In this document: piece after piece, positions 1 to 64,000 of the stretch
Layout: the number at the start of each line of letters is the position of its first letter
Numbering within the stretch: the stretch's first letter is position 1
IMG/VR virus record: IMGVR_UViG_3300047561_001367
Location: 32,001-96,000 of that record
Length of the DNA: 64,000 nucleotides
Source of the DNA: a virus
Taxonomy: Duplodnaviria > Caudoviricetes
Strand: one strand, 5' to 3'
The notes under the pieces: model-generated
The model's database searches: none
Seen by the model: only the letters and a program-made list of their open reading frames with translations
Told to the model about the DNA's origin: nothing
Program-made: the position numbers and the translations under genes

Positions 1-1632
1 AAAGAAATTCAATCGTCAGATCAAAGATTTGACACGGTAAATATTTTTACTAGTGGAGAACAAGTAAATTTTGATTCGCGCCCTACAGTTAATGGTACTG
101 GCATTTTTTTAAGTGGAGATAATGGATACTTACCATTTAACTATGTATTGGGTGATACTAACCTTGTAACTATAACTCAATCAAATAATGCTCCGGTACA
201 AACTGTAGATATCGTAAGCGATGGTGTACAATTAACTCGTGGAAGTTATGGTGTTTTATATAACCCATTAGAAGATAATGTGGGCACTGAAAATCCTTAT
301 AATACAGAATGGAATGACGATGGGTGGTCTGATCTTTCAAATATAACTGGTAGAACTTATGTAAATCTTCTTGATACCGCTGGATACGAAAATTTTGGAG
401 CTGTTATTGTTGGTAAACAACTAATAATGCATGACATAACTACCGATAAATATCATAAAGTTTTATTTAGCGCTTGGCAACAAAATGCTGGTCACAATTC
501 AAATTATCGTGGATTTTCTTACGCTAGAACCGAACTTGACTATAAACAAGAAGTGAGTGGGCTAGTAAATTTTACAACACGCCCAACAGTTAATGGAACT
601 GGAATTGTTTTAAATGGCGAAATAGATTTATCAAACTACTACACGAACGATAACCTTAGCGGGTTTATTACGGGTGTAGATTTATCAAACTACTACACGA
701 ACGATAACCTTAGCGGGTTTATTACGGGTGTAGATTTATCAAACTACTACACGAACGATAACCTTAGCGGGTTTATTACTGGATTTTCAAATCTTGAATA
801 TACAAGCGGAGATTTAACTGGGCAATTACTATCACCAACTATAAATAAAATTCAAGGATATAATATAAATCTATCAACAGCACCATTGGCAGGACAAACA
901 TTACAATGGAACGGCACTAATTGGATAGCTGGAGCAATACCTGTTGGCGGTAATGGCGGCGGCGGAAGAGTTTATTATTTTGATTTTGCAAACCAAACTG
1001 GAATTGCGCCAACGGGCGGATTGTCAACTACTGGTGATTATGGACTTTCTTTACTAGGAAGAGATTATGCTATAGGATCTGGACAAGTTATAAGTAATGA
1101 ACTAGATCCAAGATATGTAGAAAGATTATTGTGCAGTTTTGTTACAGCTAGTGGAGACCCTCAAGTAACAAATATTCCTGCTGGACTTTGGGATTTTAAC
1201 ATTTGGGCTAGCGTAAATAACCAAAGCACAACTCAGTGTTCAATTCGAGCAGAAGTTAATATATATAATACTAATAACTCAACTTATCGTTACTTAGCAT
1301 CAACCGATGATGTTTACCTATATGAAACAGACACTATTGCTCAATATATTTTAAATGCAACAGTTCCTAAAACTGGCATAGCAAGTCATGAAAGAATTTA
1401 TATAAAATTATTTGGTAAAAAATATACAACAAATAATAGAAATATTACAATTTACTTTGACTCTTACAGACCATCCCACGTTCATACTACAATTCCTTTT
1501 GTGGTTGGAAGCACTCCAACTACGTCAACAAGCATTGGCACCGCTGGAGATATGAGATATGATAATAATTATCTTTATATTTGTACGGCGACAAATACTT
1601 GGAGGCGTACATTAATTACTGGTAACTGGTAA
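1..1632 (+). CDS. Virion fibre/structural protein, 5'-truncated by the window edge
   Basis: The frame of ORF 148..1632 is open from base 1 (KEIQSSDQRFD...), so the TTG at 148 is probably not the true start. It has two F-x-x-RPTVNGTG repeats, a 'GQTLQWNGTNW' motif and a C-terminal 'GTAGDMRYDNNYLYICTATNTWRR' motif typical of phage fibres. Confidence 0.6.
   Translation, partial: KEIQSSDQRFDTVNIFTSGEQVNFDSRPTVNGTGIFLSGDNGYLPFNYVLGDTNLVTITQSNNAPVQTVDIVSDGVQLTRGSYGVLYNPLEDNVGTENPYNTEWNDDGWSDLSNITGRTYVNLLDTAGYENFGAVIVGKQLIMHDITTDKYHKVLFSAWQQNAGHNSNYRGFSYARTELDYKQEVSGLVNFTTRPTVNGTGIVLNGEIDLSNYYTNDNLSGFITGVDLSNYYTNDNLSGFITGVDLSNYYTNDNLSGFITGFSNLEYTSGDLTGQLLSPTINKIQGYNINLSTAPLAGQTLQWNGTNWIAGAIPVGGNGGGGRVYYFDFANQTGIAPTGGLSTTGDYGLSLLGRDYAIGSGQVISNELDPRYVERLLCSFVTASGDPQVTNIPAGLWDFNIWASVNNQSTTQCSIRAEVNIYNTNNSTYRYLASTDDVYLYETDTIAQYILNATVPKTGIASHERIYIKLFGKKYTTNNRNITIYFDSYRPSHVHTTIPFVVGSTPTTSTSIGTAGDMRYDNNYLYICTATNTWRRTLITGNW
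623..779 (+). repeat. Perfect 54-bp tandem repeat, ~2.9 copies (DLSNYYTNDNLSGFITGV)
   Basis: Unit TAGATTTATCAAACTACTACACGAACGATAACCTTAGCGGGTTTATTACGGGTG starts at 623 and 677, with a partial third copy at 731. Confidence 0.95.
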
Positions 1633-1637
1633 AACTT

Positions 1638-2015
1638 ATGAAATATATATTACTAGTTTTAACTATATTTTTGGTAGCCTGCGAAACAACACCAACTAAT
1701 CCAGAATTTTGGATGGAGCGCCAAGTAAATGCGTGTCTACCTACGGCTATCATATTCAAGCAAAGTTTACGTAAATATAATATTTGGAGTGAAGTTTTCC
1801 GATATTCTTGGATTGGAAAAGAGGACGGTAAATATCATGGTCACGCTATGGTCGCCTATCTATATCCACAGGGAAAAAATCAACTTTGGACGTATGACAC
1901 ACACGGCTCTTATCGTATACGCGCTTTTACAAATAATGTAACACAAATAGCCCAAGAAGCGCATAAAGTGCGCGGTAGTACAGAAAGTATTTTTAACGCT
2001 GAATTTATTAAATAG
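1638..2015 (+). CDS. Lipoprotein with a putative papain/transglutaminase-like Cys-His-Asp domain
   Basis: Signal peptide with lipobox LVAC; NACLP...GHAMVAY...WTYD ordering. Confidence 0.45.
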   Translation: MKYILLVLTIFLVACETTPTNPEFWMERQVNACLPTAIIFKQSLRKYNIWSEVFRYSWIGKEDGKYHGHAMVAYLYPQGKNQLWTYDTHGSYRIRAFTNNVTQIAQEAHKVRGSTESIFNAEFIK

Positions 2016-2051
2016 ATTTTGATAATTTGTTTTATGTGTACATAATATAGT

Positions 2052-2336
2052 ATGAGATATTTGCTATTGATTGTATTCCCTTTATTAACAGGATGTATTT
2101 GTTTAAATCCAGCGCATAAAAAAGCCGCCCCTCCGATTGCTAATACTAATCGCGTTATTGATTCGTTAAATAATACAAAAGATAATTTGACTAAAGCTGG
2201 CGAGTCAAACACGATAGTTGGCGAAAAAATAGACAAGGCTCTAACATTAGCCGAAAGATTAGAAATTCTTTTACAGCAGATCGAAACAGAAAAACAAACG
2301 GTAGATGCTAAGAAAATAAAGGAACCAATTAAATGA
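2052..2336 (+). CDS. Lipoprotein with coiled coil, possible spanin component
   Basis: Lipobox LTGC, helical C-terminus, located in the lysis cluster. Confidence 0.45.
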   Translation: MRYLLLIVFPLLTGCICLNPAHKKAAPPIANTNRVIDSLNNTKDNLTKAGESNTIVGEKIDKALTLAERLEILLQQIETEKQTVDAKKIKEPIK

Positions 2337-2875
2337 AAAAACTCGCAACATTAATTATTTTACTAACCATATCTTCGACTGGTTTTGCTTGGCCTTGGAA
2401 CGGCAAGCCACTTTCTGGGCCACTTGTTAAGCCAACCCCAGTGCCAGCAGCAGTTGTTGTAGTGCCGTCTCAAAATCCAGTTAACGACGCGCGCGCGCTC
2501 GTGCGCGAGCTAAACGGTGAATTAAAAATTGCTAAAAGTGAAAATATAAAATTAAAGAATAATCTTGATCAGGCGAATGGTGATTTAAAAAATAGTTTTA
2601 TATTAATTGAACAATTAAATAAAGATATTACGAGTTTAAAAGAATGGGGTGTTGTACAACAAGCTGAAGCGCAAAAATGGCTTTCTAGTTATACAAATGC
2701 AGTTAAACGTTATCATCGTCTTAAAAATATTGCCGCCGCTGTTGCTGGATTGTTTGGAATGGTGGTTGGTATTTGGTTAATGGGATTTGTTCCACCAATG
2801 TATTCTGCTTATGCATTATTATTGCCAGTTGCTGGCGCTGGCGCAGCAGCTTCCGCGCTATGGATATTTTTATAA
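2333..2875 (+). CDS. Membrane protein (signal peptide, coiled coil, two C-terminal TM segments), possible spanin-like
   Basis: Hydropathy pattern; ATGA overlap with the upstream lipoprotein gene. Confidence 0.45.
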   Translation: MKKLATLIILLTISSTGFAWPWNGKPLSGPLVKPTPVPAAVVVVPSQNPVNDARALVRELNGELKIAKSENIKLKNNLDQANGDLKNSFILIEQLNKDITSLKEWGVVQQAEAQKWLSSYTNAVKRYHRLKNIAAAVAGLFGMVVGIWLMGFVPPMYSAYALLLPVAGAGAAASALWIFL

Positions 2876-2877
2876 TT

Positions 2878-2997
2878 ATGAACAAGATCGAACAATACAC
2901 ACAACAACTAACGGAATGGATTAAAGCAAATCCAGGAAAAGCAACAATAATCGCAATTTTTATTGCTGGATTAATAATCGGTGCAGTACTATTTTAA
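2878..2997 (+). CDS. Small tail-anchored membrane protein (39 aa)
   Basis: MNKIEQYTQQLTEWIKANPGKATIIAIFIAGLIIGAVLF. The ATG at 2878 follows the previous stop, so it is a better start than 2773. Resembles the C-terminus of YqjD/ElaB-type proteins. Confidence 0.6.
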   Translation: MNKIEQYTQQLTEWIKANPGKATIIAIFIAGLIIGAVLF

Positions 2998-3477
2998 ATG
3001 TGGAATAATATTACAGATATAGCTAAAAGTGCCGCGGCTTTTCTTCAAAGTGGCAAGGCTCCACCAAACACTCCGATACAATATCGTGAAGATTTAAGTA
3101 GGATTAATTTCTTTTCATCTAAAAAATTCTTTATTGTTTTTAGTGCGATTGGATTGCTTGTTGCTTTTTATTTTGTAAGCGTTGGTATTTTATTTTTAAC
3201 TGCTTATACTCCATCATTAACAAGTTCATTCGTGACTATATTTGTTGAGATTATTAAAATATTTGCAATTATTATTTCTGTATATTTAGGATTGCAAGCT
3301 ACTATTGATTTTAAATATGGTACTGAATCCACTTACGAAAATACTAATAATACGACCACAGAATATCGTGAGGAAAAAATTATAAATGAGCAAACTATCA
3401 AGTATGCTGAGAAATATAAAGATGATCCATCATATGCGCCAATCGAATGGGCATTAGAACAAAATTTAGGCAAATAG
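2998..3477 (+). CDS. Putative holin
   Basis: Two TM helices after 'SSKKF', a charged C-terminus, directly upstream of the endolysin. Confidence 0.55.
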   Translation: MWNNITDIAKSAAAFLQSGKAPPNTPIQYREDLSRINFFSSKKFFIVFSAIGLLVAFYFVSVGILFLTAYTPSLTSSFVTIFVEIIKIFAIIISVYLGLQATIDFKYGTESTYENTNNTTTEYREEKIINEQTIKYAEKYKDDPSYAPIEWALEQNLGK

Positions 3478-3478
3478 T

Positions 3479-4174
3479 ATGAAGTCGATTAAATTAAAAA
3501 GTTTTGGTCCAGAGGTAAAACAATGGCAATTATTTCTACAAAGTGCTGGTTATAAAGTTCCAACGCCGGATGGTGCATTTGGCCCACAGACCGAACGTGA
3601 AACAATTAAATTTCAAGTTTCGCATGGGTTAACAGCTGATGGTGTCGTAGGAGAGAAAACTTGGAAATTTGTTACTAAGGTTAGCGAAAATACACCACTT
3701 TCCCAAAAATGGCCAAAGCAAGATTATAATAGTATGGTAAACTTTTACGGACCAGTCGGTGAAAATCAAACCAGTCTAGAATTACCTTATCAAATGAAAT
3801 TAGCTTGGGATACAAATATTATCGTAAAGAAAATTACCTGTAATCAAAAAGTGGTAAGCTCACTACATACTATATTAGAAAATACTTTAAAAACTTATGG
3901 ACAAAAAGATGTTGAAAAATTACGCCTTGATATGTTTGGCGGTTGTATTAATGTTCGTAGAATGCGTGGTGGTTCAAGTTGGTCAATTCATAGTTGGGGC
4001 GCGGCATACGATTTAGATCCAGATAATAATCAATTAAAGTGGGGTCGTGATCGTGCGACTTTTGCAAAAAAAGAGTATGAAGATTATTGGAAAATTGTTG
4101 AATCAGAAGGTTGGACAAGTTTGGGGCGTTCGAGAAATTTTGACTGGATGCACGCACAAGCTGCATATTTATAA
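3479..4174 (+). CDS. Endolysin: peptidoglycan-binding domain plus M15 zinc peptidase
   Basis: DGAFGPQT / ADGVVGEKTW (PG_binding_1 pattern); SIHSWGAAYD and DWMH zinc-ligand motifs of M15 peptidases. Confidence 0.9.
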   Translation: MKSIKLKSFGPEVKQWQLFLQSAGYKVPTPDGAFGPQTERETIKFQVSHGLTADGVVGEKTWKFVTKVSENTPLSQKWPKQDYNSMVNFYGPVGENQTSLELPYQMKLAWDTNIIVKKITCNQKVVSSLHTILENTLKTYGQKDVEKLRLDMFGGCINVRRMRGGSSWSIHSWGAAYDLDPDNNQLKWGRDRATFAKKEYEDYWKIVESEGWTSLGRSRNFDWMHAQAAYL

Positions 4175-4179
4175 TCCAT

Positions 4180-4962
4180 ATGGGTGATTATAGTGAAGAC
4201 TGGTTACAGCATTTAAATAAAGAAAAAACTTCGTGGGAAGCCGCTAAAAAATATAAATTTTTCGATAATAATTCTGACGAATTGGTTGTTATTTTTACTG
4301 GGCAAGGTAAATTAGTAATGTTTGATTTTTATAAAATATTTGGTCCCGTTTCAAATAAAAAATTAGATAGTTTATTTTTTTGTGATTTAAATGATGGGTT
4401 TTATTTAAGTGGAGTTCAAGGCTTTTCAAAAAGTGTTGAGGAAACTTGTGAAAAAATATCTGATTTTGCTAATAAAAAAAATTATAAAAAAATATCCTTT
4501 ATTGGAACTAGTATGGGCGGATTTGCATCTATTATGCATTCGATATATTTAAAAAATTTACAAACGGTTAAACAAATTAAAACAATGGTATTTAATCCAT
4601 ATACTTCTATTGGAAAAGTTGAATATAATGGTATGTTAAAAAAAATTAAACCAGATATAATATTTTTTCTTCAACAGCGCGGTATTCCGAGGGCGCAAGC
4701 AATAGAATTAATTTTAAATTACAAGCAAGAATATTTAAATTTAGATCATATAATAAATAACAATATATTTTTAGAAAATATTGAATATACTTATATGGTT
4801 ATACATGGGGACGTAGAAGTCGAAATAAAGAGATGTAATAAATTAAAAAATTTACCTAATTTACAAAAATTAAAATTTCCGATAGCACAGCATAATATAG
4901 CTAGAGTGTTAAAACAAGAAAATTTATTGTTGCCTATATTGGAAAAATTTGTAAATATATAA
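4180..4962 (+). CDS. Alpha/beta hydrolase fold protein
   Basis: Nucleophile elbow GTSMGG, 'VIHGD', C-terminal His (AQHN). Confidence 0.7.
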   Translation: MGDYSEDWLQHLNKEKTSWEAAKKYKFFDNNSDELVVIFTGQGKLVMFDFYKIFGPVSNKKLDSLFFCDLNDGFYLSGVQGFSKSVEETCEKISDFANKKNYKKISFIGTSMGGFASIMHSIYLKNLQTVKQIKTMVFNPYTSIGKVEYNGMLKKIKPDIIFFLQQRGIPRAQAIELILNYKQEYLNLDHIINNNIFLENIEYTYMVIHGDVEVEIKRCNKLKNLPNLQKLKFPIAQHNIARVLKQENLLLPILEKFVNI

Positions 4963-4964
4963 TT

Positions 4965-5270
4965 ATGATATTTAATATTCAAGAAATAAATTTAATAAAG
5001 TTAAGTTTAAAAAATTTTATAGCATCAGTTGACTATACTGAGAATCAAGACTATATTGATGAAAATAAAAACGATTATTTTTATATAAAAGATTTGACGC
5101 ATCGATTATATGAAAAATTAGACTATACTGGTAAAGATTTAGAAATGATTAAAGCCTATCTCAAGGAGTATATTTTTGATTTAGACGAGAAACGGTATGA
5201 GGCACAAACTCAACTTGATAATATCATTAAAGAAAAAGCTTCTATTTATTTATTAATTAATAAATTATAA
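4965..5270 (+). CDS. Hypothetical protein
   Basis: ORF fills the gap, ATG 2 nt after the previous stop. Confidence 0.6.
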   Translation: MIFNIQEINLIKLSLKNFIASVDYTENQDYIDENKNDYFYIKDLTHRLYEKLDYTGKDLEMIKAYLKEYIFDLDEKRYEAQTQLDNIIKEKASIYLLINKL

Positions 5271-5301
5271 AAGTAAGTGTAAGTATTTATAATATTTAGA
5301 T

Positions 5302-7107
5302 ATGCCGACATACGAAGACGTTTCTATTGAGAGTAAGTCAGAATTTGATACTTCTGATTTACTTTTTTCATTCACTCGACCAATACAACTTTGTGCAATG
5401 GAAGTTAATCGTATAGATAATAATAAAATTATTATAGCGTCTAAGTTGAAAAATATTGCGCTATTAGAAGAACAAAGTGTAAATTTAAAAATGGATACAA
5501 TGAAAGATTTTAAATATTCGATTCGTTTTGATGGAATTATAGTTCAAGCGATGGTTTCATCTGATGAGGACAAGTATTTAGCCGTAGCTTCGGTTGACCA
5601 ACTAAAAGAATACCTTCCAAAGAATGTTGATCTTGACGTTAATCGTGATTTAATGGGCGTTGCTTTTGATGCTTTTGTTGTTAATCGCGGAAATAAAAAC
5701 GGCCACATTATCAGTACGGATGTTGCGTTAGCAATGGTAGAGAATTTTATTAATAAGCCTTTTAACATCGAACATAACCGTAAAGTTGTTGTAGGCGTTT
5801 GTACTGGATATGGATTTAGCGAGTTTGGTACTAGTAAACCATTAACTCTTGAAGAAATCAAAGCAAAGAAAGATCCTTTTAATGTTGTTCTATCTGGTTA
5901 TGTATGGAAAATTGTAAATCCAGAATTTGCGGCTGAACTCGTAGATAGCAGCGACCCATCTTCTGATCAATACCTTTCTGTTAGTGCAAGTTGGGAGCTT
6001 GGATTCAATGAATTCAATATCGCCAAAGGCAGTAAAAATTTAGCAGATGCTTCTATTATAGAAGACGAAGACAAAATCATTGAATTAAAAGATCGCCTAA
6101 AAGTATTCGGTGGGAATGGTGCCACTGAAGATGGTGATATAATTTTATTAAATTTACAAGGCAGTGTTCTCCCGTTGGGCATTGGTTTCACAAATACTCC
6201 AGCCGCTGAAGTAAGTGGCGTTGCTATTTCTTACGATAAACCAGAACAAACAAAAGCCGAAGTTACGAATATGAAATATACATGCGCAAAATGCGGATAC
6301 AACGGGATAAAAGCTGACGCTTGTCCTGAATGTGGATGCGAAGATTATACAGAGATGGAAACTGAAAATGAAAACGAGCTTCCGGCTTCTGAAAATAATA
6401 TTAATAAAAAAAGTGTCCTAGAGGATAATAAAAATGTAAAAAATATTATGCACATTAATAATGTTGATGATATTACGGAAGATTCCATTAAGGAAATAGC
6501 TGCAAGTCATGTTCGTGAGTTTATTTCGAATAAGATTGCTGAGTTAGCAACTGAATGGAAATCGAAAGTCGAAGAAAAAGAAACCGCGCTTAAAGCTGCT
6601 GAAGATCAAATCGCTGCATTGAAAACCGATTTAGATTCTATCAAAGCAGATAGTGATAAAGTAAAAGAAGAATTCGTTGCTATTCAAGAATCTTTGAAAG
6701 CTAAAGAAATCGAAGCTACTTTCCAACATCGTATGGCCATTCTTGATGAAGAGTTCGACTTGACTGATGAAGATCGCACTATCATTGCTGAAGATTTAAA
6801 TGCCATTGAAAATGATGAACAATTTGAAAAATGGTACAAGAAGTTTTCTACATTTGCCGCTGCTAAAAAGAAATCGGCTAAAGTTGTCAAAAAAGAAGCC
6901 ATGAAAGAAGGCGAGCCAGCCCCTAAAGAAATGAAGGAAGAAAAGGCCGCTGAAATCGTAGCCAGTGAAAAAACTGTAGAAGAAGTAATTTCGAGTGTTG
7001 AGGTAAAGGAAGAAGTTCTTCCAAACGCTTCCTCGCCTCAAGAGGCTACATTGGTCGAAAAGATCAATGCGGCTTTCAATAAAAATAGCGTAAAAATTAA
7101 TAAATAA
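5302..7107 (+). CDS. Prohead maturation protease fused to a Zn ribbon and coiled-coil scaffold
   Basis: NKNGH, KPFNIEH and SVSASWE motifs as in phage prohead serine proteases; CAKC..CPEC; acidic coiled-coil C-terminus; upstream of the capsid genes. Confidence 0.8.
   Translation: MPTYEDVSIESKSEFDTSDLLFSFTRPIQLCAMEVNRIDNNKIIIASKLKNIALLEEQSVNLKMDTMKDFKYSIRFDGIIVQAMVSSDEDKYLAVASVDQLKEYLPKNVDLDVNRDLMGVAFDAFVVNRGNKNGHIISTDVALAMVENFINKPFNIEHNRKVVVGVCTGYGFSEFGTSKPLTLEEIKAKKDPFNVVLSGYVWKIVNPEFAAELVDSSDPSSDQYLSVSASWELGFNEFNIAKGSKNLADASIIEDEDKIIELKDRLKVFGGNGATEDGDIILLNLQGSVLPLGIGFTNTPAAEVSGVAISYDKPEQTKAEVTNMKYTCAKCGYNGIKADACPECGCEDYTEMETENENELPASENNINKKSVLEDNKNVKNIMHINNVDDITEDSIKEIAASHVREFISNKIAELATEWKSKVEEKETALKAAEDQIAALKTDLDSIKADSDKVKEEFVAIQESLKAKEIEATFQHRMAILDEEFDLTDEDRTIIAEDLNAIENDEQFEKWYKKFSTFAAAKKKSAKVVKKEAMKEGEPAPKEMKEEKAAEIVASEKTVEEVISSVEVKEEVLPNASSPQEATLVEKINAAFNKNSVKINK
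6448..7107 (+). CDS. Putative nested scaffolding protein from an internal in-frame start
   Basis: In-frame ATG (codon 383) at the start of the coiled-coil region, preceded by the same AAAAGTGTCC..ATGTAA architecture as the tail tube gene. Confidence 0.5.
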   Translation: MHINNVDDITEDSIKEIAASHVREFISNKIAELATEWKSKVEEKETALKAAEDQIAALKTDLDSIKADSDKVKEEFVAIQESLKAKEIEATFQHRMAILDEEFDLTDEDRTIIAEDLNAIENDEQFEKWYKKFSTFAAAKKKSAKVVKKEAMKEGEPAPKEMKEEKAAEIVASEKTVEEVISSVEVKEEVLPNASSPQEATLVEKINAAFNKNSVKINK

Positions 7108-7124
7108 CAGAAAGAAAAAATATT

Positions 7125-7661
7125 ATGGCAAATTTAAAACCATTTAGAGATTATAGTGAACATGATGTTATTAACATTTTTGCTGTTAACGCTGAGTCCG
7201 CTAATAAGGGCACAGTAGTTGTAGCAGATGGTAATGGCGTTAATTTCAAAGATAATACCTCTTTAGATAGTATCTCACCATATTCGAACACTCTTTCGGC
7301 GCAATTCAATGTTCCTTGGACAGTTAGCCCAGCCGCGTCTGGTGCTACTAAAGGGGCAATCGTTGGATTACTCTTAAAAGACGTTCGTAAATATGACGAA
7401 AACGGAGAACAGTTAATTTTCAACCCACGTAAAGCGGCTGAAATGGACGTTATCATCACAGGTCAAGCTTGCCCAATCCTTACCAAAGGTTTGGTTCTTG
7501 TCAATGGCATTGTTGGTAGCCCAAATTACGGCAGCGGAGCAGCTGTTTCGGATGCAGGCGGTGGCGATCTCAAAGTCGTTGCTTACGGCAGTGCAACAGT
7601 TGGTAAGTTCCTTGGTCCTAAAAATGACGAAGGTTACGCTTTACTCAAGATTGAACTCTAA
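7125..7661 (+). CDS. Head decoration/cement protein
   Basis: Small Gly/Val-rich beta protein between scaffold and major capsid genes. Confidence 0.6.
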   Translation: MANLKPFRDYSEHDVINIFAVNAESANKGTVVVADGNGVNFKDNTSLDSISPYSNTLSAQFNVPWTVSPAASGATKGAIVGLLLKDVRKYDENGEQLIFNPRKAAEMDVIITGQACPILTKGLVLVNGIVGSPNYGSGAAVSDAGGGDLKVVAYGSATVGKFLGPKNDEGYALLKIEL

Positions 7662-7687
7662 TAAATAAGTAGAAAAAATATAAAAAT

Positions 7688-8806
7688 ATGAAAATTCAAT
7701 TTGAAAAAAATCCAGAGCAAATCGAGCTTATCAAGGCTCTTGCCTCTGAGAATAAAACAGTAGCTTTAGAAGCCCAAGAAGCTTTTGCAGCTTTCATCAG
7801 CAACGTAGTTCAGCAAGTTCTTTTACAAGCTGGTACTGCTAGCATGATTTATCGTGATGTCGAGTTCGACGAAGATGATTCTCCATCGATTCCTCTCGAT
7901 TTATATTATGGCTTAAATGAAGGCCATCTTAGCGTATGGTCGCAAACAGTCGGTGGTGGACTCCCAACAAACTTTGTACAAGGTACACAAGAGATGAAGA
8001 TTAATACCTATCGTCTTGACAGTGCTATCTCCATGGACAAACGTTATGTTCGTAGAGCACGTCTCGACGTTGTTGCAGCTGGTTTAGAGCGTATGGCCAA
8101 TGAACTCTTGATCAAACAAGAGCGTAATGCATGGGCCGTTATTCTTAAGTTGCTTGCTGACGCTTCGACCAATAGTACCAATCACGTTTTCCGTGTTGGC
8201 ACGTCTGGAGTTTTCCAGCTTGACGACATGAATAAACTTTGGACTCTTGTTCGCAGACTCAATGCTGCTTATACAGGTGGTACACCACAAGCTCTCCAGA
8301 GCCGTGGTCTTACTGATATCTTTGTAAGTCCAGAGATCAAGGAGCAAATTCGTGCATTCGCTTATCAACCAATGAACACTCGTAGTGGTGGTAGCACCAG
8401 TGCTGGTAACGTTGCGCTTCCTGATAGTGTGCGTGAAGAAATCTATCGTGCCGCTGGTACGAACGAAATCTTTGGCGTAACAATTCATGAAATGCTTGAA
8501 TTAGGCAAGAGCCGTAAGTATAACGATTTGTTTGATACCTTTGCTGGTAACAAGAATTGGGATATTTATGGTGGCACTGGTGGAAGCCAATTCACAAGCT
8601 CGAGTAGCCAATTAATTCTTGGTATCGATGCAAGTCGTAATGCGTTCTTACGCCCAGTCGCTATCCAAAGCGAAAGCCGTGGTCAAGTTAAGGTTCTTCC
8701 TGACGATCAATTCTTGGCTCGTAGCCAAAAAGTTGGTTTCTACAGTTATGTAGAAGAAGGACGCGTAGCCGTTGACGCTCGTGCCGCTGTTGGCTTGATT
8801 GTCTAA
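7688..8806 (+). CDS. Major capsid protein (probable HK97 fold)
   Basis: 372 aa, position after protease/decoration genes, biased codon use (CGT, GCT, TTC), followed by a strong terminator. Confidence 0.85.
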   Translation: MKIQFEKNPEQIELIKALASENKTVALEAQEAFAAFISNVVQQVLLQAGTASMIYRDVEFDEDDSPSIPLDLYYGLNEGHLSVWSQTVGGGLPTNFVQGTQEMKINTYRLDSAISMDKRYVRRARLDVVAAGLERMANELLIKQERNAWAVILKLLADASTNSTNHVFRVGTSGVFQLDDMNKLWTLVRRLNAAYTGGTPQALQSRGLTDIFVSPEIKEQIRAFAYQPMNTRSGGSTSAGNVALPDSVREEIYRAAGTNEIFGVTIHEMLELGKSRKYNDLFDTFAGNKNWDIYGGTGGSQFTSSSSQLILGIDASRNAFLRPVAIQSESRGQVKVLPDDQFLARSQKVGFYSYVEEGRVAVDARAAVGLIV

Positions 8807-8829
8807 TCAAAGTTAATAGATTAAAAATT

Positions 8830-8860
8830 AGGGTCATCCGAAAGGATGGCCCTTTTTTTT
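8830..8860 (+). terminator. Rho-independent terminator
   Basis: AGGGTCATCC-GAAA-GGATGGCCCT hairpin followed by a T run. Confidence 0.9.
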
Positions 8861-8895
8861 GGATAAATTACTTATATTCATTAATAATAATTAAT

Positions 8896-9273
8896 ATGAA
8901 AACTCCTAAAAATAAGAAAGCCTCTAGTAAAAAATCCTCTATGTTGCAAATTCATGGCAAGGATGAATCAGAGACAAAGCGGGTACCATCCTCTTTGGAT
9001 GATATTTTAGGGGAAAATTTATCGACTTATACTGCAAAAAGCTCTGATGAGTATAGATCACAATTATGTGAGATGAATATGACTGATCTACAGGCTCATG
9101 CATATAAAATTGGTCTTATTCCGACTGACGATAGGAGAATTTTAACTGATAGGCTCGCCCAAGAGTTTATTAAATGGAATTCTAGGCATGGTAGTAATGT
9201 TGCAGTCGGTAAACTCCAATCAATTGAAGATTTAGATAGTAAAACACGAAAGATCTTGAGAGAGGGCGCGTAG
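8896..9273 (+). CDS. Hypothetical protein (head module)
   Basis: ORF; synteny only. Confidence 0.6.
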   Translation: MKTPKNKKASSKKSSMLQIHGKDESETKRVPSSLDDILGENLSTYTAKSSDEYRSQLCEMNMTDLQAHAYKIGLIPTDDRRILTDRLAQEFIKWNSRHGSNVAVGKLQSIEDLDSKTRKILREGA

Positions 9274-9292
9274 TTTTTGTGTAAAATACTAT

Positions 9293-9817
9293 GTGGAAGA
9301 ATACTTTACAAAATTCATATACAGTGTATATAACGACTTAGGAGAACCCTCAAATTATTCTATTTCAAGGTTAGCCGCATGGTTTTTAGATGGCGCTAAT
9401 ATTGGAAAACTCAATAATTTAATTGGCACAGTTTTATCTGTAAAAAAGACCGAACCCAATTGTGGTACGTTTGGTTATATATTAGATCCAGAGCCATCTA
9501 ATGACCAACTAGCAATCTATAAAATGCTATTTGACTATGAGTACTATAAGAATGAAGCACGTTCTGTAGCTCAAAGTTCGCTTTCTAATGGAAACGATTG
9601 GACAAGTTTAAGAGAAGGTGATAGTGCAATTACTCGAGTAAATAAGAATGAGGTTGCCAAAAATTTTCGTGCGTTAGCTCGTGATACAAAGGAAGATTTA
9701 GAAAAAGCTGTTAAAATGTATCTTAAATATAATGCAGTACCAGATCAAATTGCTGGTGATGACACGCAGGGAACTAATGTTTATATTATAGAAGAATATA
9801 ATCGCGTAACATACTAA
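9293..9817 (+). CDS. Putative head-tail adaptor
   Basis: Helical protein with 'WTSLREGDSAITR' hairpin; GTG start 14 nt after a GTGTAA motif; synteny. Confidence 0.5.
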   Translation: MEEYFTKFIYSVYNDLGEPSNYSISRLAAWFLDGANIGKLNNLIGTVLSVKKTEPNCGTFGYILDPEPSNDQLAIYKMLFDYEYYKNEARSVAQSSLSNGNDWTSLREGDSAITRVNKNEVAKNFRALARDTKEDLEKAVKMYLKYNAVPDQIAGDDTQGTNVYIIEEYNRVTY

Positions 9818-9818
9818 T

Positions 9819-10253
9819 ATGGCTAATCTTATTTCAGATGAACAAAGAAACGTATATCAGGCGGCATTTAAAGATATACACGATACATTTTCTAGAAAAG
9901 CTATAGTATATAAAACTCCAAAAAGAATTGTTTTATCAACAACTCCGGATTATAATTTTATGTATACCGATGCACAAGAGGCATTGGACGTTCAATATAT
10001 ACCAGTTAGTGGCGAAATTAATGTGCGTGTTAAATGGTTAAACCCTGCTGAATTAAAAGGTATTAAAGATATTAAAGAAGAAATTCATGGAAATATAGTT
10101 AGATTAAAAATTCATAAAGACGATCTATACTGGTTTGACGATTGGAAAAGAGTAGAAATTGATGGTAAAGTTGTTCAATACTTTGGAACAAGCCAACCAC
10201 ATGGTTTGTTTGAGCCTAATTTTTATACCGTTTATTTAGAACAGAGTGAATAA
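9819..10253 (+). CDS. Putative head closure/stopper protein
   Basis: Beta-rich 144 aa; synteny. Confidence 0.45.
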   Translation: MANLISDEQRNVYQAAFKDIHDTFSRKAIVYKTPKRIVLSTTPDYNFMYTDAQEALDVQYIPVSGEINVRVKWLNPAELKGIKDIKEEIHGNIVRLKIHKDDLYWFDDWKRVEIDGKVVQYFGTSQPHGLFEPNFYTVYLEQSE

Positions 10254-10255
10254 TT

Positions 10256-10837
10256 ATGGCTGGAAAATTAAATATTGCTCAATTTAAAAATAAGATTTTA
10301 AATAGCCCAGAAGTTAAAAGGGCCGTTTTTAAACAAGTTAATGATCAAGTTCAAAAACAAAAGGCTGATTTATTATCTGAATTTTCTGAACATCCAGTAA
10401 CCCAAGAACTAGAAGGTGGAGAATCAGCTTCTAATGTTTCTAATACATTGGGCGGATATGGAAATTTATTTTCTTTTATTGGTTTTAAGTCTGGATCAAC
10501 CCCTACCGCGCGCGTGAAAACATTATTACGCAATATTAGTGTTAATAAAACTGTTAAAGTTAATGGAGATACGTTTAATGTTACTATCAAAATCCCATCG
10601 CGTGAAGAGTTAGAAAATGCAAGCAAAATTCCATGGGAAAATGGTCGTAGTTGGTTATTTGACATGAGTAAATCTATTTCGGGGTTAGGATCTTACATAT
10701 ATGGAAGATTTAATAATTCAAGATCTGGAACTGGCGTACAAACAAAAATAAATTTTGGCAAAAGAGTTTTTTCTCCTGTAAGTTATTTTGAATCAATGTA
10801 CAATAATTTCGTTAAACGTGTACAAAATATAAAATGA
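10256..10837 (+). CDS. Putative neck/tail completion protein
   Basis: Basic 193 aa; synteny. Confidence 0.4.
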   Translation: MAGKLNIAQFKNKILNSPEVKRAVFKQVNDQVQKQKADLLSEFSEHPVTQELEGGESASNVSNTLGGYGNLFSFIGFKSGSTPTARVKTLLRNISVNKTVKVNGDTFNVTIKIPSREELENASKIPWENGRSWLFDMSKSISGLGSYIYGRFNNSRSGTGVQTKINFGKRVFSPVSYFESMYNNFVKRVQNIK

Positions 10838-11685
10838 AAGCTTCATATTTAAATAATTTTACATCAAGTTTTTTTTTATGGTTAGACCATGAATTATTAA
10901 GTAGAGGCGAGGCTTTTATTAATTATAGTGGAAAACTTTATGGGTCTAGCGATGCTTATTACGATGACACTTCTTCTGTATACGCAAGCCCATTTAAACA
11001 GTGGGTCTACGATTCGAGCATTACTAATGCAATAGTTCCTAGTGGAGTTTATGTAAATAATAATTTTGTTAGTAAAGGTATTAGTGGATTGAGTTTAGAT
11101 TTTAATCGCGGTAGAGTAATTTTCGATAATAATTTTGTTAATACAAATAATATAACAGCTAATTATAGTTTTAAAGAGTTTAATATATATTATACAGATG
11201 AAAAAGAAGAGAAACTTTTATTTGAAAAAGCTTATACATTAACACCTAAAGTTACTATGATTACTGGCGGATTAACAGTGTTAGAAAATCCTTATCCGTG
11301 TGTATTTTTTAAAGTAAAAACAAATGAAAATGTACCTTTTGCTTTTGGGGGTTTGGACACTACAAAAAACTGGGTTAGATGTATTGTTTTAGCTAAAGAT
11401 ATTTTTTCTTTAGATAGTCTAGTTTCGATTTTAAACGACTCCGCTAGAAAAGTATTTCCAGTATTTGAAGCAAAAGATTTACCATTTAATTATATAGGGG
11501 ATTTAAAGAGTGGGGCTTATAATTATAATGATATGTGTAACGCCCAACAGAATAATAAATTAGTATTTATTAAAAAAGTTACATGCACAAAATTTGAAGA
11601 GTCGGAAAATTTATACATTAATAAGAAAACATTGGCTGCTTTTGTAGATTTTGAAATAGAAAGCATAAGAAATCCAAGAAGTTAG
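10834..11685 (+). CDS. Putative tail terminator protein
   Basis: Immediately upstream of the tail tube; 'PYPCVF' motif; synteny. Confidence 0.45.
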   Translation: MKASYLNNFTSSFFLWLDHELLSRGEAFINYSGKLYGSSDAYYDDTSSVYASPFKQWVYDSSITNAIVPSGVYVNNNFVSKGISGLSLDFNRGRVIFDNNFVNTNNITANYSFKEFNIYYTDEKEEKLLFEKAYTLTPKVTMITGGLTVLENPYPCVFFKVKTNENVPFAFGGLDTTKNWVRCIVLAKDIFSLDSLVSILNDSARKVFPVFEAKDLPFNYIGDLKSGAYNYNDMCNAQQNNKLVFIKKVTCTKFEESENLYINKKTLAAFVDFEIESIRNPRS

Positions 11686-11730
11686 AAAAAGAAAAGTGTC
11701 CCAGTCTTATTACAGATGTAATATATAAAT

Positions 11731-12849
11731 ATGAGCAGAAATAGAATCATTTACAACGTTTTAGCGCTTTACTCGAGTCAAGTTCTTCCTAGTGGGATGC
11801 AGACAGGGGTTGGCACAATTAAGCAATTAACTCGCGTGCAATCTTTTGATGAAGATTTTACCAGAAATCTTACTGACGTTAATCAGTTCGGAAATTTAGC
11901 TGCTATTGATCGTATCGAAGTTCAAGCCCCTACTGTAAATGGTTCGCTTTCTTATTACGTTACGGATGGCAGTAATGAAAAATTCCTAGGTCTGACAGTC
12001 GGCCCTAGCGGTGGCGAAGCTGCAGATTTGACTTCTTGTATCTCGGGTATTCTTAATAAAAGTACTGATGAAAAAAATTACTATCTCCTCATCGCTGATG
12101 AAGGTAACGACGCTAGTAATTACAATACCGCAAATGTTAATGGCGGTATGGCTCAAAGTGGCGTAATCGGACTTGGTAATGGATTTATGACTTCTTATAG
12201 CGTAAAAGGCGCTGTTGGTGAAATTCCAACCGCTTCGGTTGATTTAGAAGCTCTTAACGTAAGAGTTTATGCTGACGTTGACGGTGGCGATGATGTTCCA
12301 GCGGTTAACCCTGTAAACGGCCTTCCAATTACTAGCGCACAATTCCGGTTGCCAATGGCAGCTACAAATGTTGATGGTGATCAAGTTTCGGCTTTACAAC
12401 CTGGTGACATTGAATTTACTTTGGATGGTGTTGTAGGTTACGATGAAACAAACTTAAAAGTTCAAGACTTCACATTATCTTTCGACTTGAAGCGCACGCC
12501 TTTACAAAAACTTGGTAGTAAATTTGCATTCTCTCGTGAAATTGACTTCCCAGTAACAGCAAAGCTTGATGTTAATGCAGAAGTTGGAGATTTACAAGAT
12601 GGTAACTTAGCAGATCTTCTTTGCGGTGGAACCACTTACAACTTCACAATCACAATGAAGAAACCAGATTGTAATGGTGCCGGAACGCCATCTATCGCAT
12701 ACGTTTTCAAGGGCGCAAAATTGATTTCTCAGAAATTCAGTTCGGCTATCGGAAATAATGCCAATATGAGTGCTTCTTATGAAGTTCAGTTGGGTAGCCC
12801 ACAGGACAATGTTAAGGGCATCTTTATCTCCGGATCTTACGTTGATTGA
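11731..12849 (+). CDS. Major tail tube protein
   Basis: Beta-rich, 'LTRVQSF..DF', 'VQDFTLSFDLKRTPLQKLG', internal two-domain repetition, high-expression codon bias, position before chaperones and TMP. Confidence 0.8.
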   Translation: MSRNRIIYNVLALYSSQVLPSGMQTGVGTIKQLTRVQSFDEDFTRNLTDVNQFGNLAAIDRIEVQAPTVNGSLSYYVTDGSNEKFLGLTVGPSGGEAADLTSCISGILNKSTDEKNYYLLIADEGNDASNYNTANVNGGMAQSGVIGLGNGFMTSYSVKGAVGEIPTASVDLEALNVRVYADVDGGDDVPAVNPVNGLPITSAQFRLPMAATNVDGDQVSALQPGDIEFTLDGVVGYDETNLKVQDFTLSFDLKRTPLQKLGSKFAFSREIDFPVTAKLDVNAEVGDLQDGNLADLLCGGTTYNFTITMKKPDCNGAGTPSIAYVFKGAKLISQKFSSAIGNNANMSASYEVQLGSPQDNVKGIFISGSYVD

Positions 12850-13353
12850 AACTCAAACGGGCCTGCGGCGGCCAGCGAGTGGTCGCAAGCAGTAACGTAT
12901 AATCCTGGAAATAGGGTTTGGGCTGAAGGGCGCATTTTTGAAGCTACTAGTCAGAACTCCTCTTATCCGTTTTATATTCATATAAATGATCCCGATTATA
13001 TTGTAAATCAAAGGAATAATTGGACTTATATAGGTCAGTTCAATAATAGGCCTAGTTTTGGACGTTTTAGATATATTTGGAAGCATGACCCATCAACTTC
13101 ATCGTCATTAGATTTAGAGGGTTATGTAGATGAATTACAAAATAATTTTCATACAGATGCTGAGGGTCCTGGGTTTACACTACGGAGCACATTAAAGTAT
13201 ATCACTGGTCAAAATAAATGGTATGTTGCGTGCGTTCCTAATCATCTTTTGAATACATGTGGTCCTGATACTATCCATGATAATAATCAATATATTACTC
13301 ATATAAGAGTTAACTCGGGTTGGCAACTAATAGGTTCTGGTAATAAGTTATAA
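12850..13353 (+). CDS. In-frame C-terminal extension of the tail tube (167 aa, carbohydrate-binding-like), reachable by UGA readthrough
   Basis: Same frame as 11731..12849, open for 167 codons, no in-frame ATG/GTG. Begins NSNGPAAASEWSQAVTYNPGNRVWAEGRIFEA (CBM5/12-like W..Y..G..V...G..[FY].A). Confidence 0.7.
   Translation, partial: NSNGPAAASEWSQAVTYNPGNRVWAEGRIFEATSQNSSYPFYIHINDPDYIVNQRNNWTYIGQFNNRPSFGRFRYIWKHDPSTSSSLDLEGYVDELQNNFHTDAEGPGFTLRSTLKYITGQNKWYVACVPNHLLNTCGPDTIHDNNQYITHIRVNSGWQLIGSGNKL
12863..12892 (+). promoter_or_regulatory. GC-rich RNA hairpin 3' of the tail tube UGA (candidate recoding signal)
   Basis: CTGC-G-GCGGCCA-(GCGAG)-TGGTCGC-AA-GCAG in otherwise AT-rich sequence; no U tract. 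Confidence 0.55.
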
Positions 13354-13414
13354 GTGGCCTAATTAAATTTTTCAGTGTAAGTTAGTTTAAGGTAAAAGGA
13401 TAGTAAAGGATAAT

Positions 13415-13639
13415 ATGGATATAGATCTCAATAAATTTGTAAGCGGTCTTATTGCTAGAGATGTAAAAAAATTATATCTTTCTTTTCTTTATCTTCTTGA
13501 AGATTTAAAAAATGAGGATAAAATTACCGAAGAAGAATTCCAACGTCTTCGCAAGCGCGTGCTTGACTACGGAAATAATTGTTATAGAAATATAGACGAA
13601 CAATTAAATAGTTTTGATTTCACATTAACTCAAAAATAA
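13415..13639 (+). CDS. Small hypothetical protein
   Basis: AAGGA SD-like motif and GTGTAA motif upstream. Confidence 0.7.
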   Translation: MDIDLNKFVSGLIARDVKKLYLSFLYLLEDLKNEDKITEEEFQRLRKRVLDYGNNCYRNIDEQLNSFDFTLTQK

Positions 13640-13650
13640 TATATATACAT

Positions 13651-14478
13651 ATGGATAAAAATACAAAAAATTGGTTGTACGAATTTGAAGCTAAAACCGA
13701 ATCTGGTGAAGTTAAAAAGTTTGCAGTTTTAAAAGCCAATCGGCGCATGAGGGAAGATGGCGAGTTATTTTATTCGAGTGAGGTCTCTAGATTTGCAAAA
13801 GCAGGTGTTTTACCAAAAGCGGCTTGGAATACAATCTTATCAGATGGCGGCGGAAGTATCAGTGAGAAAGACCGCGAACTATATGGAAATTTATTGATGG
13901 ATTTTCGTGATAAGTCTTTTGATTTACAGGCTATTTTAATTAAAAACGTTTCGGAAAGAAGTGAGGATGAGCAGCTTCGTAGCACGAAATTAATCGAGGA
14001 ACTTGAGGCTATCAAGCAAGAAATCCAAGGGTTTGAAGCTTCACAAATTTCTATTTTTGAGAATACGGCTGAGTCTAAAGCTAGAAATCGCGCCATCTTG
14101 TGGTGGGTTATGAATCTTGCCTATAAAAAAGAGGGTGAGACTTATGAACTATTATTTGATGGAAATAGTTTTAATGATAAATTAGATCTTTATGATTCCC
14201 TTGAGGAAGATGCTACTAAACATGCGTTCTTACTCGGGGTGTTAAGGAGAATTACTTATTTAATTACCCTTTGGTTCTTAGGTCGTGCTGAAAATACAGA
14301 GGATATGAAATCTTTTGATGACATGTTCTTAAAAGACAATGATTTGGGTTCAGAAGAAACTTCTACAGAAACTAAAACACCAGTTGTTGAGGAAAAAGTT
14401 ACAGTGACCGAGACTGTTGTTGAAAAGATTGAAGCGGTTGCTACCGAGACAGTCGCTCAGGACACTCCAGCCGCATAA
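13651..14478 (+). CDS. Putative tail assembly chaperone
   Basis: Acidic helical protein between tube and TMP. Confidence 0.55.
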   Translation: MDKNTKNWLYEFEAKTESGEVKKFAVLKANRRMREDGELFYSSEVSRFAKAGVLPKAAWNTILSDGGGSISEKDRELYGNLLMDFRDKSFDLQAILIKNVSERSEDEQLRSTKLIEELEAIKQEIQGFEASQISIFENTAESKARNRAILWWVMNLAYKKEGETYELLFDGNSFNDKLDLYDSLEEDATKHAFLLGVLRRITYLITLWFLGRAENTEDMKSFDDMFLKDNDLGSEETSTETKTPVVEEKVTVTETVVEKIEAVATETVAQDTPAA

Positions 14479-14481
14479 CAT

Positions 14482-15519
14482 GTGGAGAATAAAAAGCAGT
14501 TTAATTTTGGTAGAATTTATAATGAAGTAGCGGATGGTTGCTCTGAGAAAATTATAAATAAATATCGGGTTTATTTTAAGCACCCTACGGTCTCTGAAAA
14601 TTTTACAATTTACGCTAGGTATGATAATATTTTAGCAGAGGCCAAATTAAAGGGACTATTAACCCAAGAAGAGAAGATTAATGAGGCTATAGAGGGTGGT
14701 TGGTGGACAAAAGATAAAGAACGTGAAATTTATATTTTACGTAAATCTGTTGCAAATTTAATTAAAACCCGTTCTAAACTGATAATACCCTCTCAAAAAA
14801 ATGCTATTAATACTCAAATTAAACGTAATGAGTCTATACTTTTAACATTAATAAAAGAAAGGCAGGAGTTTCTTAATTATACAGCTGAAGAGTATGTTAA
14901 TAGTCGATTTGTTGATGAAATGATTATTTATTATTCTTATAAAGATAAATCTTTAAAGGAAAAGTTGTTTGAAAATTTAGATGAGTATTTTGATATAGCA
15001 GATGAAATTTCTGAAAAAATTCGAACTGTTTATAACACATACGATACCGAGTTGGGTGATAAAAATGTGCGTATGGTTGCCGCATCCGGATTTTTTCAAA
15101 ACATGATTTATTTAGGGGATACTTGTGTAGATTTTTGGGGGCAACCAGTTAATAAATGTAGTAAATATCAAATAGATTTATTAGTGTATGGAAAGATTTA
15201 TAAAAATGTAATTAAAAATCGTTCAGAAAATGGTGAGCCAGTAAGAGATGAGATATTGAGTGATCCAGAATTATTTCTTAATTGGATGGAAGATGAGAGT
15301 AATAAATCTAAAGCTGGTAATTCAAATAGTAATTCAAAATATAATTTTGATAAGGGTAATAATGCTGTTACAAGTTATGTGGGAGCGAGTGCCGACGATT
15401 TAGAAAAAATGGGTGTTAAAGTCGAAAAAATAAAAGGTAAGAGTCTATTGGATTTAGCTAGAGAGAAAGGTGGTACTTTAGAAAAAAGTGATTATTTGAA
15501 AGTCAGAGAAAATTTATAA
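14482..15519 (+). CDS. Putative second tail assembly chaperone
   Basis: Immediately upstream of TMP; GTG start, in frame with the previous gene. Confidence 0.5.
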   Translation: MENKKQFNFGRIYNEVADGCSEKIINKYRVYFKHPTVSENFTIYARYDNILAEAKLKGLLTQEEKINEAIEGGWWTKDKEREIYILRKSVANLIKTRSKLIIPSQKNAINTQIKRNESILLTLIKERQEFLNYTAEEYVNSRFVDEMIIYYSYKDKSLKEKLFENLDEYFDIADEISEKIRTVYNTYDTELGDKNVRMVAASGFFQNMIYLGDTCVDFWGQPVNKCSKYQIDLLVYGKIYKNVIKNRSENGEPVRDEILSDPELFLNWMEDESNKSKAGNSNSNSKYNFDKGNNAVTSYVGASADDLEKMGVKVEKIKGKSLLDLAREKGGTLEKSDYLKVRENL

Positions 15520-15560
15520 AAAAAAGTGTAAATATTATACACACAAAGGATTAAGGAATA

Positions 15561-18500
15561 ATGGCTAATATTGATATCACCATAGGCGGAAATACACGGC
15601 AACTGGAAAAAGATATCCAGAATACCGTTAATAAATCATATAACATTAATTTAACGACAAAGGGCGATCAACCCCTTGGTCGTATTACTGGAAAAGTAAA
15701 CGAATTTACAAAATCGTTAGACGCTTCTAATGCTCGTGTTATTGCGTTCGGAGCTAGTGCTGGAGTTATTTATGGAATACAAAGGGCTTTTGATTCTTTA
15801 GTATCTTCCACAATTGAAGTTCAAAAATCTTTACAAGATATTAACGTTATTTTAAACGTTTCTACTAGTCAAATAAATAAATTTGGATCTGAACTTTTTA
15901 ACATAGCTAAAAATACTGGGCAAAGTTTTCAAGAAGTTGCCAAAGCTGCTACTGAATTTTCAAGACAGGGGTTGGGTGTTGAGGAAACTTTAAAAAGAAC
16001 AAGTCAAGCCCTAATTTTATCACGTTTAAGCGGACTGGATGCAGCAAAAAGTGTTGAAGCCTTAACGGCTGCCGTAAACTCTTTTGCTTCACAAGCCGTT
16101 ACTGCATCTGAAGTTGTTAATAAATTTGCAAATGTTGACGCTGCATTCGCAGTTAGTTCTGGCGATCTTGCGGAAGCTATTAGCCGCGTTGGTAGTAGTG
16201 CTGCACAATCTGGCGTTAGTTTAAATGAACTTATTGCTATTGTAACTTCTGCGCAGCAAACTACCGCGCGCGGTGGCGCTGTTATTGGTAACTCTTTTAA
16301 AACAATATTTACAAGATTACAACGCGGCAAGGTAGTAGACTTGTTAGGCAGTTTGGGTGTTGGAGATACTGACAGTCAAGGTAAAGTTAAATCTACAATT
16401 CAATTACTACAAGATTTAGCTAAAGTTTACGATACGCTCGGGCGCGGTCAACAGTCAGATGTGGCAGAAAAAGTCGGTGGCGTATTTCAAATTAACATTT
16501 TAAAAGCAGCTCTTGCTGATTTAGGTAAAGAATATTCTGTTTATAATAGCGCATTAAGAACTGCTGCATCGTCTACAGACCAAGCTATTTCAAGAAATGA
16601 GGCGTTGAATAAAACTTACGCAGCGCAATTAAATACCCTTAGTCAAAATGCTAAACAATTATCTGCAAATGTTGGGCAACGAGTTTTAGGTCCGACTTTT
16701 GATAGAGTCGTTGGCGGTGCAAATGATCTTCTTGGTGGCGTTAATGAAAGTGATGGTCAAGGTGTTGGAGCTACTCTTGCCAAAGGAATTCTTGATGGAA
16801 TAGGTAAAACTATTGCTGGCCCAGGATTGGCTTTAATTGGTGGCGTTCTTATTAAATTAATCGGTGACTTTAGTAAATTTGCTGCTGGTAGCGTAAAAGA
16901 ATTATTGGGTTTAAATACCGCTACTAAACAACAGGCTGATTTACAAAAGAGTGTTAATGATATTTTATCTAAGAATCCAGCGTTAATTGAATTGGCGCTT
17001 AAAGGAGAACAGGGCTTAGCAAGCGCGGCAGAAGTTTTATTATCTAATTTAAGAGCGCAAACTGTAGAGTTAGAAAAACAACAGCAAATTTCTGCTAAAC
17101 TTGCACAACAATTTTATGGCGCTGGAGTTCGTGTTACAGGTGGTGTTCCAACTGCTCCGCCAGCGCCAAAAGCCAAAGGTAAAGCGGCTGGATATATTCC
17201 GAATTTTGTTTCAGATGCAATTGCAGAAAAATATACAGCGATTTCTTTGGGTGCCACTTCTACTGTTCGTCCACATATGTCGGAAGGTACAATTGGTGGG
17301 CGGAAGTTCGTAATGAATGACCAAGAAACCGAATATCCAGGAGTGGGTCGTAATGGGGATTCAATGGTCATTCCACATTATGCTGCAAGAGGGTTCGTTC
17401 CTAATTTTGCACCAGCTAATATTAAAGCAATCAGAGAGGGGAATATATTTGAAAAACAGATAAATAAAATTTTATTTGGAATCGAATCAGATGCTGGTAG
17501 TAGGGCATTAGACTTTTTACCATCAAATTCTATTGGGTCATTACCAAGTGAAATTAAAAAAAGTTTAAATATTAGTCCAGCCTCTAGATATGGAGATGCA
17601 AAAAGAACGGAAAGTAAATCTAGCCAGGCGAATTTCGTCTCTAAAGTTCTTAGACAATTTCCGAATATACTTAATAATAGAGAACCTGATAAAAATAATT
17701 TTATTGACCTTAGCAATGCCCCAGAACTGAGTGGGTTAGCCATGTTATTTATTAATGAGGGTACTGATAAAAAGAGTTTTGCTTATTTGGGAACTGGAGG
17801 CCCTAATAAAGTAGCGCAAGGGAAAGGCTCTAATTATGGACAAAAAACTGGAAAAATTTTTCAACAAAATAAGGCTATAGCAAATAATAAAAGAAATGTT
17901 ACGATAAAAGTTCCATATTTATCAGATAAAATAGATGTATCTAAATTGCCAAGCTTGGAAAGTGGTAAAAGGTCGTATGCATCTAAATTTAAGAAATCAT
18001 TTGCATCTGGCTTCATTCCGAATTTTGCAACCACTGGTACTGGATCTGTAATTGATCTAGGAGATATAGCGGCGGGTAGCCCAATATTAAAAGGAAAAAT
18101 TGCGTCATTAATTTATCCAGGTGAGTCTAGCGGTATTCAAAAGGTACCTGTAAAATCTGTATATAGAGGTCAAGCTTTTAAAGGTCTTCTGCCGACTGCT
18201 GGCATTAATAAAGGCGAATTAAAACAGGGTATTAATATACCTAATGTTGAGGATGACGTAGAGCAGATGCTTTTAAATCAGGCTAATAATTTTGGCCAAG
18301 TACTTTCAAGTAGCGGTATACCAATGAGTGCGCTTGTAAAGGGCGAGTTGCCGAACACTGGCGCGGTAAAAGGCGCGGCAGGAGTTGCATTTGAAGGCGC
18401 GGTAAAAAGTGTTGTAAATAAAAGCTTACAGTCTACATCTCAAAATGCTAATATAGACTTTGCAAGTCCAAGTACTAAATTAAGAAGTATTTTTAATAAA

Positions 18501-21500
18501 GCTCCAGGCGTATATGACGCTAAATATACAACGGGATTAGCAGATGATGTTTTAGCTAAACTTTTAAGATTCGCGCAACCAGCCGTTGCCGGAGTCACAA
18601 AACAAGTGACGAGCGGTCCTGGATTTAAAGAGTATCAAGCTAAACGTCAAGCCGCTTTAGATGAGATTAAAAAAAGCGGGGTAACTGGATCCGTAAATAT
18701 TAAAAAAGCTTTAAGAGGTAAAGGTTTTGCGCGGGGTTTTATTCCAAATTTTTCTGCCTTACAAGACGCAGTAGCTCGTGAACAAGGGGCTGGAATTCCT
18801 AAGAGTCAAATTTATATTGCACAACATTCGCGTCTAGCAGCGGCAGGCTATAATCCATTAGGTCTTGGAGTATTTAACAAAATTGATGAACCTACAAGCG
18901 CAGCAAGAGACGGTGCAGTAAAAAAACGCGGTTATGCTGGCGGATTTATTCCAAATTTCGCAGACGAGGGTGCGCAAACTCCTAGTTTTACACAGGGTGT
19001 TTTGGCCGTTGGCACCCAATTAACTACTTTAGCTTTTATATTAGGCGCAAGAAGAGCTGATATAAATAAATCTTTAATAGATATAGCTAGAGCAAATAGG
19101 GACCAAGCGAAATCTAAAATTAAAGCGTTAAAAGAGGAATTGAATGCAAAAGTTCAAGTTGATTCTGGACTAAGAACTGCTGGCATTAACCCAGGCGTGT
19201 TAATGACCGAAAAATCTGCAAATTCACCTGAACGTCAAAGAGGTTTACAAGCACAAATTGATGCTTTAAAAAGTGGAAAGGGTAGATTTGGGCCAAGCAC
19301 GGGTCAACGCTTTATGGCAAGTGTTGGCGGTGGTCAAGGACTGGCAAATATAGGTATGTTTGCAGCTCCTATAATAGCTGAAACTATAAAAAATCAAATA
19401 CCACAAGATACAAAAGGTGGTCGTGTTGGAGCGTCAGTTGTTAGTGGTTTAGGGCAAACGGCTAGTATGGCTGGAACTGGATTTATGTTAGGTGGACCTA
19501 TGGGGGCTGTTGTTGGTGGACTTGTAGGTGCGGGTATAGCGTTCACGGATGTTATCAATCAGGCTAGTAGCGCATTACCCGAGTTGACTGCAGCAGCAGA
19601 AAAAGCTGGTCAAGCATTGAGTAGATCTAACGATCAATCCCAACAAATACGCGCTGGAATTGGTCAAATAAAAGAACTTCGTAACGCTGGAAATTTCAAA
19701 GACGCCGCTAAACAACAGTTGAATTTAGAACAGTTGATACGTGAGATGGAACTCGGCCCAGGAGTTAATCGTACAGATGCGTTAGCGGCAATTAAACAGT
19801 TAGATTTCGCTGGTTTAGAACAGGCTCTACAAAAAAATACTGATGCATTAACAAGACAGGGCACGAGTACTGGTAATATTGAAAGTATTACAAAACTTAT
19901 TGAAGGTGGGAAGGGTAAAGAAGCTGGCACAAAACTTTTTCAAATTGGGCAACGTGAAGCAGCTGGGTCTGGCAAAGAATTAAGCGCTAAAGATTATGAT
20001 AAATCTATAAGAGACATAATTAATGTTTTTAGAAAAGTTAAATCTAATGTAGAAGTAAGTCAATCAGAGTTTGAAAAACTCCCTGGATTTAGTAAAGAAT
20101 TGATAAATCAAATTGCTGATGGATCTATAGATGCAGGCCAACTTACTGACATTTTACAGGGTTTATTGGGTGCGGCTGGGGACGCAAGAAAAGAGGCTGC
20201 CGAAATTGCAAAAAGATTAGGAAAGGGAAATCCGCCACTTCAAAAATTAATTGAAAGTTTTACAACTGCCCAATCTAATATAGCTAAATTTGCACAACAA
20301 GCCGCTATTACAACCGCTCTACAAAGTGAATTAAATAATGCGATTTCTACAGCTAAAGATGCAATCCTCCAAAATGATTTAGAAAATAAATCTGAAATCT
20401 TTGGAAAAGATCTTTTAAATAATCCAAAATTAGCGCAACAGTTCGGATTAGATGCTGGTTTAAATAAAATTAAAGGGCCGGAAAATAATGATAGTGTTAT
20501 TAAAGCTCAAACTGCCCTTAGTGATTATGTAAAAAACACTATAACAAATAATTTATCAGCACAAGCCGGTGGTATATCATTATCTGGAAAAGATAGTAAT
20601 ACCCCTATTAACGATACTCTTGCAGCTGTTACGAGTTTACAAGATGTAATACAAAAATTAATTAATACGACTAGCGGTAATAATATTCAATTAAATAATG
20701 TTGGTTTAAATCCTGATGAACGTTCTACACAAATAATTGATGAAATTAAAAAATTAACTGGAAACGAAGTTTCGACGGAAGATCAGGCAAAAATTCGTGA
20801 GTTAAATCAGCAACTTGTACGAGAAACTGTAATAGGGAATACTATTCAAAGACAACAATTAAGAGTTCTAGCGCAAAACAGTATACAAAATTTAGTAAAA
20901 CAATTTGTTACAGCTACTCAAAATGCATTTGGTGGTAAAGAGGGGTTTGTAGGTGGCAATTTAGAATTATTTGATAATTTAGATCAAGCTGTGGCTGATT
21001 TCAATAATCTTCAAAATGTATCTGATAACCCATTAAAAATAGAGCAGGGTCGTGCAAGTACTACAATATTAGACGAATTAAGTAAGTTAATTGGGCGTGA
21101 CGTAACGGGTTCGCTAAGTCCAGATAACATGTTAGTTAAATCTGCAACGCAAGGTCAAGCCCTTGACTTGCAAGCAAATATTGAAGAAATGCTATCCACT
21201 ATCACAAAACTTCCTGGTGGCGGTGAAGATTTAAAAGGTACAATAGTTAGCTTATTGCGTGAGCAAAGTGGGGCTGGGACGAATAATATACAAGATATCG
21301 CACAGCAAATGGCTAAAACGCGGGTTGGTGGTCAACAAGCAAATAATGGTTTATTAGAGGACCTTAGAAGAAATGCAATAGCTAATTTAGAAGATCTAAA
21401 TAAAAGGGAAGGTAGCAAGGGTAAATATGATGAAATCATAAAGATGGCTAAAGAAAATCCATCTGGCATATTTAATGATACCCAAAGTTTAATTGCTAGT

Positions 21501-24500
21501 GAAACTTCAAGACAAACGGGTATTCTAGAACAGATATTAAATGCAATTAATAATAAAGGAGGGCTTACTGGTGAGACTCAAAAAACAACATCTGATACTA
21601 CAAATACACAGTCAGAATCTACTGATAGAAAGATTAAAGTAAGGCCGGTTCCAGAAAATTCATCCTATACCACTATGTCTTCCGGCTTTGTTCCTTCATT
21701 CGCCAAAGAAGCTCGTGATATTAAAAAGGGTATTGGCGGCGCGCTTGCTAGTGACAGAGCTAAATTCATTCCGAATTTAAACGGCAAACCAGCCGTGATT
21801 AATAGCGGCGAAAAATTAATTCCTAATTTTGCTAATACTGGACAAACAGCCGTATTAACCAGAAACATGCAGAAGATGATGAATATGGCCGGTGGCTTTA
21901 TTCCGAATTTTGCAACAGGTTCTGCCAAAGATGAAAAACAATTACAAGAAGCGTTACTTAGAGCGGCTGGAGTAAACTCCCTTGTTCAAAAAAATCTTGG
22001 GCTAGGATTTGAGAACCCATTAGGGGCAGCTGGAGAAATACCTAGCGTGGAAAGATTTAATGCAAATGATCCTAATAATAAAAACTATAGGGCTTTTACT
22101 GAAATTTACGGACGTTCCGCTAAAGTTTCATTCAAAGCTGGCGCTGTAGGGGTAGGAACAATATCTAATGAGGCTACAGCATTAACACAAAATTTACTAC
22201 CGACCACTAATAATCCAAGCAAATTAAGTGAAAATCTTAGTCAATCGAGTGAAATGAATAGGGCGGTTGGAATTCGTGGAACTAATAAGGACAGTTTAGC
22301 AAAAGCTCAAAAAGAATATCGGAAAAGATTAGAAAAATATGCAGATAAAATTGTTGCATTAAATGAGAAAGCTGGTAAACCATTTGCGAAAACAGAAAAT
22401 CTTAAACTTTCTGGAATGGAAGGTTATGATAAAAGAGCGTTCGGTGTAAATGATGCAAGTAGGGGTATTATAACGTCAGAATTTGTTAAATCGAATTCGA
22501 GAGATTATAGTATTGAAAGATTAAGTACTCTAAATTCAATGCTATTTGAGGGGATACAGAGGGGAGGGATTACTGCTGAAGATCTTATATCCCAAGGAAT
22601 CGCTAAAAATAAAGACGAGTCAGATTACATGATAAGAGAAATTGAAAAAATTTCAAATCTTACTTCTACACCTACGCCGAAGCCTACGGCTACGCCAAAG
22701 CCTAAGCCCGCACCTGCGCCTACTCCCACGGCTACGCCAAAGCCGGTTCCTACCGCAACACCTAAACCCGCGTCACCATCTCCATTACCACCGCCAACAA
22801 ACACACCTACATCTACCCCATTAATACCTAAAAATTTACCAATTGGTGCGACGCCATTTTCTAGAGCCTCCATTCTAACAAATTTTAGGGACAACCCAAT
22901 AGAAAATCCAGGTAATATAAACCGTATGGTAACAGATAAAAATGGCAGACTTGTGGGTTATTCACGTCAATTAGTTGATGGAAAAGCTATGGCTAAAGCT
23001 GGTAAAAGCGTATCTGAAATAGAAAAAGCAACAAGAATGGCTAGAGACGCGGCTCGTGCGGCAAATAGTCCATATCAATTAATTGGTGGACAAAATAATC
23101 GCCCAGGGGTACAAATTAATAAAACAACTGGTATGTCTAATTACGTTCCAAAGGCGGTTTTAAATGATAAAAAAACTACTGGAGATTTATCACAAAGAAT
23201 TACTGATTTAAAGAATCAACGCAGTCAAGCTAGCCAACCATCACAAATATCAAGACGTTTAGATGGAGTTATTACTCCTGGAGTTAGTTTCGAGAGAGTA
23301 GGGCGGGATGTTTATAGAGATACGGCAACAGGTGCATTAACTAGTAATCGTCAAATGTCTGCGGGTAAAGTAACGACTTCTGCTATGCGCGAAGCCCAAG
23401 CTCGCCAAGACGAGATGAATAAAAGGGCAAATTATTCTACAGGATTTATTCCAAATTTTGTTAATGCTGCTGACTATAATAAGCAAAGAATAACTCAGAT
23501 GACTCCAGATAAAGATGGGTTAGTTCCCAACTCTCCATTTTCAAAAATAGCTAGAAAATATTACGATAGAAATTTACTTCAAAAAAATATTGGTTTTAGT
23601 GAATTTGAGACACTTTATGGTAGGGCTAACGGGATTGGAGAGGGTAATGGATTGGGTATCGGTCCTGATTCATATTTAACAACAGCTAGTGTTGCAAAGG
23701 GCACCCCAAAATCAAGAAAACTTCCGATGGCTATTCAAATGGCGCTTTTTAATAGAGCGGCCTCGCCAATTTCAGAATATACTAGCCTGTTTGATAACAC
23801 TACAATTAAAACTGGTGGTGGCAGAGGTATTCCAGCCGCTAATTATACAAATGTCGAAAAAGAGGGTAGAATTTCATCTTATAGAAATGGGCGTTTGATG
23901 TCTGTTCAACGGCCATCTAATGAAAGCTATGTGACAGAGGGAACTACGGATGATACTATAGCAAAAAATATCGGCAAAGGAATAACTCAATATTTTGGAT
24001 CAAAAGACGCACAATTGGGTGGCTTGGGAAGTTACAAGGGTAGAAGAGAAGTCCAAGGAAATACAACTTCATTATACGATAAAAGTGATAAACTTATTGG
24101 TACTGCATATAGTCTTGTAGGTGGGGAGGCAATGAGACAAGCTGGTAAGAGTATATCCCAAATAGAAGCCGCGACTAGAGCGGTCAGACAAACGAATGAG
24201 CAAAAACCTGGCGGCACTGGGGAAATATATCATGTAGGACCAAAAGCTGGTGAACGTACAGAAGCACAAAAAAATAAAGATGCCGGAATTAACCCAGTTA
24301 GTGCTCCTAGTTTAGATTCCATGCCAGATAAGGAAAAAATTAAGCCAGCATATGCACACGGTTTTATTCCAAATTTTGCTAAAAATTTTGATGGCAAATC
24401 ATTCTTACGCGCGGCAAAAGAGGCGGCTAACGCAGAAATTCAGCAAACAGGTGGTACCGCAAGACCAGCACTTGGATTTGATAAAGGCAATCCAAATAAA

Positions 24501-24926
24501 CCATTTATTTATAATAAAAATAATCAAACAGAAAGTTCTGCCCCAAATGATCACGGTGGTTATGATAAAGGAGTTATGGAATCAAAACGCAATCGTGGGT
24601 CGAGTTCTTCAAAAACTGGTATGATTGCAAATATGGGTTATGGTGGAAAAAATGCTTACTCTACCTCTAGTCCTACATTTAATATTAATTTCAGTCCACA
24701 AACAACTAATAACCATTCACAAGGATTTGTTCCAAATTTTGCGAATAATGATAAAGTAAACTATGAAGAATTGATTGGTAAGATGAAAAAAGATATGGAA
24801 AAACGTTGGTCGGAGGCTCAGAATACTATAGCACCAATGCAAAAAACACTAGATAATGCCCAAAGAAATAAAATTATTCCAGGGGCAGTTCCAAAAATTT
24901 ACGGACCTAAATTAGCAATAACATAA
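15561..24926 (+). CDS. Tape measure protein (3121 aa), modular, with repeated GFIPNF motifs and cargo-like domains
   Basis: N-terminal TP901-type TMP core (AKNTGQSFQEVAKAATEFSRQG...), Gly-rich TM segments, coiled coils, ten G[FY][IV]P[NS]F motifs. Confidence 0.9.
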   Translation: MANIDITIGGNTRQLEKDIQNTVNKSYNINLTTKGDQPLGRITGKVNEFTKSLDASNARVIAFGASAGVIYGIQRAFDSLVSSTIEVQKSLQDINVILNVSTSQINKFGSELFNIAKNTGQSFQEVAKAATEFSRQGLGVEETLKRTSQALILSRLSGLDAAKSVEALTAAVNSFASQAVTASEVVNKFANVDAAFAVSSGDLAEAISRVGSSAAQSGVSLNELIAIVTSAQQTTARGGAVIGNSFKTIFTRLQRGKVVDLLGSLGVGDTDSQGKVKSTIQLLQDLAKVYDTLGRGQQSDVAEKVGGVFQINILKAALADLGKEYSVYNSALRTAASSTDQAISRNEALNKTYAAQLNTLSQNAKQLSANVGQRVLGPTFDRVVGGANDLLGGVNESDGQGVGATLAKGILDGIGKTIAGPGLALIGGVLIKLIGDFSKFAAGSVKELLGLNTATKQQADLQKSVNDILSKNPALIELALKGEQGLASAAEVLLSNLRAQTVELEKQQQISAKLAQQFYGAGVRVTGGVPTAPPAPKAKGKAAGYIPNFVSDAIAEKYTAISLGATSTVRPHMSEGTIGGRKFVMNDQETEYPGVGRNGDSMVIPHYAARGFVPNFAPANIKAIREGNIFEKQINKILFGIESDAGSRALDFLPSNSIGSLPSEIKKSLNISPASRYGDAKRTESKSSQANFVSKVLRQFPNILNNREPDKNNFIDLSNAPELSGLAMLFINEGTDKKSFAYLGTGGPNKVAQGKGSNYGQKTGKIFQQNKAIANNKRNVTIKVPYLSDKIDVSKLPSLESGKRSYASKFKKSFASGFIPNFATTGTGSVIDLGDIAAGSPILKGKIASLIYPGESSGIQKVPVKSVYRGQAFKGLLPTAGINKGELKQGINIPNVEDDVEQMLLNQANNFGQVLSSSGIPMSALVKGELPNTGAVKGAAGVAFEGAVKSVVNKSLQSTSQNANIDFASPSTKLRSIFNKAPGVYDAKYTTGLADDVLAKLLRFAQPAVAGVTKQVTSGPGFKEYQAKRQAALDEIKKSGVTGSVNIKKALRGKGFARGFIPNFSALQDAVAREQGAGIPKSQIYIAQHSRLAAAGYNPLGLGVFNKIDEPTSAARDGAVKKRGYAGGFIPNFADEGAQTPSFTQGVLAVGTQLTTLAFILGARRADINKSLIDIARANRDQAKSKIKALKEELNAKVQVDSGLRTAGINPGVLMTEKSANSPERQRGLQAQIDALKSGKGRFGPSTGQRFMASVGGGQGLANIGMFAAPIIAETIKNQIPQDTKGGRVGASVVSGLGQTASMAGTGFMLGGPMGAVVGGLVGAGIAFTDVINQASSALPELTAAAEKAGQALSRSNDQSQQIRAGIGQIKELRNAGNFKDAAKQQLNLEQLIREMELGPGVNRTDALAAIKQLDFAGLEQALQKNTDALTRQGTSTGNIESITKLIEGGKGKEAGTKLFQIGQREAAGSGKELSAKDYDKSIRDIINVFRKVKSNVEVSQSEFEKLPGFSKELINQIADGSIDAGQLTDILQGLLGAAGDARKEAAEIAKRLGKGNPPLQKLIESFTTAQSNIAKFAQQAAITTALQSELNNAISTAKDAILQNDLENKSEIFGKDLLNNPKLAQQFGLDAGLNKIKGPENNDSVIKAQTALSDYVKNTITNNLSAQAGGISLSGKDSNTPINDTLAAVTSLQDVIQKLINTTSGNNIQLNNVGLNPDERSTQIIDEIKKLTGNEVSTEDQAKIRELNQQLVRETVIGNTIQRQQLRVLAQNSIQNLVKQFVTATQNAFGGKEGFVGGNLELFDNLDQAVADFNNLQNVSDNPLKIEQGRASTTILDELSKLIGRDVTGSLSPDNMLVKSATQGQALDLQANIEEMLSTITKLPGGGEDLKGTIVSLLREQSGAGTNNIQDIAQQMAKTRVGGQQANNGLLEDLRRNAIANLEDLNKREGSKGKYDEIIKMAKENPSGIFNDTQSLIASETSRQTGILEQILNAINNKGGLTGETQKTTSDTTNTQSESTDRKIKVRPVPENSSYTTMSSGFVPSFAKEARDIKKGIGGALASDRAKFIPNLNGKPAVINSGEKLIPNFANTGQTAVLTRNMQKMMNMAGGFIPNFATGSAKDEKQLQEALLRAAGVNSLVQKNLGLGFENPLGAAGEIPSVERFNANDPNNKNYRAFTEIYGRSAKVSFKAGAVGVGTISNEATALTQNLLPTTNNPSKLSENLSQSSEMNRAVGIRGTNKDSLAKAQKEYRKRLEKYADKIVALNEKAGKPFAKTENLKLSGMEGYDKRAFGVNDASRGIITSEFVKSNSRDYSIERLSTLNSMLFEGIQRGGITAEDLISQGIAKNKDESDYMIREIEKISNLTSTPTPKPTATPKPKPAPAPTPTATPKPVPTATPKPASPSPLPPPTNTPTSTPLIPKNLPIGATPFSRASILTNFRDNPIENPGNINRMVTDKNGRLVGYSRQLVDGKAMAKAGKSVSEIEKATRMARDAARAANSPYQLIGGQNNRPGVQINKTTGMSNYVPKAVLNDKKTTGDLSQRITDLKNQRSQASQPSQISRRLDGVITPGVSFERVGRDVYRDTATGALTSNRQMSAGKVTTSAMREAQARQDEMNKRANYSTGFIPNFVNAADYNKQRITQMTPDKDGLVPNSPFSKIARKYYDRNLLQKNIGFSEFETLYGRANGIGEGNGLGIGPDSYLTTASVAKGTPKSRKLPMAIQMALFNRAASPISEYTSLFDNTTIKTGGGRGIPAANYTNVEKEGRISSYRNGRLMSVQRPSNESYVTEGTTDDTIAKNIGKGITQYFGSKDAQLGGLGSYKGRREVQGNTTSLYDKSDKLIGTAYSLVGGEAMRQAGKSISQIEAATRAVRQTNEQKPGGTGEIYHVGPKAGERTEAQKNKDAGINPVSAPSLDSMPDKEKIKPAYAHGFIPNFAKNFDGKSFLRAAKEAANAEIQQTGGTARPALGFDKGNPNKPFIYNKNNQTESSAPNDHGGYDKGVMESKRNRGSSSSKTGMIANMGYGGKNAYSTSSPTFNINFSPQTTNNHSQGFVPNFANNDKVNYEELIGKMKKDMEKRWSEAQNTIAPMQKTLDNAQRNKIIPGAVPKIYGPKLAIT
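22664..22830 (+). repeat. Pro/Thr/Lys-rich low-complexity linker (TPKPTATPKP...)
   Basis: Direct translation; repeated ACGGCTACGCCAAAGCC. Confidence 0.85.
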
Positions 24927-24930
24927 TAAT

Positions 24931-26538
24931 ATGAATTTATCAAATGCAACAGTTGTAAGTTTTAATAGAAGAACTCAGTATTTGGGGGAGAATGCTAGTT
25001 TAAAAAGCGTGGTTGAATTAAGCGTACAGTGTGCCGCAGTAGGCACAAATTTTGGCACTATTCATGGTATTATTAATGGTATTGCGAATAGCGCGGGTAC
25101 AACCCAATTTCGTGAGGATATTTCAATTAATGGTACTAGTTTTGGCAAAGGTTATGTATCGTCTGTAACTGCTAGTCCAGACGGTACAGACACACAAATG
25201 AAAATGTATACTGTAAATGTATCTATAGAGTATGCTGGTAACTTATCTAAAATTTTTTCAACTGTAGGTGATTCTTCTTTATTACAATCGTTTTCTGATA
25301 GTTATAATTTTTCAAGAGAGGGCGTGAAAGAAAATTACACGCAAGAATGTAATTTACAAATAAATCCAGATGATCGTGCCAATGGGCTTAACATTGGAAA
25401 GGGAATCGTATCTGCTGTAGCTGCTGATACCACTAGATTACAATCAATGCTGGGCTTCCCACCAACATTAGGTGGATGTAAAAAATTTAACGAAGAGAAT
25501 TACGATCAAAAATCTAATACTTATTCTTTTAAATCCTCATGGCAAATTTATAAAAATACAGACTCCTCTCCAAGTACTTTAGTTAGCTATTCTACTAGCG
25601 GCCAATTTAATGAAGATGGGACTATTACTGTAACAGTTAAAGTTGATGTTATTGGTAATAGCGGCGATACAGCCCAGCAAAGAGCTAATGAAGCTAAAGC
25701 AAAAGTTGAATCGCTAAAATCTAGTTTATTTGCGAAAGCAAGTTCTTTATATAGTCAAATAAAAAATAGTATCAGCGGTATACACAATTCTTTGCAAGAT
25801 TATCCAACGACTGAGACTACTGATGTAGCTATATCTGAAGGCAGAGCTTCATCATCTAGAACTTATACTAATAGTTTAGAAATATACGCATCTGATAAAG
25901 TTTATTGGCAATATTCTAATAGCGTAACAAACGAAGAATTATCTTCAATTATTAGCGAAGAGGGCACGATTTTTGGAGGTGGGCCTTTAAATGACGCTAA
26001 AACTTCTTTAAATAGTCCAACTCAAAAATACAATAGCGCTAAAAGTAAATTTAATAGCATTAAAGGTGAAATAAAACAACGTGCTAAAAATTTATGGGAT
26101 AATACGGGTTCAGGTGATTTTAAACTAGTTTCTTATTCTATTTCGCATGGATATAATGCTGGTTCAATAAAATATAACTATAGATATTCTAATAATCCAG
26201 CTTTAAAATTTGGTGATGAGGACGTTACGACACCTATTAGAAAAAAACACTCAGATACTAGTTATGATGTGAATGTAAATCTTAGTAGTAATTTTTTACT
26301 TTTTGGTCAAGATATGTATGAACTACTTCAAAGACAACCTAACATTATGCCTAAGAAAAAAATTACAAGAGAAAGTATGAATGGTTTAGGTACTTTAAAA
26401 ATGGGCGATTATATAACTCAAAGTACCGTACCAAGTTTAGGTGGAAATTCAGTAATTGAAAGTATTACATTTCAATTTTCAATTAAAAATCGTGAATTCA
26501 CATCTGAATATAATATATTAGAAATCGTAGATAAATAA
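24931..26538 (+). CDS. Tail tip/distal tail protein
   Basis: Ser/Thr-rich beta protein directly after the TMP. Confidence 0.5.
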   Translation: MNLSNATVVSFNRRTQYLGENASLKSVVELSVQCAAVGTNFGTIHGIINGIANSAGTTQFREDISINGTSFGKGYVSSVTASPDGTDTQMKMYTVNVSIEYAGNLSKIFSTVGDSSLLQSFSDSYNFSREGVKENYTQECNLQINPDDRANGLNIGKGIVSAVAADTTRLQSMLGFPPTLGGCKKFNEENYDQKSNTYSFKSSWQIYKNTDSSPSTLVSYSTSGQFNEDGTITVTVKVDVIGNSGDTAQQRANEAKAKVESLKSSLFAKASSLYSQIKNSISGIHNSLQDYPTTETTDVAISEGRASSSRTYTNSLEIYASDKVYWQYSNSVTNEELSSIISEEGTIFGGGPLNDAKTSLNSPTQKYNSAKSKFNSIKGEIKQRAKNLWDNTGSGDFKLVSYSISHGYNAGSIKYNYRYSNNPALKFGDEDVTTPIRKKHSDTSYDVNVNLSSNFLLFGQDMYELLQRQPNIMPKKKITRESMNGLGTLKMGDYITQSTVPSLGGNSVIESITFQFSIKNREFTSEYNILEIVDK

Positions 26539-26544
26539 TATGAT

Positions 26545-28104
26545 ATGACTTACGGAGGAGTAAAACTAGGTACAGATGAACCATTTGCTGGAATAAGCAC
26601 TGAAACAGTTGTTTATGGTGGTAAGTTATGCACTATTAAAAGAGTCACATGTCAGGGTAAGATATATACATGTGATAGTCGTGGAAATAAAATTGATGTT
26701 TTATCACAAATAAATGCTTTTCAAAATGCGGTTAGTAGTGATTATCAATCATTTTCTGCCGGAAGTTTTTCCGTTGCTAATGCAAGATGTGAATCTTTAT
26801 CCATTACCAATTCAGACTATTTAGGTGCAGAATATAGCGCAGAATTTTTAGCTTATCCAGACGAATGGTTTAAAGGTACTATCGGTATTTTAGATCCTGT
26901 AGACTCCGTTAAAGGAACGGAAAATAAAGACGGAACAATTAGTATTACACGAACTATTTCTGGGAGAGGTATTAGCAAATCAGCTGGTGATGGTTTAGAT
27001 AAGGTTATTAGTTGGATTAAAGGTTTAAATCCCAAAACTTTTCCATCAACTAATTTTTTAACATCGTCTTTAAAATCGGCGGGTGCCCCATCACCGCGCA
27101 GAATCCAAGAGGTTATTAATCGTGCAGAAGGTTCTGCAAGTGTAGAGGTTGAATTTGTTTTCAATTCTGGTAGCCGTAGTACATGTTTATTAGTTTTTAC
27201 TGTTGATAATAATTACGATGATCGTGGTGGAATAGAGTCTAGCACTGTAAGCGGATCGATTAGCGGGGGTGTTGATAGTACTATAGAGAGCGTTCGTAGT
27301 GAATTTAATGGGTTTACTCCTTTTAATTACGCACAGAGCGCGTCTAAATATACATTACTTCCCGAATGTATAGCCAAAAGTATAGAGGAGAACGAAGCGG
27401 AGTTAACAATTAATTTTAGTTTTACTTACAATAGTTTTCCAATCAATCAACAGATAAATTCCGAGTCAACAATTCAATATGATTTTATTCGTGATATAGG
27501 CACAATAACAATTGGTGGAGACGCTTCATTAGTAAAACTTCCACAAAAATCTCGCCAAGATCAAATTGATAATTTAGTACAAGCTGCTCAAATAAAATCA
27601 ACAGCTCAGACTGAATTTCAAAATCTATCACCAAAATCTAATCCGCCTTTAAATACTTCGTTACCATCAAATTTTAGCATAAGTACATCTAAAAATTCTC
27701 AAATTAGTAAAACTTTTAATGTTTCTTACGATAATTCAGCCATAATTCCAGATGGATTAAAAGCTAATGTTTTAGATTTTGATTATTCAATTGATTATTC
27801 GCCATCTATTCAAGTCAAAATACCAGTTGCTCTTTTAAAAGGGGATAGTGCGGTTTTTAATATGAAAGCAAAAACACGGGCTAGGATAAGTATAAAGGGC
27901 GTTGCTATTTCAAGAGACTCTGGATTAAATACGAACGTTTTAAATGCAGCTGAAAAAATTTTAGATGACATTGGTGGTTCAGAAAACTTCAATGATATAT
28001 TTATAGAAAAAAAATCTGTAATTTACTCTATAGATAATGATAATGGTTATAAATATAACTTTGAAATTACTAAAACAGCGGAGGGTAAAGTATATGGAGG
28101 CTAA
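26545..28104 (+). CDS. Tail tip protein, likely paralogous to the upstream gene
   Basis: Shares an 'N[EK]DGTI[TS][VI]T' motif and similar size with 24931..26538. Confidence 0.5.
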   Translation: MTYGGVKLGTDEPFAGISTETVVYGGKLCTIKRVTCQGKIYTCDSRGNKIDVLSQINAFQNAVSSDYQSFSAGSFSVANARCESLSITNSDYLGAEYSAEFLAYPDEWFKGTIGILDPVDSVKGTENKDGTISITRTISGRGISKSAGDGLDKVISWIKGLNPKTFPSTNFLTSSLKSAGAPSPRRIQEVINRAEGSASVEVEFVFNSGSRSTCLLVFTVDNNYDDRGGIESSTVSGSISGGVDSTIESVRSEFNGFTPFNYAQSASKYTLLPECIAKSIEENEAELTINFSFTYNSFPINQQINSESTIQYDFIRDIGTITIGGDASLVKLPQKSRQDQIDNLVQAAQIKSTAQTEFQNLSPKSNPPLNTSLPSNFSISTSKNSQISKTFNVSYDNSAIIPDGLKANVLDFDYSIDYSPSIQVKIPVALLKGDSAVFNMKAKTRARISIKGVAISRDSGLNTNVLNAAEKILDDIGGSENFNDIFIEKKSVIYSIDNDNGYKYNFEITKTAEGKVYGG

Positions 28105-29950
28105 TTATACAGATTATTATTTAAATAATATTGATACGGCTGCAAAGTCAAATATCTTTTTAAGATTTAATTTTTTAGAAACAGGTCTTATCGTAAAAAA
28201 TTTAGGTTATGCTTCTGGATTATTTTCAGGGCAAATCATTCCTAGAGTAAATAATTTTTGGCAAGATTCCGGTAAGGCTTATTTTTCTGGTAATTACATT
28301 AAAATTCCACAAATTACTGGTAGTGGACTTTTTGATATAAAAGATTCTACATTTATTTTTAACTATGAAAAATTAAAAATAGGATCTCATACATTTATTT
28401 CTAATGTTATCCGTGAAAATAGTACTGAGTATAACGTTAATGCTAACTCTTATACTGCTAATATTTATAAAGGATTTGAATTTGGTATAACAGCAAATAA
28501 TAATCTTTATTTTGAATATTTTAATGAAAATGGAGCAAATGTTTTTGTACAGAATAAAACTTTGGCAGATAAATCTGCTGTATTTTTAACTTTATTAAAT
28601 AATTCTATAAATTTTGGATATTTTGATTTTGTTACCCAAACAATTATTTCTGATAATTTTGCTATTAATTCAAGTTATATATTTAATCCTAAAAATTTAT
28701 ATATTGGATACAATCCAGATTCTTATGGCTTATATAATAATAACACCCCATTTGTAGGAAAAATAGCAGATTTTATGATTTCATCTCCGAAATTATTTTC
28801 GTCTCAAATCATTGAATTACAAAAAGGATTTTCATATAAATATACCCCTGGATATGAAGTAGTTACTTCGGGATTCATTACTGGAATTACTGGGTCATTA
28901 TTTACTATTACTGGTACTGGCTATATTATAACGGGTTATCAAAAAACTGCGACTGGTGTTATTACTGATAATTGGGGATTTGAAACTATGGGTTATAGTT
29001 TAAGTGCATTATATGGAGAGGAATTATTATATGGTAATCTTGATTTAACTGGATCTTATTGGGTATATAATACAGGGGTTAGTGGAAGCATAATTGAAAC
29101 ATATGGAAATAATTTTCTATCATTTTGTAAAAAAGTAATAAAATTTAATTCAAAAAAAGATAACGATGATTTTATTGAATTAGGTTTAAACACTGGAAAT
29201 TCAGAAGTTTTAAATAAAAAAAATATTCCTTTATTTTTTGATAATTACTCTAGTTCGTTTTTACGTAAAAATTTTAGAATCGATGATAAACATATATCTG
29301 TTTTTGCTAATGGCCAATTACAATTATCTGGTTTAATCAGTGGTATACCCCCCCAATATAATCAAGATATTATTAGAATAATAAATAATGATTATGGATT
29401 TGAAGATAGAAGGCTAATTTTTTATAATTTGTATGATAACAAATCTTTTGATTCAATTTTTATTGATTTAAAAACTGGCGATGCTGTAGAAATTAAAAAT
29501 TTTGTATACACTAAGGAACTCGTAGATCACTTATTTATAAATCATCGGATTCCATATAAATGGAGGGGGGCTTGGAAATACTGGAATTTTAATTCTACTA
29601 ATTCGTCAATGAACCTAGAACAGCATTTAAATTTAATAGAAGAAAATAGTAATTATAATTTATTCTTTAATGGCCAAAAACTAATCGAGGGTATCGATTA
29701 TCCTTATGATGGACTTACTGGTAATTTATTAATTGTTAGTCGTGATTATGATTATAATAATATTACTTCTGGGATATCTTCTATTTTATTAGACAATAAT
29801 TTTTACGATCAAACTTCTGAGATTTATGTAAATGGTATTCGACAAACTTTTAATGAAGATTATATTGAATTAGGTGAATTTGATTTAAATACTGGAACGC
29901 TGTTTTTAGAAAATCAACCTGATTTTATATATAATAATACAGACTTATAG
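28094..29950 (+). CDS. Tail-associated protein with a LamG/concanavalin-like N-terminal domain
   Basis: Likely start MEANYT at 28094. Motifs 'YFSGNYIKI', 'NLYIGY', 'FVGKIADFMIS', then repeated '[VL]F.NGQ' / 'IYVNGIRQ....DY'. Confidence 0.5.
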   Translation: MEANYTDYYLNNIDTAAKSNIFLRFNFLETGLIVKNLGYASGLFSGQIIPRVNNFWQDSGKAYFSGNYIKIPQITGSGLFDIKDSTFIFNYEKLKIGSHTFISNVIRENSTEYNVNANSYTANIYKGFEFGITANNNLYFEYFNENGANVFVQNKTLADKSAVFLTLLNNSINFGYFDFVTQTIISDNFAINSSYIFNPKNLYIGYNPDSYGLYNNNTPFVGKIADFMISSPKLFSSQIIELQKGFSYKYTPGYEVVTSGFITGITGSLFTITGTGYIITGYQKTATGVITDNWGFETMGYSLSALYGEELLYGNLDLTGSYWVYNTGVSGSIIETYGNNFLSFCKKVIKFNSKKDNDDFIELGLNTGNSEVLNKKNIPLFFDNYSSSFLRKNFRIDDKHISVFANGQLQLSGLISGIPPQYNQDIIRIINNDYGFEDRRLIFYNLYDNKSFDSIFIDLKTGDAVEIKNFVYTKELVDHLFINHRIPYKWRGAWKYWNFNSTNSSMNLEQHLNLIEENSNYNLFFNGQKLIEGIDYPYDGLTGNLLIVSRDYDYNNITSGISSILLDNNFYDQTSEIYVNGIRQTFNEDYIELGEFDLNTGTLFLENQPDFIYNNTDL

Positions 29951-29954
29951 AGTT

Positions 29955-32882
29955 ATGAGAACTATTGATGTTAATAAAATACAGGGCGGTAATTTTTATG
30001 GAGGATTTCCATATAAAGTAAGCTGGCAGTTTGGAGGTTTAAAAGAACCGTCTCGATTAATTATAGAGGTAGTAAATAAAGATGGAAATTATGGTACTCC
30101 AATTTTAAGTTTTACGGATGAAGTATCTATGACTATAGGAAGTTTTAAGTTTCAAGGGTACTTAATTAGTTACGAATTAGATTCCACAGTACAGGAGAAA
30201 ATTTTAAGATTAGAATATGTTGATAAAAGTGTTATTATGGATAGATGGTGGGTTGGATTGAATGGAATCCATGGTGATAAAAAAAATAATAAAACTTTTC
30301 AAAATATGATTATTGTAGGTAAGCAATATCATCCATGTGATGAAAATATGGATTCTTCAATCGAATATACAGAAGTACAACCAAAGATTGATGCGTGTGA
30401 TCCATGTCCATATCTTCCACCAAATAAATATGATAACGCATGTAAGCCGGAACTAAAAGACATGGAAAATTTTGCTACATATTATACTTTTAGTGATTTA
30501 ATAAATCAGGTAAAAACTAAGGTTCCAGATTTAAATATTAAATATGATGCAACTAAAATATATATGTATAAAGCTCAGCATATTGGACCATTAAGGAGTG
30601 TGTTAGACTCTTGGGCTCAAGATTTGGGACTTTTGTATTTTTGGGATCCTTTTACAAAGGAGTTAAGTTTTAAAAATAGATCTATATTAGTTCCGCATGG
30701 TTTAACTTACGAAGATTTAAAATCAAATAAACAAGACGTTGTAGATGTTAAGTTTAAAAAAACATTAGAGGGTACATACTCTCGTGGTTTTATTGGATCA
30801 TTAAGAATGCCAGGTGAAGAAAAGCAATATAGATGTGAAAATGAAACTGCGGAAGTACTAAAACCATTAACTATTAATGATTTATATAATTTGCAAGATA
30901 ATACTACCCCAACTAATGCTAGTGATATTACTGATATGGAGGCTATAGAAATTTCTACTGCTTTATCCTATTATTCACAAGATTTACGAGATAGTTTTTT
31001 ATGGTTTAAATACTATAATATAAAAAACCATACGGATTGCGAAAAATATATTGTAGATACCGGCTCTTCATCTTCGTCTTCATCTTCTAGCGGTTCATCA
31101 TCGTCTTCATCAAAATCGTCTTCCTCTTCATCTAAACAACAATCAAGTAGTAAATCTTCTCTGAAGAGATCACCTTCAAATAATCAGTCTAAAGGTGGGG
31201 CAAAAGGTAATTCTTATGTTGGAAGTTCGCAACAATCAATAAATTCTCAAAATTTTCAAAAAAAACCTGGTTCATTATGGGGTTCGACTTCTGTTGGGCC
31301 TCAACCAAAATCTGATCCTTTAAATTTAGAATTATTTGGTTTTATGAAGATATTAGATGTCTACCATCCAAAAGGTACGCGTGATAAATCAAAATCAAAT
31401 TTTTATAAGTGTCGTCGTTACATGAGTAAAGATCAAAAGAAAGCTGCAATGGGAAAAAATGGGACTCCAGATGATCCAAAATATTATTTTTTTGTAGCCG
31501 AAAGTGATGAGGCGTCTTACCAGATGCTAACACAAATTGAACAAAAACGTGCTTCCGAATTTTTAGGTATTTATTATTGGCGTTATTTTAACACAAGAGT
31601 TCCAGGAGCAAGTAATGCAAGTACTGAAGTTAAGGTAACTGGACCGCCAGATGATGGTGGGGGGCAATGGTTTAGGGCAAATGAAGCTTCTAATAATTTA
31701 GCACTATTTAAATTTGACCATACTAAAGATTCTTTAATTGGCGGCTTTTTAAAAGACTCCCTATCATCTGGAGCGCAGGAAAATGATGATAAAATGGCTA
31801 CTCGTGAAGCTACTACATATACAGCAAATAATAGAACCCCAGACGATTTATTAACAAAGAGTATAATGATTTGGAATAGAACCCCGAAATGGGTGCCAGA
31901 AAAAGATTTTGCAGATAAATGGTACCAAACATTATATGCATGGCATAAAGATCAAATACCAGCAAAATTTTCAAACAGTGACGGTCGCCCCGAGTTTTTA
32001 AAAAAAATTTATGCTGATGCAAGATGGAATCCAAATATTAGATTATATATAGTTAAAGAATTAGATGATTATAAATTTAGCACTAAACAGGTTAAACATC
32101 CCAAAGAGCAAAAACATGGAAATTATTTAAAAAATCATGAGAATGGAGATGGTAGCTCTTTTAAAGAAAATCGTGGTACTTGGGGGTTACAAAATACTAC
32201 TACTGTAGAAATAACTATTCCAGGTATGGTAATCTCACCACCAGTGCAATCCTTTAGCAAAATAACTGATGATATAGCACAAGCTTATACTGTAGATGGG
32301 CCTAATCAAAGTTATACGAAAGGCTATAGAGTTTGGCCCGAATGTTCATCAAATTTTAAAAAATTATTACCAAAATTTGAATACACTAAAGGATATGATG
32401 CTGAAAATGCTGATAAGGTTCAATTTGTTCAATATAATGCCGTTGAAATTGCCGAGTCGAATTTGTCTCTATTTAGTGACAAATGTGTTCCATCTGCGGA
32501 TGATATAGACGAATACGTACAAGATGTTGGCTTATTAAGTAAATATAGCGTTACAGATGAAAAAGATATTATTAATTTTAGAATGGCTGGCGTTTTTCCA
32601 GAGGAATATCATATTGAAAATGGATTATCTTCTGCATCAGTTGAAATTTCTGATAAAGGTTCTTACACATCCTATGAATTTACAGATATGTATTTAGAAC
32701 CGCCATCACAAACAGCTCTCGATCAAAGTTTTAGAAATAAACGTCTTGATATGCGTTTGAGCTATTTAAATAACTTAATATCAGCTGGTGGCATAGCAGA
32801 GGGTAGTAATTATAAAAGTTTACAAAGAACGGATGAAAAGATAGGTAAAACTATGAGAAGCAATCTCTACGGCAAATTTTAG
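29955..32882 (+). CDS. Putative baseplate hub/Tal-like tail protein with poly-Ser insert
   Basis: 'GPLRSVLDSWAQDLGLLYFWDP' hub-like motif; synteny. Confidence 0.5.
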   Translation: MRTIDVNKIQGGNFYGGFPYKVSWQFGGLKEPSRLIIEVVNKDGNYGTPILSFTDEVSMTIGSFKFQGYLISYELDSTVQEKILRLEYVDKSVIMDRWWVGLNGIHGDKKNNKTFQNMIIVGKQYHPCDENMDSSIEYTEVQPKIDACDPCPYLPPNKYDNACKPELKDMENFATYYTFSDLINQVKTKVPDLNIKYDATKIYMYKAQHIGPLRSVLDSWAQDLGLLYFWDPFTKELSFKNRSILVPHGLTYEDLKSNKQDVVDVKFKKTLEGTYSRGFIGSLRMPGEEKQYRCENETAEVLKPLTINDLYNLQDNTTPTNASDITDMEAIEISTALSYYSQDLRDSFLWFKYYNIKNHTDCEKYIVDTGSSSSSSSSSGSSSSSSKSSSSSSKQQSSSKSSLKRSPSNNQSKGGAKGNSYVGSSQQSINSQNFQKKPGSLWGSTSVGPQPKSDPLNLELFGFMKILDVYHPKGTRDKSKSNFYKCRRYMSKDQKKAAMGKNGTPDDPKYYFFVAESDEASYQMLTQIEQKRASEFLGIYYWRYFNTRVPGASNASTEVKVTGPPDDGGGQWFRANEASNNLALFKFDHTKDSLIGGFLKDSLSSGAQENDDKMATREATTYTANNRTPDDLLTKSIMIWNRTPKWVPEKDFADKWYQTLYAWHKDQIPAKFSNSDGRPEFLKKIYADARWNPNIRLYIVKELDDYKFSTKQVKHPKEQKHGNYLKNHENGDGSSFKENRGTWGLQNTTTVEITIPGMVISPPVQSFSKITDDIAQAYTVDGPNQSYTKGYRVWPECSSNFKKLLPKFEYTKGYDAENADKVQFVQYNAVEIAESNLSLFSDKCVPSADDIDEYVQDVGLLSKYSVTDEKDIINFRMAGVFPEEYHIENGLSSASVEISDKGSYTSYEFTDMYLEPPSQTALDQSFRNKRLDMRLSYLNNLISAGGIAEGSNYKSLQRTDEKIGKTMRSNLYGKF

Positions 32883-32895
32883 TGTAATTATGTAA

Positions 32896-35706
32896 ATGGT
32901 CATTTCAGGTTTAAGGTCAAAATCTATATATCCCCAAAATAAAATAAATTGGGCGGCAGACTTTAATTTTTTACCTAATACTGGAAATAATTCCTTTTCT
33001 TTTGGATTTTCCGGTGGTAATGAAAACTACTTGGAAGTTTTTAAATTAAAAAATAACAAAATTTATGATAAAGACGGCTTATTAATTAGCAATTACTCTA
33101 ATAATATAAATACTAATTTTTCGGGAAATATCGCGGAATCTGGATATAGTTTATATAAGAACGGAACTTCTTTATTTGATAATAAATTTAAAAATTCGTT
33201 TCCAATATCTTCTTTTGTATTAAATACGGATGGAAGTTTTGTTAATTTTAATAATTTAAAAATTTTAGGTACACGTCCCGAATTTTTTATTAGTTCCACT
33301 CCGACAGTTTTCTCTAATTTCCAAATTAATATTCCTATTGCTATTTATAATAATGGATTATCTCCTTTTTATATTTATTCTGGATATACTTATAACACGA
33401 ATTTTTCAGTTTTTATTCCAGAGCAAATTTTAGTTAACCCTTCTAGTTCTGGTGTTTTTAACCTTATTAATAATAATTTATATGAAGGTACTGCTAATGT
33501 ACCTATAACTCTTTATACAAATATTGGTAATCTTGATTTAACTGTCAATCTAAATGGATCCAAAAATAATTTAAATAATGATATATATTATTATTCTTTT
33601 GGTCCCGAAGCGTATACGATAGACAATAATATTACTGGAAAATATGGTCTAAATTTTTATAGTAAAAGCGGGTCTAATGTTTCTATTAGTTTCACGTATA
33701 TAAGCGGAACTACTGGAAGTTTTTATAAATTTTACCAGGTGTTAAATATTATTGAAAATATTCCAGTTAGTGGTATAATTTCGGGAACTGGATTTTTAAA
33801 TTCAGATTTACAAATTGGTATTGTTGAAAAACTAAATTTACTAAATAATGAAATAGAAACTGGTCTTGGATCAGGATATATAAATAAATATAAAATAGCC
33901 GAAGATCAAATTGTTTCATATGATTATCAAGCATTAGCGACTGGATTAGGAAATGGATATTTATTAACAAATATACCGGCCAGTGGACATCAATCTAATA
34001 TTAAATATTCTGGTTATTTAAGTTATCTTGGTGGTGTAGTTACTGGTTATGCATTTGGTAATATTACAGGCACAGTTCCAGACGCTAAAGCTGGATGGAT
34101 ATATAATGAATATGGTGATTTTTTACCACCAGTAATAAGTCAAAATGGTATTAATATTATTTGTAAATATAGACCAGAATTATCTATATGTAATGTCGGT
34201 ACTGAATCTAATAATTTTATTTATAAAAGGGAGAGTGGCTATGCGTCTGGTATTTCTACTTTTTATTCACAATATACTGGTAAAATTTTTCTAGATTATT
34301 CACCGTCCGATTATAATGAAATTAATCTTAAATCTTCATTATTATTTGTAACTGGTAACTTTAGTGGTTTATTTGATATTATTGGTGGAGCCTATGCGAC
34401 TGGTGGTAGAATTAGTGGGAAAATTCTTGGAGATTTTGCTCAATATTTTGAGCCAGGTCTTTGGACTTTTTCTAAACCTTGGGGCGGAGCAATTACTGGT
34501 GAATCTTTTTTAACGTGGACAGGTACCGGATTTAACCCAATCACAGCTGAATATTTAACTGAAATTACAACCGGATTATTTGTGGGGACTATTTCTAGCT
34601 CAGGATTTTTAAATTTTTGTAATCCAGAAATTCCACAAAATTTAACGGTATCAGGTATACCCAATTTTGTTAAGAAATTAGACTCAAAAGATAGAAGTAT
34701 TTATTCCAATCAACTTGCGGCGCCATTCATTTTAACACCTAATTTATATTTTGAAGAGTCTAAATATGAAAATAGTAATTTTTTAATTACAGGTGGAGAT
34801 GCACGTTTATATAATGAATACCCTTCTGGAGGGAGAACTAGAATTTCTAGACTTGGAAATACTCCGAGTGGTAGTGGAAAATTTGATAATTTATTTCAAA
34901 TCACAGGTTTTACTGGGCTATATTTTCAATACACGGGAGAAAATGGTGAACTTTTATATCAAGATAAATTAGATAGTTTTGGACAAAAAATTCCTAAATA
35001 TAGCAGTATATATCAATGTATGCCATTAACTGGATCTAATGGACTTCCAATTACTGGCGCTGATGGTAATCCTATTACTGGTTCAGATGGAAATTTTGTT
35101 CCACAGCCGCTACTTACTTCAAATGGTACTCCAATATTAAGGCAAGTTATTGATACGAATGGTGATCCAATTTATGATGAAAATGGTAACCCAGTAATAG
35201 ATTACGTATGCCAACCATTCCTTGGTTTAGATGGCAAACCAGTATATTTACCACAAAAAGACGCAAATGGAAATATTATTTATGATAAAATTCCTATTGA
35301 TGAATATATTGCAACTGGTTTTTGGGGTTGGAAAGAAACCCTTGAAGTTATTCCTAGTACTTACTACGAAACTGGAATCCCGCCATCTATTCAAAATATT
35401 CAGGCAAAATGTTATCTAAGCGACTCATGTGATGTTTCTATTATTAATTTTATAGTTAAAAAGCCTACATTTTATTTTTCGGGTGAGGATACATCTATTA
35501 ATGAGACTTCTTTTACTGGATGTTTTAGTGGCTGGCCATTAAGAGTTTTTGAAAATATCACCTCTGGAATAATTTTTGGATACGATTCATTTGCATCTGT
35601 AAGTGCGACTCCATATAATAAAATAAAAATAAATATATCTAACGACGGCTTAAGATATTTTAAATTTACTGGCATTGCTACATCAAGTAGTTCATCGTCT
35701 AATTAA
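32896..35706 (+). CDS. Large virion protein (SG/TG-rich, D-x-[DN]-G-x-P repeats, terminal poly-Ser)
   Basis: Translation; within the tail block. Confidence 0.55.
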   Translation: MVISGLRSKSIYPQNKINWAADFNFLPNTGNNSFSFGFSGGNENYLEVFKLKNNKIYDKDGLLISNYSNNINTNFSGNIAESGYSLYKNGTSLFDNKFKNSFPISSFVLNTDGSFVNFNNLKILGTRPEFFISSTPTVFSNFQINIPIAIYNNGLSPFYIYSGYTYNTNFSVFIPEQILVNPSSSGVFNLINNNLYEGTANVPITLYTNIGNLDLTVNLNGSKNNLNNDIYYYSFGPEAYTIDNNITGKYGLNFYSKSGSNVSISFTYISGTTGSFYKFYQVLNIIENIPVSGIISGTGFLNSDLQIGIVEKLNLLNNEIETGLGSGYINKYKIAEDQIVSYDYQALATGLGNGYLLTNIPASGHQSNIKYSGYLSYLGGVVTGYAFGNITGTVPDAKAGWIYNEYGDFLPPVISQNGINIICKYRPELSICNVGTESNNFIYKRESGYASGISTFYSQYTGKIFLDYSPSDYNEINLKSSLLFVTGNFSGLFDIIGGAYATGGRISGKILGDFAQYFEPGLWTFSKPWGGAITGESFLTWTGTGFNPITAEYLTEITTGLFVGTISSSGFLNFCNPEIPQNLTVSGIPNFVKKLDSKDRSIYSNQLAAPFILTPNLYFEESKYENSNFLITGGDARLYNEYPSGGRTRISRLGNTPSGSGKFDNLFQITGFTGLYFQYTGENGELLYQDKLDSFGQKIPKYSSIYQCMPLTGSNGLPITGADGNPITGSDGNFVPQPLLTSNGTPILRQVIDTNGDPIYDENGNPVIDYVCQPFLGLDGKPVYLPQKDANGNIIYDKIPIDEYIATGFWGWKETLEVIPSTYYETGIPPSIQNIQAKCYLSDSCDVSIINFIVKKPTFYFSGEDTSINETSFTGCFSGWPLRVFENITSGIIFGYDSFASVSATPYNKIKINISNDGLRYFKFTGIATSSSSSSN

Positions 35707-35774
35707 TATAAAATGTGTAAATATAAGAAATAAATTAATAATATGGAACTTTTTAGGAAAATAAAGGAATAAGT

Positions 35775-38700
35775 ATGATTAAATGGAAATTATTTGATAC
35801 TAATAGTAATCAGTGGAATGGGCCTGTAAATATTACAGATAATAAACTTACGATAAGGATGTCTCGGGCTACTCATTATTATGTAGGCACTGGAGATTTT
35901 GGATACCCTGATTCATTAGCGTGGAATAGTCCATCTGTTTGGGATGGTCGTTATGAAAGGTATACCTACGGGGGCGGAGATATAACAGTTCCAAACACAT
36001 ATTTAGAACCAGAAGGCTATTATGGTAACTATGTAAATTATAAATTAAAAGAGACTACTAGGTTTTCTAATGGTCTATTTGTGTTAGAGGCTCAACTTAT
36101 TGATGTGGGAATTAATGATTGGAGACTCCCATTAATAGATAATATTACAAGCTCAAACCCACAAGTTTTACGTTATTTTGGTTATCCAAATCCATATACA
36201 ACTGATCTACAATATTTTTATTATGGTAGTTTTACATCTAATCCAAGTTTAAATCTACGTTTTAATCCACTCACGAATGGTAACCAAACAGGCATTACTA
36301 ATTTGAGTTTTTGGTATCAAGGAGTTTTAACCGGAACTTTAGAAGTAAAATATCTTCAATATGAATATAAATTTAAAGGATTGGATGTTCCTAATAAAAT
36401 TCAATATAGAGATACTTATAAAATATCTAATTTAATTTCATCTGATGTAGAGTCTGATAATATTTATAAACGTCCAATTATGGTTTATTCCTCTAACCCT
36501 TCAATTTTTGAAGTAGAAGGGCGGGAGAGAAATAATACCATTAGTTATACGGAGTTTGTTCCGACTAAGAGTGAATGGACTATTTCTGGAGTATCTACTG
36601 GAACTGCAAATTTAATCATAATAAAACCTAGCGATTATTTTCATTTACCTACACAGAAGATTATTCCTATAGAGATTTCAAAACGAAATCAAGACGCTAA
36701 TTTTCAAATAAATCAAAAACCATATTTTTGCCCACCATGGAGAACTGGAGGGTATGATTTAAAATTAGTTGGTCAAAACGTAAATAATTTCATTTATTCA
36801 TGTAATAGTGATAAAGTAACTATTACAAATAATGGACTTTTTTATATAAATCCTAATGCAACTACCGGTTCTTTTGTAATTACTGGTTCGAGTGTTGGTA
36901 ATAATTTTTATAATGGATGGACGGGTTCAATAACTGGAGTCTTATTATCAGGTTTAGCGCCTTTATTATACCCTAAAAGTAAATATACAAATTATTCTTG
37001 GTCGAATGGACGTTTATCTAGCACCGTATTAGAATATTATTTTGAATTTTTAACTGGAGATCGTTCTTTTTCATTCAATTCTAGTTTAGATGTTAATAAT
37101 GCTCCTTGTAGTAACTATAGCCCAGCAACAACTTTTCTTTACCCTACTGATCCTTATTATGCACCCCCTTATCCAATATATACATTACCTCCAATAGTCT
37201 ATACAAGTTCGAACCCATCCGTTGCTACTATAAATATTACAGGATTAGCTACGTTTTTAAATACGGGTACTACAACAATAACCGCCGCTTTTACTGGAAG
37301 TAATCAATTTATACCAATATCTAGAAGATTTGAACTAGCTATTGTTAAAATACCAATAATAATTAAAGAAACTAATGGATATTATAATAAAAATATTGGT
37401 AGCGCCCCTTTCTCTTTAAAATCATCCGTAAATATTGATAGTAGTTTTGTAAATCGTCATCCGAATGCATCTACTTTAATTTTTAAAAATTTATTATATA
37501 GAAGTTTAAATACTGATATTCTGACGGTTAGCCCTGATGGATTAGTTAATATTGTTGGCGCTGGAAGTACAAATATAGAAATATATCAAGAAGAAACGTC
37601 GGATACTCTTTCAGCTAGTTTGATGGTACCAATAGCTGTTTCTAAAAATAATGCTGTTATTACCATCCCTAATCTTAATTATACTAAATTAGTTACTGAT
37701 AGCACTTTTAATTTAAATGCTACATCTAATAATGATGAAGTATTTTTAGATTATACAAACTCTAATCCTAGTGTTATAAGTGTCAATTCTACCGGCTTAG
37801 TCACAATTCTTAAAGCTGGCACGTCAAATATTATAATTAGCCAAGGCAGTAATTCTAATTGGGATGCGGCCATTAATAAAACAGCAAATATAACAATAAA
37901 TAAATTATCTAGCATTTTAAATTATCCAACAATTTCTGGTAAATTTTTAAATTCGCCGCCATTTAATTTATCAGTTATTAGTAATAATAATGAACCAATT
38001 TATTATAAATCAAATAATTCTGGAATAGCAGCTGTAAATTCCACTGGTAACGTAATTATTTTTAATAGTGGCCAAACTACTATCGAAGTTTATCAAACTG
38101 GAAATAATATTTGGACCCCTACGTCTATAACTCAAAATTTAATAGTTGGAGGATTAGATTTACCGAAATTTATTACTGGAGAGAAGATTATTATTTCAAA
38201 TAATGATAATTATAATGGCATATATTGGATAAGAGAAATTACTCCAGATGGTAAACACTATATAGAATGTTTACCTGATTGTCCATCTGAACCCGTAATA
38301 GATGCGACTTTATCAGGTCCAGAAATTTATTCAAATTTCGGCTGGTGTATTGATTTGAATAGAGATGGGAATACTCTTGTTGTTGGGGCTCCAAAAGAAA
38401 ACTACCAATTTAAAAGAAATGTTGGCTTTGTTTATGTTTACAACAGATATGGAGACTCAAATTCTTGGTATTTGAATACAAAACTAAGTGGGGCTGCAGC
38501 AGTTAAAGATTTAAGAAATTTTGGAAATTTTGGACAAAGCATTGCCATTAATAGCGGTAATATCATCGCCATAGGCACGCCGTTCTATAGGCCATCAAGC
38601 CAGGAATTTTTACCATTTAATGGGGGCTTAGGCGCAGTTAGAGTCTTTAATTTAAATAATGGTAACTGGAGTGGTCAAAATATTTTAAGTACACACTCGG

Positions 38701-40343
38701 GTTCTCAATTTGGATATTCTGTTGATATTAATGATAATGGAAATATATTAGCTATTGGCGCTCCATTTGATACTTCCAATAATAATGTAACAGGGGGTAA
38801 AGTTTATATTTATACTGGATTTGTAGGTAATTGGTCATTAACAAAAATTTTGTCTGGACAAAATAACTATGGACATTTTGGAAGTGCGGTTAAATTAAAT
38901 AGTGGAAATAAATTATTAATTGGAGAAAATAATTTTACACATTTATATGATTTTACTGGTAATAATTGGATATTTGAAAAAACTTTTTATAAATCTAGTG
39001 CTGATTTAAATTTAATAAATAATAATTTTAATGACTTTATTGATATTAATTTATCTGGAAATTACGTGTTAGTTGGATGTCCTTATCAAAATAAATATGG
39101 AACAACTACTTTATATAAAAAGCAAAATACTACATGGATTCAAGTCAAAACATTTACTGGCGATTCTAATTATAATTATTTTGGAGCGAGTGTCGGACTA
39201 AATACAAATAAAAATATTATTGCTATTGGATCTCCGGACGAAAATCAAATTTATATATATACAGGGCAAAATTTCCTTTTAAGCGGCAAAATTGGATATA
39301 ATGAAAAAAATATAAGAACAAGTGACCTGTGCCCATCTTCATTTTCTGGAATGGGCAGCTCTATTGGTATGCATGAAGACACTAATTTTGTAGCTTTTGG
39401 CGCTTATTTTTCACCTAATGATTATTCTAACTCTCAATCTTATGGAAATCCAGCTGGCAAAGTTTTCGTCTTAGAGGATTATCATTATAGTAGTAGTTCC
39501 TCGTCGAATAGTTCCTCGTCGAGTAGTTCGTCGTCGAGCAGTTCGTCATCTAGCAGCTTCTCTTCGAGCAGTTCCTCTTCGAGCAGTTCCTCTTCGAGCA
39601 GTTCCTCTTCAGAGTCTAGTAGTTCATCTTCAAATGGTAGTATGGGTAGCGGTGGTGAGGGCGAAGGTATTGGTGATCCGCATTTACATTTCACTATGAA
39701 TGCCGATAGATGCCCACAAACTGTTATCGCTGCTATTGATGATAATGGTTCACAAATTAACCGTATGCTATATTTTTATGGAGAGGATGATAATGGTAAC
39801 TGGTGTGCTATTAGTTATACTAATAAAGAAATATTAGATGGTAATCTTGCTGGCGCTTGTTTAATAGATACTATATATTATCATGGAGATCTTCAAAATT
39901 TCGGTATTCAAATACTTTCAGAAAATCCATCTTTATTAAGAATTTCTATTGCAGATTTTTCAATATTTAAAAATATTGGTGGATTATGGGGTAAGGTTTT
40001 AAAATATGTACAAAATACCTCATATGCATTTTATAGTAGTACGGGACCTAATGAAAGAGGCGTTGATCAATTATGTAGTCGTGAACAACTAGAACTTGCC
40101 GCTGAAGAAATAATTGTATTTGAAAATAATCAATTTGCACCAATAACTAATCTTCAAGAAACATTAGTGAGTCGATCAGACATAAATACCGTACAAAGTA
40201 TTATTAATGACCCATTATTTCCTATGGGTTATTATCCAGATATTTGTGGATCTTTACCAGCATATCCTTGGGATCCATATGCTGATCCTGATTACGAGCA
40301 AACTAATATGTCTGATATTATGTTAAAAGTAATAAATAATTAA
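35775..40343 (+). CDS. Adhesin-like tail protein: Ig-like (Big_2) repeats, FG-GAP propeller, poly-Ser, GDPH domain
   Basis: Repeated 'Y.SSNPSVA.[IV]...G.[VA]T....GT..I', repeated 'FG.S[VI].[IL]N..GN.LAIGAP', 45 Ser in 48 codons, GDPH. Confidence 0.8.
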   Translation: MIKWKLFDTNSNQWNGPVNITDNKLTIRMSRATHYYVGTGDFGYPDSLAWNSPSVWDGRYERYTYGGGDITVPNTYLEPEGYYGNYVNYKLKETTRFSNGLFVLEAQLIDVGINDWRLPLIDNITSSNPQVLRYFGYPNPYTTDLQYFYYGSFTSNPSLNLRFNPLTNGNQTGITNLSFWYQGVLTGTLEVKYLQYEYKFKGLDVPNKIQYRDTYKISNLISSDVESDNIYKRPIMVYSSNPSIFEVEGRERNNTISYTEFVPTKSEWTISGVSTGTANLIIIKPSDYFHLPTQKIIPIEISKRNQDANFQINQKPYFCPPWRTGGYDLKLVGQNVNNFIYSCNSDKVTITNNGLFYINPNATTGSFVITGSSVGNNFYNGWTGSITGVLLSGLAPLLYPKSKYTNYSWSNGRLSSTVLEYYFEFLTGDRSFSFNSSLDVNNAPCSNYSPATTFLYPTDPYYAPPYPIYTLPPIVYTSSNPSVATINITGLATFLNTGTTTITAAFTGSNQFIPISRRFELAIVKIPIIIKETNGYYNKNIGSAPFSLKSSVNIDSSFVNRHPNASTLIFKNLLYRSLNTDILTVSPDGLVNIVGAGSTNIEIYQEETSDTLSASLMVPIAVSKNNAVITIPNLNYTKLVTDSTFNLNATSNNDEVFLDYTNSNPSVISVNSTGLVTILKAGTSNIIISQGSNSNWDAAINKTANITINKLSSILNYPTISGKFLNSPPFNLSVISNNNEPIYYKSNNSGIAAVNSTGNVIIFNSGQTTIEVYQTGNNIWTPTSITQNLIVGGLDLPKFITGEKIIISNNDNYNGIYWIREITPDGKHYIECLPDCPSEPVIDATLSGPEIYSNFGWCIDLNRDGNTLVVGAPKENYQFKRNVGFVYVYNRYGDSNSWYLNTKLSGAAAVKDLRNFGNFGQSIAINSGNIIAIGTPFYRPSSQEFLPFNGGLGAVRVFNLNNGNWSGQNILSTHSGSQFGYSVDINDNGNILAIGAPFDTSNNNVTGGKVYIYTGFVGNWSLTKILSGQNNYGHFGSAVKLNSGNKLLIGENNFTHLYDFTGNNWIFEKTFYKSSADLNLINNNFNDFIDINLSGNYVLVGCPYQNKYGTTTLYKKQNTTWIQVKTFTGDSNYNYFGASVGLNTNKNIIAIGSPDENQIYIYTGQNFLLSGKIGYNEKNIRTSDLCPSSFSGMGSSIGMHEDTNFVAFGAYFSPNDYSNSQSYGNPAGKVFVLEDYHYSSSSSSNSSSSSSSSSSSSSSSSFSSSSSSSSSSSSSSSSSESSSSSSNGSMGSGGEGEGIGDPHLHFTMNADRCPQTVIAAIDDNGSQINRMLYFYGEDDNGNWCAISYTNKEILDGNLAGACLIDTIYYHGDLQNFGIQILSENPSLLRISIADFSIFKNIGGLWGKVLKYVQNTSYAFYSSTGPNERGVDQLCSREQLELAAEEIIVFENNQFAPITNLQETLVSRSDINTVQSIINDPLFPMGYYPDICGSLPAYPWDPYADPDYEQTNMSDIMLKVINN

Positions 40344-40345
40344 AA

Positions 40346-43300
40346 ATGAAAATTACACCTACAATTAATTTTAATAGCATACCAGAAAAAGAAGTTTTAT
40401 CTCCAGAATTTTCTGTAGAATTTACGTCTGATAGTGATGGTAAAATTACATATGGTTCTTCAGATGAAAGCGTGGCCATTATTGACAGAAACGGAATTAT
40501 TACTATTACAGGCGCGGGGCTCTGTTCGATTGTAATTTTACAATTAGAAACCGATACTTTTGAACCTATAGCGGTTTCTACATTTTTAACCGTAAAAAAA
40601 TCAGATCAAGATATTATATTTGACCCTCCAGAAACTACAAAACAAATTTCAGATAAACCTTTTGAAATTGAAATATACTCAAATGTTGGATTACCAATAG
40701 TAGTAGAAAATACTAATGATTCTATTTTTAATCTACAATATATAGGAAATAATAAATATAAAATAACTTTAAATTCTGTTGGTTCTAGTACAATTATCGT
40801 CACTCAAATCGGAAATCAGTCTTTTAATAGTGTTGTTAAAAATTTAAGTATAGATGTTCTTGATACCTCTTCCTTTTTAGAAGTCACCGCTAATATTAAT
40901 ATTAATAATGATATTTTTAAACATGATGGGTTGGATGAAGTTAATATTATTACTTCTAATCGGGGTAGATTTGTAGGAACAAATTCACTAATATTAACTT
41001 CGAGTGAAACAGAACGCGGAATAGTAAGAGATATTGGAATATTAAATCTTAATGCTAGTAATTTTATAAATGAGATTAAGTCTTTTTCTTCTGAATTATT
41101 ATGCTGTGATGTCTCTACCAATTCAAGTTCGAGTAGTTCGAGTAGTTCATCGAGTAGTGCATTTATTGATGAAAATTTTACAGAAGGTGGTCTTCCTGGT
41201 GGAGAAATAAGTACAGAATGTTTTGGTTCTAATCACTTTAAAATCGATACATTGGCTAATTGGACAGATTTGCCTATTGATAATAGTAGTTCAAAATATG
41301 TATTATATTATTTTGCAAGAAAAGGTTCTAAATGGGTGGCGGTTTTATATAAATGTAAAGACGAATCTATAGAAGATCCAAATTTAATAAATCCCCCTTT
41401 ATATAATACAATAGGTAATTTTAATAATCCTATTTTTGAAGGAGGAAATTTAATATCAGATATTCAAGTTATTGAAAGTAGTAATCAATGCACATGGCTA
41501 AATAAATATAAAGATAATATCACTGATAATAGTTTTATATATCCTAATGAACTACCAAAAAGAAAATATTATAATAAAATTAATAAAACACCAATAGGTC
41601 CTAAATATACATGTGATGGAACAGCCGGTTCTACGCCAGTAAATATTAATGAAAAAATAACTATGGACTATTTAGATGGAGATGTATCAATTAGCATTTG
41701 CACTGAAACTATTATTGATAAAAAAATCTTATCTTTTAAAATAGTCCAAAAAGGAGAGACATTTACACATTTAGGGGGTATATATGGATTAGCTTTAAAA
41801 GCGGCTGCTAATAATAATGGTCAATATTTAGATGATACTGGGTATGGAGAAATGTGTAAAATTAATGTAGGTTGCAAGAATAGCATTAATAATTTATGTA
41901 ACGCGGCTTTAAAACCAAATTTTAATCGTAATATTTTTGCGAATGCAGCAGACTTTTTATTAGAAAAAACTGCAATTTCATTAAATGGTGATTTAGTACA
42001 ACCTGGGGTTAATATCAATAATATTAATTATTGTGTTTGGCCAATTAATGAATTTCAAAATTTACCAGCAACTCGACCATCTTTACTTACTAATAAATTA
42101 TTATATGTATGGGATCCATTTGTTTTTAGACTTATATCTTCATTACCATTATCTTCAATATATCCAATAAGGGATGTACATAGAATTCGAGAAAGCTTAA
42201 AGCCGCCTAAAAAATATTCGCAGGAGGGTGTATTTGATGATGGTACACCATGGTACCAACTAAGTTTAGAATATACAAATTGGTATAACGCAAACGCTTG
42301 TGATACGGAAAGAGACCCTACCTATACAAACGGACTATACGATAAACCAGCCCTATGTGGTGATTTTCATCAATCCCCTCCAGGCATAAAAGACGCTTTA
42401 AAATGGAAACCACCGACAATAATGTCTATTAAAAATTTTGAAGTTATTGGTATTTTACAACAATATGCAGACCATATCGATAGTACTAATGATGGTATCA
42501 CATTATTTAATTTTAATGAAACGAGTATTCCAAGAGTTACTAGCGATACAGAGATGCTTAGCTCAGCTCTAGAACATTTTTTTATTATACCACCAAATAC
42601 TGAGTTATATGCTAATGCAGTCTATCAAGCTTGCGAAGGTTGTTATCAACCTCCAAATTGTGAAATATCGATTGGATTTAATAATATTTGTGATAATAAC
42701 CAGGGTTGGTCAGCTCAATGTAATAATTTATTTTTATATCAAGTAGTCAATAATTTTAATACGTCTGCTTGTAAGGATATTGATGAATATAATTATGAAA
42801 ATTATGCACCCCAAAATGATTACAATGGTTGCGATGATTATTCTATAACAGAAGAACTTTCATGTATACAACAGGCGGGTCAAGAATTAATAGTTAATAC
42901 AAATGTAAAAGCTCAAGATATTTTAGCGAATTATGGCTGGAACTGCATTATTTTAGATAATATGGGAATTGCTAATGGTCCTATGGGTCAACAGGTTCCA
43001 TTTTTTGATAATAGACCATTATCATGGAGTTATTTTAATAATGGTGGTTATAAACCTGGTTATTCTTCTAGATGTAGCCATTATTTTAGTGAATTTGTTG
43101 GTGAAGAAACTGTAAATGGCATAACATATAGGTTAGGAAACACTTTTTTAGCAGCGTTAAATAATGATACTCATCATTTAAAAGTTCGTGGGCATATGTT
43201 ATCGGATACAGGACCTGGAGAAGCAACATTGAAATATGTTCAGACTAGTGAATCATGCGTTCTTACAGAGGGCTCTACTACAATTCAAGTTAATAATGCT

Positions 43301-44482
43301 TATAGTTTATCAGTAGGAACTACTTTACAAAATGGTTTTGCTCCTGGAACTACAATTAAAACAATTCTTAATAGTAAGTCTATTGAAGCTACGTCCCCAG
43401 CATTATTTAGTGGATATATAACTCTTCAACTTACAAAAGTAGTGACCACACTGCCAGGAACTACATTAAATCCTATTGCGTTTGGTTACTTTTTTAAATC
43501 TGCTGGATGTACAAAATTTGTATGTGATAGCTCAACTTGTCAAACTATATGTCCAGATATTGATAATATCAAACAAGTTTTTAGTGGTCCCGACTGTATA
43601 TTTACTATAGATATGGATAATAATATACAGTATTATGGACCAACACAATTTGATCGTAATAATATACCAGCAAATTTAAATATTTCGCATATTAAAGACA
43701 TGAGTATTTCACTTTTTGGGGTAACGGCTTTATTAAAAGATCCGGATACTAATATTACAACTGTAGTCGAATGGGGTCGTGAAGGTCATACTTATTATTC
43801 TAATGAGTCTGGAGGGTATAACATGTATCCGATGGGTAATGAAGCTATCTATGGAACTAACCAATCTTTGACTGGAATTCCGTATGCGGTTCAAGATAAA
43901 ACTATTAAAAAGGTATTAACTCATCAATTTTTAAGTTTTGCTTTAGATACGAATGGATATCTTTATTCATGGGGATTATATGACGGTATAATTTCTATAA
44001 ATGTGCAGGACTGGAGTCAAAAATTTCCAGAAGGTGAGCCAACGCAGCCAGAACGTATGCAAGATATAAATGGTCTTAAACAAGTTCCTATACAAATTCA
44101 AAATAGAATTTTAGATTTTGGTTTAATGACTGAGTATGGAGCAGCTATTACAAATGATGGTAAAATCGTATTATGGAAAAATGGTGTGGTAGCCTCACAA
44201 CCATCCTTACCAGAAGGGTTCGATAATGTGACGTATAGTTGGCAAGATCCACATCCCCCGTATGCTATTCCAGAAAATGAAAACTATGGTTTTATAAAAA
44301 TTGTTTGTGGTGATTTTCATTTTCTAGCATTAAGAGACGATGGAACTACATATGTAGGCGGAATATTTGTTCCATATAGGTTACGCGGATTACCTGTAGA
44401 GGCTTTTAGATCTTTTTCAAGAAGTCCAAAGAAAGCATATTATTGCCCAAATAATACAACTCTTACCGCAGGTTTTTATTAA
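40346..44482 (+). CDS. Adhesin-like tail protein: Ig-like repeats, poly-Ser, Cys-rich region, RCC1-like repeats
   Basis: 'YGSSDESVAIIDRNGIITITGAG'; 'SFALDTNGYLYSWG', 'IVCGDFHFLALRDDGT'. Confidence 0.75.
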   Translation: MKITPTINFNSIPEKEVLSPEFSVEFTSDSDGKITYGSSDESVAIIDRNGIITITGAGLCSIVILQLETDTFEPIAVSTFLTVKKSDQDIIFDPPETTKQISDKPFEIEIYSNVGLPIVVENTNDSIFNLQYIGNNKYKITLNSVGSSTIIVTQIGNQSFNSVVKNLSIDVLDTSSFLEVTANININNDIFKHDGLDEVNIITSNRGRFVGTNSLILTSSETERGIVRDIGILNLNASNFINEIKSFSSELLCCDVSTNSSSSSSSSSSSSAFIDENFTEGGLPGGEISTECFGSNHFKIDTLANWTDLPIDNSSSKYVLYYFARKGSKWVAVLYKCKDESIEDPNLINPPLYNTIGNFNNPIFEGGNLISDIQVIESSNQCTWLNKYKDNITDNSFIYPNELPKRKYYNKINKTPIGPKYTCDGTAGSTPVNINEKITMDYLDGDVSISICTETIIDKKILSFKIVQKGETFTHLGGIYGLALKAAANNNGQYLDDTGYGEMCKINVGCKNSINNLCNAALKPNFNRNIFANAADFLLEKTAISLNGDLVQPGVNINNINYCVWPINEFQNLPATRPSLLTNKLLYVWDPFVFRLISSLPLSSIYPIRDVHRIRESLKPPKKYSQEGVFDDGTPWYQLSLEYTNWYNANACDTERDPTYTNGLYDKPALCGDFHQSPPGIKDALKWKPPTIMSIKNFEVIGILQQYADHIDSTNDGITLFNFNETSIPRVTSDTEMLSSALEHFFIIPPNTELYANAVYQACEGCYQPPNCEISIGFNNICDNNQGWSAQCNNLFLYQVVNNFNTSACKDIDEYNYENYAPQNDYNGCDDYSITEELSCIQQAGQELIVNTNVKAQDILANYGWNCIILDNMGIANGPMGQQVPFFDNRPLSWSYFNNGGYKPGYSSRCSHYFSEFVGEETVNGITYRLGNTFLAALNNDTHHLKVRGHMLSDTGPGEATLKYVQTSESCVLTEGSTTIQVNNAYSLSVGTTLQNGFAPGTTIKTILNSKSIEATSPALFSGYITLQLTKVVTTLPGTTLNPIAFGYFFKSAGCTKFVCDSSTCQTICPDIDNIKQVFSGPDCIFTIDMDNNIQYYGPTQFDRNNIPANLNISHIKDMSISLFGVTALLKDPDTNITTVVEWGREGHTYYSNESGGYNMYPMGNEAIYGTNQSLTGIPYAVQDKTIKKVLTHQFLSFALDTNGYLYSWGLYDGIISINVQDWSQKFPEGEPTQPERMQDINGLKQVPIQIQNRILDFGLMTEYGAAITNDGKIVLWKNGVVASQPSLPEGFDNVTYSWQDPHPPYAIPENENYGFIKIVCGDFHFLALRDDGTTYVGGIFVPYRLRGLPVEAFRSFSRSPKKAYYCPNNTTLTAGFY

Positions 44483-44542
44483 TAATTCAATAAAATAATA
44501 ATAAATAAGTGTAAAATAAAGGGGATAAAGGTTATTACTAGT

Positions 44543-46597
44543 ATGGACGAAAATTTATCAGAAATATTTGAAGGTATTACTCAATTAAATAGTGATTTAC
44601 CGTTAGATCTTCAGGGCTTTGATCCGACGACTATTAATGATTATACTACCGATGGAGATTTCGAACTTTTAGGGCTTGGGTCTGAAATTTTAAAAATAAT
44701 TGAGAATAATATTATTAATTGGACTCCTACCGAATTAGACGCAGTTATTAATGAATTGAATTCTACTTCAAATTTATTATTAAGAACTTTAGATATTGTT
44801 AGTGATAATATGTTTAGTGACCTCGAAATAGAGGAAACTTATCCTATTAGATTAGATTTTGAAACACGTAAAACTGGCGTAATGCTTGTGGTTGATATTT
44901 TTGAAAGTGGATTTAATAATATGCCCATTTTTATAGATTCTTATTCTGGTAGTTTATCCTCAGATGGTAGTATAATAAACAAAGAAATAGCTTTATCAAC
45001 TGGAAACTATTTTAGCAAACTTTATTATAAAGAATTAAATTTAAATGATCCATCAATTAATTCATTAAGATCGTATATAGGGTTTACAAATGAAACTTTT
45101 ATTGGCTGTGAAAATCAAAATTTTTTAACATCAAAAATTTATAGAACTGGTTTTAAAGATTATTCCGTTGGTGTAAAAGTAATAGGGTATTTTCCAGAAA
45201 ATAATTACGGATATAAATATTTATCCGAAGATGCTAAAAGTGGGATTATATGGTCAGGACAGTTTGAGGGTGACTCTTATGAATTATCATTACCAATTTA
45301 TAATAATAATAAATTTGAAAGAAATGTATCTGGAAAATTTTGGCTCACCCTTCATGATCCAGTTCTACCCAAAGAATTGATTTGTGTCGAAAGGCAGGAA
45401 GCAAATTTTGTTATTGTTGATGATGAAACTCATACAACATGTTCTTCGACATTGGCACCATCTGAAACTAATCCTCCAATATTTCCCAAATTTGCCGGTC
45501 TTGATTTTAGCCTAACACCTCAATCTATAGACTTAGGAGAGGCTTGGCCAATATGTGCTTCGAGTTCTTCGAGTTCTTCGAGTTCTTCGAGTTCTTCGAG
45601 TTCTAGTGATGGATGTAATTGCGATGGACCTATTTACGATACTTTAGATGGATTTTTAATAGAAGCTATTTATGTCGATAACCCAACTTTAGGAAATGAT
45701 TTTTGTGATGTCCCCTCATCATCCTCATCATCCTCGTCATCTTCGTCTTCATCTAAGAAAATTATATCAATTACTTCAAATCAATATCCATATAAAATTT
45801 TACCATTAGGAGTCGATGATTTTATAGCTACAGCGTCTATTACAGAAGCTCTTGCACAATCTATTATGTTTAAAGTGACTGCTACTTCTACGCCAGCATT
45901 ACTATTATTAAGTGCTGAATGCAATAGTAGTTCGTCTAGTAGTTCGTCTAGTAGTTCGTATAATTTTACGAATGAAATAACATTAACTATTCCAGCTGGA
46001 GAAACCTCCGCAGATTTTTGCGTAAGAACTGTGCCGCCAGAGAGTGTTAATATAACTGATAGTGTAACAGTTACTTTAACAACATCCTTAGAGCCCCCTA
46101 ATAATGATTTTGAATCGCACGGTACTGAATTTTTTGTTTATAAGGTAGATGGGGCTCTTGGTGCAACAGCGCCTTGTGGCGGTGGACACGGTTGTAATCG
46201 AGCTACATTTGACATAATAATTGGTAGTGATACTGGGCAAAATACCGTGGTATTAAATGCTAATTTAAATAATGCGGGTGTAGGAACTCCAGGCCCAGCT
46301 CCTTTTGATGGGCCGAATGATAGATATAGTTCTGCTATAATAACTCAAAGCTCACAAATTTTTGGCGCAACAGATAAAAATGGAGAGTTAAAAAACTTTA
46401 CGGTAACAATTCAGCCATCAGCTGGTAATGATAATCCACATACTGGAATTTGCTGGGTAAGAATTAAAAATAATTGTTGCCAAGTTATTTATAGTTGTTG
46501 TTTATCAGTCGGTGGTGGAAATACAACACCAAAAGTCCCATATACCAATGCTGGTTTATCAGATATTATGGATATAGTAGAGGAGTTAACTAAATAA
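44543..46597 (+). CDS. Virion protein with three poly-Ser tracts and Cys-rich modules
   Basis: Translation; 'LTIPAGETSADF' Calx-beta/Ig-like motif; CGGGHGCNRATF. Confidence 0.55.
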   Translation: MDENLSEIFEGITQLNSDLPLDLQGFDPTTINDYTTDGDFELLGLGSEILKIIENNIINWTPTELDAVINELNSTSNLLLRTLDIVSDNMFSDLEIEETYPIRLDFETRKTGVMLVVDIFESGFNNMPIFIDSYSGSLSSDGSIINKEIALSTGNYFSKLYYKELNLNDPSINSLRSYIGFTNETFIGCENQNFLTSKIYRTGFKDYSVGVKVIGYFPENNYGYKYLSEDAKSGIIWSGQFEGDSYELSLPIYNNNKFERNVSGKFWLTLHDPVLPKELICVERQEANFVIVDDETHTTCSSTLAPSETNPPIFPKFAGLDFSLTPQSIDLGEAWPICASSSSSSSSSSSSSSSSDGCNCDGPIYDTLDGFLIEAIYVDNPTLGNDFCDVPSSSSSSSSSSSSSKKIISITSNQYPYKILPLGVDDFIATASITEALAQSIMFKVTATSTPALLLLSAECNSSSSSSSSSSSYNFTNEITLTIPAGETSADFCVRTVPPESVNITDSVTVTLTTSLEPPNNDFESHGTEFFVYKVDGALGATAPCGGGHGCNRATFDIIIGSDTGQNTVVLNANLNNAGVGTPGPAPFDGPNDRYSSAIITQSSQIFGATDKNGELKNFTVTIQPSAGNDNPHTGICWVRIKNNCCQVIYSCCLSVGGGNTTPKVPYTNAGLSDIMDIVEELTK

Positions 46598-46604
46598 ATA
46601 TATT

Positions 46605-49600
46605 ATGGAAAAATGTATAAATAATTATTTTACTTCTTCAGATACTTATATAAATATAACTGGATCTGGATCGGCTTCATTTATAGAAAAAAGTAACTCT
46701 TGGAAAGAATATTATAACTTATATTCTGGATATAATTTAACTGGATTTAAAGATGAAGAAGCTGGGGTTATTTTAAAATTTAATGAAGTATCTGGTAAAG
46801 ATTATTTTGTAGACTATAGAGTAAATACACAAATTTCAAATTCTAAAAATAAAATTAAACAACACATTAAAATAAAACAGTTTCCACCTACTAATCCTGG
46901 TTTTCCCATTGAATTTTCTTATGACGAAGCTTGGGCATCATATGATGTTAAAAATGGCACTAATTCTAAAAGAGTTTTTTCATATGCAGTAAATATTCAG
47001 GATAATATGTTGTTTCATGGATATATTATTACTGGAACTGGGGGGGAGTTTACAAGTAAATCTGGACTTTTAAATAAATATAAAAGGGGAATTTCTCCCC
47101 AATTATTTACGGGTCTAACTGGATATTTAAATCAATATCAAGTTATTTGTACACTAGGTACGGAATGTAGTAAAGAGCCTGATGAACCACCACCTATAGT
47201 TAAATGCTGGACTGGCAAATATACTACTGGTGTAGATTTTGATAATTGGATAGATAAAGAATTAAGTGGATTAGCAAATCAAAAATATTTACCACCAGAT
47301 GCCCCGATTTCTTTAAATTATTTAACAGGATCAAGCGTTAAACAGTATTTTTCTGTATATACTGGTCATTTATTATATAACTCATGGATGACAGGCGATA
47401 GTATTTCTTGGAGTTTATATAATTTTGATTATACTGGCATTTATAAACAGTATCATTTAAATAGTTTACCACTTTATCCAACAACAGGCTTTACATTGGT
47501 ATATCCACAAGATTGGAATTCAATTGATACGTTAGTAGATAAATTAAATGAAAAATTAAATGAGCCAATGAGCTATCCCGTATGGTATCCATATAGTTGT
47601 TTATCAGGAACTTTATCTGGAGTTTATATTACAGGCGGATTAATGAAATTCTGGAAAAATACTGGAATTACTGGCATAGGCGAACAGAATAATCAAATTG
47701 ATTTTGTATCGTTAAGGACTCTACCACAAGTTACAGTATCGTCTACAGTTAAAGATGCGGCTGGTAATATAAAGAAATCTAGTGAATCTATTCAAGGTGG
47801 ATATAGTTTAAGTCTATCCTTAAGGTCTGATAGAGATTTTCCCTGGTTTAGTGGTTATTCATATTTACTTCCTGATACTGTGCAATTAGAGGGATGGGAT
47901 GCACGAACCTTAGAGTGGAAAATTTTAGATAAAAGATCTAATTTATTTTCACGATTTAATATAAAAGAAGGTAAAGACGGATATATACCAAGATTTACAA
48001 GATCCATTGTACCAGATTTAGAAGATCCAGCTATTACAGAAGCTGATATAAAACCAGCTGAAGAAATAGACTGGGAGAGTTTTGCTAAAATTAGCAATAC
48101 TAGTGGCAGTTGTACAATGAGTACTTTATTAGAGTTTAATAGAACATTAGTTAAATTAAACGGTAACCCATTATGCCCACCAGCGATACAAAATCAAGAA
48201 GTTAAATTTATATATCCAAATAATTGCCCACCATATATTATATCTGGTGGTAAAAAAGTTTTAACAAATAGTATTTATTGGTGCAGTAATAACTCCGAGG
48301 ACAAAATGCCAGAACCAGAGAAGTCTGACGAGGGTTCTGGCGGTGATGATAAACAAAAAGATGATAAAAATCTTTTTAGTGGAGTTCTTAGTATTATACG
48401 AACTGGTTGGAATTTAACCGGTAAAAATGGAGCTAACGCTTTATATGACGAGTATGATAAATATAGAGTTAAGTTAATTCATTTTAAAAACGAACCTCCT
48501 ATTGGATATATTCCTAAAAATTACTTTACAGTCGAAAATGTAAATCTATATAGTTTAACAGGGAGTAGTTTAAGTGAACATTCTGGCCCACCCCAATGTA
48601 TTATAAATACTGATTATACTGTAGATATACAATCTGTAGTTCCTGTAAGACTAACTGGAACTTATTATTATACAATAACTCCTGAGAAAAGTGGTATATT
48701 TGAATTTAGTCAAACCCCATTTGTTAGAAGTATTGAGGATTCCGAAAGACCTATAAAGTTTAATAGACAATCTGGATTTATTATTTCAGATAGTGGTACT
48801 GGATTTTTATCTATAAAGCTTACGGGTTCTGGGCTAATGTCTTATATTAACTCTGATTATTATTTTTATGATCCTATTTCAAGGGAAATGACTTTCGAAA
48901 AGAAACTAGAAAACACTTTAGTTGGAAGTGGATATATATCTGGAAAAGCTACGGTTATTAAACAGTCGGTAATAAACAGAGAACTCATGGGTGGAGGCAG
49001 ACTATCACAGACAATAGGATATTTTGAAACTACTCAGGATGGATATTTTACTGGACAATTAAATGATATTAAATACAAAGCGTATGATTTAACTGGATAT
49101 TATAAAATAACAGGTACAATTACTGGGTTTTCTCAATCTGGATTCTTAAGAGTCAATAAATTAATAAGTGGAGCGCCTTCTTATAGTTTAATTCCTGGAG
49201 AAAATGGATCTTATATATCTGATAGTCCTTATTATCCAATACCAACTGGTTATAAAAATGCAACCGGATTTATAAATATAAATTATAACAATATACAAAA
49301 TTTTGATATTTTATCTATTAATAATAGTGATATAATTTACAACGCCGATGGTTCTAATTATTTACCACCGATTTTCTTTGATGACACTGAAACACTTTTA
49401 TATATTATTAATAATAATTCTGGATCGTTTTTAGTTAATGCTAAAACAGGTCTAAACCCTAATATTATTTATTTAAATAGTTTAGTTTCTGGTGAAGCTG
49501 GTAATAGCATTAAATTATCTACAACTAATAATCAGTTAGCATTCTTTAATGGTACATCTTTGAGCGGTGGTAAAAATTATTATTCATTCCTTGATATGCC

Positions 49601-50009
49601 AACAAATATAAATTATTATTCTCCAAATTATTTTAAAGCCCAGTTTATAAAATCAATACCCGCGACTGGATTTTATAGCGACCTGTCCACTGGATATTTA
49701 ACTGGACTAATTAAAACATATTTAGGTGAAAGGGACTTTAATGGAATTTGGAATTTAAAAACTGGTTTAGCAGACAATAAACTAGTTGATTTTAATTTAA
49801 ATAATTTTATAGAAAGCGGGATTTATAAACATGAACAAATTTATAAAGACGAAAGACTTAATAATTTAATATTTTACATTATATATAAAAATAATAAAAA
49901 TTATGCGTCATTAGATAATCCAGATGTCGGACAACTAACTATCAAAGATTTATATAATACGGGAGTATCTGGGTTGAATATTATATTTAGAATAACTGGG
50001 ATTATTTAA
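46605..50009 (+). CDS. Large TG/SG-rich virion protein
   Basis: Translation; within the tail block. Confidence 0.55.
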   Translation: MEKCINNYFTSSDTYINITGSGSASFIEKSNSWKEYYNLYSGYNLTGFKDEEAGVILKFNEVSGKDYFVDYRVNTQISNSKNKIKQHIKIKQFPPTNPGFPIEFSYDEAWASYDVKNGTNSKRVFSYAVNIQDNMLFHGYIITGTGGEFTSKSGLLNKYKRGISPQLFTGLTGYLNQYQVICTLGTECSKEPDEPPPIVKCWTGKYTTGVDFDNWIDKELSGLANQKYLPPDAPISLNYLTGSSVKQYFSVYTGHLLYNSWMTGDSISWSLYNFDYTGIYKQYHLNSLPLYPTTGFTLVYPQDWNSIDTLVDKLNEKLNEPMSYPVWYPYSCLSGTLSGVYITGGLMKFWKNTGITGIGEQNNQIDFVSLRTLPQVTVSSTVKDAAGNIKKSSESIQGGYSLSLSLRSDRDFPWFSGYSYLLPDTVQLEGWDARTLEWKILDKRSNLFSRFNIKEGKDGYIPRFTRSIVPDLEDPAITEADIKPAEEIDWESFAKISNTSGSCTMSTLLEFNRTLVKLNGNPLCPPAIQNQEVKFIYPNNCPPYIISGGKKVLTNSIYWCSNNSEDKMPEPEKSDEGSGGDDKQKDDKNLFSGVLSIIRTGWNLTGKNGANALYDEYDKYRVKLIHFKNEPPIGYIPKNYFTVENVNLYSLTGSSLSEHSGPPQCIINTDYTVDIQSVVPVRLTGTYYYTITPEKSGIFEFSQTPFVRSIEDSERPIKFNRQSGFIISDSGTGFLSIKLTGSGLMSYINSDYYFYDPISREMTFEKKLENTLVGSGYISGKATVIKQSVINRELMGGGRLSQTIGYFETTQDGYFTGQLNDIKYKAYDLTGYYKITGTITGFSQSGFLRVNKLISGAPSYSLIPGENGSYISDSPYYPIPTGYKNATGFININYNNIQNFDILSINNSDIIYNADGSNYLPPIFFDDTETLLYIINNNSGSFLVNAKTGLNPNIIYLNSLVSGEAGNSIKLSTTNNQLAFFNGTSLSGGKNYYSFLDMPTNINYYSPNYFKAQFIKSIPATGFYSDLSTGYLTGLIKTYLGERDFNGIWNLKTGLADNKLVDFNLNNFIESGIYKHEQIYKDERLNNLIFYIIYKNNKNYASLDNPDVGQLTIKDLYNTGVSGLNIIFRITGII

Positions 50010-50021
50010 TTATAATTATAT

Positions 50022-50705
50022 ATGGCAAGAGGAGGATATAATTATTTTCTATGTGGAGACGCTACTTTTACACCTTGGACTATAAGCCCTGGAAAAAAAG
50101 ATAATGCTACTGATAAAGATTTTTTAGTTGAGCCAGGGGTTTGTTTTTCCAGATATTCTTTAGATACCGGATCTTTTGTGCCAATAAAAGGACTAAATAA
50201 AGATTTTACCGTCACAAGTTCTGAAGATAAATTTTTTATTCAATTTGATTTGCTTAGTAATCTGCAAGTTTCTGGAGCGCAAATTAAATGTGAACATGTC
50301 GGTAAAGATGCTCCAGATGATGGTTGGAAAACTTATCCAGAATTTTATGAAATAACTCCTCAAGATGAATTTTCAACCGATGGTCGTGTTACAAAAATTC
50401 GTGATGGTAAACGTCAAACCAAATGTTTTGCATTAATCGGTTACCAAACAGAGGATCCTTATAAAAATAGCACTGGAGGAACATCTAGCTCTAGCTCTAG
50501 CTCAAGTAGTGCTGCCTCAAGTTCTAGTTCTGCAGCGGGTGGACAAAAGTTAGATGCCATTGATTGGATTCAAATTTTAGATCAAACTTTAATTTTAGCA
50601 GCAACTATTGTTAGCGGTGTTCCATGCGTAATACCATTTCCATATTTAAATGCTGGATATAACCATTTAGCATCATTAGTAGATATTGATGAATTTAAAT
50701 CGTAA
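50022..50705 (+). CDS. Hypothetical tail-block protein with poly-Ser
   Basis: Translation. Confidence 0.6.
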   Translation: MARGGYNYFLCGDATFTPWTISPGKKDNATDKDFLVEPGVCFSRYSLDTGSFVPIKGLNKDFTVTSSEDKFFIQFDLLSNLQVSGAQIKCEHVGKDAPDDGWKTYPEFYEITPQDEFSTDGRVTKIRDGKRQTKCFALIGYQTEDPYKNSTGGTSSSSSSSSSAASSSSSAAGGQKLDAIDWIQILDQTLILAATIVSGVPCVIPFPYLNAGYNHLASLVDIDEFKS

Positions 50706-50719
50706 TAAAAATATATATT

Positions 50720-51664
50720 ATGTTAAATATTAATGTCTTAGGTTCTCATTGGCCCATCGATACGGAAGTTTTACCGGAAAGGCCTAATGTTGTAGGTCCT
50801 GGTACTGAATATCCAGTAGGTTTCACGCTATCACAAATAGCAAAATTATATTGGACAGTACGTAGTTTTAATATTAATATTGCCGCCCCTGGAGTTGGAG
50901 ACGCCTTTACTACATTTTTATTTGGTGGGGGTTCAACTGGAACAATAGTTGGATCTTTAACTGGTTTAGCATTAGCAAGTATGTTAACTGCTGGGGCTTA
51001 TTTGAGTGGACGAACTAAATCAGGAGCGGTATCCCACGCCAAGATAAGAAGAACTATAAGTCGAATAGATAATGGTATAACCCAAGCAAATGCTAAACTT
51101 TTAGGTAGTGCAGATAAATCTGAAAAAAATCAAAACAATCCATTATCTCTTGATGCAGATATTAAACAAAATATTCTTGGATCTTTAAATACAGACGTAA
51201 ATGAAGGTACTATGGCAATAGGTGGATATCATAAATTAACTAATTCTGGAGGTTCAGTTTTTATTGATTTTCATGATATTATTTATGCAAGAAGACAGTA
51301 TTGGCCTAAAATAATTATTTTGGTAGGCCCATTAACTGGAATTGGCCCTCTTTTTTCCTCTGCTATAGTTTTTAAAGATCCAAGACTTAAAGGATTAAAT
51401 GTCTTAGGCGCTGGAGTTTGGAATGTAGTAACAATTGGTGGGATAATTTTTGAAGGTGCTGTAATTCAATTATTTGGTGCTGCACCCTATTTTCCAGGAT
51501 TGGGAATTATTCCTACCCCAGTATTTGGATCAATAACTACAGGAACTAAAGTTTGTGATCGGTTATATTGGGATGGTAAACCAGATAGTGAAAGAGAAGG
51601 TTATAAAGAAGATGAGTGTAAAGCTGTTGTTCAAGATCAAAAACCTAACCAATTCGGACTTTAA
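50720..51664 (+). CDS. Hypothetical Gly-rich protein, last gene of the structural block
   Basis: Translation; stop abuts the stop of the convergent gene. Confidence 0.6.
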   Translation: MLNINVLGSHWPIDTEVLPERPNVVGPGTEYPVGFTLSQIAKLYWTVRSFNINIAAPGVGDAFTTFLFGGGSTGTIVGSLTGLALASMLTAGAYLSGRTKSGAVSHAKIRRTISRIDNGITQANAKLLGSADKSEKNQNNPLSLDADIKQNILGSLNTDVNEGTMAIGGYHKLTNSGGSVFIDFHDIIYARRQYWPKIIILVGPLTGIGPLFSSAIVFKDPRLKGLNVLGAGVWNVVTIGGIIFEGAVIQLFGAAPYFPGLGIIPTPVFGSITTGTKVCDRLYWDGKPDSEREGYKEDECKAVVQDQKPNQFGL

Positions 51665-52420
51665 TTAATATTTTTTATTCTTATTCTTAATGCCACTTAT
51701 AATAGTAAACATTGACAATGGTGGAATATCTTTAATTTCAACCCAGTTGCTAGCTCCATCCATATTTTTTTGAACGGCTCTTTCTTTAATTTGTTCAAAA
51801 GAAATTTTATGCTCGTCCATTGTTTTTTGGAGTAAGGCTATTGGTTGAATAGCAATTGAACTTGGTTCAATTTCTGCATCAATATGTGTGGTTTTACCCA
51901 TTTCATCATTACCTACAATATTAATTTTAAGAAAACTACGAACTGCACGAATAAACGCACGATTTTCGGCAATAGCCATTAAAAAGTTTTTTGCAAAATC
52001 TTTTGTATTATCAAGATGAGCATCAGCAAGGGCAGAAAAAGAAACATTATGCCCAAACGTTTCATAATTTGAAAGCCAATTAATTGTACATTTAACTGCC
52101 ACGTAATCTGGACGGGCTTCAATTACATCGTATTGCACATTTGTATATCCACGTATTTGTGCAAGCTCTTTGATACCAGCTAAAAGAATTAAGAGTTGAT
52201 TATCTGGAAGAGTAGAGACATCGATTTCTTTTAAATTGACATCTTTTTGACCCTTAAAAGAATCTCTATTCGGAACGAGATAGTCTTTATTGATCATACT
52301 TCTCCAGTTAATAGTACTATCTGGATTAAATTTATACTCAACAGATGCTAATAGTCCATGATCATCCCTTAAAAAGGAATTAATTTCATTCTGATATCGA
52401 TGTTCTGTAGATTTAGACAT
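51665..52420 (-). CDS. Putative single-strand annealing protein (Rad52/Sak-like fold)
   Basis: 'LAGIKELAQIRG..VAVKCTI..SALADA..MAIAENRAFIRAVR' beta-beta-beta-alpha pattern. Confidence 0.55.
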   Translation of the reverse strand: MSKSTEHRYQNEINSFLRDDHGLLASVEYKFNPDSTINWRSMINKDYLVPNRDSFKGQKDVNLKEIDVSTLPDNQLLILLAGIKELAQIRGYTNVQYDVIEARPDYVAVKCTINWLSNYETFGHNVSFSALADAHLDNTKDFAKNFLMAIAENRAFIRAVRSFLKINIVGNDEMGKTTHIDAEIEPSSIAIQPIALLQKTMDEHKISFEQIKERAVQKNMDGASNWVEIKDIPPLSMFTIISGIKNKNKKY

Positions 52421-52426
52421 AAATCT

Positions 52427-52455
52427 ACTTTATAAATATATGCAAAGATTGTCAA
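52427..52455 (-). promoter_or_regulatory. Sigma70-type promoter, probably giving a leaderless mRNA
   Basis: TTGACA-N17-TAAAGT on the minus strand, 6 nt before the ATG at 52420. Confidence 0.65.
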
Positions 52456-53645
52456 GAATTATTTGAGTATAATAAAATATGACTCAACTCTTCTTTAAGA
52501 GCTATCAATTCTTCGTGTGTAATTGAAACTTGGGTTTGGATATTCAAATTTTCTATATGAATTTTTTTCTTATAAGCATGGTGGCTAGGATATAAAAATC
52601 CATCAGCATATAGTAATTTTCGTGTTTTGTAAAATAATTGTGTATTTTCTACTGGATGATATTTTAAAGTTGAGATTTCTTGAATAACAATTAATGTATC
52701 AATTAAGAGTTCTTTTCTGGAATTTAACTCTTCGATTGAATTTAAAGAGGTATCGTAAATACAAATAAAATCAATATTAAACAATGTTAAGTCATTAATA
52801 AACTCTAAATTAATAGAATTTGTAATATTATATATTACTTTTGTAAGATTTTTTTTAAAATTTAAAATACCTTTAATGTCGAAAGGCTTATCAGTTATAA
52901 TCGCAGTGGGCCTTATATTTAAATTATTTAATAAAGCTTGGTAATGGATATTCTCAATATTATCTGTATAGTCTAATCTATAATTTACCATTTGCCCTTC
53001 AAATAAATTAGGTGGGACAATTTGGTCTGGTAAACATTCAAATATGTCATTAGTATATGAATCGCCAATAAATTCTGTTTTAAGATTAAAAGAACTTTCT
53101 TTAAAAAGTATTTGATCTATAGCATTCGCAACGGTTTCAATTTTAATAGTATTAATTAATTTTGGATTTTCGTTCGGATTAAAACTAGGTTTCCAATTTC
53201 CTGGTGGTCTTAAACAAATCGCATTGTCTTTATTCCAAAATGGACCTGCAATTTCCGGCGAACTAACGCTATATAAAGCAACAATAGGTATATTAAAAGA
53301 ACTTGCCATATGTACAGCAAAACTATCATTTCCAATATGCATTTTAGAATTATCTATAATAAATGCTGTTTGATTAATATCAGTTTGACCCTGTAATTGT
53401 ATAACCCCTGTTAATGGTCGGTCATCCTTTGAACCAATTTGAATGATTTCATACCCATATTTTTCCAATTTTGGTTTTAAAAAATTAATAACTTCTTGAA
53501 AATATGCGTAACATTTCGCAGGCATACCGCTGCTATTTTGTATTGTTATATATTTACTACATGGTAACGGAAAATATTTTTTTATAATAAATGGTTTATT
53601 TATTTTACTACCCGTAGACAAAGCGTATTTTTCTAATAAGTGCAT
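52452..53645 (-). CDS. Glycosyltransferase family 9-like (C-terminal Rossmann half) plus unknown domain
   Basis: 'IIQIG', 'GQTDINQTAFII', 'HIGNDSFAVHMASSFNIPIVALY'. Confidence 0.8.
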   Translation of the reverse strand: MHLLEKYALSTGSKINKPFIIKKYFPLPCSKYITIQNSSGMPAKCYAYFQEVINFLKPKLEKYGYEIIQIGSKDDRPLTGVIQLQGQTDINQTAFIIDNSKMHIGNDSFAVHMASSFNIPIVALYSVSSPEIAGPFWNKDNAICLRPPGNWKPSFNPNENPKLINTIKIETVANAIDQILFKESSFNLKTEFIGDSYTNDIFECLPDQIVPPNLFEGQMVNYRLDYTDNIENIHYQALLNNLNIRPTAIITDKPFDIKGILNFKKNLTKVIYNITNSINLEFINDLTLFNIDFICIYDTSLNSIEELNSRKELLIDTLIVIQEISTLKYHPVENTQLFYKTRKLLYADGFLYPSHHAYKKKIHIENLNIQTQVSITHEELIALKEELSHILLYSNNS

Positions 53646-53646
53646 A

Positions 53647-55566
53647 TTAATGTAAATCTAAATCAATTTTGTCTTCCCCATTATGCATATAGCTGAGAAG
53701 TCTTTGTGTTGAAAAATATGGATGATAAACAATATCGCATATTTTTTCTTGACCCATACCACCTTCAAGAAATATTGCTGAGTCCATTGCTTGATGATAC
53801 GGAATCCATTTATCAATATAAGGGTTGCCTTCTATTAAATCTCTATATTGTGGATTTGTAGCGATGTATATAGTATACTCTCCTTTTGGATACCTATTGC
53901 GTAAAGATTCAAAAAGTGAAGTGACTAAATAAACATCCCCAATACTTTCGGGTTGAATGAGTAGAACTCTTTTTTTGTCATTCGGCTGAAACAATTCGGA
54001 GATATTAATTTTTTTATTTTTATTAATTTCTTCTTGAGCTACTTGTCTAAAATATTGTTCAATTTCAGTTTTTGGAGTTCTTTCTGATATTTTATGAAGC
54101 CAATGTCGAACACCTTCATCTTCATCAGTAACTTCACGACCCAATATATATTTATATAAAGATTTAATCCAAGATCTTTCATCGTCGTTATCTGGAACTA
54201 CAGCGTTGGGATTTGCTTGATTTTTTAATTGAGTATCAAATTGAAAACTGTCTTCTGGTAGTACGTCTAATGAGTCTATAAATTGTTCAATTTTACCCCC
54301 ATTAACTTCAATCGCGTAATTTTCTAAAGCCCATTTCCTAGAATCCTGCTCCATTTTTTCTTTTAAAGCTGGTTTCATTTCATAAACTTTTTTAAAAATT
54401 TTAGAAATTTCATATACAGAAGGTTGTGATTTTAAAAATTGAGTTCCATGCTCGGTATAAAAATTAAATTTCATTGGAAGACATCCTTTATTGTACTCTA
54501 CAATATCTTCCCCGAATGAATAGCCAGCTGTAGTTACTATTTTTTGAGTAAGAGCAGCTTCAACGCATGGTAATTCACATGCTCCAGAAGTTGCTGGATG
54601 TGAATATAATGAAAATATATTATATATTTCATTTAGTTGTTCATCCGTAACTCCTAAACTTACATTTGAAGTAATTAATGTTTTTTTCTTTGTGATGGGG
54701 TTTTCGATATCCTGCCCATGGAATGGCGCAATAAAATATTGACGCGTTTCTTTACAAATATATGTGCAAAGAACCTCTCTAGGGTCTACCCCGTATTGTT
54801 GACAAAGCCGACCAATATCCCACCCTTCACCATAATGAGTATGTGTATATAAAAATGTATTTTTAATTTCTGGATTAGCCTTTTTAAACATCGCGTAGGC
54901 TTCAATTTGAGTATTAATTAATTTACGTAATTGATTACGAAAAACGAATCCAATAATAAAAGCGTCTTGTGGTATTCCAAAACGAGCTTTAATTTCAGCA
55001 ATTTTTTGTAAAGGTAGCTTATAAAAATTATTAGTATTTACTAATGGATATTGATTTTTAACATGGGTGTGACCAAGTTTATGAAACTCTTTTCTAGCAA
55101 AATCACTCCATGTCCAATAGTGTTTTAATTTTGGAGCTTTTTCAATAGTGTCTGGCAATAATGGTAATGAATCAAAAGTATTCCAGCAAACAGTGGGTAT
55201 TTTTTCAAAAAATGGGTGGTCAATTACAAACTGGGAACCCCAAGTATCATTAATAGAAAAAATTACATCTGGTTTAAAATCTTTAACAATATTATTAATT
55301 TCAAGACCTCCATATGCTGCCACTCTAGCTAAGTTAGGATCTTGATTTATTTGTTGAATTTTATTAGGATCGGTTGGTAAGACACCTATAGTTTTCCAGG
55401 GATATTTTTTTGTATGAGGTCCATCGCTAGGAGTTCCTTGCGCTGCATTTAAAATTTCATATTTATTTGTTTTATAGAGGTAGGATAGAAGCAGTTTACA
55501 CTGTTTACCAAAACCAGTAAATGCACCCGCATAATCGGTTAAAAACAAAACTCTTTTTTTACGCAT
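53647..55566 (-). CDS. GT4-like glycosyltransferase fused to a helical (DUF4214-like) domain and the N-terminal half of a GT9
   Basis: 'TGFGKQ', 'RNQLRK', 'GACELPCVEA'; 'LYKYILGREV..EG..HW'; 'RVLLIQPESIGDVYLVTSLFESLRNRYP'. Confidence 0.8.
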   Translation of the reverse strand: MRKKRVLFLTDYAGAFTGFGKQCKLLLSYLYKTNKYEILNAAQGTPSDGPHTKKYPWKTIGVLPTDPNKIQQINQDPNLARVAAYGGLEINNIVKDFKPDVIFSINDTWGSQFVIDHPFFEKIPTVCWNTFDSLPLLPDTIEKAPKLKHYWTWSDFARKEFHKLGHTHVKNQYPLVNTNNFYKLPLQKIAEIKARFGIPQDAFIIGFVFRNQLRKLINTQIEAYAMFKKANPEIKNTFLYTHTHYGEGWDIGRLCQQYGVDPREVLCTYICKETRQYFIAPFHGQDIENPITKKKTLITSNVSLGVTDEQLNEIYNIFSLYSHPATSGACELPCVEAALTQKIVTTAGYSFGEDIVEYNKGCLPMKFNFYTEHGTQFLKSQPSVYEISKIFKKVYEMKPALKEKMEQDSRKWALENYAIEVNGGKIEQFIDSLDVLPEDSFQFDTQLKNQANPNAVVPDNDDERSWIKSLYKYILGREVTDEDEGVRHWLHKISERTPKTEIEQYFRQVAQEEINKNKKINISELFQPNDKKRVLLIQPESIGDVYLVTSLFESLRNRYPKGEYTIYIATNPQYRDLIEGNPYIDKWIPYHQAMDSAIFLEGGMGQEKICDIVYHPYFSTQRLLSYMHNGEDKIDLDLH

Positions 55567-55575
55567 ATTAACCTA

Positions 55576-56016
55576 TTATAAATAAATTTGTTGTAAAGTC
55601 AATTTTAAATATTCTTGTAAACGTAATGTTTCTGCAAAGTTTAGAGCAATACTAATTCCACCCAATTTAATAAGATACCCGACATGATTTTCATCTTTAA
55701 CAAAAGGTTCTACAAAAATAGGAGTTTTACCAGCATGAACTGTAGACCATTTTTTTGTTCCGTTTGATTGTAAAACTAATAAAGTTTCTGCAATGTCGTT
55801 TTCACTTAATTTAATTCGTTTATGCTTTTCTGGGTTATTAACATTTTCTTTAAATGTACCGTTATTTGTCTCGTTGTTCCATCCAGCCTGTTTTAGCATG
55901 TTCACATAAAAACCATTTTTCTTTTCTTCTTCGTTATCAAGGGCTAATCCAAAAGTAATCCATGAACCAGTAACAGATTTAGTAGGTTTACAAAACTCTA
56001 ATTTTTTCATATTCAT
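55576..56016 (-). CDS. Hypothetical protein, possibly a PC4/Whirly-like nucleic-acid-binding fold
   Basis: Two beta-sheet + helix units ending 'KLSENDIAE' and 'ALNFAETLRL'; weak. Confidence 0.35.
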   Translation of the reverse strand: MNMKKLEFCKPTKSVTGSWITFGLALDNEEEKKNGFYVNMLKQAGWNNETNNGTFKENVNNPEKHKRIKLSENDIAETLLVLQSNGTKKWSTVHAGKTPIFVEPFVKDENHVGYLIKLGGISIALNFAETLRLQEYLKLTLQQIYL

Positions 56017-56435
56017 TATATGCGTTTTTTTAAAATAAATCTAAGAATAAAATCGATAGATCGTAAAATTAAAAAGACAAATCCTAGCTGTAGAAAATCT
56101 TGAGTAATTAAACATATGATTATTGAAATCCATACAGTAAAACACGTAATACATGAAAATAATTTTAAGAAAAACTTTGTTTTAAAATCTTCAGTAAAGG
56201 AGTATTTTACAAAAACATACTCTATATAACTATCAAAAATCATGTCAGGATCTTTGTTATTAAAATAATCATCTATTAAAAGAACTTTATAAATTTTTTG
56301 CGATAGCAAAAACCGAAAGGAACGAACGTAATATGCGAAAAAATCAGAATAAAACCATAAATGTATAATTAAGGCACCCCAGCAACAGAGTAAAAATACG
56401 TTTAAGCTTGACATCAGTGTAAAAAAAGTGTTCAT
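56016..56435 (-). CDS. Membrane protein with CxxC
   Basis: Hydrophobic segments; LFSCITCFTVW. Confidence 0.55.
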   Translation of the reverse strand: MNTFFTLMSSLNVFLLCCWGALIIHLWFYSDFFAYYVRSFRFLLSQKIYKVLLIDDYFNNKDPDMIFDSYIEYVFVKYSFTEDFKTKFFLKLFSCITCFTVWISIIICLITQDFLQLGFVFLILRSIDFILRFILKKRI

Positions 56436-56580
56436 TAAGGTAACTTATCTGTTCGTAAACTCGCTTCGCTCCTTTCCGTTTTGCTCGCTTTGCTCACAAA
56501 AGTAATTCATTATTGTTCTTAAATACGTAAAAATCTAAAATTTCTTGACATGTTAAATAAAACATGATACAAGATTATAT

Positions 56581-57174
56581 ATGTTAAATCTTAAAAAAAT
56601 TAAAGATGACGTTTTAATAGAGAACGTAAAAATAAAAAATTGCAGTGAAAGTTTAAATGAATTAGTTGATAGGCATAGTGGAATGTGTTTCACTATTGGT
56701 AAAAAATATGCAACATCATGTGGGTTAGATATACATGACATAAATGATAATAGACATTGGATAATTTATAATGCTTTAAGCTCATACGATTCCAATAAAG
56801 GCTCTAAATTTTCTACATGGTTAGGAAATCAAATTAGATTTTTTTGTTTAAATTTTAAGAATAAAAATAATAAATTAGTTGCTACTGATGACAAAGTCTT
56901 AGAATTTTTTATAAATGAAAATAATCAGGCAAACAGAACAAATCAAAAAGAAACTGTAGATATTATTGTAGATTTATTTAATCAAATTTCAGACTTGAAT
57001 ACTAAAAATGCTATTTATTATAGATATTTTTATAATAAAGATCGCATTTTAAATTATTCGGAAATAGCAGATATATTAAAAGTAACACCTCAAACCGTTT
57101 TAAATTGGCACAATAAATTCATTAAATTTGCCAAAAAAAAATTGACAAATGCTAAAATTAGTGATAGTATTTAA
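56581..57174 (+). CDS. Phage-encoded sigma70-family RNA polymerase sigma factor
   Basis: Region 2 'YDSNKGSKFSTWLGNQIR', region 4 HTH 'YSEIADILKVTPQTV'. Confidence 0.85.
   Translation: MLNLKKIKDDVLIENVKIKNCSESLNELVDRHSGMCFTIGKKYATSCGLDIHDINDNRHWIIYNALSSYDSNKGSKFSTWLGNQIRFFCLNFKNKNNKLVATDDKVLEFFINENNQANRTNQKETVDIIVDLFNQISDLNTKNAIYYRYFYNKDRILNYSEIADILKVTPQTVLNWHNKFIKFAKKKLTNAKISDSI
57142..57170 (+). promoter_or_regulatory. Sigma70-type promoter with extended -10
   Basis: TTGACA-N17-TAGTAT with TGn before the -10, 9 nt before the ATG at 57180. Confidence 0.7.
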
Positions 57175-57179
57175 AAACT

Positions 57180-57491
57180 ATGGAAAATACAAATGAAAAA
57201 ACAAAACTCCAAGAAGCTGGCGCTTTTTGGATTAAAAAGTCAAAAGCTGGTAATTCTTTTTTAACTGGCACTGTTAAGTCCCAATCGGGAGAGGCAATTA
57301 AAGTGATTGTGTTTAAAAACCAATACAAAACTGAAGGTTCTAACCAACCAGACTATCGTGTTTATTTTGATACTAGCGTAGCGCCTAATTCTGAAATTAC
57401 GAATGCGGCCCCTGCTCCAGTTAAAAACACGAAAGCTCCAGCAGTAGCAAAACCTGCTGTAGCCCCACAAACTGAAGATATCCCATTTTAA
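57180..57491 (+). CDS. Putative ssDNA-binding protein (DUF736-like)
   Basis: 'GAFWIKKSKAGNSFLTG', 'NQPDYRV', SSB-type acidic tail EDIPF. Confidence 0.7.
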   Translation: MENTNEKTKLQEAGAFWIKKSKAGNSFLTGTVKSQSGEAIKVIVFKNQYKTEGSNQPDYRVYFDTSVAPNSEITNAAPAPVKNTKAPAVAKPAVAPQTEDIPF

Positions 57492-57494
57492 TTT

Positions 57495-58586
57495 GTGTCT
57501 AATTTAGCTTTAAATTTACCATTAAATCCTACATCTTTAGGACAGGTATCACTATCTATTCTTCGAGAACTTTTTTCTCGACAAAAGGATATAATCCTAT
57601 TCCCGATAGGAAATATAGATTTATCTTCCCAAAAACAAGATAAAGATTTTAACGAATGGATTCTTAAAGCGGTACAAAATGCACAAAAGCAGCATGACAA
57701 AAATAATCCAGTTTTTAAACTTTGGCATTTAACTGGCAGTCTGGAGAGTTTTTCTAAAAAACAAGTTTTGCTTAGTTTTTATGAAGTTGACTCTCCAACC
57801 TCTACAGAGATTAATATAGTTAAAAATAATGAAAAATTATTACTGTCTAGTAATTATGCTGTAAATATTTTTAGAGACTGCGGTCAAAAAAATGTGAATT
57901 TTATTCCACTTGGTTTTGATAAAGTTCATTTTAATAATCAAAATTATACGTCTAAAAAAGAAGGTATTCATTTTGGACTTTTTGGCAAATTAGAACCCCA
58001 AAGAAAGCGTCATTTAAAAACATTGCAGGCATGGGTTAAAAAGTATGGCAATAAACATGGATATTTTTTAAATTGTAGTATTTTTAATCCATTTTTAGAT
58101 CCAAATTTACAAAGCCAAATTATCGGACAAGCCTTGAATGGAGAGAAATATTGGAATATTAATTTCTTAGGTTATGCAAAAGAAAACTCAATGTATAATC
58201 AAACTCTAAATAATACTGATATTGTTCTTGCAATGAGTGGCGGAGAAGGCTGGGGGTTACCAGAATTTCAAACGGTTGGCCTTGGAAAGCATTGCATTGG
58301 TTTAAATGCGCATGCTTATAAAGATTGGATGACGGCGGAAAATTCCGTACTAATTAATCCAAATGCTAAAATTCCTGTTTATGATAATATGTTTTTTAAA
58401 GAAGGTGCTGATTTTAGTCAAGGGCAAATTTTCGATTGGGATGAAAATGAGTTTATCAATGGACTAGAGGAAGTTGAAAATAGGTTTAAAAAGAATCCTA
58501 TTAATACTGCCGGATTAAAAATACAAGAAGAATTTACTTATTCAAAAATGGTAGATGGTATTTTAAATGTAATGGAAAATATTTAA
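57495..58586 (+). CDS. GT4-like glycosyltransferase
   Basis: 'IPLGFD', 'GKLEPQRK', 'SGGEGWGLPEFQ'. Confidence 0.8.
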   Translation: MSNLALNLPLNPTSLGQVSLSILRELFSRQKDIILFPIGNIDLSSQKQDKDFNEWILKAVQNAQKQHDKNNPVFKLWHLTGSLESFSKKQVLLSFYEVDSPTSTEINIVKNNEKLLLSSNYAVNIFRDCGQKNVNFIPLGFDKVHFNNQNYTSKKEGIHFGLFGKLEPQRKRHLKTLQAWVKKYGNKHGYFLNCSIFNPFLDPNLQSQIIGQALNGEKYWNINFLGYAKENSMYNQTLNNTDIVLAMSGGEGWGLPEFQTVGLGKHCIGLNAHAYKDWMTAENSVLINPNAKIPVYDNMFFKEGADFSQGQIFDWDENEFINGLEEVENRFKKNPINTAGLKIQEEFTYSKMVDGILNVMENI

Positions 58587-58587
58587 T

Positions 58588-58743
58588 ATGAAAAAAAGAG
58601 ACTTATTTACTTTCTCAAATATTGGAGAAAAACTTAAATTTAAAGATGGCACTGAATATATGCGAATGCCAAATGGAGAATTGCGTAGAATGTCTCCGAG
58701 AGCGTTTCAGATTAGAAAAAATAACAAAAATCAAGTAAAATAA
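58588..58743 (+). CDS. Small basic hypothetical protein (51 aa, not in ORF track)
   Basis: MKKRDLFTFSNIGEKLKFKDGTEYMRMPNGELRRMSPRAFQIRKNNKNQVK fills the gap exactly. Confidence 0.6.
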   Translation: MKKRDLFTFSNIGEKLKFKDGTEYMRMPNGELRRMSPRAFQIRKNNKNQVK

Positions 58744-58746
58744 GGT

Positions 58747-59088
58747 ATGCCTTATTACTTGTTTAGACATCCAGACACCGAAGAATTAATAGAATTATTT
58801 TTTCATATGAATGATGAAAAAAAATTTATTGATGAAAGCGGAATTGAATGGCGTAGGGAATTTGTTGTTCCTCAAGCTAGTATTGATGCAAATATTGACC
58901 CATATTCAAAACGTGCTTTCATGGATAAAACAAACAAAGCAGGAACTTTTGGCGAAATGATGGATTTATCTAAAGAGCTAAGCGAGAAACGGGGCGGGGG
59001 GAAAAATGACCCAGTAAAAAAAGATTTTGTTAAAAATTGGAAACAAAAAAGAAATTTAACAAAAAATGGGTATACACCCTCCTTTTAA
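58747..59088 (+). CDS. FmdB-like small protein lacking the Zn-binding cysteines
   Basis: MPYYLF..E.FFHM N-terminus resembles FmdB 'MP.Y.Y.C'. Confidence 0.4.
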   Translation: MPYYLFRHPDTEELIELFFHMNDEKKFIDESGIEWRREFVVPQASIDANIDPYSKRAFMDKTNKAGTFGEMMDLSKELSEKRGGGKNDPVKKDFVKNWKQKRNLTKNGYTPSF

Positions 59089-59164
59089 GAATGTTTTTTT
59101 TTATTTTGATAATTTGTTTATTTTTGCCATCTAATTCAGAATGTTGTAAATTTATATCCATAAT

Positions 59165-61144
59165 ATGAGTACAGAAATTATTTCAGAAAGTTTTGCAAAC
59201 AAATACGCTAACAAAAATCCAAATTGGGGATTTAATGGTTTAGGGTATATTGTTTATAAAAGAACATACGCACGTTTAAAAGATGAAGGTTTAACGGAAG
59301 AATGGCATGAAACTATTCGTCGTTGCATTAATGGCTCTCAAAAAATTGGAGCTAATTATACTCAAGAAGAGGCGGAGCAACTATTTGATTTAATTTTTAA
59401 TCTTAAATGTAATTTTGCTGGGCGCATGCTTTGGCAACTTGGTACTCCGACAGTAGATCGTTTTGGAGCAAACTCTCTTCTTAATTGTTGGAATGTTTCC
59501 ATGAATAGCACAAAATCTTTCTTATTTCTTTTTGAGAACTTAATGCTTGGTGGCGGCGTTGGCTTTTCTATTCGTCGTGAAGACATTCATGAACTGCCTC
59601 GTATTAAAAAAGAAGTAAATATTATTCATAAAAATACTAAAGATGCTGATTTTATTGTACCGGATAGTCGTGAAGGATGGATTCGCCTTCTAGACCGCGT
59701 ACTAGAAGCCTTTTATGTAAATGGAAAATCATTTACTTATTCCACTATTTTAATTCGAGGGGCCGGAGAAAGGATCGGCGGATTTGGTGGGGTAGCTAGT
59801 GGTCCACAGATTTTAATCGATGGAATAGAAAAAATTGTAAATATTTTTAAGACAAGGGAAAATAAAAAACTGCGTTCAGTTGATGTTCTTGATGTATGTA
59901 ATATCATTGGCGGGATTGTTGTTTCTGGTAATGTTCGTCGTAGCGCACAAATTGCAATTGGCGATCCTGATGACTATTTGTTTCTTCGAGCTAAAAATTG
60001 GTCTTTAGGAAATGTTCCAAATTGGCGCGCTATGTCTAATAATACCATTTATGCAGATAGCTTTGATCATATATCTAGTGAAATATGGACAAATGGTTAT
60101 ATTTTAGATCCACAGACTGGTTTTGCTAAAGGTGAACCTTATGGATTTTTCAATCTTCCATTGTCTCAGCAATTTGGACGTTTAAAAGATGGTAAAATGA
60201 AAGATTCCACTCTTTATCCCACAGATGAAGATAATGTAGTCGGTACTAATCCATGTGGAGAAATTAGCCTTGCTTCATATGAGTGCTGTAATCTTTCAGA
60301 GCTTTATTTAAATAATATTTCTTCTAAAGAAGAGCTTATTCTTTGCGCAAAATTATTGTATAAAACACAAAAAGCTATTGCTGCCCTTCCATTTCTTCAT
60401 GAGGAAACCAATAAGATTGTCCATAAAAATATGCGTCTTGGATTGGGCGTTACTGGTATTTGCCAGTCTCTTGATAAAATTGACTGGCTTGACGCTTGTT
60501 ATAAAGAACTCCGTAAATTTGATAAGGAGTGGAGTAAAGAGCGCGGGTGGAATCGTAGCATTAAACTTACTACAATTAAGCCTAGTGGCACCTTGAGCTT
60601 GCTAGGGGGATCTACTCCTGGAGTTCATCCAGCATATTCTAAGTATTATACTCGTCGCGTCAGAATGGCTAGTAACGATAAGCTTGTCCAGTATTGTCGT
60701 GATCTTGGCTACCATGTAGAGTATGTACTTAATTTTGATGGATCTGAAAACCATGATACTGTTGTAGTTGAGTTTCCATGCGAAACTCCAGATGGTGCGT
60801 TATTTGCTGATGATATGGGAGTTATCAAACAATTAGAAATGGTTAAAAAATTACAAGAAGTTTGGTCAGATAATGCAGTAAGTGTTACAGCTTATTATTC
60901 TGAAGAAGAGCTTCCGTCACTTAAACAATGGCTTCAAGAAAATTATGCTAATTCTATTAAATCAGTAAGTTTTCTTCTTAGGCAAAAACATGGTTTTAAA
61001 CAAGCTCCATATGAAGAGATTACAAAAGAAGTTTACGAAAGTAAAAAGTCTAAAGTAAAATCACTTGTTAATATTAAACAAAATATTGGTCAAGAGGCTT
61101 TAGAAGGTATTGAGTGCGAAGGTGGAGTTTGCCCTATTAAATAA
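59165..61144 (+). CDS. nrdJ: Class II (adenosylcobalamin-dependent) ribonucleotide reductase
   Basis: VYKRTYAR, TNPCGEI, TTIKPSGT, C-terminal CEGGVCPIK; no beta subunit adjacent. Confidence 0.92.
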   Translation: MSTEIISESFANKYANKNPNWGFNGLGYIVYKRTYARLKDEGLTEEWHETIRRCINGSQKIGANYTQEEAEQLFDLIFNLKCNFAGRMLWQLGTPTVDRFGANSLLNCWNVSMNSTKSFLFLFENLMLGGGVGFSIRREDIHELPRIKKEVNIIHKNTKDADFIVPDSREGWIRLLDRVLEAFYVNGKSFTYSTILIRGAGERIGGFGGVASGPQILIDGIEKIVNIFKTRENKKLRSVDVLDVCNIIGGIVVSGNVRRSAQIAIGDPDDYLFLRAKNWSLGNVPNWRAMSNNTIYADSFDHISSEIWTNGYILDPQTGFAKGEPYGFFNLPLSQQFGRLKDGKMKDSTLYPTDEDNVVGTNPCGEISLASYECCNLSELYLNNISSKEELILCAKLLYKTQKAIAALPFLHEETNKIVHKNMRLGLGVTGICQSLDKIDWLDACYKELRKFDKEWSKERGWNRSIKLTTIKPSGTLSLLGGSTPGVHPAYSKYYTRRVRMASNDKLVQYCRDLGYHVEYVLNFDGSENHDTVVVEFPCETPDGALFADDMGVIKQLEMVKKLQEVWSDNAVSVTAYYSEEELPSLKQWLQENYANSIKSVSFLLRQKHGFKQAPYEEITKEVYESKKSKVKSLVNIKQNIGQEALEGIECEGGVCPIK

Positions 61145-61563
61145 TGAAAAAATATAAAGACTCGAATAAAGAAGATCGAGATGAATTAGATTCGAATCTA
61201 GAGCAAAAATTTATGCTTAATCTTCAATGGTCAATGTTATTTTTTGTCTTTAATCAAATTGCTAATAATATTAACCAAGAAAATGAATTAGAGGACGACC
61301 AAAAGGTTCAAAATCAATTTATTAAAAGTTGGAAAAAATTTGCGCATTTAAATATAACAAAATCAGATTTAAAAATTATTAATGATATTTTAAATTCTCC
61401 TAAAAATATATTCTATAGCGCGCTTCAAAATGATAATGAAGTAACTGAAAGTACAGAGATTTATCAAGAAAAGTATAATGATATAATTAATAAAATTGCA
61501 GAGTTTTTTTTGAAAACAATATCTATCAACCAATATAATTCTACAGACGAAGAAGAGGATTGA
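61144..61563 (+). CDS. Hypothetical protein
   Basis: ORF coupled by TAATG overlap. Confidence 0.6.
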   Translation: MKKYKDSNKEDRDELDSNLEQKFMLNLQWSMLFFVFNQIANNINQENELEDDQKVQNQFIKSWKKFAHLNITKSDLKIINDILNSPKNIFYSALQNDNEVTESTEIYQEKYNDIINKIAEFFLKTISINQYNSTDEEED

Positions 61564-61564
61564 T

Positions 61565-62611
61565 ATGAAAAAAGTACTTATTACAGGAGTCACCGGCCAA
61601 GATGGTAGTTATATGGCTGAATATTTACTTGGATTTCCAGACTATGAAGTCTATGGAATGATTCGTAGATCATCCACTAATAATTATAAAAATATTGAGC
61701 ATTTAATAAATAAACCTAAATTTAAAATTGTTTTAGGCGATCTTTCCGATTCTCAGTCTATTGAGAATTTAGTAAGAGAAATCCAACCAGATTATTTTAT
61801 TAATTTAGCAGCGCAAAGTTTTGTTGCGGCTTCTTGGGAAATACCAGAACAAACTTTTGAAGTGGACGCTATCGGTGTAATTCGTTGTTTAGAATCTATT
61901 AGAAAACATGCTCCAAAATGTAGATTTTATAACGCAGGTTCTTCCGAAGAACTCGGGAATGTTGATTATAGCCCACAAGATGAAAAACACCCATTAAAGC
62001 CAAGAAGCCCATATGGTGCTGCAAAAGCCGCCGCAAGACATATTGTAAAAGTTTACCGTGAAAGTTATGGTCTTTACGCTATACAGGGATTATTATATAA
62101 CCATGAAAGTGAACGTCGCGGAGAAGAATTCGTAACTAGAAAAATTACTAAAAATATCGCTAGAATTAAAAATGCTATAAATAATAATAAATATTTTGAT
62201 CCTCTTGAGCTTGGTAATATTGATGCAAAACGTGACTGGAGTCATGCTGAAGATTTTGTTAAAGGTATTTGGCTAATGTTAAACCAAAAAGAGCCTAAAG
62301 AATTTATTTTATCTTCAGGCTCAACTTATACCGTTAGAGAGTTTATTGAAATGGCATTTTTACAAGCTGGAATAAAAGGCCATTGGTCATTTTCGACAAC
62401 AATCGGAAATGAGTCGTTACCAGAAAATGAAATCTTTTTAAAAGATACGGGGGAAATATTAATGAAAATTAATCCTATATTTTATAGACCAGCGGAAGTT
62501 GATCTACTTTGGGGGGATTCTACAGAAGCAAGAATAAAATTAAATTGGAAACCAGAAATTTCTTTCGAAAACTTGGTAAAAAGAATGGTTGCAAATGATT
62601 TAAAACTATAA
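61565..62611 (+). CDS. gmd: GDP-mannose 4,6-dehydratase
   Basis: LITGVTGQDGSY, NLAAQSFV, PRSPYGAAK, NHESERRGEEFVTRKI, RPAEVDLL. Confidence 0.95.
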   Translation: MKKVLITGVTGQDGSYMAEYLLGFPDYEVYGMIRRSSTNNYKNIEHLINKPKFKIVLGDLSDSQSIENLVREIQPDYFINLAAQSFVAASWEIPEQTFEVDAIGVIRCLESIRKHAPKCRFYNAGSSEELGNVDYSPQDEKHPLKPRSPYGAAKAAARHIVKVYRESYGLYAIQGLLYNHESERRGEEFVTRKITKNIARIKNAINNNKYFDPLELGNIDAKRDWSHAEDFVKGIWLMLNQKEPKEFILSSGSTYTVREFIEMAFLQAGIKGHWSFSTTIGNESLPENEIFLKDTGEILMKINPIFYRPAEVDLLWGDSTEARIKLNWKPEISFENLVKRMVANDLKL

Positions 62612-62629
62612 TAGAGTGTATATATATTT

Positions 62630-62827
62630 ATGTCTGAAGCTCATCAATTAGTATCAAACTTTGATAGTTGTAAACATCGCTCTCCCGATCAAATCGGTAA
62701 AATAATCCAACGCTGTTCATGTCAGGGAGGTAATTACGAAGTCAAAGGTTTCTTTTGTAATAAAAGAAATATTTTTAAGTTAGAGCCTAGTATATGCCAA
62801 AGTTGTGAAGTTTATGAGTCTAAATAA
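62630..62827 (+). CDS. Small Cys-rich protein
   Basis: Six Cys in 65 aa; GTGTA motif 14 nt upstream. Confidence 0.6.
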   Translation: MSEAHQLVSNFDSCKHRSPDQIGKIIQRCSCQGGNYEVKGFFCNKRNIFKLEPSICQSCEVYESK

Positions 62828-63164
62828 AAAAGACTTTATTAAAAAATTTTTAAAGGACGGCACTAAAATTATTTGGCCGAAAGAAATGAAAATGGTCAAA
62901 ATGTTATTAGACATTTTTCCAGATGAATTATTTTGGAATTCTTTAGATTTAAAATTTAAATTAAATAGTTTATGTTGGTTATTATCTGATGATGGAAGGT
63001 CTTTTCTTAACACCGAATATCAAAAGTATAAATTAGAATTGCCAGAAGTAAAAAAGTATAAATTAGAAAAAAATAATATTGCCTTTGATTCAAAAATCTC
63101 TTATACTTCAGAAAGTCCTCTGAACTTAAGAGGCTTTTTAAATTTATGGCAAAAGAAACATTAG
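62814..63164 (+). CDS. Hypothetical protein
   Basis: Likely start MSLNKK at 62814 (track start 62805). Confidence 0.55.
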   Translation: MSLNKKDFIKKFLKDGTKIIWPKEMKMVKMLLDIFPDELFWNSLDLKFKLNSLCWLLSDDGRSFLNTEYQKYKLELPEVKKYKLEKNNIAFDSKISYTSESPLNLRGFLNLWQKKH

Positions 63165-64000
63165 GCGGAAAAAGTATCTTATCATCCCATTTAAAGGATA
63201 ATAAAGATAGTCATTATAATTTTGAAGATGAGCAAATTTTTAATGTCTCAACAGGATCTCTTCTTTTAGATTCTGAACTCGGTGGCTCATTAGAAGTTCC
63301 AGCGATTGTTAGATTTACTGGCGTAAGTGGTGGTGGAAAAACAAGTTCTGCACTCCTTATTATGAATAATTTTCTTAAAACAATTCCTAATGCTAAAGGA
63401 TTGCTTATAAAAGCAGAGGGGCGTTTAAACTCTAATGTTAAAAAAATCTCTGGGGTTGATTTTGTTGATAAACCCGAGGACTGGGATAATGGAAAATGTT
63501 TTGTATTACGTTCGAATGTTTATGAAAATGTTGCTACCTTGATTCTTGAATTAATTCAAAATAATCCAGAGAATACTCGTTATTATTTTCTTGTAGATAG
63601 TATGGATGCACTTATTTCTAAAAATGATTTGAGTAAAGGGTTTGATGATAGCGCAAAAGTTGCTGCTGGAGCGGTATTAACTTCTAACTTTTTAAGACGT
63701 ATCATGTTACCACTATCTACTTTTGGACATATTTGTGGTCTTATTTCACAGGTTCGTTCTAATGTTCAGATCAATCCTTATGCAAAGGGAGATCCTAAAC
63801 TTACCAATAGTTCTGGTGGCAATGCATTACAGCATTACGCAGATTGGATCTTTGAATTTCAACCTAGATATAAATCAGATCAAATTATTGAAGATGGTAA
63901 AATTATTGGGCACTGGTCAAAAATTCTTCTTCGTAAAACTACTAACGAAAAAGATGGTACTGAAATTACTTATCCAATTCGGCATGGTCGTTCTGATGGT
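63146..64000 (+). CDS. RecA/UvsX-like recombinase, 3'-truncated (not in ORF track)
   Basis: MAKETLGG...VSTGSLLLDSELGG...Walker A GVSGGGKT, Walker B FLVDSMDAL, 'ISQVR', 'GGNALQHYADW'. Confidence 0.9.
   Translation, partial: MAKETLGGKSILSSHLKDNKDSHYNFEDEQIFNVSTGSLLLDSELGGSLEVPAIVRFTGVSGGGKTSSALLIMNNFLKTIPNAKGLLIKAEGRLNSNVKKISGVDFVDKPEDWDNGKCFVLRSNVYENVATLILELIQNNPENTRYYFLVDSMDALISKNDLSKGFDDSAKVAAGAVLTSNFLRRIMLPLSTFGHICGLISQVRSNVQINPYAKGDPKLTNSSGGNALQHYADWIFEFQPRYKSDQIIEDGKIIGHWSKILLRKTTNEKDGTEITYPIRHGRSDG

Follow-up and report, generated by a model that had tools for sequence, protein, structure and literature searches.

A start-less CBM5/12-like cassette behind the UGA stop of a siphophage tail tube gene, and its probable translation by stop-codon readthrough

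Stop-codon readthrough best explains, and probably accounts for, a long open frame behind the tail tube gene of a large uncultured siphophage. The window analysed here, a stretch of 64,000 nucleotides from a 125-kb phage contig, contains a 372-codon ORF (11731-12849) that begins with ATG at 11731 and ends in GTT GAT TGA, and past this TGA the tube frame continues for 167 sense codons (12850-13350) up to a TAA (Table 1). ATG and GTG are absent from these codons, and the sole canonical start is a TTG at codon 134, all of which had been described in an earlier note on the same DNA and is confirmed. Because the cassette has no start codon, it would be translatable only by ribosomes arriving from the tube gene. 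The chance of 167 stop-free codons at the local base composition is 4e-6; none of 100,000 shuffles stayed open, the other five frames across the extension hold 11-24 stops (the two other forward frames 12 and 24), and no start-less open frame in the 125-kb genome is longer. It occupies a gap of 565 bp between the tube and the next gene (13415), compared with about 90-120 bp in 23 relatives. Of 117 ORFs called crudely, 80 end in TAA, in line with the note's statement that most genes do, 20 in TGA and 17 in TAG; the other TGA-ended ORFs are open for 0-25 codons further or run into a neighbouring gene with its own start. An antisense ORF at 12853-13086 was rejected as a gene because substitutions favour the third positions of the sense frame. 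Extension by frameshifting, as in SPP1 gp17.1*, was also rejected, the extension lying in the zero frame and not in +1 or -1.

Table 1. Coordinates of the tube gene and of the cassette behind it, numbered from the first letter of the window.
Feature	Position	Strand	Basis
Tail tube protein gene, duplicated tube-domain type like T5 pb6, 372 codons	11731..12846	+	AlphaFold, VIA-align, Foldseek, synteny
Whole exchangeable cassette: tube codons GTT GAT, TGA, extension, T-run remnant	12841..13372	+	L169 compared with L170
TGA stop followed by A (TGA-A)	12847..12849	+	Where relatives have their TAA
Start-less junction and linker NSNGPAAAS	12850..12876	+	Frame translation, alignment
GC-rich hairpin, 11 pairs, 5-nt loop, beginning 13 nt past the UGA	12863..12892	+	Folding energy
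CBM5/12-like N-terminal half, extension residues 10-36, EWSQAVTYNPGNRVWAEGRIFEATSQN	12877..12957	+	Pfam, BLASTP
Variable body of the extension	12958..13314	+	Alignments
Conserved C-terminal strand SGWQLIGSGNKL	13315..13350	+	Kept in four of four extension versions
TAA stop of the extension	13351..13353	+	Frame reading
GTGGCC, then a degenerate T-run	13354..13372	+	Comparison with terminators of L001-L004, L017, L019 and L170

The earlier note had taken the upstream gene for a tail tube gene, and structural comparison agrees. The AlphaFold model, made from a 21-sequence alignment, is of moderate confidence only (pLDDT 66, pTM 0.68); by VIA-align it matched pb6 of T5 (5ngj; Z 17.3, residues 4-370, 283 aligned), the P74-26 tube (8ed0; Z 17.0, residues 6-372) and the major tail protein of SH-Ab15497 (Z 16.6), and single-domain tubes and Hcp proteins matched each half of the model separately (Z 6-8). 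Its Foldseek matches had E values of 2e-9 to 1e-8, with the tubes of DT57C and T5 at 2e-9. A 3121-aa tape measure gene lies 2.7 kb downstream, with two or three small genes between, and the late-operon order of head-completion genes, tube, chaperone-like genes and tape measure is kept in 23 relatives. The modelled fold thus shows the 372-aa protein to be a major tail tube protein of the T5 pb6/P74-26 type. Neither tube nor extension matched Pfam or PHROG at default thresholds, or any of 50,697 cultured phage records by tblastn. Among genome contigs the tube had only distant matches, in three MAGs of unrelated phyla, which point to no particular host. C-terminal domains are tolerated in this tube family, since direct fusions occur in P0099, P0123, P0071 and P0113 and in a 732-aa paralogue in L018; the fused domains of the first four had no Pfam match, and the resemblance of the extension to that of P0113 fell short of significance (E 0.03).

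All 23 IMG/VR relatives and the contig L170 carry TAA and then a strong terminator at the homologous position. Four of the five contigs with the cassette have TGA-A, as against none of more than 25 relatives without it; with TAA in every extension-less relative examined, the TGA here is exceptional, as had been supposed. The cassette was found in frame behind the tube stop in four further independent metagenome assemblies (L168, L025, L169 and L028). The junction TGA AAC TCA AAC is identical in the window, L168 (tube identity 99%), L025 and L169 (91%), and the junction of L028 is TAA ATA GCA GAC, not TGA. As the TGA junction is shared by descent or recombination, the TGA-bearing contigs represent about one evolutionary event and not four. 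A direct comparison is that of L169, with cassette and TGA, and L170, with no cassette and with TAA plus terminator: the two are 96-98% identical on either side and differ exactly in the cassette block. The CBM-like half is about 97% nucleotide-identical even between distantly related phages. These alignments indicate that the extension is an accessory cassette standing in place of "stop + terminator", and that the TGA travels only with it. The expectation that homologues keep the TGA and a selected open frame therefore held within the cassette-bearing lineage and failed outside it, most homologues being without either because the extension is an accessory cassette. A scan of IMG/VR with the window extension, the L028 extension and the free-standing homologue P0003 found no relatives; matches to the 15-mer GGGCCTGCGGCGGCC (more than 119) were dismissed as chance occurrences in GC-rich phages, none of them related.

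The cassette may be seated between the two arms of the ancestral terminator, judging from short similarities at its ends (ACGGGC..., and ...TAAGTGGYC plus a T-run). In the linker region, AAACGGGCC resembles the 5' arm of the terminator hairpin behind the tube gene in extension-less relatives and would correspond to that arm, and the GTGGCC and T-run behind the extension are likely a remnant of the 3' arm and tail. A terminator scan of 11500-13800 found none.

The CBM5/12 assignment of the extension is tentative. Pfam CBM_5_12 (PF02839) matched the window extension with 15.6 bits (E 0.016, profile positions 1-27 of 44), and the L028 and L169 extensions with 15.0 and 14.2 bits, all below the 26.2-bit cut-off. 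The extension also matched the three genuine CBM5/12 repeats of P0002, a Bacteroidota T9SS M4 peptidase (BLASTP E 2e-5, phmmer E 2e-4), its ESM features agreed with those of viral CBM5/12 clusters (0.83), and a six-frame scan of the genome found no CBM5/12 signal elsewhere. It is 44-46% identical to each P0002 repeat, and both share the CBM5/12 (ChtBD3)-like pattern W-x4-Y-x2-G-[DN]-R-V-x3-G-x-[IL]-F-E-x-T followed by a G-W-x-[LF]-I strand; however, the halves are split in the extension by an insert of about 120 (body type A) or 90 (type B) residues, compared with 1-10 in ordinary CBM5/12 domains. Type A is found in the window and L025, and the shorter type B in L169, L028 and P0003. The C-terminal strand SGWQLIGSGNKL is in register with the GWIFI that ends each P0002 repeat, and canonical CBM5/12 domains end in W-x-L; by inspection, this strand is probably the one with which the CBM-like fold closes. 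AlphaFold modelling of the extension (pLDDT 37) was too poor for a fold search: strands appeared only at residues 16-42 and 152-163 (pLDDT 50-64), with the highest local confidence at 152-163, and the variable body was unreliable at pLDDT below 50. Carbohydrate binding by the extension is a prediction from this resemblance. Across 1.84 billion representatives, phmmer with the extension retrieved only P0001-P0003, and a five-sequence profile added nothing.

Selection on the extension was evident from comparison of its versions. The window and L025 differ in 23 changes, of which 13 are synonymous and 10 are not (pN/pS 0.20, binomial P 2e-4); third positions account for 13 of them, and one 3-nt indel is in frame; between L169 and L028, pN/pS is 0.58 (P 0.007) with several indels, all frame-preserving. 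Five contigs, with two body types that separated long ago, all keep the frame open, and the first 74 codons are without ATG, GTG or TTG in all four extension versions. The substitution patterns show purifying selection on the extension, and with no early start in any version, the note's view of it as genuine coding sequence that lacks a start is upheld. Part of this signal could come from another genomic context before exchange. Recurrence in assemblies, the in-frame indels and a dN/dS of 0.2 together rule out a sequencing error and make junk sequence unlikely.

An extension that is silent or decaying and is not translated, either as the remnant of a fused gene cut by a nonsense mutation or as a 5'-truncated accessory gene hitch-hiking by recombination, is an unlikely account of these data. 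Such an origin would fit the existence of a free-standing homologue with its own start (P0003), the accessory nature of a cassette present in L169 and missing from the near-identical L170, the TAA of L028 (TAA being a tight stop in model bacteria) and the direct, stop-less fusion of domains in other family members; recent exchange could also hold frames open without selection here. It is opposed by the low pN/pS with third-position enrichment, by indels that keep the frame across two body types, and by the junction itself, where the AT-rich, stop-laden spacer of relatives is replaced in both variants by a stop-free, in-frame 3-codon spacer. Furthermore, no fused, stop-less tube-extension protein that could serve as donor was found among representatives of 15 billion proteins, which suggests that the design stably includes the stop.

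Dedicated decoding of the stop, through a suppressor tRNA encoded in the 29% of the phage genome that is missing, stop hopping or hairpin-directed selenocysteine insertion, appears more improbable still. The window contig is 71% complete, falling some 45 kb short of the whole genome, and has no tRNA in its 125 kb, and as complete relatives carry 15-20, its tRNA region must be missing; some relatives encode tRNA-Trp(CCA), yet no suppressor was found among about 90 tRNAs in five relatives. About 20 other ORFs end at TGA as a plain stop, and in-frame TGA is absent from all other long ORFs. Hop-compatible codon pairs occur in L025 (AAU-UGA-AAC) and L028 (GCU-UAA-AUA-GCA), but in the window GAU precedes the stop and a landing codon to match it is absent; hopping is therefore not conserved and was rejected. 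As regards the hairpin 13 nt past the UGA, it is stable in the window and in L169 (dG -21.2 kcal/mol, z -2.7) and weak in L025 and L028 (-13.5 kcal/mol, z about -0.5). It is not conserved, and a conserved stimulator is not evident. Against Rfam (E up to 10) the hairpin gave only irrelevant weak matches, with no family and no SECIS element; this, the weak L025 hairpin and the TAA of L028 all speak against selenocysteine.

The TAA of L028, a cassette-bearing relative, and the weak hairpin it shares with L025 also run against a mechanism specific to UGA.

Separate translation of the extension, by non-canonical initiation or by re-initiation after the tube stop to give a free 18-kDa protein, is very improbable. 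The stop adjoins the extension and would deliver terminating ribosomes there, L028 has ATA directly after its TAA, and codon 75 of the L025 extension is an ATG, from which a gene caller began P0001. However, that ATG is not conserved and its use would leave out the most conserved part. Upstream of the CBM-like half, none of the four versions has ATG, GTG, TTG or a conserved near-cognate codon, and no Shine-Dalgarno-like sequence was found at the junction. An independent gene of the extension family is exemplified by P0003, which starts at an ATG of its own and is longer by about 40 residues at the N-terminus. A sequencing or assembly artefact, or TGA read as sense throughout the phage, is effectively refuted, even though the contig is metagenome-assembled and some phages do recode stops, because the TGA, whose reality the earlier note had wanted checked, recurs in three other independent assemblies (L168, L025 and L169; data sets Logan ERR5439978, ENA ERZ4222710 and Logan SRR9302961), and code 11 leaves all long ORFs intact, the tape measure of 3121 codons among them, with TGA ending about 20 ORFs.

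For readthrough, the preferred reading, we propose the following course. Each tube chain would contribute two tube domains, with three chains per ring. The cassette would supply the TGA, a 9-residue linker and a 158-residue domain whose ends resemble one CBM5/12 unit and whose middle is a variable insert. Most ribosomes would stop at the UGA and release the plain 372-aa subunit, while a small share would decode UGA-A, most likely as Trp through near-cognate tRNA-Trp, and complete a 540-aa subunit. UGA followed by A is reportedly a classic leaky context in E. coli (Engelberg-Kulka 1981); termination in the host of this phage may differ. The extra domain would jut from the tube exterior, where pb6 carries its Ig-like domain, and a long tail, with its 3121-aa tape measure and roughly 300 tube subunits, would become sparsely studded with glycan-binding modules, which may help reversible adsorption.

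Taken more broadly, there is about an even chance that large freshwater-type dsDNA siphophages build a mixed tube via readthrough, with a mobile cassette of swappable inserts exchanged by recombination in place of the terminator, and that sister lineages use a second, fused tube paralogue instead. Tailed phages are known to place optional surface domains on capsid and tube by ribosomal frameshifting, and in-frame stop readthrough is a textbook property of RNA phages and eukaryotic viruses. If our reading is true, programmed readthrough extends to dsDNA phages, and the tube would be the first structural protein of a tailed DNA phage for which production by readthrough is documented; in the literature searched, with coverage short of all journals, no tube, capsid or other structural protein of a tailed phage was reported to arise by stop-codon readthrough. 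Standard gene callers miss such domains, as only one fragment of the extension was present in 15 billion proteins. The near-isogenic pair with and without the cassette, together with the TGA and TAA junction variants, offers a compact natural study system that could reveal how phages adjust how densely adhesion domains occupy their tails, and the split CBM scaffold with exchangeable inserts may serve for display.

The proposed decoding resembles that of Qbeta (Qubevirus), in which the coat gene ends in a leaky UGA and a start-less in-frame extension yields A1, on a few percent of subunits, through near-cognate tRNA-Trp. Qbeta is an ssRNA phage and A1 is an essential capsid protein, whereas the present case concerns a dsDNA tailed phage, its tail tube and an accessory cassette.

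The proposed product resembles the tubes of SPP1 (gp17.1/gp17.1*) and of Listeria phages A118 and PSA, where one gene gives major tail proteins of two lengths (PMC8718954, PMC5009743). The long form of SPP1 is the minority (3:1), and its C-terminal domain, which the phage can do without, supposedly binds cell-wall carbohydrate (PMC8718954, PMC5009743). As proposed here, an optional C-terminal surface domain decorates a minority of tube subunits. These phages use a programmed +1 or -1 frameshift, whereas here the extension follows a stop codon in the zero frame; their added domain is FN3/Ig-like, the one here is CBM5/12-like with a variable insert, and the tube here is of the duplicated pb6 type.

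T5 pb6, DT57C and P74-26 are the best structural matches of the tube itself and have the same tube-domain duplication, although the sequence identity to tubes of this type is only about 8-12%. The tube part of pb6 comprises residues 1-374, close to the 372 aa found here, and is followed at the C-terminus by the Ig domain (PMC8718954). This outward-pointing decoration domain sits at exactly the C-terminus where the extension attaches here, in accord with the C-terminus being the site of surface domains in this tube type. In pb6 no stop intervenes before the Ig-like domain, which is hence present on every subunit, unlike in the tube described here, where a stop codon separates the tube from the domain that would decorate it.

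The tube ORF comprises 372 codons ending in ...TAC GTT GAT TGA, and its frame continues behind the TGA for 167 sense codons up to a TAA, with coordinates and codons as described in the earlier note, which had proposed UGA readthrough of this gene to add a carbohydrate-binding module. The only canonical start codon in the extension is a TTG at codon 134, and each of the other five frames carries 11-24 stops across the same stretch. The probability of 167 open codons was estimated at ~4e-6 from local composition, the stretch was open in 0 of 100,000 shuffles, and no other start-less open frame of the genome (IMG/VR record of 125,470 bp, 33% G+C, estimated 71% complete) is as long. TGA is an ordinary stop in this phage, because it ends other ORFs (80 TAA, 20 TGA and 17 TAG in a census of crude ORF calls) and the long ORFs, including that of 3121 codons, are all intact under code 11. 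Behind the other TGA-ended ORFs, the frame stays open for only a few codons.

Features of the tube locus and of related loci
Feature	Location	Details
Tube ORF	window 11731-12849	TGA at 12847-12849
Extension	window 12850-13350	TAA at 13351-13353
Cassette	window 12841-13372	GTT GAT, TGA, extension, T-run remnant
Leader block	window 13373-13414	GTGTAAGTTAGTTTAAGGTAAAAGG..AGTAAAGGA, precedes 74-aa gene
Start of 74-aa gene	window 13415	ATG
Start of 74-aa gene, L025	L025:588-590	TTG
ORF in tape-measure position	window 15561-24926	3121 codons
265-aa ORF of the window's genome	G000:C1:111801-112598 (-)	outside window; 27% identity to tube residues 243-351 (E 6e-9)
Extension relative L168		Logan ERR5439978; tube identity 99%; junction identical, TGA
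Extension relative L025		ENA ERZ4222710; 920-bp contig, 96% nucleotide identity, only last 22 nt of tube gene; SYNN-TGA-AAC TCA AAC; one-codon in-frame deletion
Extension relative L169		Logan SRR9302961; tube identity 91%; SYVD-TGA-AAC TCA AAC; 135-codon extension, different middle part (type B)
Extension relative L028		JGI Ga0209597; tube identity 63%; SFA-TAA-ATA GCA GAC; 133-codon extension, type B
Tandem tube genes, relative L018	L018:921-5191	IMGVR_UViG_3300002092_001548; two copies
First copy	L018:921-3119	732 aa; fused Gly_rich_2 (PF21722, residues 409-628)
Gene between the copies		266 aa; weak sulfotransferase hit
Second, plain copy	L018:3986-5191	401 aa
Tube paralogue outside tail operon	L177:1501-3186	561 aa; fused C-terminal domain
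Tube paralogue outside tail operon	L178:283-1875	530 aa; fused C-terminal domain
tmRNA-like gene (ARAGORN)	L167:6701-7133	G005, IMGVR_UViG_3300002092_001548; 32-residue tag peptide; within 13-tRNA-gene cluster

The tube gene was not recognized by Pfam, PHROGs or cultured-phage databases. An alignment of 21 relatives yielded an AlphaFold model (pLDDT 66, pTM 0.68) that matched T5 pb6 (Z 17.3), the P74-26 tail tube (Z 17.0) and the SH-Ab15497 major tail protein (Z 16.6) over the full length, and the DT57C and T5 tubes by Foldseek (E 2e-9), and single-domain tube and Hcp proteins matched each half separately. By these matches, the 372-aa protein is a duplicated-domain tail tube protein, and gene order agrees: head-completion genes lie upstream, and downstream, genes of 74, 275 and 345 aa precede a 3121-aa tape measure, which would make for an exceptionally long tail of roughly 0.45 micrometre if siphophage scaling holds. 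In pb6, the tube occupies residues 1-374 and an outward-projecting Ig-like domain forms the C-terminus (PMC8718954); the decoration domain of pb6 begins exactly where the 372-aa protein ends. The 265-aa ORF encodes another, distant protein of the tube fold, perhaps a tail terminator or a distal tube-like protein, and has a counterpart in the relative G003.

Gene order is common to 23 IMG/VR relatives (47-82% identity), in all of which the tube gene ends with TAA at the homologous position, followed by an AT-rich spacer of ~25 nt full of stops, a strong intrinsic terminator, a conserved leader and the 74-aa gene. The closest extension-less relative, L170 (87% protein identity), ends in SYVS-TAA, with a 9-bp, T8 terminator behind it, and a terminator scan of window positions 11500-13800 found none. 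Stop, spacer and terminator are therefore replaced by the extension, a lineage-specific block of ~0.5 kb. Its 5' edge (AAACGGGC) and 3' edge (TAAGTGGYC plus a degenerate T-run) each show short similarity to a terminator arm, which suggests that ancestral terminator arms flank it. Homologues of the leader exist in all relatives, and its conservation remains very strong even where the tube proteins share 63% identity. It probably acts as a promoter or translation leader, and it forms the right-hand homology arm for cassette exchange.

The extension recurs in four other assemblies, each from another data set. That homologues keep the TGA and the open frame held for L168, L025 and L169; L028 has the open frame behind TAA, and the extension-less relatives have TAA. 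The recurrence of TGA in these three independent assemblies rules out a sequencing error. L169 and L170 are 96-98% identical on each flank of the block and differ in exactly 'GTT GAT TGA ... extension ... T-run' versus 'GTA AGT TAA, spacer, terminator'; the cassette is therefore accessory, exchanged by recombination and carries its own TGA. This near-isogenic pair (L170, ENA ERZ27280238) offers a natural control for experiments. Exchange is indicated again by L028 and L025, whose extensions are ~97% identical over the first ~110 nt and last ~40 nt despite tube genes saturated at synonymous sites (pS 0.7).

Purifying selection on the extension, which the earlier note had proposed to check, was indicated by both comparisons. 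Window and L025 differ by 13 synonymous and 10 non-synonymous changes (pN/pS 0.20, binomial P 2e-4), with 13 of the 23 at third positions; L169 and L028 gave a pN/pS of 0.58 (P 0.007), with several indels that all keep the frame. A free-standing homologue of 212 aa (P0003), with its own ATG and ~40 extra N-terminal residues, aligns over the whole length at ~32% identity. Selection, in-frame indels and this homologue together show that the extension encodes a real protein domain, which lacks a start when attached to the tube gene and has one when free-standing. Among 1.84 billion representative proteins, neither further members of the family nor a stop-less tube-extension fusion was found.

As for the proposed carbohydrate-binding module, the resemblance stands for residues 10-36, which align to positions 1-27 of 44 of Pfam CBM_5_12 at 15.6 bits (E 0.016), below the threshold of 26.2 bits. 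This segment also aligns with three bona fide CBM5/12 repeats in a secreted M4 peptidase from Bacteroidota (BLASTP E 2e-5; phmmer E 2e-4 library-wide), and the conserved C-terminal SGWQLIG is in register with the GWIFI closing each of those repeats. ESM-Atlas features pointed to viral CBM5/12 clusters (0.83), a lead only, and the extension is the genome's sole CBM5/12 signal. Several weak lines thus seem to converge on a CBM5/12-like domain, which may be read as a single unit that is interrupted by a variable insert, of ~120 residues in type A (window, L025) or ~90 in type B; the structure model (pLDDT 37) was too poor to assess this reading.

Since the domain is selected and start-less, follows the stop immediately and keeps the zero frame, with ATG, GTG and TTG absent from the first 74 codons of all four extension versions, any translation of it would have to come from ribosomes passing the tube stop. 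We consider near-cognate readthrough of that stop reasonably probable. UGA-A is the classical leaky stop context, with Qbeta A1 as the precedent for readthrough. Weak points are the TAA junction of L028, the common descent of the TGA junctions, and the degradation in L025 and L028 of a hairpin that lies 13 nt past the UGA in the window and L169 (dG -21 kcal/mol, z -2.7). Further weak points are that no Rfam or SECIS match was found, and that 15-20 tRNAs, with no suppressor among them, occur in each of the complete relatives, the window's contig lacking the whole tRNA region; tRNA-Trp(CCA) is present in some of these relatives, and one tRNA cluster includes a tmRNA-like gene. Stop-codon reassignment was excluded by the normal use of TGA elsewhere in the genome, and frameshifting by the zero frame of the extension. 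As a conserved genetic arrangement the locus has good support, but readthrough in translation is unproven. Scaled from T5 via the tape measure, a tail would hold ~300 subunits, of which a few percent readthrough would decorate between a handful and roughly a dozen.

The tube C-terminus is a hot spot for additions. Ser/Glu-rich low-complexity tails, another kind of appendage at the same site, are fused after GIFISGS[FY] in three tube homologues (P0007, P0009, P0052). In some relatives, a further tube paralogue carries a domain fused to it directly and lies either in tandem with the plain copy, as in L018, where two genes may together yield a mixed tube, or elsewhere in the genome (P0123, P0099); one of the two paralogues outside the tail operon adjoins Thy1 and Endonuclease_1 genes. 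There thus seem to be two routes to a tube of plain and decorated subunits, one using two genes and the other, in the window, a single gene with a leaky stop. A literature search found no report of readthrough in a tailed-phage structural protein. By mechanism, the closest known system is Qbeta A1, and by structure T5 pb6; by function, it is SPP1 gp17.1/gp17.1* together with the two-form major tail proteins of A118/PSA, in which optional decoration is achieved via frameshifting (PMC8718954, PMC5009743).

What the first reader, a model, noticed from the sequence alone, without database searches (positions are those of the whole stretch)
15561..24926. Tape measure protein built like a cargo-carrying polyprotein, punctuated by ten GFIPNF motifs
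Seen: G-[FY]-[IV]-P-[NS]-F (extended consensus about [FYM]-[AS]-x-G-F-I-P-N-F-A) occurs at nt 17190, 17391, 18009, 18735, 18942, 21684, 21894, 23442, 24360 and 24723 (codons 544, 611, 817, 1059, 1128, 2042, 2112, 2628, 2934, 3055). Degenerate copies KFIPNL and KLIPNFA lie near 21762-21833. Codon usage differs between copies, so conservation is at the protein level. The motifs fall at compositional boundaries: helical TMP core / 67 aa / 206 aa globular / 242 aa globular / 69 aa / 914 aa TM + coiled coil / 70 aa / 516 / 306 / 121 / ~67 aa. Known: TMPs are ejected into the cell and several are proteolytically processed. Inference: the motif is a cleavage or handling signal that lets one gene package and inject several separate effector proteins, with modules swapped between motifs.
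Basis: partly seen in the sequence, partly recalled or inferred. Interest (0 to 1): 0.9.

Follow-up and report, generated by a model that had tools for sequence, protein, structure and literature searches.

The report
Tape measure protein with motif-fenced swappable modules
The tail "ruler" protein of this uncultured 125-kb phage carries two strings of separately folding modules, each fenced by the same ten-residue peptide, and related phages swap modules exactly at that peptide; whether the peptide is cut, and whether the modules are injected, is untested.

Summary
ORF 15561-24926 encodes a 3121-aa TP901-type tape measure protein (TMP). It has ten G[FY][IV]P[NS]F motifs at exactly the stated codons. 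None is expected by chance, and there are none elsewhere in the genome.

The extended motif is [KAFY]-A-x-G-[FY]-[IV]-P-N-F-A. Selection acts on the peptide: codons follow background usage. In the AlphaFold model all five modelled copies lie in low-confidence linkers between folded parts.

The family is large and uncultured, with 1169 cluster representatives carrying 1-14 motifs each (strict or looser pattern). Segments between motifs behave as cassettes. In the closest relative only segment 2 is replaced (21% identity, against 89-97% for its neighbours), and DNA identity breaks inside motif 2 and returns at motif 3.

Arrays sit at two insertion points and are bracketed by homologous mini-domains of about 65 aa.

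Not supported here:
- Any recognisable enzyme in this protein's modules. The E..D..DxK signature of segments 2 and 3 is real, but no nuclease fold was found.
- Any protease, including ORF 5302-7107.
- Cleavage or injection.

My reading is a standard junction peptide for an exchangeable cargo array, most likely a post-assembly cleavage site (about 0.4). A docking signal or a structural joint are the rivals.

This scan has found the same system before on other DNA.

The parts
15561..24926 (+). Tape measure protein gene, 3121 codons plus stop
   Evidence: PF10145 PhageMin_Tail at aa 116-307, E 1.8e-27. TMP PHROGs cover aa 11-478. It is the only PF10145 match in the record. It lies between the tube-side ORFs and large distal tail ORFs.
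15561..17189 (+). Conserved N-terminal core (aa 1-543); ends in a K/G/P-rich stretch before motif 1
   Evidence: Median 73% identity to 192 relatives, the best conserved part of the tail module. Present in 118 of 121 proteins.
17190..17207 (+). Motif 1, GYIPNF
   Evidence: mean pLDDT 42 for model residues 11-20.
17208..17390 (+). Mini-domain type A (segment 1)
   Evidence: Folded helix plus four strands, pLDDT 70-82. Homologous across relatives with invariant G, N586 and E589.
17391..17408 (+). Motif 2, GFVPNF
   Evidence: lies in pLDDT<50 stretch 80-99 of the model. DNA identity to L080 collapses here.
17409..18008 (+). Cassette segment 2 (about 200 aa, pI 10.0), variable
   Evidence: Found in only 13 of 120 relatives. 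21% identity to the corresponding segment of the closest relative. Cassettes of the same cluster in relatives match the core of the segment-3 HMM at 1e-5 to 1e-7.
18009..18026 (+). Motif 3, GFIPNF
   Evidence: lies in pLDDT<50 stretch 258-298. DNA identity to L080 returns here.
18027..18734 (+). Cassette segment 3 (about 236 aa), the commonest cassette family
   Evidence: AF2 mean pLDDT 86.7. G941, F944, F978 and K988 invariant; K1000 99%, D966 95%, E945 92%, D986 75%. No fold match.
18735..18752 (+). Motif 4, GFIPNF
   Evidence: lies in pLDDT<50 stretch 526-537.
18753..18941 (+). Mini-domain type B (segment 4)
   Evidence: R, E, G, L, N, G, V and N invariant, and P (of N-P) and D-E in 90% or more, across 44 sequences. 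Profile-profile match to type A: probability 98.2%, E 4e-14, partly carried by the flanking motifs.
18942..18959 (+). Motif 5, GFIPNF
   Evidence: lies in pLDDT<50 stretch 597-611.
18960..21683 (+). Segment 5 (about 908 aa): long body with a Gly-rich hydrophobic stretch at aa 1308-1333, pI 6.0
   Evidence: cluster 3, in 89 proteins. Only about 27% identity among relatives.
21684..21701 (+). Motif 6, GFVPSF
21702..21893 (+). Mini-domain (segment 6) holding degenerate copies KFIPNL (21762-21779) and KLIPNF (21813-21830)
   Evidence: Groups with segment 1. Relatives have equivalent internal copies.
21894..21911 (+). Motif 7, GFIPNF
21912..23441 (+). Cassette segment 7 (about 510 aa, pI 10.0), with a Pro/Thr-rich linker near aa 2335-2400
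   Evidence: Only weak PHROG hits of unknown function on the linker. 53% identity to the closest relative.
23442..23459 (+). Motif 8, GFIPNF
23460..24359 (+). Cassette segment 8 (about 300 aa, pI 9.5)
   Evidence: Shares a 39-aa stretch at 51% identity with segment 7.
24360..24377 (+). Motif 9, GFIPNF
24378..24722 (+). Segment 9 (about 115 aa), cluster 5
24723..24740 (+). Motif 10, GFVPNF
24741..24926 (+). C-terminal tail piece (61 aa) and stop
   Evidence: Cluster 22. In other relatives the piece after the last motif is homologous to the C-terminus of TMPs without a C-terminal array. This was not shown for this tail type.

Best explanation
The gene encodes a TP901-type tape measure protein whose ruler is interrupted at two insertion points. 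One lies after the conserved 543-aa N-terminal core. The other lies in front of the C-terminal tail piece. Each insertion point holds an array of separately folding, mostly basic modules. Every module boundary carries the peptide [KAFY]-A-x-G-[FY]-[IV]-P-N-F-A in a disordered linker, and each array is bracketed by homologous mini-domains of about 65 aa. SHOWN: the peptide is selected at protein level, is found only in the TMP, and is the exact joint at which relatives replace, gain and lose modules. INFERRED: because every joint is the same whatever the module, one factor treats all modules alike. I favour an endopeptidase, of phage or host origin and not identified, that cuts at the joints after the tail is built or on ejection. 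T5 pb2 is the precedent: it is cut between its ruler and its enzyme domain, and both pieces stay in the tail. The TMP trimer would then be expelled ahead of the DNA and release up to about ten separate proteins.
For: - Motif real and non-random and exclusive to the TMP: 317 copies inside TMP ORFs and 0 outside in 77 related loci with flanks of up to 10 kb.
- Short motif: information content is confined to about -5..+6 in 581 sites.
- Peptide-level selection: codons at the motif follow background usage.
- All five modelled motifs lie in low-confidence linkers, four inside pLDDT<50 stretches and motif 1 at mean pLDDT 42, between folded parts. The motif at the start of segment 3 is also unstructured.
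- Cassette behaviour: 102 segment families and about 80 architectures in 121 proteins. 54% of internal homology end-points fall within 10 aa of a motif, against 4.5% at random.
- Closest relative: per-segment identity 97/94/21/89/94/84/90/53/70/95/87%. DNA identity breaks inside motif 2 and returns at motif 3.
- In relatives, C-terminal arrays are insertions in front of a retained tail piece. Any cutting must therefore follow assembly.
- Precedent: T5 TMP is cleaved after R1127 during tail morphogenesis, between a hydrophobic stretch and its muralytic domain; both pieces stay in the tail and are expelled (PMC10038345).
- Small residues at -2 (A 83%, S 13%) and an invariant G before the aromatic residue resemble small-x-small peptidase sites. 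This resemblance is from my own knowledge and is untested.
Against: - No termini data exist.
- No protease family was found in the 125-kb record, although the record is only about 71% complete.
- ORF 5302-7107 is not identifiable as a protease.
- The strongly conserved residues lie on what would be the primed side of an A-x-G|F cut. That fits a binding motif as well as a cleavage site.
- No module of this protein matches a known enzyme. Only 1 of 89 cassette representatives from this protein and its relatives matches Pfam (a GNAT).
- Folded 25-kDa modules in three copies do not obviously fit a tail-tube lumen (inference).
Confidence: 0.4

Rival explanations
1. Docking or handling signal without cleavage. 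The peptide is a short linear motif bound by one partner, such as a tail assembly chaperone, the tube lumen, the mini-domains or a host protein. That partner keeps every module, whatever its fold, in an assembly- or ejection-competent state. The TMP stays in one piece.
For: - A hydrophobic/aromatic core (F-I-P-N-F) inside disordered basic linkers is typical of docking motifs.
- Conservation covers six consecutive residues rather than a P1/P1' pair.
- The retained C-terminal tail piece behind the arrays suggests that the chain must stay connected, at least during assembly.
- The mini-domains next to the motifs are the second best conserved part of the protein.
Against: - Motifs are absent from the long helical parts (aa 1-543 and 1134-2041), which a chaperone coat would also have to cover.
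- In the monomer model none of the five motifs packs onto a mini-domain or onto segment 3.
- No partner has been identified.
Confidence: 0.3
2. Passive structural joint. The peptide is a standard hinge or turn that lets three TMP chains stagger bulky modules inside the tube. The mini-domains re-register the chains at both ends of an array. Nothing recognises the peptide.
For: - Arrays are always bracketed by homologous mini-domains.
- The motifs lie in linkers.
- TMPs are trimers in T5 and 80-alpha (PMC10038345).
Against: A hinge does not need near-invariant G, P, N and F across more than 1000 diverged copies. Linkers normally drift, as the sequence around the motif does.
Confidence: 0.2
3. 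Nucleic-acid-level signal. The repeat is a recombination hot-spot or a -1 frameshift site (the heptamer A-AAT-TTT arises when Pro is CCA), and the peptide itself has no role.
For: Five of the ten copies in the window read CCA-AAT-TTT. Recombination joints coincide with the motif.
Against: In 253 distinct copies the codons follow background usage: AAT 81% against 80%, TTT 83% against 79%, CCA 43% against 53%. The heptamer is present in only 28%. Third positions vary freely while the peptide is fixed.
Confidence: 0.02

Closest known systems
TP901-1-family tape measure proteins (Pfam PF10145 PhageMin_Tail)
   Same: The N-terminal domain matches above the curated cut-off. The gene lies between tube-side ORFs and distal tail ORFs. 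The nearest cultured relatives are TMPs of Lactococcus phage 949 and of Bacillus phages.
   Different: Only 23-27% identity, restricted to the N-terminal core. No cultured phage record matches the motif/cassette region. Motif-fenced arrays have not been described for this family: 0 papers hold the motif.
Phage T5 tape measure protein pb2 (PMC10038345)
   Same: It is a TMP that carries an enzyme domain. It is cut during tail morphogenesis between the ruler's hydrophobic stretch and that domain. Both pieces stay in the tail and are expelled into the envelope.
   Different: It has one cut site (after R1127) and one known muralytic domain. It has no repeated junction peptide, no cassette exchange and no sequence similarity.
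Polyvalent proteins of phages and conjugative elements (Iyer et al. 2017, PMC5512222)
   Same: They are very large proteins of mobile elements that string together unrelated domains thought to travel with the DNA. Release by embedded peptidases has been proposed.
   Different: That paper never mentions tape measure proteins (0 occurrences). Its proteins are defined by recognisable enzyme domains and often a zincin peptidase. Here no module matches a known family, no peptidase was found, and the fixed junction peptide is an extra feature.
Polymorphic toxins (CdiA with the VENN motif, Rhs with PxxxxDPxGL); from my own knowledge, not tested here
   Same: A short conserved peptide marks the exact joint at which variable domains are exchanged between relatives.
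   Different: Those have one variable C-terminal toxin with an adjacent immunity gene. Here up to a dozen internal cassettes sit in a virion structural protein, and no immunity genes are apparent.
Mycobacteriophage TMPs with embedded Rpf-like or peptidase motifs (Piuri and Hatfull 2006); from my own knowledge
   Same: They are TMPs that carry small functional inserts acting on the host envelope.
   Different: Those inserts are single short motifs inside the helical ruler. They are not arrays of folded modules with a standard joint.

Membership tests
TP901-1-family tape measure protein (PF10145) | PhageMin_Tail domain above Pfam's gathering score | tested here: met
   97 bits against a cut-off of 33.2, aa 116-307. 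It is the only such match in the record.
TP901-1-family tape measure protein (PF10145) | Gene placed between the tail tube/chaperone genes and the distal tail genes | tested here: inconclusive
   The gene order fits and is conserved in 60-71 of 77 related loci. The neighbouring ORFs match no named family.
TP901-1-family tape measure protein (PF10145) | Sets tail length and occupies the tube lumen | not testable with these tools
   Needs virions.
Polyvalent proteins (Iyer et al. 2017) | Two or more recognisable, unrelated catalytic or DNA-binding domains in one giant protein | tested here: not met
   Pfam finds only PF10145 in this protein. One of 89 cassette representatives from this protein and its relatives is a GNAT. 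Four giant relatives show only PF10145 above cut-off.
Polyvalent proteins (Iyer et al. 2017) | Embedded peptidase (zincin-like in about 36%) for self-processing | tested here: inconclusive
   No peptidase family in the protein or in the record. Orphan modules could hide one.
Viral polyprotein | Defined cleavage sites used by a cognate protease | not testable with these tools
   A repeated candidate site exists. No protease was found and there are no termini data.
PD-(D/E)xK nuclease (segments 2 and 3) | Ordered E ... D ... (D/E)xK residues | tested here: met
   E945 92%, D966 95%, D986 75%, K988 100% and K1000 99% in 103 sequences. Segment-2-type cassettes in relatives match the same core.
PD-(D/E)xK nuclease (segments 2 and 3) | Restriction-endonuclease-like alpha/beta fold | tested here: inconclusive
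   A confident model (pLDDT 86.7) has no match. Foldseek against PDB and BFVD: best E 0.03 or worse. VIA-align: Z below 5. Atlas: TM below 0.35. PDB profile search: nothing.
Polymorphic toxin system | Conserved demarcating peptide at the joint of exchangeable domains | tested here: met
Polymorphic toxin system | Cognate immunity gene next to each toxin domain | not tested
   The cassettes are internal to one ORF. No small downstream ORFs were examined for this.

The most novel reading that the evidence does not exclude
One phage tail gene is an injected polyprotein. A dedicated peptidase, or the conserved mini-domains themselves, cuts at every G-[FY]-[IV]-P-N-F joint. The tail then delivers up to a dozen separate host-directed proteins, mostly of unknown fold, ahead of the DNA. 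The standard joint lets phages shuffle this arsenal by recombination. That would make it a virion-borne counterpart of polymorphic toxin systems, spread over more than a thousand uncultured phage lineages.
Probability: 0.3. Interest if true: 0.9.

Novelty: new variant of a known kind. Interest (0 to 1): 0.72.

Why it matters
Tape measure proteins are usually treated as passive rulers with, at most, one lytic domain. This family has at least 1169 representatives at 50% identity, up to 7702 aa long. In it, a standard ten-residue joint turns the ruler into a plug-in rack for dozens of module families, nearly all without known fold or function.

If the modules enter the cell, they are a large untapped pool of first-minute host take-over or anti-defence proteins. 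The joint would be a ready-made tag for finding them in metagenomes. It also makes an old question directly testable: how and why TMPs such as lambda gpH and T5 pb2 are cut. Here the candidate site is explicit and repeated.

Tried and rejected
- Complex prediction of ORF 13651-14478 plus ORF 14482-15519 (in the chaperone position) with the motif1-mini-motif2 piece gave no verdict (score 0.00). It is not evidence either way.
- Fold searches with the 611-aa multi-domain model gave nothing usable.
- Fold searches with the segment-3 model found no nuclease or any other fold.
- Profile searches of the PDB with the whole TMP alignment, segment 3 and both mini-domains found nothing.
- Pfam on the mini-domains found nothing.
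- Alignment A3 (a fragment against full-length proteins) was misaligned and discarded. It was replaced by locus-derived fragments (A4).
- Protease hunt: the S77, S78, S14 and S49 profiles are absent from the record. The nearest named Atlas cluster for ORF 5302-7107 is Peptidase_S77 at 0.89, below the level to trust.
- The frameshift-site idea was rejected on codon usage.
- A short hit that looked like a stand-alone mini-domain protein (P0166) is the cut C-terminus of a TMP at a contig end.
- Host: only one match among 185,579 species genomes, a Crocinitomicaceae MAG contig from a lake. That is too little to name a host.
- Considered from memory and left untested: prepilin-peptidase-like G|F cutting; Asn-mediated self-cleavage at P-N-F; an FlhB-like N-P autocleavage at the N-P-x-G of mini-domain B.
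Full report
**What is there**

The window is bases 32001-96000 of a single 125,470-bp virus record with 33% G+C, estimated about 71% complete. ORF 15561-24926 (+) encodes 3121 residues.
- Residues 116-307 match PF10145 PhageMin_Tail at 97 bits, and TMP PHROGs cover residues 11-478.
- It is the only such match in the record.
- It sits after a run of small head-tail ORFs, a 372-aa tube-position ORF and two ORFs in the chaperone position. Large distal tail ORFs follow.
- The neighbours match no named family, but 60-71 of 77 related loci keep them.

**The motif**

- G[FY][IV]P[NS]F occurs ten times at exactly the reported codons. Two degenerate copies lie in segment 6. Shuffled sequences give none.
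- It occurs nowhere else in the record.
- In 77 related loci with flanks of up to 10 kb it occurs 317 times inside TMP ORFs and never outside.
- A logo from 581 distinct sites gives [KAFY]-A-x-G-[FY]-[IV]-P-N-F-A. There is no information beyond about -5 and +6.
- The 22 residues upstream are K/R/G/P-enriched, with net charge +1.9 against +0.5 downstream.
- Codons at the motif follow the gene's background usage. The potential slippery heptamer A-AAT-TTT is present in only 28% of 253 distinct copies. Selection is therefore on the peptide, not on the RNA or DNA.

**Structure**

An AlphaFold2 model of residues 530-1140 (32-row alignment, mean pLDDT 64) puts all five motifs in low-confidence linkers: four lie inside pLDDT<50 stretches, and motif 1 has mean pLDDT 42. 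Between them it folds:
- mini-domain 1 (pLDDT 70-82),
- segment 3 (80-92),
- mini-domain 4 (55-73),
- segment 2, weakly.

Segment 3 folded alone reaches pLDDT 86.7, and its leading motif is unstructured.

**The family**

- A word-indexed search found 275 relatives of 1716-5462 aa. The 120 that were listed all carry 2-10 motifs.
- An exhaustive profile search with the motif-mini-motif unit found 1169 representatives at E<=1e-3 and 746 at E<=1e-10. The 150 listed are 785-7702 aa long; the 119 of them not already in hand carry 2-14 motifs.
- IMG/VR holds at least 374 relatives.
- No cultured phage record matches the cassette region. The N-terminal core is only 23-27% identical to TMPs of Lactococcus phage 949 and of Bacillus phages.
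- Only one of the species-representative genomes has a match, a Crocinitomicaceae MAG contig from a lake.
- The full-text library holds no paper with the motif.

**Cassette behaviour**

- Cutting 121 proteins at the motifs gives 731 segments in 102 families, 61 of them singletons.
- The commonest architecture (27 proteins) is core | mini A | 250-aa domain | mini B | 1200-aa body. Other proteins insert one to several further cassettes between the two mini-domains. A subset has a second array after the body. This protein has both arrays.
- 54% of internal homology end-points between family members lie within 10 residues of a motif, against 4.5% for random positions. Part of this reflects the motif being a conserved island, so I also checked a direct case.
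- The closest relative (P0002, locus L080) is 97, 94, 21, 89, 94, 84, 90, 53, 70, 95 and 87% identical over segments 0-10.
- At DNA level, identity runs at about 0.9 up to motif 2, falls to about 0.35 within the 30 nt that hold it, stays low across segment 2, and returns to 0.93 at motif 3. That is a clean replacement of one cassette between two joints.

In relatives whose C-terminal array ends in the common tail type, the last piece of about 120 aa is homologous to the C-terminal 90 aa of TMPs without such an array (E 1e-11 to 1e-26). The arrays are therefore insertions in front of a retained tail piece, not simple extensions. This was not shown for this window's own tail type.

**Conservation pattern**

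| Part | Median identity to relatives |
|---|---|
| N-terminal core | 73% |
| Mini-domains | about 55% |
| Segment 3 | 44% |
| Long body (segment 5) | 27% |
| Tube-position ORF | 41% |
| Two chaperone-position ORFs | 30-33% |

- Mini-domains at the first position are all homologous, with invariant G, N and E.
- Those before the body share R, E, G, L, N, G, V and N invariant, with P (of N-P) and D-E in 90% or more.
- The two types match profile-to-profile at probability 98.2%, E 4e-14. The shared flanking motifs inflate this score.

**What the modules are**

- All motif-bounded segments except the first mini-domain (pI 6.1) and the long body (pI 6.0) are basic, pI 9.5-10.4.
- Segment 3 has G941, F944, F978 and K988 invariant, with K1000 99%, D966 95%, E945 92% and D986 75%. 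Segment-2-type cassettes in relatives match the same core.
- The confident model matches no nuclease or any other fold in PDB, BFVD or the ESM Atlas. Profile searches of the PDB are also empty. I do not file it as a nuclease.
- Pfam recognises one GNAT among 89 cassette representatives from this protein and its relatives. It recognises nothing beyond PF10145 above cut-off in four giant relatives.
- For this window, 'effector' is inference from position and charge only.

**Mechanism**

Shown: a peptide-level, TMP-exclusive, disordered junction motif at which modules are exchanged.

Inferred: one factor recognises every joint.

I favour endoproteolysis after assembly or on ejection, at about 0.4. 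My reasons:
- T5 pb2 is cut after R1127, between its hydrophobic stretch and its enzyme domain, with both pieces kept in the tail (PMC10038345).
- The retained C-terminal piece rules out cutting before assembly but not after.
- A-x-G before an aromatic residue looks like a small-x-small site. This last point is from my own knowledge.

Against it: no protease was found (ORF 5302-7107 unassigned), and there are no termini data.

The rivals are a docking or handling motif without cleavage (0.3), a passive joint that lets three chains stagger bulky modules between trimer nodes (0.2), and an RNA/DNA-level signal (0.02, rejected).

**Relation to known systems**

- Membership in the TP901-type TMP family is met on the domain test.
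- The nearest functional concept is the polyvalent proteins of Iyer et al. (PMC5512222). That paper does not mention tape measure proteins, and its defining feature, recognisable enzyme domains, is not met here.
- The joint-plus-exchange logic resembles polymorphic toxins (my own knowledge).
- I rate this a new variant of a known kind.

**Earlier work in this scan**

The scan has reported the same motif-fenced TMP arrays on other genomes. Those notes gave me the polyvalent-protein lead, which I checked. My conclusions rest on the calls cited here.

Noticed in passing
window 15561-17189: The N-terminal 543 aa of the TMP is far better conserved across the family (median 73% identity, many near-invariant columns) than the tube-position ORF (41%) or the chaperone-position ORFs (30-33%). 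That is unusual for a ruler protein and suggests a function beyond spacing.
   Followed up: partly
window 12850-13353: The 167-codon in-frame extension after the tube ORF's TGA, flagged by other notes as readthrough, has no tblastn match in 77 related loci. In the closest relative (L080) a separate 94-aa ORF follows the tube gene.
   Followed up: partly
window 18753-18941 and relatives (alignment A9): Mini-domain B has N invariant and P in 90% or more of an N-P-x-G turn, followed by V-x-N and a near-invariant D-E. From memory this loosely recalls the N|P autocleavage loop of FlhB/EscU-type proteins. No structural or sequence test supports this yet.
   Followed up: no
window 21912-24359: Segments 7 and 8 share a 39-aa stretch at 51% identity (aa 2457-2495 and 2838-2876). 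Segment 7 also holds a Pro/Thr-rich linker of about 60 aa that gives the only PHROG hits outside the core, both of unknown function.
   Followed up: no
The nearest named Atlas cluster is Peptidase_S77 at 0.89 only. No S77, S78, S14 or S49 profile hits anywhere in the record.
   Followed up: partly
window 13651-15519: Two ORFs in the tail-assembly-chaperone position (275 and 345 aa) lie in the same frame, separated by TAA plus one codon. They are much larger than usual G/GT chaperones and show no obvious frameshift arrangement.
   Followed up: no
P0101, a relative: This relative's TMP carries a GNAT acetyltransferase domain (PF00583), per the database's precomputed Pfam annotation. A GNAT (PF00583) is also the only Pfam match among the 89 cassette representatives scanned.
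   Followed up: partly
L078 (MAG contig JBIPMW010000340.1): This is the only match among species-representative genomes: a 32-kb contig binned to a Crocinitomicaceae MAG from a lake. It may be a phage contig binned with its host, which makes it a weak host lead.
   Followed up: no
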